DNA from: Octopus vulgaris
Lineage: Eukaryota
Direction of reading: 5' to 3'
Assembly: GCA_951406725.2 (NCBI GenBank)
Contig: OX597824.1
Coordinates: forward strand, 32,384,001 to 32,446,000
Length of the DNA stretch: 62,000 nt
Shown one piece after another: positions 1 to 62,000 of this stretch (positions within the stretch are counted from its first letter, which is position 1; every line of letters begins with the position of its first letter). A program made the translations under genes and the position numbers. Under the pieces are notes generated by a model. That model searched no databases, had not been told where the DNA came from, and was given only the letters and a program-made list of their open reading frames with translations.

Positions 1-513
1 AAAGGAAAGAATTTTACAGCAAAATTGGCGATCGGTCTCGAATCTGGAATGTGCATTTGTTAAAGAGAAGGATTTTCTAACAAAGTGGCTTAATATATTA
101 TAAAACTTGTCTGTTTATTCCAGCATCTTATAGAGCTGCAGTATTAGCTAAAATATATGACACACACATGGACATTCAACAAACAATTAAAAGAGAACAA
201 CTCTGTGTGTTTGGTGACCTAGGTTGGCTCACTCGGTAGAGAAGTTTGTCAAATTTTGTGATAGTTGACAGAGAGTCAGGTAAAATTTAGTAAAGGCAAA
301 TAATTCATGGCCTATTTCTGGGCCTTGGGAATGTGAGCATATGGACTAGGCATATGTTCCAGACATCAGTAACATACTTGTAATTGTAGATGCCTATTCA
401 ACATGTATTAAAGTAATCTTGTGTCCTAATTGCTCATCTGAGATGGTAAAAAGCAAGCTGCTTGAGGTCATCAATAATAAAATGTCTTTGAATATTTGGT
501 GATACAGACTTAC

Positions 514-668
514 CAAGATTGTGACCCTCACAAAGCAATTGTAAGAAGCGGAATAATTTGCAGGTGAATTCTGCATCATGTAAGTTTTTCTCCCCAGGTC
601 CAGTGTCAGTACTCATTCCAAGTCCCTCAGCTTTGTTGCAACGTTCAAAAGCATCCAGGTCAAGCACA
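514..668 (-). CDS. RyR: Ryanodine receptor exon (last in window): (S)[51 protein letters not shown](D)
   Basis: Matches the RyR motif VLDLxAFERxNKAEGLG...[15 protein letters not shown] acceptor at 669-670, GTAAGT donor below 514. Phase 2 in, phase 1 out. Confidence 0.97.
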
Positions 669-752
669 CTAAAAAAGAAATACAAAAAATATGGGATAAA
701 ACTTCTGAAAAGGTTTATTTGAATATTAAAAGGATTAATTTTTAAAGTGAAG

Positions 753-1018
753 ATTATTTGCCAACATAATGTGGCAGTCCTGGTTAGGACGAATGTTTCT
801 GTTATTTAGCATCAGGAAACATCATCTGTGTCCTTATATTTTCAAACAGGGGAGTTTAGCACCTCTACTCAGCACAGAGTGGGGGGTGCTAAACTCCCCT
901 GTTTGAAAATATATGTTTCCTGGGGAGATGATGTTTCCTGGGGAGATGATGTTTCCTGGGGTTAAATAACAGTAACATTCGTCCCAGCCAGGACTGCCAC
1001 ATTGTGTTGGCAAATAAT
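753..1018. mobile_element. Fold-back (palindromic) element, family shared with 11892-12197 and 60522-60731
   Basis: 753-863 is the imperfect reverse complement of 885-1018. The right arm carries a short tandem duplication of gatgatgtttcctgggga. Confidence 0.85.
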
Positions 1019-1135
1019 TTTTGCTTTAGAGTACTGTTACTGAATGTCTCTTGTAGAGAGCTTTAGAAATAATGATTTTTCTATGGATTAATTTTTACAT
1101 TCTTTCTATTACTCAAATAACTTCTACATTGTGTT

Positions 1136-1351
1136 TGTTGAAGCTGGTAGAAGCATTACTGCTAGGAAAAATGCTTTGTGGTATTTTGTCTGTCTTCACC
1201 TTCTGAGTTCAAATTCTGTTGAGGTTGACTTTGCCTTTCAACCTTTCAGGGTCAATGAATTAAATACCATTTGACCACTGGGGGCGATGTAATTGACTAG
1301 CTTCACTCCCTCAAAATTTCAAGCCTTGTCCCTATAGTAGAAAGGATTATT
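1136..1351 (+). mobile_element. SINE copy (ttctgagttcaaattc...gactttgcctttca family)
   Basis: B-box-like GAGTTCAAATTC. The same sequence recurs near 44860, 45880, 51845, 53110 and 53340. Confidence 0.75.
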
Positions 1352-1602
1352 TTTGTCCAGTTGCTGTCACTTAGTGCTTCCTTTTTTTCTTGTGTCTTAG
1401 GGTTCATATGATTGGTTACCAGGTTTCCATGGTAACTGAGATCCCAACATTACCCCTGAATGGGACACTGGTCTGCTGTAGGGCTCAAAGGGCAACAATT
1501 TTGCAGGAAGGGGGCAAGCTGATTACAATCACACCAACACTTAAATGGTACTTTATGTTGATCCTGAAGGGACGAAAGATAAAGTTGACTTCAACTGGAT
1601 TT

Positions 1603-2367
1603 GAACTCAAAATGTAAAAAAATCCAGGAGAAAATACCACTATGCATTTTGTCTGACAGTACTGTGAAGAAAGCACCCAGTACACTCTGTAAAGTGGTTG
1701 GTGTTGGGAAGGGTGTCCAACTGAAGAAACCATGCCAAAACAGACTATGGAACCTGGTGCAGCTCCTGGCCTTGCCAGTTCCTGTTAAACAGTCCAACCC
1801 ATGCTGGCATGAAAAATGGTTGTTTGATGATGATGATGATGATTCTGTCAGCTTGCTGCTTTTGTCAATAATTGTTGCCATTAAGAAAGGTCAATAATTC
1901 AGCAGGTGAAAGGCCTTACTTACACCCAACTGTTAATCTCTACATCATCTCACTACTTAACAGTAATAAAGTAAACATTGGTAACATGTTGAAATATGCA
2001 ACTCTCCTTTTTAGGAAAAAAGTGATCTTGTACTTTATTGAATATTATTTGAAATTATTGTATTTACTTGTGTTATAAGTTACACTATTTTATGAACTCA
2101 AAATGTAAAAAAGCCAGGAGAAATACCACTGTGCACTTTGTCCAATGGTGCTGTGTAAAAAACACCCTGTACACTTTGCAAAGTGATTCGCATTAGGAAG
2201 GGCATCCAGCTGTAGAAACCGTGTCGAAACAGACTATAGAACCTAGTACAGCTCCTGGACTTACTAGTTCCTGTCAAACAGTCCAATTTATGCCTGCATG
2301 GAAAATGGATATTAAATAATGATGATGATGATGATGAGGCAGATACTGTCAGCTTGCAGCCTTTGTC
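1603..2367 (+). repeat. Old tandem duplication of a chimeric SINE block (1603-1866 and 2094-2367)
   Basis: Both copies share the same SINE-SINE junction and the same non-repeat 3' flank ctgtcagcttgc.gc.tttgtc. Confidence 0.75.
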
Positions 2368-2541
2368 TTATATTATTTGATTATAACTGGAAAATGGGGT
2401 GCATCTTATATGTGGGCAAAACTAAAACTATGAAGGAAAGAGCAATTTAACACTAAATTAGGGGAACAGCTTATGCACAATTAAATATGGGGATTAACAA
2501 TATCATTTGATGTCATCATTAGCAAAGAGCTGTTGTTATAC

Positions 2542-2618
2542 CTGCATTGCTGCATAAGTCCAGCCACTGATGTAAAAAACCCAACATCTTTTTTGTCTTT
2601 GAGATGTTTAAGCATTCT
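2542..2618 (-). CDS. RyR: RyR exon: [25 protein letters not shown](S)
   Basis: Homologous to RyR KMLDYLKDKKEVGFF..LMQTCS. CAG acceptor, GTATAA donor. 77 nt, phase 0 to 2, joins exon 514-668 in frame. Not in frame in the ORF track. Confidence 0.95.
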
Positions 2619-2929
2619 CTGAAAAATATAAAGCAATAAAAATGGAAAATGGTATTTAAGACAGAAAAAATATCAATTGACATATTGTCAGATGAAATAA
2701 ATCTATCTGAAATAATTTTTATATAACAAATTATGTTTCTTTTCTCCATTTTCAAGTGGATATAGGGAGAAAGTGAGAACATTTTATTTCTGAATAATTA
2801 ACTTCTGCATAAATTCAACAATAATTCAAAGGTGACTCATTATAATATTAGTTAATTAATTAGGTTGATAGCCATAGGAAAGACAAATAGCATGATTGTA
2901 TACTTTACAGGTCAACTATAACATCCATT

Positions 2930-3170
2930 CCTTATTGCAGTATGGTGGCTTGTGTACCTCACTGACTCTGAGAGCTCTACCACTGAAGCACAAGCTCCTG
3001 ATAGGGCCTCTCATGCTAGGCAGGTCAAAAGACAATGGCCACACTAATATGGATCACCTCTTCCTAGGGGTAAAAATGGGTTTGTGTAGAGCCAACACCC
3101 CTACTAAGAGAAAAGACAAAGTTACAGAAGCATTGATGGTAATTCAAAACCAACGAGACCTTGGAGAGGA
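2930..3170 (+). mobile_element. Probable 5' UTR fragment of an RTE-clade LINE
   Basis: ggtggcttgtgtacctc...gctcctgatagggcctctcatgctaggcaggtc...gccaacacccct resembles RTE 5' UTRs from memory. No coding evidence. Confidence 0.4.
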
Positions 3171-3466
3171 AAGCCAAAACAAGACAGTTCAGAATAGAGC
3201 ACAATGACGTAAAGTTATCAATTGCTTTATACTCCAAAGAGAATGAGAGCCTTTAGTAAATAAAGTAACTTTACAGGTGTTAGAAGCTTACTGTCTTGCA
3301 CATACACACACACATTCTAATTCTGCTGGGGTTGCTTAAATTGATACTTATAAAGAAACTGGAGTTGGTAATGTTATTTATAATGCTGCCATTATACAAA
3401 AACTATATCTTTACATAAAAGAAATCAAAATGTTGGAAATTAAAGTAAATTTCCCATTGTTCTTAC

Positions 3467-3546
3467 CTTTTGTACATCAATATTACCTCCTCTCAGTAGA
3501 GATATACCAAGTTCAATTGTGTGATCAACAATCGGGCTATATACAC
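3467..3546 (-). CDS. RyR: RyR exon: (G)VYSPIVDHTIELGISLLRGGNIDVQK
   Basis: RyR motif TLxLGISILxGGNxxVQ. CAG acceptor, GTAAGA donor. 80 nt, phase 1 to 0. Confidence 0.95.
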
Positions 3547-4049
3547 CTGAAATGATAAATTGTATTCAATGTTTTAAATGATTTAATTTGGTTAAAATCA
3601 AAATCAGATGTTGAAGAAACTAAAAGCAGAGTGCATTAATGATTGAGTAAAAATTTAAGAACTGATGTCTCTAAAGTTTAAAATATTTCATTAAAATCTA
3701 AATCCTCTTACAATCATATTTCCAAAATTCAATTCACTTTGAAAATAATAAAAAAATTGGGGATATTTTTGTAAAATAATTTTTCCATATATCAATTGTT
3801 ATTTGGCCCCATACTGATCAAGTGAGACATGATCAAGGTGTTCATCTGTGGCCATCCTGTCTTTTTTAATTGTATGTAAGACCACATAATTCAACTACAT
3901 TTTCTTATTTAAGATGGTTATGTGTAATTTTGAGGGAGGTTTCTAATAACTTGAGTGCCCATGTAAAAGCTCCCCTGTTGGTTCCCAATTTAGCTGTATA
4001 CAACTAAAGGCTTGTTTTGTATTTTTTGAATCAAATTTAAAATAGTAGC

Positions 4050-4598
4050 TATGATACCAGTGCCGGTGGCACATAAGAGAACCATCCAAACGTGGCCGTT
4101 GCCAGCGCTGCCTCGACTGGCTTCCGTGCTGGTGGCACGTAAAAAGCACCATCCGATCGTGGCCGTTTGCCAGCCTTGTTTGGCACGTAAAAAGCACCCA
4201 CTACACTCATGGAGTGGTTGGCGTTAGGAAGGGCATCCAGCCGTAGAAACATTGCCAGATCAGACTGGGCCTGGTGCAGCCTTCTGGCTTCCCAGACCCC
4301 AGTTGCACCGTCCAACCCATGCCAGCATGGAAAGCGGACGCTAAACGATGATGATGATGATGATGATGATATCCCATGTGGGGGGGGGGGGGCATTAAAA
4401 AAGCACCTATGCTGGTGCCACGTAAGAAACACCCAGTACACTTTGTAGAATGGTTGGCATTAGGAAGAGCACCCACCTTGCCAAAACACACAATTAAAGC
4501 CTGGTGCCACTCTCCAGCTTGCCGGCCCTGTCAAACTGCCCAACCCATGCCAGTATGGAAAATGGATGTTAAATGATGATGATGATGATGATGATGAT
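4050..4598 (+). mobile_element. Two tandem SINE or RTE-tail copies ending in (GAT)n
   Basis: ggcacgtaaaaagcacc repeats, then ggcgttaggaagggcatccagc...aacccatgc.agcatggaaa...(gat)n, twice. The second ends about 25 nt from the donor at 4623. Confidence 0.85.
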
Positions 4599-4623
4599 AT
4601 CAATATTTTGTTTCCCAGCTTAC

Positions 4624-4723
4624 CTTTAGTTGCACTGATATAAAGTAGGATCATCTCTGCTGCTCCACGTTCTGATAATCGAGATTGTTCAGAAAGAAGC
4701 TGTTGCTTTTCCATTTCTTGTTC
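4624..4723 (-). CDS. RyR: RyR exon: EQEMEKQQLLSEQSRLSERGAAEMILLYISATK(G)
   Basis: RyR motif EMEKQxLLxxQxRLxxRGAAEM. AG acceptor, GTAAGC donor. 100 nt, phase 0 to 1. Confidence 0.96.
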
Positions 4724-4901
4724 CTTTCAAAAGAAAGACGAAAAGGAAATTAAATTTAGTCTACATTAAACTTAGATTAGAACAGAGAACTAAAATCTGT
4801 TTTAGAACAAAGCAATTAGTATAAGTAAAGGCAGTGAGAGATGAAGAGAGAAAGAGAATGAATGGGGGAAAAAGTCATCTAGAGTGAAAGAAGTAGCTAA
4901 T

Positions 4902-4939
<38 letters not shown>

Positions 4940-5665
4940 AGATAGCGAGAGAGAAAGGAGAGAGAGAGAGAGAAGGCAGAAGGTAGTTGATAAACTTTTC
5001 CTTATTCCTTATTATTTTGAACTCAGTAGAATAGCAAAGAACAGCACATGAAGACATTGTTTAAATTACATATTTTTCCTCACTTTAGATGTATTATTAT
5101 ATTATTTGATGTCATTGGGAGAAAAAGTAGAACAAAACAAAATGAAACTGGTTGTTTGTAAATATTAGGAGAAAGTAGCAGTTGACAAAAGATAAATTCA
5201 ACAAAAAAATGATTTCTTTTAAAATCAGTTTTATTGTGACAAAGACTATAGTGCTTTTAGTCATAAATCCTGGAAATATTTGAATATGATACTTTATATA
5301 AGTGTTACAAAGTTGAGTAGCTTATTTTTGCACTTCCCTTAATTCTAATTCTTGTGACATACCATAAAATTTAGAGCCTTATATATTGGTTTCAAATCTT
5401 TCTTTCCAGTGAATTATTAGTCTTTAGAAGTACCGCAAGATTTCATGAGTATTTTATGGAGTAGGGAAAGTAAGATAATGGAATGGTAAAGCAATTAATT
5501 GTCTACTTTGTAATATATGTGATGCTATTATTTAGTCCCAAGACAAACTTGACTGATCAAAGTCATGAGTAATGGCAATTCATATATATATATACATATA
5601 ACTTAGAATAACTTAGAAAGGTTTTGGCCAGTATTGGCCCAGGCCATGTCTAACTTAATAGCACC

Positions 5666-5701
<36 letters not shown>

Positions 5702-5702
5702 G

Positions 5703-5750
<48 letters not shown>

Positions 5751-5876
5751 CACATATATATATACACATATATATATATACATATATATATATATACATA
5801 TATATATATACATATATATATACATATATATATATATACACATATATATATATACATATATATATACATATATACA

Positions 5877-6915
<1,039 letters not shown>

Positions 6916-6949
6916 CTTATTTATATATATATATATGCATATATCAAGG

Positions 6950-7240
6950 GTGCATGACTTATTGGTTAGGGCGTTGCACTCACAATCTAGCGATTGTGAT
7001 TTCAATTCTTTGCCCAGGTGGTGCATTGTGTTTTTGAACAAAACACTTCATCTTACATTGTTCTGTGATCACTTTGATACCTGACACATGGTACACTAGG
7101 CCACTGTTCAGACAACATCGATTTGATGGAGAGAATCAACTAATGTGTTGCATGAGCATTTGATCACTATAAACAAATCATTTGTGCAGGTCATTCGGCA
7201 AAATGCTGAACACTCATACGTTGTCTTCGATGGGAGAGTC
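6950..7240 (+). mobile_element. Decayed tRNA-derived SINE
   Basis: A-box-like and B-box-like head followed by gtgtttttgaacaaaacactt, shared with copies at 25545, 26245, 27950 and 30925. Confidence 0.65.
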
Positions 7241-7876
7241 CATCATATATAAATAATTTATTAATAGTTTTAAAAATGTGGAGAATATTCAAAAATGGAA
7301 ATTCAAATAAAAATAGTTTTGATTAATTACTTCAGGTTAAATAATTAACTTGCTTATTAGAAATTAAAACTTAAAATGCTGTCACAAAGCATGAGGCATA
7401 ATATTGTATAGTAGGTCTAAAATGAGATCCAGTTTATCACCACCACCTGGACTTTGGAGGCCCCGAATAGGGTTCACTTTGTTGAAAATATTCAAACAGG
7501 ATCCTTGTTTCTGTATCTATCCTTGTGTTTACTGAAGATATTTACCAGTAGGGATTTTATGTTGACCAACAGTCTCATCACTGTTACCTATCTGGGAGAA
7601 CCAGATAAGGTCAGGGAGACTGCCTTTCCTCCCTTAAATAACTTATCGAAGTAGTCTGTTTGTTCTTATTTATATGTACACACACATGCACACACACGTG
7701 TGTGTGTGTATATATATATATATATAAAATAATAATTATTATTATTTGAGGGAATCTAAATCCAAACTTACAGGGAAAAAAATTCAATTTAGAAATACTA
7801 AATCAAATTTCACACAGTATAATATATATAAAAAAATTAGAAAAAAAATCACCTTTGATAAAAGGTGCTTTTTCTC

Positions 7877-7948
<72 letters not shown>

Positions 7949-8150
7949 TGTGTATACATGATCATATATGTATGTGTGTGTGTGTATATGTGTATACATG
8001 ATCATATATACATATATATAGTCAACAAATGATATATATACACATGATCAAGCATCAAAGAGACAGGTGTTGGTCTGCATTGGTAAGACTTATATTATGT
8101 AGCAAAATTGATAAGAAGAGTTTAGTGAACTTTCCTTGGGGAGTGGAAAG

Positions 8151-8186
8151 ATTCAATGTTTCGGACAGAGTCCTTCTTCAAGGAGA
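8151..8186 (-). ncRNA. Decayed hammerhead ribozyme motif
   Basis: Minus strand reads TTGAAGA-A-GGAC-TCT-GTCC-GAAAC-ATT. Stem II is perfect, but C3, G16.2 and stem I are mutated. Confidence 0.45.
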
Positions 8187-9604
8187 AGCTGACAGGAGAG
8201 AAATTAAAAGACAGCAGAATTTTAAGTTGCAGCTAGCTTTTTCTTTTAACTTAGAGAATATAAAACTCTGCTGTGCCTCTTCAATTTTTTTTTCCAGTCA
8301 CCTTTTCTCTGAAGGACTTTGTCTGAAATGATGAATTTTCCATTCTCCATGACAGCTTCACTATATTCTTTTTACCAGTTTTAATAAATATATACATATA
8401 TATTTATATATCAAACTTAAAAGTAAATTTCATAGCAGATTTCATTAGGTAATTATAGAAATCTACCCTTCTAAAATCATTGGATATTCATTAGTATGAA
8501 AATGATTTTGATGATGTTAAGTACTTTAAAAGTCCATGATACCATGTATAATATGCATCCAAATTTTTAGACACTGATTATCTTCAAGACTTATAACAAT
8601 ATCTTTAACTAATACAAGAGTTGATAGGTTATTATGAACCATATATCAATTTTTAATATTTCAGTTTATATAAAATGAATTATGGCCTTGCTTTTTGCTT
8701 TTTGAGCCCCAAAATTAACTTATAATAAAAAGCAACCTAAAACATTAACAGGCTTTTATTATCTTGCTGTGGTTTTAATTAAAGTGTTTGGCAAATTCTT
8801 TGCATCCTAATGGTCCTCTTATTATAGTTTTGATTTTGGTGAGAAATAAGCTATATTATACATGGAGTTTCATGACAATCATTTATTTAGAAGCATTATT
8901 CAGTAGAAATATTTGTTTTAGAAAATGAACTTTCTATTTCAATTATTTAAATATTGATTAAACTTTTGACTGTATAACATTTCAATGATTCTGTTTATTT
9001 GACAAAACATTTTGCTATCACCATCAGTTTGCAGAAAAATTAACAACTAATTGAAATGAAATGGTGTTGATTCAAAGATGTTTGACAGAAAGGTCTCAAT
9101 ACATGGTGCGAGCCTTTAATCTCAACAAAACTTGAAAGAATTTACAAAATAATTGAAATATAAAGTACAAAGGTGCTTATTTTGGGTTATTAAAAAGATT
9201 AAAGCAAATCTAATTAATTATGATTTCTTACATTAGCAATTAAAACTAATGTTACTATAATTATGACTTTTTACATTAACACACAGCCTTGAACTAGTCA
9301 ATTGAACTGACCACAGTACATCTCTGGAGCAATAAAAATCGACATCAACTATATTAGATTTAAAATGTCTAGGGATGAGGTTAAATACGCTGGGGTATTT
9401 TAGTCTAAAGTTCAGCCATTTCTGCCACTCCATCACACCTAAATAAGTTATAGTAACTGTAGTAGTAGTAGTAGTAGTAGTAATAATAATAATGATTATG
9501 ATAATAATTATAATAATAATCATAATGAAAATGTTATAAAGTTGTTTCACTACAATAGCAATTAAAAAAAGAATAATGACACTGAAACTGCTTCCAATAG
9601 CATA

Positions 9605-9756
9605 TTATTGTGAACATGGTTGATGTAATAACTAAAGAATATTGTGAACATGAATTATGTAATGACTAAAGAATATTGTGAACATTGATATAGTTACTCT
9701 TTAAAGACTATTGTGAACATGTATTATGTAGTGGCTATCAAAAGAACTATTGAAAT
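9605..9756. repeat. Degenerate minisatellite, about 34-bp unit, 4-5 copies
   Basis: Recurrent tattgtgaacat...atgtaat.actaaagaa. Confidence 0.8.
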
Positions 9757-10539
9757 GGTATTCAATGAAGAATTTCATTTCTCTTTATAAATAAAAATAA
9801 TTTTAGAAGAATTTAAAATTTATGATGGAATTCTGTTCTTAAAATAGTAAATAATTAGTAAGAACTGCAGCAGCATGAATGAATATTGGTGCAAGTGATG
9901 TTGTAAATATTCAACTGGCTAACAACACAAATATAAACATACATGAGTTATATGTACAATAAACAAGCCAAATGAGATTGGATTCAGAAACACTTTACTA
10001 AGGAAAAAAAAAAGAAGAAGAAAATAGAAAGTGATTCCTTCAAATAGAATACACTAGCTTTAACGTTTCCAATGTTTCAATGACAAGTCATTCAAGTACA
10101 CAGTGGTTTATTCAATTCACAACAAAAACATAGAAATGTGTAGTAATAAAACGTTATCAATGGTGGAACTTGAAGCAACTAAAGCTATGAATAATAGTAT
10201 GAAAATATTTGGCTGGAAACCTTTTGGAGCGGAAAAAGTGAAGGCTTTATCTATTTTGATTTCTATCATTAAACGTGATTAATTTTATATCTCTTGACGG
10301 CTATAACTTCATCTGGCATAAGTAACATAGTTTACTGTTTGTCTTCCCTTCGAAAAAAAAATTGATAAAACACACTCTTACAGAGGGTGTTTTATAAATT
10401 AGATGAATTTGTAATAAATCTGAAAATGGGAAAAGAAAATAGGAAACAAAACTGAAGATGACTATCATTTTGAAAAAGAAATTATGTTATACTTATAAGA
10501 CTTTTGTGAATCCAATCCCTATTGCTGTTAGATACATAT

Positions 10540-10587
<48 letters not shown>

Positions 10588-10592
<5 letters not shown>

Positions 10593-10895
10593 ATGATCAC
10601 ATGACCGACCAGACCATCAGACGTTGTTGTTACACATCGCTGGTCACAATGCGTTTGCATTGTTTTAGCCTTCGAATGACGCCACCCTGCTGGCTAAGCA
10701 AGCAGGCCAACAGAAGAAAGAGTGGTAGAAAGTGTGGTGAAAGAGTACAGCAGGGATCACCACCCCCTGCCGGAGCCTCGTGGAGCTTTTAAGTGCTTTC
10801 ACTCAATAAACACTCACAATGCCCGGTCTGGGAATTGAAACCGCTATCCTACGACCGCGAGTCCGCTGCCCTAACCACTGGGCCATTGCGCCTCC
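10588..10895 (-). mobile_element. Well-preserved tRNA-derived SINE
   Basis: Minus strand GGAGGCGCAATGGCCCAGTGGTTAGG (A box) ... GGTTTCAATTCC (B box). CpG-rich body and short tandem tail. Confidence 0.85.
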
Positions 10896-10913
10896 ACACA
10901 CACACACACACAC

Positions 10914-11152
<239 letters not shown>

Positions 11153-11289
11153 CACACACACAATGTGTATGTGTGCCTGCATCTATCAAAACCTGAAATA
11201 TTCATATTTATAAATTATGTTATGTATTCATATTGTTTATATATATAAAAATACACATGACATATTAGATGTATATCATATGCATATAT

Positions 11290-11350
<61 letters not shown>

Positions 11351-11726
11351 GTGCGTAATATGCTCTTTTGAACTGTAGCCATGCTGGAACACTGCCTTAA
11401 GGGATTTATTTTATCTCTTTGAGCCCAGTACATATATTAAGACTGGTACACTGTTTGGTGAACTGCTAAGTTCAAGTAGTACAAACAAACCCACTCTGAT
11501 TTTTAAGCAATGAGATATATATACATATACAAAGATGCAAACATACAAATACACACATATGTATGCATACACATATATACGACAAACTTCCATTCAGTTT
11601 GCTGCTACCAAAGGCAATAACAAGGCATTGGTCAACCCAGAGCTCTAGTAGAATACATATTGCTCAAGGTGCTGGGCACTTTGATTGTACCCAAGACTAT
11701 ACAACAATGCTGTGCATCTCCACCCC

Positions 11727-11759
<33 letters not shown>

Positions 11760-11891
11760 CACACACATACGTACATGCACATACATATGCGTATGAATAT
11801 GCATATTTATATGTATACATTTATGTATATATAAATATATATAGCAATAATAAATCTCTGAACGAGATGTAAACAGTAACCACTCAACAAC

Positions 11892-12197
11892 GTAAAGTAT
11901 ACTAGCCATCTCAATATGGCTAACCACTAAGGGTGGGTGTTACTGTAGCTTTTAGCCCCAGGAGATCATCGTCTCTAGCTGGCTTTAGGCACACTTTCTG
12001 TGCCCTTATGGTATTTGCAAAGGGAGGTCATCCCTCTCTCGTAAACCTAAGTGAGAGGGATGACTCCTTTGCAAATACCATAAGGGCACAGAAAGTGTGC
12101 CTAAAGCCAGCTGGAGACGATGATCTCCTGGGGCTAAAAACTACAGTAACACCCACCCTTAGTGGTTAGCCATATTGAGATGGCTAGTATACTTTAC
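11892..12197. mobile_element. Near-perfect 306-bp palindrome (arms about 146 bp, loop about 14 nt)
   Basis: 11892-12038 is the reverse complement of 12053-12197, with two substitutions and a small indel. Confidence 0.95.
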
Positions 12198-12343
12198 ATT
12201 AAATATATTTATATATATATATAAATATATATACACATACATACATGTATATATATAAATAAATATATATATATATATAATATGTATATATTATATATAT
12301 GTATATATATATGTGTATATATATATATGTATATATATATTTA

Positions 12344-12412
<69 letters not shown>

Positions 12413-12509
12413 CATATATGTGTGTTTGTGTGTGATTGTTTACTTACTGACTAACTGATCATAATGGATTCCCACCTTTCAGAGTTGAAGAATTATCAGC
12501 TTTTGGTTT

Positions 12510-12568
12510 TAGAGTCTGACGAGCCGTCCATTAAGTTCTTTAAGGATGTGAAACCATTAGTCACTCTA
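12510..12568 (+). ncRNA. Type I hammerhead ribozyme with intact core
   Basis: TAGAGT-CTGACGA-stem II-GAAAC-CATTA-GTC-ACTCTA. Perfect 6-bp stem I and GUC triplet. Predicted cleavage after 12562. Confidence 0.7.
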
Positions 12569-13049
12569 TGACTGGATATATACTTAACTGCACACTCACA
12601 CACACACATTATTGTCATCATCATCATTTTAACATTCACTTTTCCATGTGTCAGATAGAATTTGTTGGAGCAAATTTTCTAAGGTCAAATACTCTTTCTG
12701 TTACCAATTCTCACGTCTTTCCAATTAATGTAACAGTTTCCCATGAACTGACATCTTCACTAATTACTGGAAATGAGTGACATTGCTTTATATCAATGTC
12801 ACTTGTTTATAACTATTGCTTAAGGTAAAGAGAAAGAAGCTGAAACAAGCACACACACACATATATAGAATTAGCTTTTTTCAGCTTCCATGTATCAAAT
12901 TCACTCATAAACCTTTGTTGGTCCCAAGGTTATAAAAAAAGACACTTGCCCACTGTGGTACATAATGGGACTGAAAGTGCGATACACATATGCCTCTGTG
13001 TGTGTGTGTGTGTGTGTATTGGTATGTATTATTTAGATTAGTATATATA

Positions 13050-14495
13050 TGAATTCTTTTGTTCAATGAGGAGAATGTGACATTGACCATGCTCTCTGTA
13101 GATTCTCCTAAAATTGTGTGTTTGATGCCATTAATATACCATTTAAACTGTTGTAGGTCAGTGCCCTGAAAGTATGACATGAGGAGGAAGGAGATGCCAA
13201 AGGCTGGAATAACAGCTAGTGCCAGACTGAGGGAGTTCAACACACCAAGTGTGATGAGAGGTGTAAAGATGATTGAGGTACGGAATTTTAAATTGTCGAG
13301 TTAAGACCAGTCAAATCATATTTAAGATACAAAGGCTGTTATAGTAATAGAAAACATTGAGAGAGAAGACAAACAACAGGCTGGAACATATCTCTTTGTG
13401 ACTGAATTCCAGTTCATCAAATGACCCTCCCTTGACTGTATCCCAAGATATCTGTGCACATAGCAGTAGTCCTGATGTGAGTGTGGTGCTCCATTGTGGG
13501 TTCCACTTGAGCCTTGCAGACTGTTAGCAGCTATTGAGGACTGAAATATTTTCTAGTCCTGAAGTAAAGTGGGTGTAGTTTTTGGGATGTGGTCCTTGCT
13601 ATGCTAAGGACATACTTTCCCAGGAGAGATCTTTGATGATAGTGAGGCCCAGCACTTGGAGGGGCATTAAGGGCATTTACTGAATGCTGACCATGTTTGG
13701 TGATCTTGATGAGTTGTGCTAAAATTTTTTTGTTGTTAAAAGAAAAATGATTGGCCAGGCCCCACTAAAGGGTGCTCTCAAGATCCCTGTTTAATGGAAT
13801 CCAGCTAAGCTTGACACAGGATATTTAAATTGTGTGTGGACTATGTTGGGGAAAGTTAAGGACAAATGAAAGCTTATGTCACTTACAAAAGGGTAGTGGT
13901 TGCTGGATGTGGTCACAAGTAGTCCGAAAGTTGATTGAGGGCTGGGAAGAAATAGCACCATCAACAGATACTATGTTCATGCAATGACATAGGAAGCTAC
14001 TGATCCAAGAAATGAGAGACACATAGAGCTTATAAGCAGGATGTTTTGATAAAAACATTTCCATGCCAGACACATAAAAGGCTTTACTGATGTCAATACC
14101 ACAATATTGCTTTCAATGAACTTCCATAAAAGCAAGAGTCTACTGGTGACTGACATAAGAGAAAGTCTCCAGTAGATCTGGCTCTAGGGAAACTGTTCAA
14201 GTAGTTACTAAGGAGAGAGAGAAAGAGAGAGAATGAGAGATTCAAAGTGTTAGAAAATCTTACTATTAATGGTTGTTTCAATAAGCTTAGAGATGTTAAA
14301 AGTGAGAGCAATAAGATAGTAGTTGTTCATCCAGAGGAGTTGCCTTTCTTTGGAATGGGAGACAATAAGAAGTGCTACCAAAGTCAGGGTATATCCCTGT
14401 GAGGATTGAGAGTATAATGTGTTTAGTGAGCATAGGAGCAAGATTTGAGGTGCAGGTTCTGAAGTTCTGGTGCTTGAGTGTAATGGAAGAAACAT
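13050..14495 (-). pseudogene. Decayed 5'-truncated CR1/L2-clade LINE reverse transcriptase
   Basis: Frameshifted remnants: RSTGD, DISKAF, WISSFL...VSVDG, LGLTIIKDLSW...QKL...RKYFSP..LLT..KAQV.P, LWHLLP...DLQQFK. Confidence 0.88.
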
Positions 14496-14519
14496 AGTCA
14501 GAGCTAATTACCTTGGTTG

Positions 14520-15214
<695 letters not shown>

Positions 15215-15224
<10 letters not shown>

Positions 15225-15417
15225 TACATACAATATTAGATATGTACATATATACATAAGGGTACTACAAGATATTTTTTCCTATCTTGTCTGTAATGGA
15301 TTTGTGACTATTCGGTGGTACAGAAGTATTTTTTGACTTCTATCATTGGCGATATAGGTACATGTAGTACCCTCATGTATATATGTACATATCTAATATT
15401 GTATGTATATATTTTAT
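15215..15417. mobile_element. Small element with 55-bp inverted terminal repeats
   Basis: 15215-15269 versus 15363-15417 has one mismatch. The interior is 93 bp. Confidence 0.85.
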
Positions 15418-15481
15418 TAATTTGCCTGTACGGCTAATAATTCACTTACCACTTGTGATGGTATTTTAATAATACCATCCC

Positions 15482-15515
<34 letters not shown>

Positions 15516-15749
15516 ATATTATATTGGTTTTTTGCTCAGGAAAAGCATAGAAAGAATGTGTTTAAATTCTGATATGTTCTGTTACAGTTACATTTTCTGA
15601 TATTTACAATTATGAAATTTTTTCAGATTCACTCAATTGTGCATAATATATGTATGCATTTCATAGATCTGTGTAAACATGCATACTTCATATACATATT
15701 TTGTAAATTTATTTACATCAGTGTGTATATACTTGCACACATGCTTGTA

Positions 15750-15797
15750 GTGTGTATATACTTGCACACACACACACATATATATGTATATATACAT

Positions 15798-15834
<37 letters not shown>

Positions 15835-15927
15835 CACACACATATATGTATGTATATGTATATATATGTATGTTATACACATACACACAAACATATGCCA
15901 ACATATATATATGCACATCCATTTCCA

Positions 15928-15968
<41 letters not shown>

Positions 15969-16106
15969 CATACATACATACATATATATATACATACACA
16001 TACACACACATATATATATATATGTATATATATGTATATGTGTATACATATATATATATATATACATATACGTATATATGTATACATATAGATATATACA
16101 TATATA

Positions 16107-16138
<32 letters not shown>

Positions 16139-16196
16139 CATACATAAACACACACACATATATCTCTATGTATACATATATATGTGTATATATATG

Positions 16197-16229
<33 letters not shown>

Positions 16230-16420
16230 TTATACCAACATATATGTGTGCATACATATTTGTGTGCATATGTAACTGCATGTGCAAATTGCTACACACA
16301 TGTAGTTCATTAGCATAAGTATCAATGCATGCACTGATAAAAGTATACATTTGCATACGTTTGTATACACACACACACATACACACATTGACATGCACAC
16401 ACACACTCACTCACACATTT
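15750..16420. repeat. Mixed (TA)/(CA)/(TG) low-complexity tract
   Basis: Seen directly. Confidence 0.95.
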
Positions 16421-17807
16421 ATATCATTATAAATGTAGATAAATTTGCAAAACACCAACATACATATCAAAGAAGCTTAATTTTTGAAAAGTTCAGAGAT
16501 TGTAAGATATTAAACTTGCTAAATATGAGATACATTAATATATATTTTTATGTTATTGCGACATAGTGTTGGTATTCGTTTGTGAAGTAGTAAATATTAT
16601 CAATAAGATTTGCTGAAAAAAATTCTTTCATTTTCATTGTGAATATGATAAGTTGCTATATAGACAATTTTTTCTTCAGATTTTAATATTTTATTTTTGG
16701 CAATATCAGGCATTCAATTGAAATTTTTGTTTAACCATTTAGAGCTGTTTCTTGAATTTTATAAGTAGAACAAATACTTAGAAAATGTTCTTTCAGAAGA
16801 CTTTTTGCCTTAAATAGTTGAATTCTTTTTTTTGGAATGTTACCATTTCATTCTTAAAGACTAACATCAAGAAAGTAATCAAGTGTTGTATTTTATAGTA
16901 AATATTCTAATAAATGAGGATTAGAAATTATTATCGTATGTTTTAAATGTTTTTTGGTGGGATGAATATTATTGATATTCATGTTTTAAAAAAGAGAGGA
17001 AAAGGATGATCAAATTTAATCGGCAACTTTTAGCTTTTTGGTAGAATAGTTCTTATGTCAAAAAATTCTTATGATGAACATGAATGAGCATTAGAAGTAA
17101 TCCGAAGAAAAGTTTTAACTTTCTTTTCTTTTCTTTTTTGTTTTGAATGAAATAAATTTCATGATTCCACTAATTTACAAATATTAATCTCTGAACTTAT
17201 TCAGCGTAAAAAAATAAAAATGGGATACAAAGCAGCGATATACTTCAAGCAAATCCTTTGATCATGATTCACAAAATAATTTTGGAGCAGAAATCTTTAT
17301 ACTGACAGCTAAAGCAGATTTTATTTTTATTTGGATTATTTCAGTTTAATAAACCTAGCTGCTATCAGTTTGATATATGTTTACTTAAATGTTATACTTA
17401 TTTAAAGAGTGAGTGGAATAATATATTATTGAGCATATCTGGTCCAGTAGCTAAAAGAAAATGTTATTTCTTTCCTTACTATACAATTAAACGTATTGCT
17501 GTGTACTTCCTTTAGTTATCAACATTTTTGAGCGAATTGAGGAAGTAAAATAGGGAATGATCAGTATCTTTTATTGTGCAAACAACCTTAATTGTCTTCC
17601 TTTTAATTAATTATTTTAACAATTCAACAATAATCAGTTGAAGATTCTACTGGTAAAAGTACTTAAGTCACAATTATTTTCACTTTTAGAACTAGGGTTA
17701 TCAACTCCTCTCAAGATAGGTTGGTGTCCATATTTTTCTTTACCATAATTTCTTGAAATCAGAAGTGAAAGACTTCCTTTCAACAGAACCAAATCCTACT
17801 AGCTTAC

Positions 17808-17876
17808 ATCCCTTAAAGTAACATTTCTTTCTTTCTTGAACAAAAGCCCAGTTCTATTGCCAAAAGGCAGAATATA
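17808..17876 (-). CDS. Candidate RyR cassette exon: YILPFGNRTGLLFKKERNVTLRD
   Basis: Acceptor ccaattccctttacCAG, donor GAT|GTAAGC. 69 nt, open only in frame 0, which matches the phase-0 host intron. No homology recognised. Confidence 0.35.
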
Positions 17877-20136
17877 CTGGTAAAGGGAATTGGCCATAGT
17901 GTTATTTTGTTCCTTGTAAACTAGTCAAAATAAGGGGTAAAGAAATGAGGTTGAACTAAGAAAAACAAAACTGCATGATACTGATAAACTGATAGGCATC
18001 AAAGTCAAAAATCACCCTCTAATCAAGACTATCATGAATATCAATCCTTTGAAAATTATATTAAAACAAAGACATATTTTGATAAAATGGTCAATGTTTT
18101 AAAATAACAGAATAGTATAAAAAGGATACCATCAAGAAATTAAATGCCTAAAATGATGGTTTCAAATTTAAAAATGGAAATAATCATATTTCTTCTGATA
18201 ACTGATGGAAATTCCTTTGGGGTGGAAATTTTTAATATATTTTACAATAGATGTAATTAGTGAATCAGACTCAAAAGCAAAAATCATTGTTATATATATA
18301 TTGTTATAATATATATACTTGAATAATTTTGTATTGTATGTTTTAGATTAGAAAATAGAAAAATTTTAGGAAGCATCAAATCTTATGATTAGGAAGCAAG
18401 CTTTATTTTGTTTTTTAAAGCTAATTGTTTGTGCTACATTAAGATATTTAATTGGAAACGCAGTTTTCAATGAACAAATTGCATAATGTTTATCAAGCAA
18501 AAAGAATTTCTAATTCTACTTCCTTTTCTTATAATTAGAAATTGACTTTTTTTAGTGACAGTAATTTTTTTGAATACTCAAGACATAATATTTATATAAT
18601 TAACTAGAGTTGTGGTGGAAAAAAAGGCTAAAAAAGTGAAATTTATTAAAATGAAATGGAATCAGCATAAAAGACTCTGCTTCAAAACTTAATCAGCATA
18701 TTTATATTAATGTCATTGCATGAATGAGAGAAATAAAATAAATATATTTGTGGCTGTGTGTTTACAACAGTACACAAGCAAGTAAATCAAAAACAAAGCA
18801 GCATATACATATGTGCATATATCATATTCTCCTTGGAAATATTGTCACCAAAATATTTTATATTAATATTTTTCTAGCTGCTTTAAAGTTACACATTTTC
18901 ATGTACTGCATTCGTGTTTTCACGTTATTCTGTCTTGTATTTAAAAGTACATACATTAATAGATACTAGATGGTCTATGACAATATTTTACACTGATTGC
19001 TAATTTTATTTTGAGGTTTATGTTTTATGTTATGTTTTATAAAAGAAGGAAGGATAAGATTTTAATAAATAATTAAATTAATCAGGTAATAATTGTTAGT
19101 AAAGTCTCTAACTTCTGTTTTTAAAAAATGTATATACATGAGCATGATATATCCTGAGTGTGAACAGTATGGAATTAACTATCATTAATTAGTATAAATT
19201 TTAAAATTATTAAATAATTCCTTTTTAGTTCTTTGTAGAGAATTTACCACTCACTAATGAAACACTGAAATATTTATTTTATTATAGCAATTTAAGTTGA
19301 AATTTAGAAAATTATTCTCAAATGAATAATTATATTAATTTTTAAAACTTTATAACATATAGGAGAAAGGTAAGTTGAAGTTTAGATTTTTTTAAATGTT
19401 GAAGAGAATATGATATATATATATGTATATATATATATAACAAGGTCAACATTAAACACAGAAAAATTTTGATAATATACACACTAGTGATTTCAATGGT
19501 TACACATTGACTTTCAAAGGATTTCTATACAAAGATAGCTAGCAAAGAACCATGGAAAATATAGATACATATAATTATACATAATACAATCATACAAGAA
19601 CACCTAGCTTTCTAATTAAACATAAAAGATAGACGATTTATATGTTTAGCACTACATCTAGACACTATTAGCAACACACATAAAACTAGCATCTACAGAC
19701 TGCGGGTGGTGAAAAAGGTACCTTTAGTCGATCCAGCTTTATCTAAGAGTGCATACAAAAATAAGAAATGGTCATTAATGGCTGTGAATTTGTTACGCTA
19801 TGGGTTGGATCACTGGGCACCTTGAAGACAGTCGTACAATGCTGTCTGAGCTTCAGGCAATAAAATAATCATTAAAATGTTAAGGTGAAAACAAAACATA
19901 CAGAAATATATATATATATATATAAAAAAAAAAACATTGGGTTTTGAGAAACATTAAAAAAATTACTGAAAAGCATAAACTCTCTAGTTTACTTTTATGA
20001 TTCCACCATCTGTAGGAATTGAAAGTTATTGAAGAACAGGCATTGGTAAAAAGACTAAAGAGGAAATAAAAAGATTCTCGAAGGCATTGGTTTGGACATT
20101 TTTGAAAAGCTTTTGCTTGGAAATTTTATATTATAT

Positions 20137-20174
<38 letters not shown>

Positions 20175-21400
20175 AATTATATATATATATACATATATAT
20201 AATTATAATTATGTATGTATATATACAATTATATATATATATATATATGCATATATGTACATATATAATCTTATATACATATACAGATATGTGTGCATGG
20301 TTGTATAATAGATAGATAGATAGATATGCACGTATGTATATATTTATAATTATCTATCTTTCTATCTATCTCTATATATGCATGTATGTATACATAATTA
20401 GATATATATATATGTATATATATATGTATATATATATATATGAATACATACATACATATATACACATATATACATTATTTTAAATAAAAAGTAATTTGAA
20501 GAAAAATAATATTCTAGAAATAAGTATCTATGTGTAGATATTAAAAAAAATCTTTCATTTGATAAAGCCCGGTAAAAATACTGTGTAAGTTAACAATTAA
20601 CAAAGATATTAACATACTAGGTAAATTTTGAGGTTACACTGGAAAAAGAGAAACACTTTTCTATATTTCTAACAGTGATAATACATTATAGTGATAGTAT
20701 CTATATTACTTAGTGAAAAAATTGGAATGCAGATTTATTTTGAAATACATAAATTACATTTGGTTCCATGCTAGAACTTGAAATTTTGTTCAGTTCACAA
20801 GTGTATTTAGACTATATCTATATTTAAAGTTGAATTGTTGATGGATACAAGTCTGTGAAGATGATAAAAATACTGAATATTTAGAAAAATATCATTCATT
20901 TACATGAATACTTACATGTGTTGCATTTTAAAGCTTACCTGATTAAATTTCCACTAAATCAATGGTTGTAGAGTTAACAAATTTTGAAATTGAGAATACA
21001 TAAAACATCGTTTAAAGGGAATTTAGATTTGATATTTGAAATTTTTAATATATTGAACCTCAATATAAAATGCTTCATAAGATGTGTAATTCATTAAATC
21101 TAATTTTAGATATCATATTGTTTAATATGGAGAATGAAAGATACTTAAGAATTTTGTTTAAAAGCTGACATTTGCAAACATACACACATGCATGAATATA
21201 CGTACACTCTCTCAAACATAAACACAAGGGAAAATATAAAGCTACTTAGCAATAATGGATAGAACTTTATGTAAAGATTGAGAGGGTGACTCTGAATATC
21301 TATTTTATCAAGTCTTTAGAAAGTTTAATGAGAACTAATAATTAATATAAAAAATTCGAAAGAGGAAAAATATTTTAAAACAAGTAAGCAGACTACATGG

Positions 21401-21445
<45 letters not shown>

Positions 21446-23552
21446 TAGAGATGCATCACCAAATGCCCAGAATAATCTAGCATGAAATAATTGCTGTTAA
21501 AATCCTGTTGCATATCTCAATTCTATTTTTGTTATTTGTTTTGGAAGTGTCTAGAAGCAACAATGTAGAAACTTAAGCTTCAAACAGAAATATAAAAGGA
21601 AAAGAAAAACAATAAAAATTAATACATCTGCTGTCTGCCAAACTTTACTAAACATTGGAGAAATTAAACAGTAGTCAATAATACAACTCACACTTCTCTG
21701 ACAATGCTGCTTGTAACTTAAACATGATGAATATCACACAAAACTTTTATCAATCATTTAGAAAATAAAATGGTATTTTGTAACTTCTCAGAATATAAAT
21801 TTGAGAATGAACGTTTTAAAATAGTTTCTTTGGTCTAGAATAATTTCTGTAACCAATAGTGATGTTTTGAAGAATGTTAAAAGACAAATAGTGTTAAAAA
21901 TATTATTTTATTATCTTTGATTGTTGTGTTTGAAGTTGTTAGTATTCAAATTTTGTATACCTAATGTGAAATACCGATTTCTTATATTGACACAAGTGAT
22001 TTATAGGGGTGGCAGAATGGGATATTGTATATTTATGCCTTTTCCATAGATGTTAGTAATAAGGGTGGCATGAAATGGCTCCAGTTATAATTGAGTTCCA
22101 CCAGGTACTTGTCTTTACTATAGCATTCAACTAACATATCAATACTTATGTTAGTGCTAACATATTCAATGCAGAGAGAATTAAAATGCTAATATGAAGT
22201 TATTATGTGGTAAGAAAAAATAAAACAAAATTAGTTAATGACTAATATTTGAATTATTTCAGCAAATTGCAATTATTTTTCATTATATTTAGAACCAATG
22301 CTCATATTTTGCTTTACCATTTGATAACTAGTGTTTAATTCGGAAGAGTTTATAAAAATTAAATTCATTTAATGATATCAATATAAATATGGATCCCTAA
22401 ATCTAGTGAACATATAAAATTAGTATAAAGTTCTCTAGTAGTACAAAATAAAATTCTTTTGGCTAACATGTATTACAGCATTTTTTCCACAACAGAAAGA
22501 AGTATGAGACAGAAACTACACAATAATTTACAATAATATGCAAAGAAGTTGTTTTAAAAAGAACTTGATTGTCTACATACACCCGCCACTCATAGACACA
22601 TGCGCAAACAATACAGTTACTCATTAAAACTATTTCAACACCAATCCATAAAAAACATTTTTGTGACAATGGAGGGAAAAACAAAATCTTCTGTATATAC
22701 GACTTTTTCTGAAATATTTCAAACTGGTGTTATTTTGAAAATTAATCTTGCTATTTTTATTTTTTTATTTCATTCCTCAAAGCCTTTTCTCATTAACAAT
22801 ATGGAATGAATGATTGCCTCAATATCACTAACAAATACTGAACTGAAAGCTATCATTTGTTACTTAATTTATAATACTGTAGTGGTATTACATCCATTAC
22901 TTGCTTACCAACACTGTCTCATTTGTCCAACACTTTCTCTAGGTGGTGGACATTACTATACTATACTTCTAGCCATTACTATCTATCTTCCAGGTTACTC
23001 ATTATTGACATCCAGTACTCTCATTTACCATAAACCATTTGTATGACCATCCATCACACATTCTCTCTCTTTTTCTCTCTCATTTGTGCTTTTCTTCCTC
23101 TCAATACTGTCTGGTATTACCATTTCTTCTCATTGTCACCCCAATAATTCTGTCTCTCTTTTCATCCTTGTGCATGTCTCTCCATCTTACTACAGTTCAT
23201 CCTGTAATCACCTACTCTACTGGTCATGCTTCTCACAAGAAATGAAGACAATACTGATCAGAAAGAAGCCTTTCTTCTTTCAGGGTACAAACCAAATTCA
23301 CTGGTTCCTTGATAAAATGCAATCTGTACCCGGAGTAAAAATGTTACTGAAGAAGCAGAAAAAAGGGAATATGAGACATATCCCCTCAGTCCATTGGGAA
23401 CAGTAGTAACCTTGAATAAGAACTAACACTTAAAGCTCCATGAGGCTTCAGCAGGAGGTGGTGTACTCTTTCACCACAACTTTCTCTCACTCTTATTTAT
23501 CTATATGTATGCATATAGATAAATAATAGATATATATATGTATATATACATA

Positions 23553-23583
<31 letters not shown>

Positions 23584-24182
23584 AGGTGTTTGTAATTGGA
23601 TTGTTAGGTTGTGTGAGGAAAGCATAGAAGTGAAGATATTGGCACCTTACTAATTTTCTTCTCTCACAGCACACGCACACAAAAAAAATTTGTACTAGTG
23701 TTGTATTATGTTATTCTTTCTCCAACATTTCTATTATTCTTTCATCAGTTTTCTTTTCCTGAATTTCCATCTTTTCTCTCTCTTTCATGTCTTTCTTTCA
23801 TGCAACAACACCTCACACCTATACCCTTGCACATACTTTTATCATGTCCTCCACATTCCTCTCACTCACACCCACTGTCTTCTTTCCTTCTTATACACAA
23901 TACAATTAAATATACACACCAAAACACCACACTAACCTACATTACTATACATCTGCACTTCTACCCCCTCCACCAAAAAAACCACACACACACACCATTA
24001 CCTGTTCTTTATGCAAATCTCAAAAAATGGATGCACTCTTATATATGTGCACTCATACACCAATCCTTCACCCTTCTTAATTCCTTCACAGAATTGCATT
24101 CCCAGCTGGCTTCGAAATTCTCAATTATTTTCTTTCCTTCTCAATCACTCTTCCTTCCTTTTTCCTATTCCTCCTATCCTTT

Positions 24183-24218
24183 TATTCTGATGAAAGACTA
24201 ACTGCTGAAACGTTAAGA
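24183..24218 (+). ncRNA. Decayed minimal hammerhead motif ending a pyrimidine-rich block (about 23700-24180)
   Basis: CTGATGA-A-AG-ACTAACTG-CT-GAAAC-GTT-AAGA. The core and palindromic ACGT are kept, but stems I and II are eroded. Confidence 0.4.
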
Positions 24219-24415
24219 CTTGCTTATATTACTAAACTTCCTTGTACAAAATTAACCTAATATAAAATTTGTTAAAACTTGTCCCTCCTGTGTTATCTAT
24301 TTTCTTTATATTTTTGCTCATTACAGTTCCAATATATTTCTAATGTTTACACAGACCTCTCATCTATCTACCTATCTATCTATATATTTATACACACACA
24401 CACACACACACACAC

Positions 24416-24475
<60 letters not shown>

Positions 24476-24614
24476 CAAATCCTCAGTTATATTTTAGATT
24501 AAGGCACTAATTATCATAGAATAGAATTCTCTTTTTAAATTTCAATATGTAATCAAATTCACTTATTTGATCAAATATAAAATAAATGGTAATATGTAAA
24601 ACACAAATAATTAC

Positions 24615-24680
24615 CTGCAGTGATGTAGTGGCATCATCCCCTCCATCATCATCATCATCTTCATCTTCACCATGACAACT
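24615..24680 (-). CDS. RyR: RyR exon: SCHGEDEDDDDDGGDDATTSLQ
   Basis: Acidic linker after ...ADIMSK|SCH, as in RyR. CAG acceptor, GTAATT donor. 66 nt, phase 0 to 0. Confidence 0.92.
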
Positions 24681-25544
24681 CTGCAAAAAATAATGTTTTG
24701 AATTATAGCATTAATCATAGATGTTATGTTATTACAATAATCAAATATTTTAGGATAATTTAATATATTTATTTGTTTATATTTTTAATTGGTATCAAAA
24801 CTCTTATGTTCATGTTTTTGGGATAATGGTATAGTGTTCCCATTAGATTGTTGGTTCCTGTCAAACCATTCAATTCATGCTAGCATGGAAGATGGATGTT
24901 AAATCACAATGATGATGATGGTTAAAAATATTTTGATAAAATATTTACGAATAAAAATCTTTGGGAGAAAGTTATGTTTAATAACACTGAAACAAAATAT
25001 TGATATATTTTTTGGTCTTTGGTCAGAAAGTGTTATCTTCTATTTGCTTCTATATAGAAATCAAAGGAAATGTCTACTAGTCCTTTCAAACTTTGCTTTT
25101 GTTACCTGGGCATCAATGGTTTGAAACTGACCTATTTTCCATTATATTTCAGACAAGATTCAGCATTGAGTTGCTTAAGCAGAAATAGCATTAGAGCAAA
25201 TATTCTACTCTGTACCACAGATTTGTTTGACTTTAATCACTTGAACATACCCCTTAGTAGCTGACAATATGTGCATCTCTGATCATGAGCAGGAATAGTG
25301 GGAGAACATCTAGCCATGTGTTGAGAGAGATTCTTTGGAGTTTGAATAATATCATAACAAAAGCAAAGTTTGAATATTAGCTATTTTTCATATTTTCTAG
25401 GGGTAAGCAAATAGAAAATAACAATTGCAACCCAAGGACAAAAATCGTGTTACACAGTGTAACTGTATTCAGTATGAAAAACAAAAACCCTGTTTTTTAA
25501 ATGATTGGGTTGTGTTTAATATGCCAGTACATCTATGGTCTTTA

Positions 25545-25865
25545 ACTGGCACTCCTTCAGTTATGACAATGAAGGTTCCAGTCGAACCAATCAATGGAAC
25601 AGTCTGCTCATGAAATTAACATGCAAGTGGCTGAGCACTCCACAGACACGTGTACACTTCACATAGTTCTCAGGGAGATAGCGTGGAACACAGAATGTGA
25701 TAAGGCTGATCCTTTGAAATACAGGTACTTACTAATTTTTGCCAGCTGAGTTGACTAGGGCAATATTAAATAAAGTGGCTTGCACAAGGATACAACACAC
25801 CACCAGGAATCAAACTCACAGCCCTATAATCATGAACTGAATACCCTAACCACTTAGCCATGCAT
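25545..25865 (-). mobile_element. tRNA-derived SINE
   Basis: Minus-strand head ggctaagtggttaggg...gagtttgattcc. Body shared with 26245-26560 and 30925-31190. Confidence 0.8.
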
Positions 25866-25899
25866 TTTTACATAGCAAATAAAAAAGTATTTCACTTAC

Positions 25900-26070
25900 T
25901 TTACTCATTATATCTGCATAAGCCATATAGAGTTCGTCAGCTTCGAGGCCATCACTTTGTTCTTTGGTTGCACCTCGACATAATGCAATGATTAATTGAT
26001 TGAGAGGATCTGGTTTTTTGTCTTCCTCTACTTCTTTCTTCTCAACTTCTTCTTCTTCCTCTTTAGCAAT
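25900..26070 (-). CDS. RyR: RyR exon: [57 protein letters not shown]
   Basis: RyR motif KPDPLxQL...[11 protein letters not shown]. CAG acceptor, GTAAGT donor. 171 nt, phase 0 to 0. Confidence 0.96.
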
Positions 26071-26244
26071 CTGGAAAATAAAAAAAAAAACCAAAATCAT
26101 GTATAATAAAATAAGTTACACAATAAAAATACAAATTTAGCATTATATTCATGATTAAATATTGTTTTATTATGAAGCTGAAATGTGTATAAGTGCAAGT
26201 TCAAGCTCTCACACAAATGTGCACACACACACATAAAGGAGCAC

Positions 26245-26560
26245 TCCGTCAGTTACAACGATGAGGGTCCCAGCTGATACAATCAACGGAACAGCCTGCT
26301 CATGAAATTAACGTACAAGTGGCTGAGCAATCCACAGACACGCGTACCCCTAACGTTGTTCGCAGGGAGATTCAGCATGACACAGAGTGTGTCAAGTCCG
26401 GCTCTTTTGAATTACAGGTACAACTCATTTTTGCCAGTTCAGTGGACTGGAGCAACATGAAATAAAGTGTCTTGCTCAAGGACACAACGCATCGCTGGGA
26501 ATCGAACTTACGACCTTACAATCGTTAGCCGAATGCCCTAACCACTAAGCCATGCACCTT
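26245..26560 (-). mobile_element. tRNA-derived SINE (same family as 25545)
   Basis: Minus strand GCATGGCTTAGTGGTTAGG...GTTCGATTCC and a shared body. Confidence 0.85.
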
Positions 26561-26966
26561 CACACACACATACACATACAATATATATACATTTCCCCAC
26601 AAATCACATGCATACACAAAACACAAACATGCAGAGTATAGTAATTATCATTATTATTTATTTAACAGTTTCTCTTTCCCCTCTAAATATGCATACATAC
26701 AGGCACACATAGATTTTTCTGTTATTGAAACTAACACAGAGTTTGTCTTACGACTTGAGTTTCACATCTCTGTGACTTCCAAGGGAAACAGTGGCCCGAA
26801 TCAAATTCTAGAGGCATGAAATTCAGATCATGAAACAAACACAGTTTCAATAAAACTACCATATCCTCTACACCATACATCGAACATATCTTTCTTATTC
26901 ATTTCACATGAAGCAACATACATATACATGTGTGTGTGTGTGTGTGTGTATAAAAGTATTACTTAC

Positions 26967-27060
26967 AGTTAGATCTTCAATAAGAACATTTTTACTGACT
27001 TCTTCTGTTGCAAGCCATGTTAGTCGATACGCCTTCAAAAATAGGTTCATGGCTCGATGT
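26967..27060 (-). CDS. RyR: RyR exon: (R)HRAMNLFLKAYRLTWLATEEVSKNVLIEDLT
   Basis: RyR motif HRAxNxFLxxY..W..TE....IEDL. TAG acceptor, GTAAGT donor. 94 nt, phase 2 to 0. Confidence 0.95.
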
Positions 27061-27093
27061 CTAACAATAATAAAAATAATAATGATAATAAAA

Positions 27094-27143
<50 letters not shown>

Positions 27144-27171
27144 TAATAATATAGATAATAATAATAATAAT

Positions 27172-27650
27172 AAAATGAGAAAGCAACCATACTTTGGGCT
27201 ATGTCAACACGTTCAGATAGAGAAATTAAGGCAAATAGGCCAGATATAGTTGTCAGAGAGGATCAAGAAAAAGTGCTTTCTAATTGATGTATCAATACCA
27301 ACAGAAGACAACGTTTCTCAAAAAGAAATGGAGAAACTTTCAAAATACAAAGACCTAGAAATTGAGGTAACCAGAATGTGGAGTCTAAAAACTGAAACAG
27401 TTCCTATCATAATAGGAACATCAGATATGATAAAAAAATATTCAGACAAATACATAACAAAACACTAGGACTTACAAACACATATAACATACACAAAATT
27501 GTACTACTGGGCACTGCACACATCCTACATAAAACACTTTCAATACAGTAACAATAAGAGTATCACAACAAATCTCAGCACATACCCAAGGCACACAGAG
27601 CTACGCTCAGTAGTGCAGTGAAAGTACATGATAAAAATAAGACTAAGTAC
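27172..27650 (+). mobile_element. 5'-truncated R4/Dong-type non-LTR element (restriction-like endonuclease C-terminus)
   Basis: ANRPDIVV...CFLIDVSIP...KEMEKLSKYKDLEIEVTRMW. Abuts an (AAT)n tract. Confidence 0.8.
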
Positions 27651-27949
27651 TGTGGTTGAGTTTTTTGAGTAAAACCTTTCCAGGTGGTGACCCATATGAT
27701 CACGGTCTAGTGACTGAAACAGGTAATAGATAAAGGAAAGATAAAAGATAGCTGTCTGGCATGATCGATGTATCAGCCATGACCTGTCTGTAGATTGTCT
27801 TAAATATTTCATCAGAAATTTGAGTGTAATATATGAGTCTGTTTTAATAAAAATAACTGGGGGTGTGACAGATTCATTTCATTCAGTCTACCAACTGACA
27901 TTTTCCTTTACCATTTTCATAATAAACAAATACTAAATAGGTCAGTGGA

Positions 27950-28200
27950 GGTGCATGGCTTAGTGGTTAGGGTGTCAGCATCATGATTGTAAGATTGTAG
28001 TTTCAATTACTGGACTGGATGATGCACTGTGTTCTTGAGCAAAACACTTAATTTCACGTTGCTCCAGTCCACTCAGCTGGCAAAAATGAGTAGCGCTGCA
28101 ATGGACTGGTGTCCCGTCCAGCTGGGGAACGCATACGCTATAGAAACCAGGCAACTGGGCCCATGAGCCTGGCTAGGCTTTAAAAAAGGGCACATTTATT
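27950..28200 (+). mobile_element. tRNA-derived SINE
   Basis: GCATGGCTTAGTGGTTAGG head and gtgttcttgagcaaaacactt body. Confidence 0.8.
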
Positions 28201-28617
28201 TTATGGAGGCATGTGGTTTAGCCTTGCTTGTTCCTGTCAAGCCGTCCAACTCATGCCAACATGAAAAACTGATGTAAAATGATGATGGTTATGATGATGA
28301 TTCTATTTCTAGCAAGTTGAACGATTTGCATTGAGACTCCCTAGTTGTTTAGTGAAGTAGGAGAAACACCAATAAGAACGAAGATGTGTTTTACAATGAC
28401 AGAGAGAGAGAGGGAGATTGTGAGAGAGATGTAGAGAGGGAGGGAGGGAGAAAGAGGGGAGGTAGGTAGGGAGATATAGGGACAAGAAAGAGAGAGAGAT
28501 GGTAATGAGAGAGAAAGAGAGAGGGGGAGAGACAGGGCTTGAGGAAGCAAAATATTTATTGCATTTATAGAATTATTGATGTTTAACTATATGAAATGAT
28601 AAATTTGTAATTCTTAC

Positions 28618-28730
28618 CTTGGTAAGCCATAAAGTGGAACCATACGGAAACAAGCCATCACAGCACGTTTTCTTTGTGATGAGATGACTTTTCTCCAAGC
28701 ACCCTTAAGTCCAAGAGATGGATGTTCAAC
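28618..28730 (-). CDS. RyR: RyR exon, calmodulin-binding region: [37 protein letters not shown](R)
   Basis: Homologous to the RyR1 CaM-binding helix (WHKLLSKQRRRAVVACFRMxPLYNLP). CAG acceptor, GTAAGA donor. 113 nt, phase 0 to 2. Confidence 0.97.
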
Positions 28731-28993
28731 CTGCAAATGTAACAATTCTCTTTAGTTATCATTCATCAAACAGTTCTGAGTTGTTTTTAATACAGATCTA
28801 ATTTAATACTAATTAACTCTTTTACCTGCTCCAGTCATTGGGCTACAGCCATGCTGGAGCACAACTTTGTACTTGTAAAGGTGGCTCCTTTTACCAAACT
28901 ACTAAATTAAGATGAGGTAAGCAAGCCAGCATCAGTTGTCAAGTTTTGTGCATGTATGAGGCAAACACAGAAACATACATGTACATACTTTTA

Positions 28994-29032
<39 letters not shown>

Positions 29033-29160
29033 GAACCCCCCCACACACACAGGCAGAAATGTATGTAGACATGGATACAAATGTATGTATTTACACCCCA
29101 CCAAGCATATACATTGGTATGCATGCATATATATATATATATATTTGCATATACATATAT

Positions 29161-29208
<48 letters not shown>

Positions 29209-29234
29209 GTAAATGTAATATGTGACAATTATGC

Positions 29235-29563
29235 GGTAGCCAAAAGCTGGAGCAGTTTGAATGGGAAATGATGCCCCACCCACCGTATTTGCTAGACATT
29301 GACTTATTTGATTATCATTTATTCTACAGTTCTCAAAATCATTGAAATGGAAAAAAATATGAATTCTGTAGACAAGGCCAGAGCAGCACTGGAGAAGTAT
29401 TTTTCATCATGGACAAGAGAATTTTGGAAGTGGGGCCTGACAAGTCAACCAGATAGATGGAAGAGCATTGTAGAAAATGAAGGAGAGTATATTTTAGATT
29501 AAGAAAGAACTTTGGTTTATCTTAATTTTGAAAAATAAAAGAAGTATATGGGATGACCCAATA
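29235..29563 (+). mobile_element. Mariner (Tc1/mariner) transposase 3' remnant with right TIR
   Basis: WEMMPHPPY..D...DYHLF...ALEKYFSS...EFWKWG...PDRWKSIVENEGEYILD*. Ends ggatgacccaata. Confidence 0.85.
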
Positions 29564-29609
29564 TTTGATGCATAGAGAAATAATTGTTAGACATATAGTC
29601 ATCTCTTAC

Positions 29610-29750
29610 CATATGTAGTCCAAACATAACTCTGGCCATTGATACGATTCTTTCAATACTCTTTTCACTGTTTAGCTCAATATTACTGCTCAACTTGCTG
29701 TCTCCTATTTTTCGGAAGAGTAATTTCTGCCATTGCTCTGGTTCAACCTC
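29610..29750 (-). CDS. RyR: RyR exon: EVEPEQWQKLLFRKIGDSKLSSNIELNSEKSIERIVSMARVMFGLHM
   Basis: RyR pattern WQxxL....EKxVERVxxxAxVLFxL. CAG acceptor, GTAAGA donor. 141 nt, phase 0 to 0. Confidence 0.94.
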
Positions 29751-29964
29751 CTGTAACAAAATGAAAAATGAAGTTTTTGAAACAAATGGCACAAAATAAG
29801 TCAATAAATACAGGGGATTGTTTAAAATGAAATGTGATGATAATGAATAGAAATAAATATGTGTTTAGTTATCACTTGAAGTTGAGAATGATTTGAAGGT
29901 CAGGGAGACAAACATCAGCTGATTTTCTCATGATTCTCTATTTTATATGAAGATGAAAATAGAT

Positions 29965-30290
29965 GCAGGCGTAGCTATGTGGTTAAGAAGCTTGTCTTCT
30001 AACCATGTGGTCTCAGGCTCAGTCCCACAGTGTGGTACATTGGGCAAGCATCTTCTAATATAGTTCTGGGCTGACTAAAGCCTTGTGAATGGATTTGGTG
30101 AATGGAAACTAAAAGAAGCCTATTGAGTGTGTGTACGTGTGCGTGCATCCTTGTTTTGATGTCATGTGATAGTTGTAAGCAAGTGTCACTATCATACAAG
30201 AAGTATTGCTTCCTTTCTTCCATGGTAAACATGTCTGATCTTGGGAAAATATTACTTTGCTTAGAAACAAGTAAAGGGCATCTGTTGGCA
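29965..30290 (+). mobile_element. SINE (cagtcccac...ggcaccttgggcaag family)
   Basis: Shared with 32050-32385 and 43925-44320. Confidence 0.75.
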
Positions 30291-30379
30291 ACAAAAAGGG
30301 CATCTGGACATAACGATTTTTTAGACAATTTCTGTCTGACCTTTGCAAACATGGAAAAGTGAATGTTAAATGATGATGA

Positions 30380-30760
30380 TGAGGAAGAATGGAATAGGAA
30401 GAATAAGCTGATACTCCTATGCTACTGTTTACTGCTGAACTGCTCTCTGCAAGAGTGGTCTTTGATACTTTTTATGCTTTATGCAAAGAAGAGACCATGC
30501 TAACAAAAAGAGTAGGTGTTTATGGAGGGAATGGCAGGGGGTAGTTGGGTTGAGAAGTACCAAGAGATCCAAGAGAAAGAATCTTGTCGAAGACAAAGAT
30601 CCATGATGACATGAGAAGTGATGAAAGCTGATCTCAGTAGGACAAACCTCTTGGAGGAAATAGCAAAGAATCTCAAAAAAATGGCAAATCATTGTATCTG
30701 AGAACTGTCTAACCCATCAAACATGGCAAAGCAAATGGAAAATTATGATGATGATGATGA
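30380..30760 (+). mobile_element. Decayed RTE-clade LINE 3' end with (GAT)n tail
   Basis: RGR..KTW..VMKADL..TNL.EE-like remnant followed by aacccat..acatgg..(gat)n. Confidence 0.55.
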
Positions 30761-30924
30761 TATAAATTTTAGCAAAACTATGGGACCTCAAATATGCATT
30801 AAAGTTTATTAATTAATTTAGCCTTTTTTCTTTTTATTTAACATCTTATGTAAATATTAAGCATTCTAGATTGTTTAGAAGGATTGTAAGAAAAGCACTA
30901 ACACTCCACCCCCATAAAAAACTG

Positions 30925-31190
30925 GCCTGCTCATGAAATTAATGTGCAAGTGGCTGAGCACTCCACAAATACATGTACCCTTAATGTAATTCACAGGGAG
31001 ATTCAGCATGACACAGAATGTGACAAGGCCGGCCTTTTGAAATACAAGTACAACTCATTTTTGCCAGTTGAGTGGACTAGAGCAATGTGGAATAAAGTGT
31101 CTTGCTCAAGAACACAACGTGTCACCATGGATCGAACTCATGGTCTTATGATTGTGAGCTGAATACTCCTAACCACCAAGCCATGCACTT
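30925..31190 (-). mobile_element. tRNA-derived SINE (same family as 25545)
   Basis: Shared body catgaaattaa.gtgcaagtggctgagcactccaca. Confidence 0.8.
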
Positions 31191-31229
31191 TCAACAAGAA
31201 AAGCATCAATATATTTAACAAAGACTCAC

Positions 31230-31289
31230 CCCTTCAACTGTTTCCAATAGTGCCTTCAGGAAAGTTTCGATGTCTCCTTCCGGTTCCTT
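31230..31289 (-). CDS. RyR: RyR exon: KEPEGDIETFLKALLETVEG
   Basis: Corresponds to RyR KDTDEEVREFL. TAG acceptor, GTGAGT donor. 60 nt, phase 0 to 0. Confidence 0.9.
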
Positions 31290-31763
31290 CTAACAGAATA
31301 AAAAGTTAGAAAATGCCCACGATAAGTTAAACACACCATGCTTAGAACACCATGCTTTTAGTGAAAACAGTTCTGCACTTTCCGTGTTGGCGAGCAAAGC
31401 TCGACGTATATTTTGTAAAAGAACACAGGTAATCAAATAAAACAACCACACAATTGAATTTTAATATATTAACATAAATCTTGAATTAAAAACAGATTTT
31501 TCTTTATAGTAGGGGAAATCAGGAGGATACAGAAATTACCATTCAAATATAACTTCTCTATATTATTATTTATTTAAAATCTAAATTTCATCAAACGAAC
31601 ATTTGGTATGGTAAAGTTATATTGCTAGGCATATTATAATAGTCCAGTTTCTTTCAATAAAGAAAAATATTAATTTATTATACAAGCAAATGATAGCAGA
31701 TTTATAGAGGAAGAGAAGTAAGTAGGATCATTCATGCCTGTCTCAAGAAATTTAGCTCTTTAA

Positions 31764-31886
31764 CCCTTTTGATACCAGCCTACCTGAGACTGTCCCTGGT
31801 TCTATGGCACAACATCTTGTTTAAAGTGATCTAAATGAAAATTTGCCAATAAAATTCCATGTTAATTTATGATTCAAATACCAGTG
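31764..31886 (+). mobile_element. 5' half of the TTAA piggyBac-like MITE family
   Basis: TTAA-CCCTTTTGATACC..., similar to the start of 40358. Confidence 0.6.
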
Positions 31887-32049
31887 TTTTCTTTGGTTTG
31901 GGATTGGTATTTTAGTGTGATTTTGTTATTATGTATGTATCATATACATACATGTTATGTATGTAATTATTATTTCTGTCAGTAATAAAAAGTGATTTCT
32001 GAGTAGAATTTGTGGATTAACAGCACAAAACATTTTTTGGTATATATCT

Positions 32050-32385
32050 GCTGTGTGGCACTTTGGGCAAATGCCTTCTACAATAGCTTTGGATCGACCA
32101 AAGCCCTGTGAGTGGATTTGGTAGACAGAAACTGAAAGAAGCCAGTTATATATATATATATATATATTTATGTGTGTGTATCTGTTTGTATCTGCCACCA
32201 TCACTTGACAACCGATTTTGGATGTTGCTGTGTTTACATTCTCATAACTTAGTGGTTTAGCAGAAGAGACTGATATAACAAGCACCAGGCTTACAAAGAA
32301 TAAGTCCAGGGGTCAATTTCTTCAACTAAAATGTGGTGCTCCAGCATGGCTACAGCCAATTGACTGAAATAAGTAAAAGAGTATA
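32050..32385 (+). mobile_element. SINE (same family as 43925)
   Basis: tttgggcaaatgccttct...gtggatttggtagacagaaactgaaagaagcc...gctccagcatggc...gaaataagtaaaaga. Confidence 0.8.
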
Positions 32386-33602
32386 TATATATATATATTT
32401 TGCTTTGTATTTGCAATTATATTTTCCACTTTATAAATTGAAATTAAATCATTTTAAATTTTCCAAAAAAAGGGGAAAAAATCAAATTAATTAATGCCGA
32501 AGCAGTGTATTTAAGAAAAATATAGTAACAAAAGGGTGATATGAAGTGAAATAGCTTAAAGCAAGACTTGAAACTATTTGTTTTTGGCTTATAAGCAAAT
32601 TACTACTAAATTTCAGAAATGAACTGCTGTCAATAAATTTTTTCTAATTGAAGATTCCAATTGCACTAGAAATCAATATTGGTTCTTAAAATAAACGATT
32701 TGCTAAAATATCCAATGATCTTATTTCCCTTATTTCCTATCATCATCGTTTCTTCTGCCATTAATTCCATCATTCTAATTTCATTAAAGTTTCTGATACA
32801 ATAATTTAACTTTTGGTTCCCTATTCTATGAATTTCTGGAATTTCTCATTGGACATCAACAGGTCTACTGATTGGTTTTGCAGTCAGGTTTGAAGTTTCA
32901 AAAGAATAATTTACTTCACATATTGTAGGAATTTCTGTATCCCTGGAATTGAAAACAATTAATTTTATGAAAAAACAACTCATTTAAGTACAGATGAAAA
33001 CCCCAGTTAAAAATACACAATAGGGATATGACAGTTAGGGTAGAATATTATTATAAATAAGGTACAAGAACCAAATTAGGGACAAATTGAAAATAACCAT
33101 TAAAGAAATCCAGTGAATTTAAGTAAAATCAAAAGAAATCAAAATCAAAACCAATATGATATTATTAATATGGATATTAATTAAATATTAACACATGATT
33201 TAATTATATAATGAAAATTGCGTCTACATATACATTTATAAAGAAAGCTCTGCCTGTAGCTGTTATAGCTCTATTGCTTATAGTTTTATTCTTGTTTGCT
33301 GACTTCTGTGATTGAACTGTAAACATGATGGTGTACAGCCTACAAAAACTTAGTTGAATATATAGATTCCAAAACATATTTCATTCTACTGCTTATATTT
33401 ATTTTATTGATTTCTCTTTACTGAACCACTAAGTTATGGTGCATAATTGGACATATGTAATGACTTATGTTTGATAACTTAGTACAAAAATGCAGGGACA
33501 CAGACATATATATATATATTTTTAGTATGTGACCTTGTGAAGTCTACCTGCAATTTTTTTTTTTCCTCTATCCTCCCGTCTCGGGATCTTTCTTTCTCCT
33601 AT

Positions 33603-33637
33603 GTTTCCGACGAAGAGCTCCGCTCGAAACGTCATAG
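33603..33637 (+). ncRNA. Minimal hammerhead motif with U4C core change
   Basis: CCGACGA-A-GAGC-TCC-GCTC-GAAAC-GTC. Stem II is perfect, palindromic ACGT is present, stem I is eroded. Confidence 0.5.
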
Positions 33638-33903
33638 CCCCCTTCTTCCATTTTCCTGAGCGCCTAATAATAATAATACTGTAATTGTTCCACGTGTTGT
33701 TGTTTTCCCGTTTGGATTAACCTTATATATATATATATATATATATTCATTATATACATACATATATATACGTGCATTATGTATGTATATATTCATATAT
33801 GTCACTTCACTAGTACTACACCCCAACCCAGTTCAGGGATCTTGTCATACAGGTCACTTGATATTATCAGTAGTTCTGATGCCATGAAAATCAAAGCCAT
33901 ATA

Positions 33904-33938
<35 letters not shown>

Positions 33939-34330
33939 ATGGTGAAAAATTGAATATCCATTTGATTAATATCAATTTAAAACCAGTGGTCTAGCATATT
34001 AAAATGGCTTATAAACACCTTTCACATTTGTTCATATATATATATATATACATATCAAAGTCATATATTTGGACCTATCAAAGTTTATTTTTGTTATTGT
34101 AGTAACCCCATAGATGTGTGATTAGATAAAAAATGGGTGTTAAAATCATTTTATTCTAAGCAAACCACACCAAAAGACAATAATAATTAGCATCATCCTA
34201 TCACTTGATTACTGAATATTAATGGATATGTTCTGGTGAAGTATTGGTATGGTTTTATCAAATGAAATTATGATAGCTTGCAGAATCTCTTTAAAAAAAC
34301 CATATATAGAAAGATATGTGTGTGTGTATA

Positions 34331-34373
<43 letters not shown>

Positions 34374-35105
34374 ATAAAAGAGTATAATATATATGACATT
34401 TACACCTGTATAATACATATATATGTACGGCTATGCACACATACATGAATGCATATATACATATATACACTGACATATTTTATACTAAGATGACTAACTT
34501 GTAGTAAATAAGATGATTGATTGATTGATTAATGGTGAGGAGTGATAATACTTCTTCTCCATGGTTGAGTGATTAGTACTACATGAGTGAACCACTTCTC
34601 AAAGATTAGCTTCACAAATAGAAATCTTCAAAGAAACACCAAACATGCTGGTTTAGGAAACAATTTGGAGAAGAAAAACTTCAAAAATATTTCTTGAAGA
34701 TGTATTTACAATTGTTTAAACACTATTCAATCCTTTTTATCATATAATTTTCGAACCAATCAAACTGTTTTAAATATTGCTCTAATAGGATCATTATTAA
34801 ATTTATTTTAAAGTAATGATTAAAACATTTCATTTATTTTTAATTTGCTAAATACCTAAAAAGCTTTAATGTTATTCTTTCATTCTTATATTTTAGCAAT
34901 TTTATTGTATTTATAATTGATTTAAAATGTATTGTTTCAAAGAAACTTGTTTAATTTTAGATATTTTTATTTACTTAGGTATATATATTTCTAAAAAAAG
35001 AATACTTAAATTATAATACTTTTAACTTAGACATATATAAGTATTTTCCCAAAAAGCCTTAAATTAGGTTTTTATTTTCCCTACTGAAGAAACTGCATTA
35101 CATAC

Positions 35106-35372
35106 TCTTATAAGCTTTTCTTTGGTGTACTGCAGTAACTCCTGCTCTCTTCCGCTGAAGAAACTGAGGCCAATAGGGAACAACCGCTTGAGACAAGCTA
35201 CATTTAGACTGTTATGAGCTTCTAATCTTTTCTTGTCTTTCTTTCTTCCAGATGTTCTTGTTTCGTCTTCAACTTTCACAACTGACAATCCTTTAGCTTG
35301 GCTGGGCATAATCAATGCCATGTTGTCTATCTCATTCTGAGATACAAAGTTTTGTTCTTCTCTCTTGAACAA
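35106..35372 (-). CDS. RyR: RyR exon: LFKREEQNFVSQNEIDNMALIMPSQAKG...NSLNVACLKRLFPIGLSFFSGREQELLQYTKEKLIR
   Basis: RyR motifs FKREEQNFV and SLxVAxLKRxLPIGL. TAG acceptor, GTATGT donor. 267 nt, phase 0 to 0. Confidence 0.97.
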
Positions 35373-35564
35373 CTAAATTAATAGAATGGAACGAATATTT
35401 TACCAAGAGGAAAATACAGCCATGACATGCAACATAAAGACTTTGATAAACCTAGCTGATTGATTGACTAAACAATTAATCAAATAATCAATTAGTTAAC
35501 TGTTTAAATGACCAAAGGGATGTAACAGCATTTCTAAATGCCATACAATGTTTTTACTCAACAC

Positions 35565-35868
<304 letters not shown>

Positions 35869-36197
35869 AAAGGGGTTTGTATGATTGTGTATAGAAGGAT
35901 ATATATTATTCAAAGGAATTCTAACTCTGTCTTTTATGTTTTATTTATATTCTTTATAATATTAATGTAGAATATAGGATATATGGTATATATAGTATAA
36001 ATAGTATACATAGTAAAATGAAATGAAGTATTGATTGTCTTGTTGAATAGATGAAATATTGAATATTAAATATTAAGGGACTAGTATACTTTCTTGCATT
36101 AAAGCAGTCTTCAAGGTCCCAGGTTGTGATAGGAGTGTTTCACAGTTGAAAGAATATAAATAAAACATAAAAAACAGACAAAGTTGGAATTCCTCTG

Positions 36198-36257
<60 letters not shown>

Positions 36258-36498
36258 GCATCCATCTAGTTTCTGTTTACCAAATCCCATTCACGAGGCA
36301 TCAATCAGAAGACTTTTGCATAAGGTTCTACACTGTAAGTTGCAAAATGAACATCCTAATTGCACTGTCATACTTGTGTTAGATATAAACATTAAATGCT
36401 TTTTTGAAAAAAAAAAAAGATTGAAAGCTATCATTTGTATGAAATATAGGAAGAACAACCCTCTCACAAATAATAGAAAACTAAAAAGAAAAACTTAC

Positions 36499-36657
36499 GA
36501 GGGACTTTGACCACAGTGTGAAAATGTAGGCTACACAGTTGAAAAGTTCTTCTGCTGCAACAATAGGACTTTTAAGCCAACTTGAACGATGAAGGTCGAC
36601 ATATTTGATAAGTAGTGGGTAGAAAGCGTACAGATCTCGTACCAAAACGCCATAATA
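36499..36657 (-). CDS. RyR: RyR exon: [53 protein letters not shown]
   Basis: RyR motif RDLYAxYPLLIxYVD..R..WL...AEELF...IF..WSKS. CAG acceptor, GTAAGT donor. 159 nt, phase 0 to 0. Confidence 0.97.
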
Positions 36658-36819
36658 CTGTAGAAGTGAAAAGGTATACTCATGAAATACATCGATAATT
36701 TTGATGTAAAACATTTTATAAATAAACCACATACCATTACCCTGTGTTTACTAGAACATAATTTTAGAATTATATTTCTATTTAGGCATTTACTGGATTT
36801 GATGAGCCCATTTGTGTGT

Positions 36820-37200
36820 TAGCTATAGCAGGAGTGACTTGTATATATCGTCTATTTATGTGTCAGTTGTAGAAGGAGTCACTTGTGTTGTTCATAGTTC
36901 ATTTATACATTAGCTGTAGAAAGGATTACTTGTATCTATAGTCTAGTTATATGATAGCTGTAAAAGGATTCACTTACATCTATAGTCTATGAGTTAGTCG
37001 TAGGAATCACATGCAACTATAGTCTATTTATTTGTTAGCTGTTGAAGGAGTCACTTGTATATGTCATCTATTTATGTGTTAGCAATAGAGGAGTCACTTG
37101 TATGTGTAGTCTGTTTATGTGTTAGCAGTAGAAGGAGCCACTTATATCAGTAGTCCATTTATGTGTTTGCTGTAGAAGGAGTCACACGTAACTATAGTTC
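36820..37200. repeat. Minisatellite, about 43-bp unit, about 9 copies
   Basis: Consensus about tagctgtagaaggagtcacttgtatatatagtctatttatgtgt. Confidence 0.88.
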
Positions 37201-38019
37201 TAATAAGAGCAGTTAGGATAACTGCATATGCTTAGAGCAGTTCTCGTTGAATTTTAATTTTTTTTTTTTTGAATTTTGATAATGGAATAGTCAAAAGGAG
37301 AAGAGATAGTGTCCATGTCTATTTTAAGGCCTCCAAAAGGATGACTGAAAATATTCTCAGACCAGAAAAATAAGAAAATGCTTACAACAGAAAGACTGTT
37401 GTTAAAGACTGTCAAGAAGAACATGGCAGTGTTAAACCAGGCAATGGATTAAGTCAGGTACTCAAGAATAAGGACAATTTTTCCAATAGGATTCAACACA
37501 GTTTTCATCTACCCAGTTTCACTCACCAGGTTATGTGTTACATGGGGTCAAATCTGAAATATGTAACTTTTTAATCACATACTTTTTAATCACATGATCC
37601 TGCCTGCATCTATATCTTATTGGTTGGAGAAAATAGATGGGTGGGAATAGATTTCAAGGTGTTTCTAAAGAGGAAAGATTAAACCAACTGCTTAGGATAG
37701 GGTCTGTCAGATTAAGTACTTTGAAGTGATGAGGAAATAGTGGAAAATGCAGAAGTGGGTATGATCTTTGGTTGTAAAGAATTACTGCCTATCATTCTGG
37801 TGAGCATAGTATTATCTAACAGGTAAATACCTTTATTATGGATATAGTTTAGGTTGAGAATGCCAATATTAGTGAACTTTAAATCACCTTCTGATCAATC
37901 AGAGCTATAATAAAAGGCATTCCAGACATGGCCATTCAGTCTTTTTAGGACCATGTCTAGGTCTACAAAGGTCTATAATATCTAATGTCTTCATTCCTTA
38001 CATAAAATAGAAGTGTCTG

Positions 38020-38365
38020 AATAGATTTGGTGCTGGTGCCAAATAAATGCACCTGTGCCATTGCCACATAAAAACATCCATGCCAATGCCATGTAAGTGC
38101 ACCCATACCAGTGCCACATAAGAGCACTCATGTTGGTTCCATGTAAACGTGCTGTGCCAGTGCTACATAAAAGCACTCATGCTGATGCCATGTAAAAAAC
38201 ACTCAGTAGACTCAGCAAAGTGGTTGGTGTTGGGAAGGGCATCTAGCTGTAGAAACCATGCCACAACAGACTACTGGAGCCTATGTAGCTCCCCAGCTGG
38301 CTAGCTCTTATCAAAACGTCCAACTCATGCCAGCTTGGAAAGCTGATGTTAAATGATGATGATGA
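38020..38365 (+). mobile_element. SINE or RTE-tail copy with a 5' tandem array (gtgccacataaaagcac) and (GAT)n tail
   Basis: Same family as 4050-4370 and 43470-43897. Confidence 0.8.
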
Positions 38366-38676
38366 AATATGTACATTTTAGCCATTCAAAAACAAAATAT
38401 CTGTTAACTTCACTTAAAAATTTATTATTTAGGGTTAAAATTTTCCTTCCTGCAATTGCAGCCTGGTCACTGTATATTTTCTAAACAATTTCCATATTTT
38501 TACAAATGGCTAATTTGTATCTTCCATGCCATAATTGTTTTACTTTCAACATACAGTTTCTGATTAAATCACTTGCCTGGCAAATGCATCTCCAAAATAT
38601 AAATACATGACATATACAAATACACATCAGTGACATGAAATATATAGACCATATTATTAATATTTATTGTACAAAC

Positions 38677-38849
38677 CTGCTGAAGTTCTCCTTCCAAATC
38701 TGAATTGTCACTGCTGACTCTACGGTCAGATAGTTTCTTCTCAGCATGTTCAACATTCAGAGCGCATGTTTGAATCTTTTGAGCTATTGGTAGGAAATGT
38801 TCTTCAACCATATATGGTGTTGAGTTACCAATGATTGGTTGAACTCGAG
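38677..38849 (-). CDS. RyR: RyR exon: (S)RVQPIIGNSTPYMVEEHFLPIAQKIQTCALNVEHAEKKLSDRRVSSDNSDLEGELQQ
   Basis: RyR pattern QPI......HFxP. TAG acceptor, GTTTGT donor. 173 nt, phase 1 to 0. Confidence 0.93.
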
Positions 38850-39359
38850 CTAGAAGAGTTAGAAGCAAGAAATTAATCTACAGAACTCAGTACTACTGTA
38901 AATATTATTTACTCTTTTGTGTCAAAAAAAAAAAATACAAATGGAGACACTTGACAAATTTAACAATTTTAATATATGAACGTTTTTGCATAATAATAAA
39001 TATTGTTTCTTAAATGTTTCTAAAATGGAACTAAATATAGTTATCTGAATTAATTTAGAATTGCAAGATTTCATAAGGGAAAATTTTTATTATTTTCATT
39101 TGAAAGACTGAATACTAATGTAAAGAAAATACTGGTCACAAAAAATGAGATCTTGTGAGATTCATGCTTTTTTAAAGACAATATTGACATAACTAAAGAG
39201 AAATGTGTACAAATGAATGTGTTTGAAACTGTAATGAATTTTTGTCAATTTACTACCTTAATTTGTCAGTAATATAATGCTGCTTCAACATTTGGTAAAC
39301 TTGATGAGAAAATAAACATGAAAAGAAAAAAAAAACGAAAAAGAAAACTGAACACTCAC

Positions 39360-39475
39360 ATGCAATCCGATTCATCCAGGAAGCATTTGGATTATTGACA
39401 TTGTTCAATATGAGACGAAGTACTTTTCCCAATACTTCATTCATTAAAGTTGCTGTTACAGTTGTCACATGATTG
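39360..39475 (-). CDS. RyR: RyR exon: (G)NHVTTVTATLMNEVLGKVLRLILNNVNNPNASWMNRIA(S)
   Basis: RyR pattern VTxxxxNxxLGxILRxIxNN....ASWMxRLA. CAG acceptor, GTGAGT donor. 116 nt, phase 2 to 1. Confidence 0.95.
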
Positions 39476-40357
39476 CTGGAAGAAATAATTCCAAGGTTTA
39501 ATTTTAAATGTGACATAAGAGGAAGAGTTCTAAGAGGAACAGTTCTTTACAGTTGGCAATTGGAACAGTATGCATAAAGTACTCTACATTCATTGGTAGG
39601 ACAAAGTCTCATATAAAGGTCCTCAATGGCTCAGTGATGTTCAACACCCACATTCTCTTTGCAAATCTCAGATATGGTGGTTTGGTCACATTGCCAGTAT
39701 GGTCAACAAGGGATCTCCGTAATGTCTCTTTCAGAGTAAGTTTGTAGAGTGTGTGTGGGGGCAGTGTTTGGTTAGTGGGTAGCAAAAGTACAAGGAGGAC
39801 ACTCTTAGAACTTTAAAAGACTTCATCATTGATCCAAAGTCTTCAGGAGCTCTTGCTACAGTGACAGCTATCTTATAAGGAAAGCTGCCATTGTATCTAA
39901 GCCTGGAACAGGTTGGCTTGGGAGAAGAGGAACATGAGAAAGTTCAGAACCATAGCACATCAGCTAAAAGAAGGACTTTGTCAACTAACCTCAGACACAC
40001 TTATGAGTATTACCACACTTGGGTATTACCTGTAATTAATATTTGTACTAGAAATTATTGGAAGATTTTTCAAAAATTTCAAGTGCATGGATAACACTTT
40101 TATTTCACACCATTTTCCCATAAAAGTTTTTCTTTTAAGGTTTCAGTGAAATATTTAACTTACAATTTGGTTTTACACCAGTTTAAGAAAATTAATTATC
40201 TAAAGTATCTTACAAACAACTGAAGAATGTCAGAATTTTAATGACTGGAAATAAATTTAAAGATATTCGTGGAAAGATTTCATCAAATCATCTTTCATTT
40301 CTTATTTTTAACTTCCTTCAATCATTGAATAGTGGCCATGCTGGGGTACTGCCTTAA

Positions 40358-40577
40358 CCCTTTTGTTACCAACCTGACTAAGACCGGCTCTGGCTCTGAG
40401 TACAAACATCTTGTTTTCATAAGTTTTGAATTAAAATCTTCCCCCAAACTTTAGTTACAATTTATGTTCCTAATACTAGCTTAATGATAACTAAGTTATT
40501 TTACTAAATTCTTTGTTATATTTAAAGCAATTGAAAGAAATGCAGAGCATCTCAAAATAAATACAGTAACGAAAGGG
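40358..40577. mobile_element. piggyBac-like MITE with TTAA target-site duplication
   Basis: TTAA(40354-57)-CCCTTTTGTTAC...GTAACGAAAGGG-TTAA(40578-81). TIR match is 11/12. It splits an older SINE. Confidence 0.88.
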
Positions 40578-40825
40578 TTAAAAGGTTTAGTTGAACAAAT
40601 CAACCCCAGCATATATTTTTTAAAGACTGTTATTTATTCTATCAGTCTGTTTTGCTGAACTGCTAAGTTACTCTAAGTTAGTTGATTTAAACAAAAACAA
40701 TAGCAACAATCACATACAGTGTCATGATAAATTTAAAGAATAATAAATTTTTAGAAAAACAAAGAATTCAATATTATTTCTCTTTGTAAAAGTAAACAAC
40801 AAAATAATGACAATAACTGACTTAC

Positions 40826-40879
40826 CCATCTGTAGAAGAAGCATTGTCTGGTCCTTGAGACCACCAGAATGGTAAATAA
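40826..40879 (-). CDS. RyR: RyR exon: (S)YLPFWWSQGPDNASSTD(G)
   Basis: RyR motif SYLPxWWxxGP. TAG acceptor, GTAAGT donor. 54 nt, phase 2 to 2. Confidence 0.95.
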
Positions 40880-41275
40880 CTATAAAAATGATAAAATATG
40901 TCATTGACAGGTACATAAATAATTAATTGGTTTATATAAAGTTGATAATACAAGATATAGTAGTTCTCTGAATGGTTTTCTTTTTTCTAAAATTTTAACT
41001 TTAAAACTTAATTAAAGGATAATTATTTTTTAAACCATCTATGCAAAGACTGCCAATAAATTTTTACTTTAAATAGGACTGGCTTATGGTCAAATAGCAA
41101 TAATAACAACAACTACAGTAATTAAAGTAACAATATTTCTTTATATTTTACATTTTTTTGGTATAATTGTTAAGTCTTGAGAGAGATTCGTTTTATGTTA
41201 TGGCTCTGAGTTTCTTTATTTTTAAGGATAAAATTCACCCATGAAAAATGGATATTTGTCAGTGAAGAACCTTAC

Positions 41276-41411
41276 CTGCATAACATTGGCAAAGTGACAT
41301 CCATAATATGTGGAGAATCTTGACAATCCCCACCAGATTCAGCAAGTTTATCAATATCTGTGATGATAGATTCTAAGCCAGGCACGCATTCAGATAAACT
41401 GTCCATCACAT
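41276..41411 (-). CDS. RyR: RyR exon: (D)VMDSLSECVPGLESIITDIDKLAESGGDCQDSPHIMDVTLPMLC(S)
   Basis: RyR motif LAESG....PHVxxxTLPMLCS. CAG acceptor, GTAAGG donor. 136 nt, phase 1 to 2. Confidence 0.96.
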
Positions 41412-42014
41412 CTGTGAATAATATTAACAATATAATTATTTTGTAATTCAGAATTTTAAATAATTATAATAAATTACACTTGGATTCTTTACATCTGGCA
41501 CAAGACTGAAACACATAAGAGAAAAACCATCTGAAATATTTCAGATAAAATACTTGTCTTCAAAAAATTGAAATTGTTTTTACTCTGAAAATTAAATTTC
41601 TATTAACAAAGCTTTTATAAGATATTTTTTGCCATATATTATTCTTATAAAAATTTCCAACTGAGGAAATGTTAAAAGTAATTTTTTTTATTATGGCAGG
41701 AAACTTACTATATATATTTCATATACTTACTATATATTTTATACACTTATTATTTTACCAATATATTTATTAAATGATACGTAATATTAATTATTTCTAA
41801 TATTTTACAAACAAATATTTTGATAAATTGACAAAATGTTTATTAGAAAAATAACTATTGAAATTATTTGATTTTAATCATTTTACAGGATGTATTTGAT
41901 TATAAAATATAATAAATTTGCTTTTAAAAGATATATTTCAATAATGCTTCAGAAATTTCTTGACTTTTATACTTTTATTGAAATAAAATATATTTCTAAC
42001 ATATCTGAAGGCAT

Positions 42015-42200
<186 letters not shown>

Positions 42201-42635
42201 ACATACACATACATACATACGTATTTATGTGAACCTAACAAATAACAAAATAATAAAAACAAACTGGTAAACTAGACATGTTAGTTAATGTTCTAAAAGT
42301 TATAACAAAAAAGTGTTACGAAAGAGGAATTATATTAAACAAGTTAATAAGAAAACAATAAAAATGTTTAACATTTTGTGTTCATACTAAATTCTAGATA
42401 TATATTAATCTAAAATATTTAGAAATTGTTTTAGGAGCTAAATGTTTGGAATAACACTTTCATTTCTACTTGTGAATTTTGCTTAAGAAATATTTGGGAT
42501 TTCTTAACAAAACTTGAGTAGATTATGTTATATAGGAAAATGGTGCGGTGATGAGGAATAGGAGAATATAAGTTATATAACTAAAAATGAAATGCTGAGG
42601 CATTTTGATGTCACTAAACTGATATTTAACTAGGC

Positions 42636-42695
<60 letters not shown>

Positions 42696-42730
42696 CCAGT
42701 TCTGTATTTAAGAAATGAGGAATTGTGTAC

Positions 42731-42898
42731 ATTATTTACATTATTTACATTTGACGGATATTTGTCCTCATCTTGTTTGCTCTTAACACAACGTTTCGGC
42801 TGACATTACCCTCCAGCCTTCTTCAGGTATCTTGGGGAAATTTCGAACCTGGGTTCTCATTCCTAAGGTATTTTTCGATGTTATTATTATTATTATTA

Positions 42899-42955
<57 letters not shown>

Positions 42956-43092
42956 TCCCTGCCTGGAATCGAACTCAGAATCTTGGGGTTAGTAGCCCGT
43001 GCACTTAACCACTATGCCATATGCTCACGAATTGTGTTAATAACAAGCAAGATGAGGACAAATATCCGTCAAATGTAAATAATGTAAATAAT
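42731..43092 (-). mobile_element. tRNA-headed, hammerhead-bearing element with 61-bp inverted ends
   Basis: IRs at 42731-42791 and 43032-43092 (3 mismatches). tRNA-like head 43026-42957 with A box TGGCATAGTGG and B box GAGTTCGATTCC. Then (AAT)n and a hammerhead at 42831-42785. Confidence 0.85.
42785..42831 (-). ncRNA. Minimal type I hammerhead ribozyme (Penelope-type)
   Basis: GATAC-CTGAAGA-A-GGCTGG-AGGGTAATG-TCAGCC-GAAAC-GTT-GTGTT. Intact core, stem I with wobbles, palindromic ACGT in place of stem III, GUU triplet. Confidence 0.7.
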
Positions 43093-43469
43093 TATTATTA
43101 TCATTATTATTAAGATGATGGTGGTAGTGGTTGAGGTGATGATGATGATGATGGTGATGAGTTTATATTGTGTAGCTGCTTCTCTGTTTTACCAGTTCCA
43201 GATTATTGCACAGTTGCACAAAATACTAAACTTAGGTTGATGTATAAAGAATTGCAGTTTTGTTAATTTAAACCTGGATACATTTCTTGAATAAACTTTT
43301 ATTTAGATATATGTATTTGGTATAAATTTTAGTCTAATGATTTATGCTAATGATTTTTGCTAATGATTTAGGCTGATAATTTATACTAATGATTTTACTT
43401 TTACAATTTGTTTATATATTTTAGTTTGTCAAATTAAATATGAAGAAAAAAGCAAATTAACAATTTTGG

Positions 43470-43897
43470 GCACCATCCAAGCATGATTGTTGCCAGAGCA
43501 GCTAACTGGCTTCCATGCTGGTGGCACGTAAAAAGCACCATTTGAGCGTGATCATTACCAGCATCGCCTTACTGGCACTTGTGCTGAGGGCACATGAAGA
43601 AACTTTCAAGTGAGGTCACTGCTAATGTCGGTGGACTGGCTCCTGTGCAGGTGGCATGTAAAAACACCATTCGAGCATGACTGTTGCCAGTACTGCCTGA
43701 CTGGCCCTCGTGCCAGTGGCACGTAAAAGCACCCACTACACTTTCAGAGTAGTTAGTGTTAGGAAGGGCATTCAACTGTAGAAACTCTGCTAGATCAAGA
43801 CTGGAGCCTGGTGCAGCCATCTGGTTCGCCAGCCCTCAGTCAAATCGTCCAACCCATGCTAGCATGGAAAGCGGACGTTAAACGATGATGATGATGA
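43470..43897 (+). mobile_element. SINE or RTE-tail copy with (GAT)n tail
   Basis: Same family as 4050-4370. Confidence 0.85.
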
Positions 43898-43924
43898 TTG
43901 TTTGTGTTTTTTTTTTCCTTGCCT

Positions 43925-44053
43925 ATCATGGGCCCATAGTTCTGGGTACAGTCCCACTGCATGGCACCTTGGGCAAGTGTCTTCTACTATAGCCTCGGGC
44001 CGACCAAAGCCTTGTGAGTGGATTTGGTAGACAGAAACTGAAAGAAGCCCATC

Positions 44054-44099
<46 letters not shown>

Positions 44100-44320
44100 A
44101 TATGTTTGTGTGTCTGTGTTTGTTACCCCCTGCGAACATTGCTTGACAACCGATGCTGTTGTGTTTACGTCTGCGTAACTTAGTGGTTCGGCAAAAGTGA
44201 CCAATAGAATAAGTACTAGGCTTAAAAAGAATAAGTCCTTGGGTTGATTTGCTCGACTAAATGCAGTGCTCCAGCATAGCCACAGTCAAATGACTGAAAC
44301 AAGTAAAAGAGTAAAAGACT
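43925..44320 (+). mobile_element. SINE with internal (TA)n/(TG)n
   Basis: Best-preserved copy of the family also seen at 29965 and 32050. Confidence 0.85.
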
Positions 44321-44613
44321 AAAAACTGCACTATGAAATTCCATCTCAACCAGCTTATACCCCAGACCTTTCTCAAAACATCGCATTTTCAAGCATTTCC
44401 ACAGCTTACCATGAATGAAGGTCACCAAAAGCCCAGCAGCAGCTCAAAAGAACTTCAAAGAATTTATGAGTTTCAGGACTCCATAATTATACCAGAATAA
44501 ATAGCCTTACGTTTCATTGGCAAAAATATGTAGACTCTAATGGTCGTTATTTTGATTGCTATATTGCTTTAAAACTGGTTAAAACCTGCAATTATTTTTG
44601 CATCAATCTGATA
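44321..44613 (+). mobile_element. Mariner transposase 3' remnant with right TIR
   Basis: PAYTPDL...HFFKH...EFMSFRTP...INSL..HWQKYVDSNGRYFD, then aaacctgcaattatttttgcatcaatctgata. Confidence 0.82.
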
Positions 44614-44739
44614 TTTAATATTTTAAAAAATATGACTCAAAATTCATTTGAAGAAAACTATTATTATTATAATTATTGTTATAATAGTAATAATAATAAT
44701 GATAATAATAATAATAATAATAATGATAATAAAAATGAT

Positions 44740-44775
<36 letters not shown>

Positions 44776-44819
44776 TATTATTATTATTATTATTAATGTT
44801 ATTATTATAGTTACTGTTG

Positions 44820-44853
<34 letters not shown>

Positions 44854-45228
44854 ATTCCACCAAGGTCAACTTTGCTTTTCATCCTTTTGGGGTTGATAAA
44901 TTAAGTACCAGTTGAGTAATGGGGTTGATGTAATCGTCTTACTCTTCCCTCAAAATTTCAGGCTTTGTGCCTATAGTATAAAGGACTACTGCTACTACTA
45001 CTAATTCCAGCTTAATTTAACATCTGGGGAAAGTTATTGCCTCAATCGATCTGGGAGGCATAAAATGTGCCAGGATGCGACAAAGCCATTTGAGTTGAAG
45101 GAAGAGAACTATGAAAGAATTATATCCTGCATCCTCATTATTTTAAAAACTTTCCTTCAAACATTCATATGTGAAAATTGATGCGAATGACTGTTATTAT
45201 CATTATTATTATTATTATTATTATTATT

Positions 45229-45652
45229 CAGTAGTTTTATTTTTATAGCGTGCTTTCACTTCACTACCGAGCGCAGCTCTGTGTGCCTTGGGTATGTGCT
45301 GTGATTTGTTGTGATGCTCTGATGGTTATTGTATGGAAAGTGTTCTGCATAGGATGTGTGCAGTGCCTAGTAGTGCAATTTTCTGTATGTTATATGTGTT
45401 TGTAAGTCCTGGTGTTTTTGTTATGTATTTGTCTGAATATTTTTTTATCATGCCTAATGCATCTACTATGATAGGAATTGTTTCTGTTTTCAGATTCCAC
45501 ATTCTAGTTACCTCTATTTCCAGGTCTTTGTATTTTGAGAGTTTCTCCATTTCTTTTAGAGACACGTTGTCATCTGCCGGTATTGATACATCAATTAGAA
45601 AGCATTTTTTTTCTTCATGATCTCTGACAACTATATCTGGTCTGTTGGCCTT
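45229..45652 (-). mobile_element. 5'-truncated R4/Dong-type element flanked by (TAA)-type repeats
   Basis: ANRPDIVVRDHEE...KEMEKLSKYKDLEIEVTRMW...QKIALLGTAHIL..TLSIQ*. Confidence 0.85.
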
Positions 45653-45793
45653 ATATCATTATTATCATTATTATCATTATTATTATCATTATTATTATTA
45701 TTATTATTATTATCTTTATTATTATTATTATCATTATTATCATTATTATTATTATTATTTTTATTATTATTATTATCATTATTATCATTATTA

Positions 45794-45825
<32 letters not shown>

Positions 45826-46763
45826 GTTATTATTATATATATTATTATATTATATTATATTATTACACTATATTATCATTATCATTGTTTCTGATTTAGG
45901 TCCAACGCCAGCAATTTTTCTGTCCTTCTGTATTCTGAATTCAAATTCTACCAAAGTCAACTTTGCCTTTCATCCTTTTGGGTTTGATAAAATAAAGCAC
46001 CAGTCAAGCTCGTGATCGATGGCATCCACTATGACACACCCCTCAAAAACTGCTGGCCTTGTGCTTAAATCAGGACTAATTATTATTACAGCATCTTTTA
46101 TTCAGGTATTAACTTACTTCTAAATGTGTAGAGACTTACAGCAATTCTCAAGAAGAAAATAAATATTGTAACAAGAGATAAATGTAGAAGACTCTGCTGT
46201 GGTTCTTCCATACATAAATATATATTCACATTCATACATACATGTAGATAGGAACCAAAAGAAGCTTTTGGCTACATGCACACATGTATGCACGCATATC
46301 TTTTGTGCATGGATGTGTGTATGTTTATGTCTCCTTGTTTCCACATTACACTATAGTTGGAAATGATTGTTACCATCATACAAATAGTGTCCTCCTGTGG
46401 AAACATGTCCAGCCGCAGTGAAGTATTACCTAGCTTGAATGCAATTTGAGAGTTGGTGACATGAAGGGCGTCTGGCCATAAAAAAAATCTGCTTTAACAA
46501 ATTTCATCTGATCCATTCAAGCAAGCAAAATTAGACATTATAATGGTGATGAGGTTGGATATAGCTATGTTCTAGGGTTAGGTATGTTTTTACAAAAGAT
46601 TAGAAATAAAAGACACTGCTTGTGTGATGATGACACTCATTTATAACTATTTATGATGTCAAAGCAAGGACATACACACAAAAATATAGATATACATGTA
46701 TATTTATACATACATATTATGTATGTATGTATGTATGTATGTATGCATGCATTTATGCATGTG

Positions 46764-47389
<626 letters not shown>

Positions 47390-48886
47390 GTGTCCGTATA
47401 TGAATACATATATACTTGAGTATATTTAATTATACATATACACATATGTACATGTATATAAAGAATAAATTAACATCAAAGAATGCCAGGAACCAAGAGC
47501 TAGGAAAAGTTTTTCAGACAAAAGTAACAAATTTGATATTTTTTTTCTTCTGAAAGAAAAATAATGATACATGGAATTTGCTAGTTTATATATTAATAAT
47601 GATCTCTTGTGACATGTAAATCAGTATGTAGGTTAGTTGGTGACATAAATGGTGAGGGGGATTTTGTTTTTCATATGTAGATGAGACAGATAACGTAAAA
47701 ATCCTTATGTATCTAACAAAAGGTGAACTGGCCACAGAAAGTAAAGCTATAAGATAGATGGGAATTTAAAATTTAATTGTATGTATATTATTAAAGAAAA
47801 TGTAGTTTTCCACTCCACCATGCCTGCTTTTAATATGAAAGTTAAAGAACCTCACAAAAATAGAATATTAAATAAGATTATTTATTCTGCAAAATATAAT
47901 GAGTTAAATTAAATGAATTATTTAACCAGTGAATTAGGAAACAAAAATATCGAATTAATGCAATATTTGCCTCTATTCGAGAAAACATGGGGAAAACAGA
48001 AAAGAAAAAAAAAAGAATGTTTTTTTTTTCCTTTCAGAAACTGTGGACCAAAATCAAAAGAAAAATTGAAAATTTATTATAAAGAAATAAAAATAGAAAA
48101 AGACAGAAAGTTCAAAATTCAGTTTGAATAGTAAATATGTTCAATTAAATGAAATGGGGATTAGTAATGTCAATGATTAAAGAACAAGTAAATTAGTTAA
48201 GACTTATGATGGCTTTGATGTTTTATATAAAATTCTGCATCATTTTTCCTTGCAGATAAATTTGAGAGAAATGAAAGAAGTTGGAAGCAATTTAGAATCT
48301 ATGATTTATTAACTTAATTTGTATGTTAATTTTAAAACGATTCATCTCATAGAAATAATATAACTATGAAAGATAGTAATTTCTCACTAGGTTCTGTTTA
48401 TGGAACTCAGGAAGTGGTTCTCTGTTTATTATTGAATTATAACCAAAATAGTTTGGTCTGCAATACATTATAACTATTTTCTAAACTTGTCATGTAATTT
48501 GTGATAAGACTTCCTCTTTGATTATTTCTTTAATAAAACTGGGAATTATGTAATTGATATGTTTTTGAAACTGTAGCCAAATAAAGTATTTAAAAAGAAA
48601 TAAAGTGTATATATACGAGAAAATTATCTCTATGATATCTATTTGCAAAAATAGATTTCTAAAAAGTCAAATTATTATTCAGAATCACAAATTCCTTTTC
48701 TTTCATTCCTGTAACCTCTAAACTATATAAATAAATTTTTCAAACATTTTGTTTCTCTAGTAAAGAGAAAGAAAATGAAATAATTTTTATTAATGTCGGC
48801 TCAAATAAAGTATGTTTGTTTCTATCTTTTAGAAACCATCGACTTCATTAGTGAGAAGAGGAAAAAGTGCATAGAGAAGACCATAC

Positions 48887-48934
48887 CATCTGACCCCTCT
48901 TCAGGTTTAGCTTCACCTTCTGATGTACTGACAT
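48887..48934 (-). CDS. RyR: Candidate RyR cassette exon: (D)VSTSEGEAKPEEGSD(D)
   Basis: Acceptor ggttcatgcatgtgtttgCAG, donor G|GTATGG. 48 nt, phase 1 to 1, matching the host intron 41412-50858. Open, hydrophilic linker-like peptide. Confidence 0.6.
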
Positions 48935-50129
48935 CTGCAAACACATGCATGAACCAGAAGACCAATTAAGAACTAATGAATACAATTTGAAAATGTTCCA
49001 AAACCTCTCCTGATTATTGAAGAACAGATTAAGGGATCATATTTCACAAATTATAAAATAATTTACTTCAAATGAAATGCCAATCCCTGAGATCACAACA
49101 GAGGAAATAGGCTAAAATCAATCAATGTACAAAGAAACAAATGTCTGAATTGTTGGAAACTATTAGAAGAATTAGCAAACATGTCATCATCATTTTTAGA
49201 ACACAGACATATATTTTTGAATAAGACAATGACACATAGCTGCTGGTGATAATATTAAATACAAACATATCATAAATGTGTATTCACTATAAATGTATGT
49301 ATATTTATGATATAATTTGAAAATGCATTACATGAGCAACTGTATGTATATAATCAAACAGTATAAGTTTAAATTTCATTGGGGTTCTCTTCTATTTTCT
49401 GTTCCTGTTAATAAAATGGGGTTCCTCCAAAGGATCTTTGGAGGAATGTTACTTGATAGGGTGCACAGGTAAGAAATCAGGAAGATTCTCCAGGTAGAGC
49501 CAGTACTACTATGCAACAGTCTCAGCTGGCCACACTTGAGAATTCAGGCAAAAAGTGTAATAACAGTAGTTTCTGATAAGATCTACAGAGTTGGTACCTG
49601 AGGACTCTACCTCCACAATCCTTCTCGTAGTAGTAGGCAAAGGAAATGGAGGGATGGAGAAAGAAAATAAGCATCAATAATATTACTTACGAATACTTTT
49701 TATTTTGTCAGAATAAATAAGTAGTTAATGTTGGCATCTAAGGCAGAAAATATGATTGTTAAAGACTATTAAAGCAGTGTTTAATCTATGAATGTTATAA
49801 CGTGTAGTGTGTGTTAGTTCGTGTATATACATACGCTTGTGTGTGTATGTGTAGACATCGTATATACAAATGTGGTAGTGTATGCATGTGTGTACAATTT
49901 TCATCTATGCCATCCCAATGATAGCGACAACTGTGGCAATCCAAGTCTCCCTGTGTATGTATTTATAAGTAATAGTGAGAATATTACTAGGATAACCTGG
50001 AGACATACACAAGCCCTAAAATACACCAGATGTGACAGCATCTAAGAAAGAAAGGACCTTATAGATACATAATGGAATGGAAAGATCAGACAGGAAACTT
50101 CTAATCTAAAAGACAAAAAAGAAAAGGAA

Positions 50130-50340
50130 CCCATATATTGGAAACTTAGAAGGTTCTCATGCATGATATGGATGGACGTTTTGTTGAGATGAAAGTAAGA
50201 ATATTGCTTTTGTCAAAGGCCATTAGGATTGGGACATCACAGGTGCATGTGACAGAGGAAATCATATCTCCAATATGATTTTATCGAAAGCAAACTGATT
50301 GGAGTGATTGTTGATCCGAGAAGATGACATAATGCTGTTT
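50130..50340 (+). mobile_element. Decayed RTE-clade LINE 3' fragment
   Basis: Remnant of RR..WYG.VLRM...C.VK.....ITGACDRG. Confidence 0.45.
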
Positions 50341-50858
50341 ATTATGACTGTGTTCTCTCATCCCTGAGATATTGAAAGTAAGACTGATAGGTCAGTGTTT
50401 GACCATTTTGGGTGTGAGAATGTCTGTTTATGTGGATTTGTATAAATTCCTATGCAAAGAGAAATACTGAAAAGTTTGATGAAGATGAGCTTATTTTGAT
50501 GAGCAGAGATATGGTAAACATCACCAGTGGGTCTTGCTGAACTCTCTGAAGGTTTAATTATATTTCTGAGACATGATAATATAAGTTTAAAAATCTTCAT
50601 ACTCGTCAAACTATAAGCCATAATTTTATTGTAGAGCAATGGCCTCATTTAATGAAATCAGAAAGAAAATGATGTAAAGAAGAATTTGCACCAATCAAAA
50701 AGGCAAAAATTACGCTGCAGTTATTTCTGTGTTGAATATTTACAGAGTTAAAAATGCAATAACGTTGATGACTATGGCAATCCAAAAGGCATTAATGGAC
50801 TGAAAGCATTTTAAAATTGTTCATTAAGAAAGTTTGTTAAATTATTTTGAAAACCTAC

Positions 50859-51007
50859 CTTGTGCTTCCAGTGAATGTTCAGCAATATTTCCTTTAATTC
50901 CATACATTACAGAAAATTTATTATAGGTATTGAGTTTAGGTTCCAAAAATGCCACCGGAAAACAGCTAGCAAAAGCTCCAATGCATTCACCAAGAACAGG
51001 CCGATGT
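50859..51007 (-). CDS. RyR: RyR exon: (R)[49 protein letters not shown](D)
   Basis: RyR motif RPxLGEC......PVAFLEP. TAG acceptor, GTAGGT donor. 149 nt, phase 2 to 1. Confidence 0.96.
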
Positions 51008-51783
51008 CTAAAGATTTTCAGAAAGGACAAAAATAAAAGAAAATTTAAATTACATTAAGTTTCATTAAAACAAAAAGGAAAGAACAACTGAAAATTTGAA
51101 ACAAAAGATGGTTATTAATATTCTGAACTGTTTATTGTTTCCTCCAGAAGATAAAATGACGATCTAGAAATAAAATAACTCAATAAAATGTCACTTAAAA
51201 ATATTGACTTTGAAATGAAATAATAATAAGAAACAAAGATTTATTGTGAGAGGGAATAATACTGAGAATATGGCACTGGAAAATCATCCTCTTTATTGCA
51301 AAAAAGATATTGAACTTGCTTACATTTAAGAAAATTTAGCCAAAATATTTCTTTACCACAGAAAATAATATAAAATCGTTTTATTCAGTAGTAATGATGT
51401 AACAAATAATACAGTAGCTTCTTAGCATATCGTTAGGTTAAATAGGTTAATAAATTTATAGTTTTATCAATAAAATATCTTTGATTTTATGAGAAACTTA
51501 ATACTTGTGTAAGTTTTATATACAAGATTTAACAATTTTTCTAAATGCACTATAATTTAATATTGTATGCAATCAAAAATAATTATAAAGCAAGAAAATC
51601 TTTACTGCATAAAGCAATTGGAAAGCTGGTTTAGTAAGAATTGAGACAGAGTTAATGCACAAACAGCTGTCAACATTCAGAAATATAACTACATGAAATT
51701 AAAAACAAACAAAAATCCAAAATAAATAACATGCAAAATGATAAACATTTAATGAGTTTCAATTTAATAATTTGTGTTACTGC

Positions 51784-51836
<53 letters not shown>

Positions 51837-51844
51837 TGATTATT

Positions 51845-52065
51845 AAGGTGGTGAACCAGCAGAATTGTTAGTATGCCGGACAAAATGCTTGGCAGCATTT
51901 CGTTCATGTTTACATTCTGAGTTCGAATTCTGCTGAGGTCAGCTTTGCTTTTCATCCTTTCTGGGTCGATAAAATAAGTACCAGTTGAATACTGGGTCAA
52001 TGTAATTGACTATCCTCCTCCCCCAAATTCCAGGCCTTGTGTCTATTATAGAAATGATTATTATC
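51845..52065 (+). mobile_element. SINE (same family as 1136)
   Basis: ggtgaaccagcagaattgttag...ctgagttcgaattc...gctttgcttttcatcc...aaaataagtaccag. Follows (ATT)n. Confidence 0.8.
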
Positions 52066-52289
52066 ATTGTTGTTGTTGTTGTTGTTGATGATGGTGTTAT
52101 AAGAATTTACACCCTTTTGGGAGAACATGAAATAATTTTTTAATGGAACAGTGGATCTTGAAGCACATAAAGCTATAAAAAAATAACATGGAAATATTGG
52201 GTTGAAAAACTCTTTGGGATTGAAAACTTCAAAGGTTGTCTATTATTTAAAGATTTATGAGCTTTGAGATTCACTGTTCAAAAGAGAGT

Positions 52290-52665
52290 TATTATTACTA
52301 TTATTACTTTTAATCTGCATGTTTGTTACGATCACTTGCTGAGACACACCCAGCATCTTAGGTCAAGTGAAGGATAAGAGATGTTACAGTATGACTGAAA
52401 GCTTGGGAAGGGGAAGTGGCAGGGGCAGTGGTGAAATATCTTCATGTAATACAACACAGGCATTTAAATGGATAGAGTTTTTCTAAGGATGTGGGCAGTA
52501 CTTGCTAGCACAATCTTTTAGATTTCTCAGAGACCTGGTTCTCCTGGGGTATTATCTAAATGTTTCTGACATCCTTTTTTATCATACCTAGGGCACCTAC
52601 AATAACAGGAACAGTTCTCACTTTAAGATGCCATGTCTTTTGTATTTCAGTTTCCAGGTCCTTAT
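52290..52665 (-). mobile_element. Third R4/Dong-type endonuclease C-terminal fragment (divergent subfamily)
   Basis: KDLETEIQKTWHLKVRTVPVIVGALGMIKKG...KIVLASTAHILRKTLSI*. (AAT)n lies at the truncated 5' end. Confidence 0.8.
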
Positions 52666-55600
52666 TATTATTATCATTATTATTATTATTATTATTATTA
52701 TTAATTTTTGTTTAGCATAATTTTATCCTTTGACATGCAAGCAATCAAAATAATTGTAATAGTGTGCCTATATGTATATGTAATTATTACTTTGAACTTG
52801 TATTTCAATTAAGGAATTTAAAATATTTTATATTATTTAAAGCTATGGATTTATAAAATAAACTAAACTAACCAGTTACTAGAGAGAAAAAAACAGAGGA
52901 ACTCTATAAGCAAAAATTTTGTTTTAAAACTTATGTGAATAACATTACAAATCGTTGAGGATAAATGATCAGTATTTATTGTTGTTGTTGTTTGAAATAC
53001 ATCTTGAAATGACTACTGCTACAAGAGGAACTTATTTCATTAACACTGGAAAGATGAAAGACAATGTCAACTCAGGTTTTGATCTCGAAATGTAATAATA
53101 CATGGATACAAATGTCAGAAATTTGGGAGAGAAAATACTCAGACAGTCAACTATATTGAGTCCGGTATTTGACAGGCACTCTATTTTATTCAACAAGGTG
53201 GGATGAAAAGTAAAGTTGACCTTGGTGGGATTTGAACTCATAATGTATAGAACTGGAAGAAAAAATGTAAGGCATTTTAATCTGATATTCTACTGATTCT
53301 GTCAATATACCACTCTTTGGAACATAATAAGAATGGTTTCAAATTACGGCACGAAGCCAGCATATGTTTTAGGGGCTGGAATAAGTTGATTTCATCAAAC
53401 CTAGTGGTCAACTGGAAGTTATTTTATTAACCCCAAATGGATGACAAACGAAGCAAGTTTGGAAGTATCTGAACTCAGAATGCAATGCTAGATTAAATGC
53501 TGCTAAGCATTTAGTCCAGCATACAACTGATTCTGCCAGCTAACTACATAAATGTAATAATAATGGTAAAAGTTTCTTATATTGGCACAAGACCAGTCTT
53601 TTTTTAGTAAGGGATTAAAATAGACAGAATCAAGTCTCTGTAAGTTTCTGGTACTTTATTGACCCTTGAGTTAGGATTTCTGCTGAAATTTCTAAAAAGA
53701 TGTAACTATACCAATAGGTGTTTTGTCCAACACTCTTGATTCTGTCATCAATGATAATAGTAGTTTTGTTATGTACATTTTGCATAGGTTATATATTTGT
53801 AAGAACAAGCTATAACTGACTACAGTATATTACTGGTACTTATTTATTAACCCTTCAAGGATAAATGCACAAATCTTTCATGAAGGTGCAAACATTAAAT
53901 CAACTTCAAAAACATTTTGTTGCTAATATTTTTGAAGATTATTAATTAATAATATCAAACTTTTAAAATGGGTACAAGTATAACCTTGTTGATTTAATAA
54001 AACTCATTCTATTTAATCTTAAGAGAAGAATTATAAATTTAACGGGGTTGGTATTTGAGCTTTAAAGACTGAGGTTCTCAGTTTTAGATATTGTTCTCTA
54101 TTAGTAATTAAACCACAACTATCAGCTATGTTTCAACGAATTAACATACTATAAATAGATATATAATGCAATCAATCAGCATTCCTTGATTTCAAATTAC
54201 ATCTAAAGAGGGAGCTACAAAACTATTTATACACATTTTAAAATTATAGAAGCTTAATTGATTAGATTAATTAATATTAATTGACAAAGGAGCATTTAAT
54301 TGAATGTTAGTATTTTAATTTATCTTCATGTATGAAAGAAATTTGAAATTTTTGGTAATATATTCTTGTATCAGTATAGGTTTTTATGCATATAGTATTG
54401 ATAGACGTGTAATTGTGTTGTGTGTACCTTTCATGTACACTTAATATTAATCAATGGTTAATTAAATTAAACCTCAAAAATTGTTGTCTAAGAACATTAG
54501 GGGTTTTAGCATAGAGCTAACATTACTAGTAATAATCAGGAAAAGAGTATTTTAAAATACAAAACAAATAGAAAAAAGACTCAAGGTCAGGAACATATTA
54601 AAAGACAATCTAAAATAATTGTAACAATTGTAATAAACTAAACATTTTCAACTTCAAAAAACACAGTATGTGATGTATAGAATTGTAATTAAACCAAAAT
54701 GATGGTAACAAACTGAAACTTTAAATTGTATTGCACTTTTTGAATCTCCTCTAAAATACATATATATTGGTATTATTTAATATTTTGACTCATAATGTGC
54801 TGCTTTAATTTAGATATGAATAATTTGAATAATTATAAAATATGCAAGTTGTAATACAACAAGGAAGGCATACAATAAATAGCAAAACAAAATAACAATG
54901 GCAAGAATATAGATAGATAAATGGTGATAATGTGGCATTGAAGCTGTGCGACAATAAATGATAGTTATGGCAGAGTCACAAATATTAACATAGGTGCTCA
55001 GATATACTCGTGTATTTATAAATAAATAAGGAAGAGTTTTTGAACTAAAGTGATCTACTCTCATCTAACAATTTTAATGTATAAGGCTAAGTAGCTTATA
55101 TTTTGTGCAGTGTGCCAAACTTAAAGAAAAATATGAGAAACTGAATATATTAGGGGAGGAAAAATAATAAAGATGCTGCTGTTGATGTCTAAAAAGTTAA
55201 GTATTTAATAAACAATATACTTTTTCTTTTTAAATGTTACTTATCAGAAATAGAACTAATTTGTGTCATTTATGTCATAATTATTTTATCGTCTTTAATT
55301 TTTGAAAAGCAGTCTAATAGAAAAAGTAATTTAATTTGAAGCTATGAGTTAATTAGTAATTTTAAAAAAACATAGTTATGATTATTTTTGTTAAACTAGT
55401 TATGATTTTATATAATGAATTAAATTAAGTTAATTAAGATATTAAGTTTACATATCCAAGAAAATATTGAAATACAATTTGTTTGTGATTCTTGAGAAGC
55501 TGAAAATTATATAGAATTCGGTACTGCATTAGTTTTAAAATATAGTTACTAAGTGAGTAGCTGAAAGAAGTTTAACCATTCAGATCGGAAATATTAGAGT

Positions 55601-55949
55601 ACAATTAATGTTCTTCCAATTTAGAATGTCTGGTTATCTGTTCTGATGATATTAAAGATCAAGTATGTTAATAATTATTGGCATTGATGAAAGGACACGA
55701 AAATGGACATACAGTAATGTATGGAGGTACATTAGGGTATGTGAAGGTTTAGCTTTAGCATCAAGATGCTACTCTATCCCAAGTAAGATTCCTAGGAAAT
55801 CTGGCGACTATTTCTGACAGGATGGACGGTTCAGGTCAAATACATAAAAAAGATATATGCACAAACACACACACACGCACACATAAACACACACAAGCAC
55901 ACACACACGTATATATATGTCAAAATTTGAGAGATTACACATGAACAAT

Positions 55950-56110
55950 GGAACAATAAAAGAACTGAGAGAACAATTGTGCGTAACAGGAATTAGATGT
56001 AGTGTGCATGAGAGAAGACTACATGACTCTTGGCCACAGATATGTCAAGCAATCCAGACAGAAGGAACCTGCAGAAGAGGAAGACTGGACATTGTCATCT
56101 GTATGAGATT
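55950..56110 (+). mobile_element. Decayed RTE-clade LINE 3' fragment
   Basis: ELREQLCVTGIRCSVHERRLH...EGTCRRGR, similar to the copy at 61690-62000. Confidence 0.65.
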
Positions 56111-56260
56111 ATCTTCAAAATTTGTATTGTAGTATTCTGGACTTGAAGATTGTCCAGAATACATTTGTTTCTGTAATCTGTTTGGATTCACTGTGATAAA
56201 AAAACTTACTGTTAGGTATAAGGAAAGAAGTTAGAATTGGAAATACACAAGATAATTCTA

Positions 56261-56331
<71 letters not shown>

Positions 56332-57453
56332 TATATATATGATGTAATATCAAAACGTGAACAATTAGAAATTATAGGAGCAATTTATCTACGAAGAGTT
56401 TTAAAAGAAAAAGTTCGTTGTCATTTGAAAAATCAAAAGGACTTCAATTCATTACATTTAACAAACTTTGTATGTTAAGAAAACTTTATTTCTTTGGTGA
56501 TTCATAAATTGGGAATGACATTGGAGATGCAATTGAAATTAAATGAAATTCAGTAAATCTCAAATAAAATAAAAACTGCCATTAATCATTTACTGACTCT
56601 AATTCGAAAACTTTTCAGTTGTGAAATTGCTAAACAAATATTACATTCAAATCAGATAAAAATAGGAATATTGCTCTTAAGATATTAAAGTGTGCATATT
56701 TATAGATTTAATATTTTCTGACTTTACTACACAGTCTTGCAATTTTTAAATGGTTCCAACAGAATTTAAATAATGATATGCTTTAATCAGTTAATCCTGT
56801 AGTTGAGATTAGATAATAAGTGAAGATCAGGTAATCATTTAATACCAGTCATTAATCTACAGTTAAGATCAGGTTGTCTATTCCTACTTGTGAGTAAATC
56901 CAAACATTGGAGTCACACTAAGAAACTATTTCTTATGCAATGATTTGAGTGTCTTAAACTCTATATCACAGGCATATAGAATGGTGACAGATATAAATAG
57001 ATTCAACACTTTAAATGGGTGAGAGACAAGGGTTGGTGACAGGAAGGGCATCTGGCCTTAAAATTTGCTATAATAAACTCTGCTTGACCCATGCAAACAT
57101 GGACAAGTTGATACTAAAATGATGATGACGATGCCAATAATATCTATCTATCTATATATATATATATGGTGATAATGTGGCATATATGCACACACACACA
57201 CATGTGTGTGTTTTGTTTGAAACACTATGATCAATATTACTATTATCATTATATGTCAGTCTGGAAGACTGTATGTAAAATGATATGTGTGTGTGTGTGT
57301 GTGCTGTATAATATAATAATATATCTACACACACAAATACTGTATATGCATATAATATATATTGTACATATATAATGTATAATATATATTTTTAACACAT
57401 ATATGCATATATTACATATAATATACATGCATATATAATATATATGATATATA

Positions 57454-57497
<44 letters not shown>

Positions 57498-57500
57498 AAT

Positions 57501-57768
57501 TAGAGAAAAAACCACTATTATGCAATTCAAACAATGATAGACATAAACCAAATCATAAAGAAAAAATAAAATATATTATAAAATACATAACTAGATCACA
57601 AAAAGGGCAAAAAAACGTACGTAGTCTTTTTACTTATTATATATTGTTTAGTCCTTTTTTTGTACTTTTTGTGATCTAGTTGTATATTTTATAATATATT
57701 TTATTTTTTCTTTATGATTTGGTTTATGTCTATCTTTGTTTGAATTGCATAATAGTGGTTTTTCTCTA
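57501..57768. mobile_element. AT-rich fold-back element with arms of about 105-115 bp
   Basis: 57501-57605 is the near reverse complement of 57665-57768. Confidence 0.88.
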
Positions 57769-58469
57769 TTTTATATATATTATATATTTATATTGTGAAA
57801 TTTGATTTAATACTAAATTAAATTTTTCCTTGTAAGTTTGGAGTTATACGCCCTAATATTATATAAATAAAATGAGTAGTACCTGTAATTAAAAGGACAA
57901 GCCTTTTCATATTCTGTGTCACATTGAATCTCCTTGAGAACTACATTAAGGGTACACATACTGTGGAGTGCTCAACCATTTGCATGCTAATTTCATGAGC
58001 AAACTGTTCCGTTGATCAGAGCAACTGGAACACTAATTGTCATAACCAACAGGGTGCCAGTTATATATGTTTATATGTACATACAGATAATCGTCCTATT
58101 TGCCTCTTCATGCAGCATTTTATTTATAAACTGAATATTATATATTGACTACCAATTCATTTAATAGTGTTTGTGCATGGTCAGTGTGTATTGTATGCAC
58201 TTGAATTATATATATATAAATAGGATGGTTATGGGATCAGGAGCTGAATGAATGAAATATATATATATATTATACAACCACGTTTATACATATAAATGCA
58301 ATAAAAATATACAGCAATATATTTGTTATGATCACACATTTGTAACAAAATAATCTGGTTTGAATGAAGGATTTTGTGAGAGTACATAGTTTGTTAGTTA
58401 TTGACAAACTTGCCATTGTTATGATGTCTTATTGAAGACGTTTGGGTTCTAGTAAACACACAGTTGCAA

Positions 58470-58510
58470 AAAGAATAATAATGATAATAATAATAATAAT
58501 GGTAATAATA

Positions 58511-58568
<58 letters not shown>

Positions 58569-58585
58569 TAATAGTAATAATAAAA
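58470..58585. repeat. (AAT)n microsatellite
   Basis: Seen directly. Confidence 0.97.
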
Positions 58586-59345
58586 GAAACAACTGTGACA
58601 AAAAATGAAATGAAAATCTCTGGAGAAAAACCACTGCAGCTTTATTAAAAGTCTTAAAGCAAATTATTAAGAAAAAGTAGCTAAACCAAATGTCTAAAAG
58701 GTTAGATGACTAAAGATTACATCAAATACATTGTTGGTGAAATCAAAGTTGACTAAAAATAAATAAATAATAATAACAAAGAAAAGAAAATTTCCAAACA
58801 GAATCACTTTCTCTTTACTTTCCAAACAGGAAAAAAACAGCATTTATGTGGTCCAATCTGAACTCATGAGAAGAAAATATTGTATTACGTCTTGGTAATT
58901 TCATTTGTTATTACTTTAAGATATGATACAGACACTTAATAGAAAATAAATCAGTTTTGCGATTTAATGAAGGGTTTGTTTCGTTAGTGCTTGTTGAATT
59001 TATTAAAAAGGAAATTAATGTTAAATATCTATAAACTCTATGTTTCAAAACAGACAATAGGAGAGAGATAGATGATGAAGAAATTAGAAATTTCAGAATA
59101 GTTACTATTATAGAAGTAACAAGAAGACAGTGCCATGCAGGTGTAAAATAGGTTAGCAAAAGGTATGGAAAGATGAGAGGAAAGTAAAGAATTGATTAGT
59201 TGGTTTTCTTTCTTAGGAATGAAAATAAAAACAAACAAACAAAAAATAAAAACAATGCTGTATTGTCTAGTGAGGTGGTAATTGTTGGGTGTTTATCCAA
59301 ACTCAACCCATGCTGTTTAAACTGACAGAAAGGAAACTTATATAC

Positions 59346-59372
59346 CTGGCTAGTTCCACTGAGATGGTCTCT
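59346..59372 (-). CDS. RyR: RyR 27-nt microexon: (R)ETISVELA(R)
   Basis: Acceptor ...ggctccgtTAG, donor AG|GTATAT. Phase 2 to 2. Supplies the ELxR expected just before HRP of exon 50859-51007 and was the only such candidate I found upstream. Confidence 0.7.
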
Positions 59373-60521
59373 CTAACGGAGCCATAAGTAATGTGATGTG
59401 GATAAATAGATGTTCAAAAGAAAGACAAAATATACTTAAATCAGTTTGAGTCGTAAGAAGGAAATGCTTCTACAAATACAAATATACATGTCTGCACATA
59501 CATATATGGACACTTTCATAATTACACACATACACACACATACACACATATACATATATACACACATATAAATATAAAAATATACATATGTGTACATATG
59601 TATATGTGTGTGTGTCTATATATATATGCACACGTACATGCACACACACACACCCACATACACACATGCAAATATATATTTTCAAAGATATTACAATGGC
59701 TAGAAATAAATTTTAATAGAAACACTAAAGGTAAAAAAATACTTTAATTCATAAATAATTGCAAAATGATACCTTCCAGTCAGTGTATATATATATACAT
59801 ATATATATATATACTAGAGTATATTGATAAAATATATATATAAACAAAAATACATGATGAAAACACTCCTTTACGAATATTTGTGTGAGTGCCTGCATGA
59901 TATTTATGAAAATAAGCACTTATATAACTGTGTGTGTGTGTGTGTTTGTGTTGTGAGTATGTGTAATTCACACATGTTTAAGTATAAAGTGTATTCACTG
60001 AATGTTCCTTCAATTCATTTAATAGATACAAACATCAAACATTAATCGTGATTTTTTATTATTTTTTTCATGACATATGATTGTTACAAATATTACGTAC
60101 ATTGATATTAAATACAAAAGCATACACTGCCTAGCAGGTGAAAGTTAACATGAATATAACAAAATCTTGACTATTTAGTTTCAAACTGTTGTAGTTAAAA
60201 AACATTTTTATACCAAAATCACTGAAGTGTAACATCCTTTTGTATATAATTATAATGTGTGTCTATTTATGTTTAGTGTGTATGTGTGTGTGTGTGTGTG
60301 TGTGTGTATTTATTGTTGATGTCATATGAATTTATAAACTTTTGAAGAATAATTCTTATTTGGAATATTAACTCTTAAAACACACTACATAATGCTAAAG
60401 ATAATGGGGTTGATGTAGGACTTGAACCCACATTGCTGGTATGCCTGTCTTACAGGCAGCCTTCAACTTTTTCTATCTAAAAGAGATTTTCAACCCCATA
60501 TAAATATTTGTTTTTATATCG

Positions 60522-60731
60522 ACATATATTTGCCAACTAAGTGTGGCGTCCTATACAGGACAGGTATATCTCCTCCAACTGGCTAATGACACACTTTCTG
60601 TGTCTGATTAGTATTTTGTGAGAGAAAATCATCGCTGCCATCTCTAGCCTTATGTGATACACACGGGTTCGAGTTTCTGGGTGGTTACCTGTCCTCAGTG
60701 TGTGTTAATCACTTAGTTGGCAAATATATGT
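60522..60731 (-). mobile_element. Element with perfect 22-bp inverted ends and a decayed hammerhead
   Basis: acatatatttgccaactaagtg (60522-43) and its reverse complement (60710-31). The body resembles the arms of both palindromes (753 and 11892). Confidence 0.8.
60657..60703 (-). ncRNA. Decayed hammerhead motif
   Basis: ACACA-CTGAGGA-CAGGT-AACC-ACCCA-GAAAC-TCGAACCC-GTG-TGT. The core is intact, but the triplet is GUG (non-cleavable) and the stems are eroded. Confidence 0.4.
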
Positions 60732-61042
60732 TATGGTTCCACACTACTACTGTTTATATCTCGCTCAGAGATTTAATTTAACATTTATATATCAAGTTAA
60801 ACATTAAAAACAATTTAACATCAAACTGAACAATAACTAAATGCTTTTTGTATATATTTATTGAACTTTTACAAAAAGAAGGGTGACAGTGACCTCAAAG
60901 TTTTGGTCTGTTAGGATAAAGAATAAAAATATCTATTCAAAAAATGAGAATTATTAATGGTTGTCTGAATCACAAGTGACCAGAGAAATTAATTTGGACT
61001 TTTGTACTTTGAAATAAGTAAGAGGCATCACTATGTAAAGAG

Positions 61043-61315
61043 TTAAATTGTCAATTGCACTGGAACAACACTTAGTGCATGGTGGATATGGCTCTTTTCT
61101 TGAGTTGGAAATTGAGCAGAGAAGGGGCTCCAGATTTGTTTGCTAGCATTTTTCAATTTCTGATGTATGACAATGGCCTCTTCGTGGGAGGAAGTAAGCA
61201 TTAGGATATTGTCCATGCATTTTGAGAAGAAGATGAAGGAGTGGCAGGTACTAAGCACCATGTGCTTCGACTGGTTCATGGATGTGATAGTCAGAAGTCT
61301 TGATGGGCTTGATCC
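61043..61315 (-). pseudogene. Decayed reverse-transcriptase fragment, Penelope-like pattern
   Basis: GSSPSRLLTITSM...FFSKCMDNILML..HEEA...KLKN follows the GSPxSxLLxxxxM...RY(M/V)DDIxx spacing. Confidence 0.4.
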
Positions 61316-61398
61316 CTAAGGTTTACTGATTAAAGAGGATGAGAGAAAGAGTGAGTCTGTGTATGTGAGAGTGTGCATGTGTGTGTGAGAGAGAGAGG

Positions 61399-61445
<47 letters not shown>

Positions 61446-61689
61446 GATAATGTGTGATTGAAGGCTGTCAATATAGAAAATTAGAGAGGGCAGCATTGAG
61501 AATGAAGGATGGATAACAACGGAAATGATTCTGAGTAATAAGAAGGATAAATGGTTTGAAGGAGAATCAAGTGGAGCATGTAGTTCTGTTCAGATTTAAC
61601 TACAGCAGTATAACATTGTGGTTAGAGTGATGATGAGTACTGGAATGTGCTTATAGATACACATAGTGCTTCCAGAATCTCAGCTTTGC

Positions 61690-62000
61690 CAAGGTAGGTG
61701 GGCCTCCTCAAGAACTGCAAACTGCCAGTCATTATGGCTCTTTGTTTTCTCTTCTATGAAGTTCAAGATCCTGATATCAGCCTTTACTACATCATCCCAG
61801 GTCTTCCTGAATCTTCATCTTCTGCAAACTCTGTCCACATAAAGTGATCAGCACTTCTTTATACAGCTGTTCTCATCCATATGGACATCTCCTCTCACAT
61901 GTCCATATTACACATATCCATAGTGCAGTCTTCCTTCTTGCATACTGCACCTAAATCCACTCATGCCCACTTTTTCTCTGGGCACATTTGTATTTTGCTG
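61690..62000 (-). mobile_element. RTE-clade LINE 3' fragment (continues beyond the window)
   Basis: REKVGMSGFRCSMQEGRLH...MDENSCIKKC..L.VD.VC.R.R.RKTWDDVVKADI. Confidence 0.75.

What the first reader, a model, noticed from the sequence alone, without database searches (positions are those of the whole stretch)
42731..43092. tRNA-headed SINE-like element ending in a Penelope-type hammerhead, with an inverted copy of its tail that stops at the cleavage site
Seen: on the minus strand the order is inverted tail copy (61 bp), tRNA-like head with A and B boxes, (AAT)n, hammerhead (CTGAAGA, stem II, GAAAC, GTT), then the 61-bp tail. The inverted copy ends 2 nt into the GUU triplet, essentially at the predicted scissile bond. 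Established: SINEs normally borrow the 3' end of a partner LINE. Penelope-like elements (PLEs) carry minimal type I hammerheads with palindromic helix III and often have inverted partial terminal repeats. Inference: this is a Pol III-driven non-autonomous element mobilised by PLE machinery, a SINE/retrozyme hybrid. I cannot tell whether it is already catalogued.
Basis: partly seen in the sequence, partly recalled or inferred. Interest (0 to 1): 0.85.

Follow-up and report, generated by a model that had tools for sequence, protein, structure and literature searches.

The report
Octopus SINE born from Penelope element
This is one copy of a very abundant short mobile element of the common octopus: the detached 3' end (tRNA-like promoter, hammerhead ribozyme motif, tail) of a Penelope-like retrotransposon. 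It shows how such a retrotransposon can make its own SINE, but the match between its inverted repeat and the ribozyme cut site is not a general rule.

Summary
On the minus strand the order is a 61-nt inverted tail (58/61 identical), a tRNA-like head with A and B boxes, (AAT)n, a hammerhead core, and the tail. The element runs 34 nt further than reported, to about 42697.

The genome is Octopus vulgaris. The family has thousands of copies (3365 exact canonical tails, 1147 exact heads).

The hammerhead has the hallmarks of Penelope-like-element (PLE) minimal hammerheads: an unpaired A after A9, a 6-bp helix II, and a palindromic ACGU in place of helix III. No Rfam model detects it.

About half of the copies carry an inverted 5'-truncated twin, and about half carry the 31-35-nt 3' extension. 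Both are PLE insertion signatures. Target-site duplications enclose twin plus full copy.

New here: one third of heads continue upstream into a PLE 3'UTR and an RT-endonuclease ORF. A second assembly has the same PLE lineage with the same tRNA-like, hammerhead and tail 3'UTR. So the "SINE" is the PLE's own 3' module.

Two thirds of heads start within 8 nt of the tRNA-like start, which suggests Pol III transcripts.

Inverted-copy boundaries are scattered, so there is no general stop at the cleavage site. There is a hot spot of palindromic junctions 2-5 nt 3' of it (29 loci against 0 at a control palindrome).

It is not a retrozyme. Verdict: partly supported; a new variant of a known kind.

The parts
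43093..43102 (.). Upstream flank, part of an (AAT)n target. GATAATAATA(AT) recurs at the other end and is a possible target-site duplication of 10-12 bp.
   Evidence: It is ambiguous because the target is a microsatellite. Clean duplications around the same architecture are seen in L008 (AGCACATTTTGT) and L093 (TTGGGTCAGTTT).
43032..43092 (+). Inverted 5'-truncated twin copy: the 61-nt tail only, with no 3' extension. Its inner end lies 2 nt past the complement of the predicted cleavage site.
   Evidence: I1, 95%; 58/61. Its outer end starts in the AAUAAU of the tail repeat, next to (ATT)n of the target, which gives microhomology.
43027..43031 (-). Junction or leader of 5 nt (TTCGT). It corresponds to the CCCGT/CCCAC leader that precedes the head in most copies.
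42952..43026 (-). tRNA-like head. A box at 43019-43009, B box at 42976-42965.
   Evidence: 93% identical to the family consensus; tRNA model 15 bits; box positions +8 and +51.
42881..42951 (-). Internal (AAT)n microsatellite, variable in length between copies.
42832..42880 (-). Spacer ('body'): CATCGAAAAATACCTTAGGAATGAGAACCCAGGTTCGAAATTTCCCCAA.
   Evidence: The GGTTCGAA-TTCC part is conserved in the second species.
42785..42831 (-). Minimal type I hammerhead motif of PLE type. The predicted cleavage is between 42790 and 42789.
   Evidence: The features match PMC4209133.
42731..42789 (-). Tail 3' of the cleavage site, ending in (GTAAATAAT)2.
   Evidence: There are 3365 exact canonical 35-mers in the genome.
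42697..42730 (-). 3' extension, present in about half of the copies. This is the true 3' end of the element.
   Evidence: It is conserved in the second species. It corresponds to the PLE 'tail extension' of PMC8557442.
42685..42696 (.). Downstream flank GATAATAATAAT of the (AAT)n target (possible target-site duplication).

Best explanation
The window holds one insertion unit (about 42697-43092, minus strand) of a non-autonomous retroelement of Octopus vulgaris. That retroelement is the 3' module of a Penelope-like element (PLE).

The parent PLE lineage has an RT plus GIY-YIG-type endonuclease ORF. Its 3'UTR carries, in order: a degenerate tRNA-like sequence with intact A and B boxes, a spacer (in octopus with an (AAT)n), a minimal dimer-type hammerhead, a roughly 60-nt tail with (GTAAATAAT)n, and a roughly 33-nt terminal extension.

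Inferred mechanism:
1. RNA polymerase III starts about 6-7 nt upstream of the tRNA-like +1. It makes a roughly 280-nt or longer RNA, co-terminal with the PLE RNA, that contains no T4 terminator.
2. A PLE RT-endonuclease, acting in trans, recognises the shared 3' end.
3. The endonuclease makes a staggered cut of roughly 11-15 bp, often in AT-rich or microsatellite DNA.
4. Both DNA ends prime cDNA synthesis. One cDNA copies the whole RNA. The other, primed in the AAUAAU repeat of the tail, stays short.
5. The two cDNAs are joined head to head. This gives the inverted 61-nt tail next to the full copy.

The short twin in the window may have been copied from a hammerhead-cleaved 3' fragment, but this is only one of many observed end points.

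Shown: the anatomy, the family, the PLE linkage, the discrete 5' end, the inverted twins and the target-site duplications.

Inferred: Pol III transcription, mobilisation in trans, twin priming and ribozyme activity.
For: Family and unit:
- At least 124 matches among 4036 candidates, and head to tail is always contiguous.
- 3365 exact canonical tails and 1147 exact heads.
- The best copies are 96-99% identical to the consensus.

Genome identity:
- A homologous protein is named Octopus vulgaris and lies on a contig of 135,589,375 bp, the length of G000:C6.

PLE-type hammerhead:
[quoted passage not shown] These are exactly the features listed in PMC4209133.
- 93.6% of cells are paired, against 17-53% when the partners are slid.
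- The pair 10.4-11.4 is U-A in octopus and C-G in the second species.

PLE insertion signatures (PMC8557442):
- An inverted 5'-truncated copy next to about half of 49 copies.
- The extension present at only one end (window, L093).
- Target-site duplications enclosing twin plus full copy in L008 and L093.

Partner:
- 33 of 100 sampled heads continue into the conserved ACTCCATAATTGCCCAC.
- In L066, L069, L030 and L097 this leads into an endonuclease C-terminus.
- There are at least 3640 endonuclease and 3855 RT candidates in the genome.
- RT and endonuclease are colinear in one 569-aa open frame at C2:165608907-165610484.
- Endonuclease, head and canonical tail are colinear at C1:49763368, 49763688 and 49763844.
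- The endonuclease aligns to the Pfam GIY-YIG part of a bona fide PLE ORF with E=2e-6, and the RT-thumb region with E=1e-20.
- Called genes in L100 and L101 carry RVT_1.
- The same 3'UTR architecture is found in the second assembly.

Discrete 5' end:
- 67 of 100 heads lose homology within -8..+1.
- 227 loci have a perfect head-to-head palindrome GCCATATGCCC-RY-GGGCATATGGC.
- The A and B boxes are conserved between species while no cloverleaf is detectable.
- There is no TTTT in the 277-nt consensus. The first TTTT after the window copy is at 42587.
Against: - No RNA data: Pol III transcription, its start site and hammerhead cleavage are all untested.
- No intact partner ORF was seen. The longest open frame is 569 aa among the 150 best-scoring of more than 3600 candidates, so the enzyme source for the young copies is unknown.
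- The abundant intact PLE (L091, with 781-aa frames) shares neither the tail nor a hammerhead.
- Pfam does not call GIY-YIG or RVT_1 on the short degenerate fragments themselves.
- Covariation in the hammerhead is statistically weak: 2 pairs change on both sides, and shuffles reach that in 71 of 500 trials.
- A subfamily of about 650 exact copies has G at the cleavage position and still amplified, so cleavage is not required for mobility.
- The window's own target-site duplication is ambiguous because the target is (AAT)n.
- Only the first 100 rows of each genome pattern search could be inspected.
Confidence: 0.65

Rival explanations
1. There is no SINE. The head-starting copies are ordinary 5'-truncated copies of the PLE itself. 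Their sharp 5' boundary arises because the nascent cDNA end (GCCCGTGGGC) is self-complementary and snaps back, or because the PLE RNA is processed at the tRNA-like structure (RNase P-like). Pol III plays no part.
For: - PLEs are heavily 5'-truncated (PMC8557442).
- The boundary coincides with an intrinsic palindrome, GCCC-AC-GGGC, in the PLE 3'UTR.
- 227 loci carry the snap-back palindrome there.
- 33% of heads are still attached to PLE sequence.
Against: - Twice as many 5' ends fall in 8 nt as in the whole upstream PLE.
- The A and B boxes are conserved across species while the acceptor stem and cloverleaf are not. This argues for promoter function and against an RNase P substrate.
- A start at -6/-7 is where Pol III would start relative to an A box at +8 (established knowledge).
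- Head-starting copies include the youngest ones (96-99% identical), whereas PLE-linked ORFs are decayed.
Confidence: 0.2
2. One reading: the inverted tail ends at the scissile bond because it was reverse-transcribed from the 3' product of hammerhead self-cleavage, so such boundaries record ribozyme activity in vivo.
For: - The window ends at -2. L084 and L092 end exactly at G1.1, joined to head +1. One of 100 sampled heads has the same TTGTTAACACAA-T-GGGC junction as the window.
- Perfect 24-nt tail-to-tail palindromes centred on GTTAAC (+3..+8) occur at 29 loci. There are none at the analogous TTCGAA-centred control.
- The only other place with frequent perfect palindromes is the RNA 5' end at the head (227 loci). 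Snap-back junctions therefore seem to mark RNA 5' ends.
Against: - Boundaries of inverted partners are scattered over the whole element.
- Junction positions from -6 to +10 each hold about 1-6 of the 100 rows listed, once the palindromic GTTAAC class (+2) and the 13-nt deletion class (+9) are set aside. There is no peak at +1.
- About 2 of 32 unbiased cases lie within 3 nt of the site, against about 1 expected.
- The GTTAAC hot spot could equally come from RT pausing at the base of the structured hammerhead, or from the palindrome's closeness to the 3' end.
- PLE minimal hammerheads cleave poorly in vitro, and only as dimers (PMC4209133).
Confidence: 0.3
3. It is an animal (non-LTR) retrozyme: tandem hammerhead-bearing repeats that are cleaved, circularised and copied by rolling-circle reverse transcription.
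For: It has a type I hammerhead with a palindromic helix III. Animal retrozymes are proposed to be non-autonomous PLE derivatives (bioRxiv 10.64898/2026.07.22.740005; PMC7761336).
Against: - Each unit has one hammerhead and the copies are dispersed. Partners are inverted, not direct tandems, and no tandem array was seen in about 50 inspected loci.
- Cleavage would detach the 3' tail rather than excise a unit.
Confidence: 0.04
4. The inverted 61-bp tail and the full copy are two independent insertions that happen to abut.
For: The family is very abundant and prefers microsatellites, so nested or adjacent hits do occur (for example L015, with a 240-bp insertion inside the copy).
Against: - The same architecture recurs in about half of the copies.
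- Target-site duplications enclose both parts in L008 and L093.
- The two arms each differ from the consensus at two positions, consistent with equal age.
Confidence: 0.03

Closest known systems
SMalpha / Sjalpha SINE-like retrotransposons of schistosomes (Ferbeyre et al. 1998, as cited in PMC8490949)
   Same: Both are short, dispersed, high-copy, non-coding retroelements that carry a type I hammerhead. From my own knowledge, SMalpha also has Pol III A and B boxes.
   Different: - SMalpha carries a canonical hammerhead; this element has the PLE minimal type.
- Here the parent PLE is identified and itself contains the tRNA-like head.
- The host phylum differs (Mollusca).
- There is no sequence similarity that I could test.
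Minimal hammerheads in pseudo-LTRs of Penelope-like elements (Cervera and de la Pena 2014, PMC4209133; Lunse et al. 2017)
   Same: [quoted passage not shown]
- A long helix II and a short helix I.
- A palindromic 15.2-16.2 pair, which implies action as a dimer.
- A position near the 3' end of a PLE, and very many dispersed solo copies.
   Different: Here the motif lies downstream of a tRNA-like Pol III-type promoter in the same 3'UTR. Most solo copies start at that promoter rather than at random truncation points.
PLE insertion architecture (Evgen'ev and Arkhipova 2005; Craig et al. 2021, PMC8557442)
   Same: An inverted 5'-truncated copy abutting the 5' end, a 30-40-bp extension present at one end only, a bias towards microsatellite targets, and heavy 5' truncation.
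   Different: That architecture was described for autonomous elements of 3-4 kb. Here it is displayed by a roughly 300-bp module. No pLTR (direct partial tandem) was seen for the module.
Classical tRNA-SINE / LINE partnerships (for example MIR-L2)
   Same: A tRNA-like head with A and B boxes, a 3' end identical to that of an autonomous partner, target-site duplications, and a copy number far above that of the partner's ORF.
   Different: The partner is a PLE (GIY-YIG endonuclease), not an APE or REL LINE. The head is also part of the partner, so the SINE looks like a sub-genomic transcript of its parent rather than a chimera of a tRNA with a LINE tail.
Animal non-LTR retrozymes (Cervera and de la Pena 2020; bioRxiv 10.64898/2026.07.22.740005)
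   Same: A non-autonomous, hammerhead-bearing element proposed to derive from PLEs.
   Different: Retrozymes are tandem arrays that give circular RNAs. This element is dispersed, has a single hammerhead and is headed by a promoter.

Membership tests
Hammerhead ribozyme, type I, PLE minimal variant | Conserved core CUGANGA ... GAAA ... U-H before the cleavage site | tested here: met
   The window has CUGAAGA, GAAA and U16.1-U17. The family consensus has CUGAUGA. The second species has CUGAAGA ... GAAAC-GUU.
Hammerhead ribozyme, type I, PLE minimal variant | Helix II closed by G10.1-C11.1, an extra unpaired nucleotide between 9 and 10.1, and a palindromic 15.2-16.2 in place of helix III (PMC4209133) | tested here: met
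   A-GGCUGG/UCAGCC, then GAAA-CG-UU. The features are listed.
Hammerhead ribozyme, type I, PLE minimal variant | Base pairs supported by covariation | tested here: inconclusive
   93.6% of cells are paired against 17-53% when slid, but only 2 pairs change on both sides (U-A to C-G at 10.4-11.4). Shuffles reach that in 71 of 500 trials, and there are few independent lineages.
Hammerhead ribozyme, type I, PLE minimal variant | Match to a curated hammerhead covariance model | tested here: not met
   No Rfam hit at the gathering threshold or at E<=10. This is expected for variants without helix III, but it remains a negative result.
Hammerhead ribozyme, type I, PLE minimal variant | Self-cleavage | not testable with these tools
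   There is only an indirect genomic footprint.
tRNA-derived SINE | Internal Pol III A and B boxes at tRNA-like spacing in the 5' head | tested here: met
   The A box is at +8 and the B box at +51. Both are conserved in the second species.
tRNA-derived SINE | A discrete 5' end at the head in most copies | tested here: met
   67 of 100 sampled heads lose upstream homology within -8..+1.
tRNA-derived SINE | 3' end shared with an autonomous retrotransposon | tested here: met
   The whole module is the 3'UTR of an RT-endonuclease element.
tRNA-derived SINE | Short, non-coding, high copy number, flanked by target-site duplications | tested here: met
   Target-site duplications are seen in L008 and L093; the window's own is ambiguous.
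tRNA-derived SINE | Transcription by RNA polymerase III | not testable with these tools
   The only indirect support is the absence of a T4 run in the 277-nt consensus.
Penelope-like element (as non-autonomous derivative) | Parent encodes an RT plus a GIY-YIG endonuclease in one ORF | tested here: met
   - RT and endonuclease hits are colinear in a 569-aa open frame.
- The RT-thumb region matches a Pfam-verified PLE ORF at E=1e-20, and the endonuclease matches its GIY-YIG part at E=2e-6.
- RVT_1 is on record for genes in L100 and L101.
- Pfam is negative on the short fragments alone.
Penelope-like element (as non-autonomous derivative) | Inverted 5'-truncated copy at the 5' end, and a 30-40-bp extension at one end | tested here: met
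   The definition is in PMC8557442.
Penelope-like element (as non-autonomous derivative) | Pseudo-LTR (direct partial tandem) | tested here: not met
   No direct tandem of the module was seen in about 50 loci. This was not searched genome-wide.
Animal non-LTR retrozyme | Head-to-tail tandem units, each with a hammerhead, giving unit-length circular RNA | tested here: not met
   Copies are dispersed with one hammerhead each, and their partners are inverted. Circular RNA could not be tested.

The most novel reading that the evidence does not exclude
An octopod lineage of Penelope-like elements keeps a Pol III promoter (a degenerate tRNA with intact A and B boxes) inside its own 3'UTR, upstream of its hammerhead. 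It thereby makes its own SINE as a sub-genomic, 3'-co-terminal transcript, and that SINE has outlived the parent's ORF. In addition, snap-back palindromes in the genome mark RNA 5' ends. These ends include one 2 nt from the hammerhead scissile bond, which would be a genomic footprint of PLE-hammerhead cleavage in vivo.
Probability: 0.35. Interest if true: 0.8.

Novelty: new variant of a known kind. Interest (0 to 1): 0.62.

Why it matters
SINEs are normally explained as chimeras of a Pol III gene with the tail of an APE or REL LINE. As far as I know, current repeat classifications recognise no class of tRNA-SINE with a PLE partner, and I found none in the searchable literature. I could not check Repbase or Dfam.

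Here the promoter, the ribozyme and the tail sit together in the parent's 3'UTR in two species. This offers a concrete route for SINE birth: a sub-genomic transcript of the parent. It also offers a tractable system for two open questions about PLEs. One is what the minimal hammerhead does. The other is how the inverted and extended insertion structures arise. Thousands of roughly 300-bp copies are much easier to analyse than copies of 3-4 kb.

The G17 deletion subfamily is a natural control for the role of cleavage. The family may also account for part of the many "unclassified SINE" families reported for O. vulgaris (PMC13282606).

Tried and rejected
- **Rfam and ARAGORN.** No hammerhead and no tRNA were found.
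- **Pfam GIY-YIG search of the genome, to find the partner.** It returned another, intact PLE family instead (L031-L060, L091). That family has ORF1 plus an ORF2 of 765-781 aa, a 300-bp pLTR and (TA)n targets. It has no hammerhead core and no similarity to the tail, so I rejected it as the sequence partner. It remains a candidate source of enzyme in trans.
- **Querying the genome with the tail alone.** Only SINE copies came back.
- **'Not-this-base' IUPAC patterns to count truncations at the cleavage site.** The first attempt was dominated by a 3-nt deletion subfamily. The second gave the junction spectrum.
- **Pfam on short endonuclease and RT fragments.** Negative. Homology had to be shown by BLASTP against the verified PLE ORF.
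- **L095 as a second-species example.** Its 3' end is cut by an LTR-element insertion.
- **Covariation test.** Weak. The MFE folds recover only helix II.
- **Literature on octopus SINEs OR1, OR2 and OK.** Not retrievable. Lunse et al. 2017 is not held.
- **Further genome DNA.** Neither the 569-aa ORF copy nor more junction loci could therefore be read.
Full report
**1. What is in the window.** Read on the minus strand, the region contains the following, in order:
- an inverted copy of the tail (43092-43032);
- a 5-nt junction;
- a tRNA-like head (43026-42952), with A box TGGCATAGTGG and B box GAGTTCGATTCC;
- (AAT)n (42951-42881);
- a 49-nt spacer;
- a hammerhead motif (42831-42785);
- a tail ending in two GTAAATAAT units (to 42731);

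The two 61-nt arms are 95% complementary, 58/61 identical. ARAGORN finds no tRNA. Rfam finds no family at the gathering threshold. At E<=10 it gives only a 15-bit tRNA match and no hammerhead.

**2. It is a family, and the genome is Octopus vulgaris.** The window lies on a 100-Mb contig of a 2.8-Gb, 227-contig genome. The 362-nt query finds at least 124 matches among 4036 candidates. Most span head to tail (query positions 64-76 to 362) without the contiguous inverted tail. Alignments of 21 and 29 copies give this consensus: head, (AAT)n, AACATCGAAAAATACCTTAGGAATGAGAACCCAGGTTCGAAATTTCCCCAAGATAC, hammerhead, GTGTTAACAACAAACAAGATGAGGACAAATATCCGTCAAAT(GTAAATAAT)1-3. About half of the copies then continue with GTACATAATTCCTCATCTCTTAAATATAGAACTGTA. 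The best copies are 96-99% identical to this consensus. The window copy is 93-96% identical. Exact-match counts are 3365 canonical tails and 1147 heads, so the true copy number is well above this. A homologous protein is named "[Octopus vulgaris]" and lies on a contig of 135,589,375 bp, exactly the length of G000:C6.

**3. The hammerhead.** The consensus reads GAUAC-CUGAUGA-A-GGCUGG-AGGGUAUA-UCAGCC-GAAA-CG-UU|GUGUU. It has every feature that Cervera and de la Pena list for PLE minimal hammerheads beyond the core:
- the G10.1-C11.1 pair;
- a long helix II and a short helix I;
- a palindromic 15.2-16.2 (ACGU), which implies action as a dimer (PMC4209133).

On 35 sequences, 93.6% of the proposed pairs are standard pairs, against 17-53% when the partners are slid. 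Within the family the variation is neutral decay. Between species, pair 10.4-11.4 changes from U-A to C-G, with U.G in one copy. Covariation is too sparse to be significant, and no curated model detects the motif. Activity is untested. Published PLE minimal hammerheads cleave weakly, and only as dimers.

**4. PLE-style insertion anatomy.** Craig et al. describe three features of PLE insertions: an inverted 5'-truncated copy abutting the 5' end, a 30-40-bp extension present at only one end, and a bias towards microsatellite targets (PMC8557442). All three are seen here.
- About half of 49 inspected copies have an inverted partner.
- The extension is present at one end only in the window (direct copy) and in L093 (inverted copy).
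- The window copy sits in (AAT)n.

Target-site duplications enclose the inverted partner plus the full copy in L008 (AGCACATTTTGT) and in L093 (TTGGGTCAGTTT). The composite is therefore one insertion event. The window's own GATAATAATAAT repeat is consistent with this but ambiguous. The window's inverted tail begins exactly in the AAUAAU of the tail repeat, next to target (ATT)n. This suggests priming by microhomology and would explain why it lacks the extension (inference).

**5. The partner, and a surprise.** A Pfam GIY-YIG search first found an abundant intact PLE (L091). It has an ORF1 of 346 aa and an ORF2 of 765 aa with RVT_1 and GIY-YIG. Many copies have 781-aa open frames, and there is a 300-bp pLTR. 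It has no hammerhead and no similarity to the tail.

The real relative appeared when I sampled what lies upstream of 100 exact heads. Thirty-three continue into a conserved ACTCCATAATTGCCCAC. In L066, L069 and L030 this continues into an ORF end...GKTCRPLKIRVEEHRKAV...WDEVKIIDREHHWKIRKLKETAHMLGHNNLLSRLSADMSSIWELV*, about 55 nt upstream of the head.

The evidence that this ORF belongs to a PLE is as follows.
- The peptide has at least 3640 candidate loci in the genome.
- An RT fragment of the same lineage has at least 3855.
- The two are colinear in several loci, and in a single 569-aa open frame at C2:165608907-165610484.
- Endonuclease, head and canonical tail are colinear at C1:49763368, 49763688 and 49763844.
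- The endonuclease aligns with the part of the L091 ORF that Pfam calls GIY-YIG (E=2e-6), and the preceding region aligns with its RT thumb (E=1e-20).

An unrelated 621-bp metagenome contig (L097) shows the same order of endonuclease end, 3'UTR and tRNA-like head.

In a second assembly (ENA ERZ21867824, organism unknown to me), copies of the same lineage have endonucleases 49-62% identical, and RVT_1 is recorded for the called genes. Their 3'UTRs run as follows:
- the stop codon, then about 100 nt;
- a tRNA-like sequence with A box TGGCGTAACGG and B box GGTTCAATCC;
- about 130 nt;
- CUGAAGA-A-GGCCGG-AGGACAUA-UCGGCC-GAAAC-GUU|GUGG;
- a homologous tail;
- a homologous extension, CTTCGTCTCAGAAATTTAGACAAC.

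So the whole "SINE" is the 3' module of a PLE lineage. The hammerhead is the best-conserved part of that 3'UTR.

**6. Is it a SINE?** Sixty-seven of the 100 sampled heads lose upstream homology within -8..+1 of the tRNA-like start. That is twice as many 5' ends in 8 nt as in the entire upstream element. About a quarter of the heads carry an inverted piece of the head itself. The perfect palindrome GCCATATGCCC-RY-GGGCATATGGC occurs at 227 loci. This is what snap-back of a cDNA ending at about -6 (…GCCCGTGGGC-3') would give.

A start 6-7 nt upstream of an A box at +8 is where Pol III starts (established knowledge). The A and B boxes are conserved across species while no cloverleaf is detectable. 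The 277-nt consensus has no T4 run. I therefore favour a Pol III-driven sub-genomic transcript.

The rival explanation, termination or processing of PLE RNA at the intrinsic GCCC-AC-GGGC palindrome, cannot be excluded without RNA data.

The parent ORFs are decayed: the longest open frame is 569 aa among the 150 scored. Module copies reach 99% identity to the consensus, so current mobilisation, if any, must be in trans (inference). This fits the later SINE expansion and earlier Penelope expansion reported for this genome (PMC13282606). That paper does not mention hammerheads.

**7. The cleavage-site coincidence.** The window's inverted tail ends 2 nt beyond the complement of G1.1. Across copies the inner ends of inverted partners lie anywhere: in the terminal repeats, the tail, helix II, the spacer or the head. 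Only L084, L092 and one sampled head end at the site. L092 was found by a search aimed at that site.

A pattern that recovers junctions from -6 to +10 shows about 1-6 events per position per 100 rows and no peak at +1, apart from two classes:
- a recurrent 13-nt internal deletion;
- a perfect tail-to-tail palindrome centred on GTTAAC (+3..+8).

That palindrome occurs at 29 loci. The analogous junction centred on the TTCGAA of the spacer occurs at none. The only other frequent palindromic junction marks the RNA 5' end at the head. The GTTAAC hot spot is therefore compatible with a minor RNA species that begins at the hammerhead cut. In that case the cDNA would end ...GTTAACAC-3' and anneal through GTTAAC. 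It is equally compatible with RT pausing at the base of the structured ribozyme.

A subfamily of about 650 exact copies has lost 3 nt, so that G occupies the cleavage position, against 3365 canonical copies. Cleavage is thus not needed for amplification, and the subfamily offers a natural control.

**8. Comparison and verdict.** The closest known things are these:
- the schistosome SMalpha SINE-like elements with a hammerhead;
- PLE minimal hammerheads (PMC4209133);
- PLE insertion structures (PMC8557442);
- animal retrozymes as PLE derivatives.

It is not a retrozyme, because it forms no tandems and has one hammerhead per unit. I found no description of a tRNA-SINE with a PLE partner, or of a tRNA-like module in a PLE 3'UTR. 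I could not consult Repbase or Dfam. I rate it a new variant of a known kind.

The SINE-on-PLE-machinery idea is supported and extended. The "stops at the cleavage site" idea is reduced to a suggestive hot spot. The retrozyme label is rejected.

**Limits.** There are no RNA data. Only the first 100 rows of each genome-wide pattern search could be seen.

Noticed in passing
G000 genome-wide; for example C1:1380596-1380630: A subfamily has a 3-nt deletion (GAAAC|GTGTTAAC) that puts G at hammerhead position 17, which is predicted to be uncleavable. There are about 650 exact 35-mers, against 3365 canonical ones. At least one such copy lies downstream of a PLE endonuclease (endonuclease at C2:56542175, tail at C2:56542673).
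   Followed up: partly
G000 genome-wide; for example C2:213877111-213877145: A recurrent 13-nt internal deletion joins GCCGAAAC directly to AAACAAGATG between two AAAC repeats. It removes the cleavage site and helix I. It accounts for 11 of the 100 rows listed.
   Followed up: no
L091 (G000:C16:20834500-20842500): An apparently intact, different PLE. It has an ORF1 of 346 aa and an ORF2 of 765 aa (RVT_1 and GIY-YIG). Its 300-bp pseudo-LTRs are 99% identical, and it has tandem 92-93-bp repeats containing TGATGACGTC in the 3' region. It is flanked by (TA)n and has no hammerhead core. Many genomic copies have a 781-aa open frame. It could supply enzyme in trans.
   Followed up: partly
L097 (ENA ERZ23499442, 621-bp contig): A contig from a metagenome assembly is 85% identical at the protein level to the octopus PLE endonuclease end and carries the tRNA-like head. 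Octopod-like DNA is thus present in a 'metagenome'. In this contig the head is followed directly by TGTAAATATTGTAATTAATTGTA, with no (AAT)n or hammerhead before the contig ends.
   Followed up: no
G000:C1:73300024/73300441, 74475930/74476638, 86248231/86248529, 90040435/90040728; L022/L029: Full-length head-to-head inverted dimers of the element, 300-700 bp between the tails. They make up about 8% of the first 100 canonical tails.
   Followed up: no
window 4049-4459 and 5603-5980 (minus strand): Two copies of another repeat family, whose translation reads [32 protein letters not shown]. They lie next to very long (TA)n/(TG)n tracts. The same repeat adjoins element copies in L086 and L026.
   Followed up: no
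L068 and L080 upstream regions: Copies of the element abut, in inverted orientation, a different abundant tRNA-derived SINE (…GGTAAGCAAGCTACTTACCACAGCCACTCC…) that ends in (TA)n/(CA)n. The module seems to insert into or beside other SINE tails.
   Followed up: no
window 43328-43396: A 13-bp tandem repeat (TTTAGNCTAATGA, 4 copies) about 240 bp from the element.
   Followed up: no
L069 (G000:C16:57936838-57940134): A 5'-truncated PLE copy is joined to an inverted head at a 10-nt microhomology. GGCATATGGC occurs both in the head and in the endonuclease coding sequence (the ...AYGKT... region). This chance similarity may promote head-to-ORF junctions.
   Followed up: no
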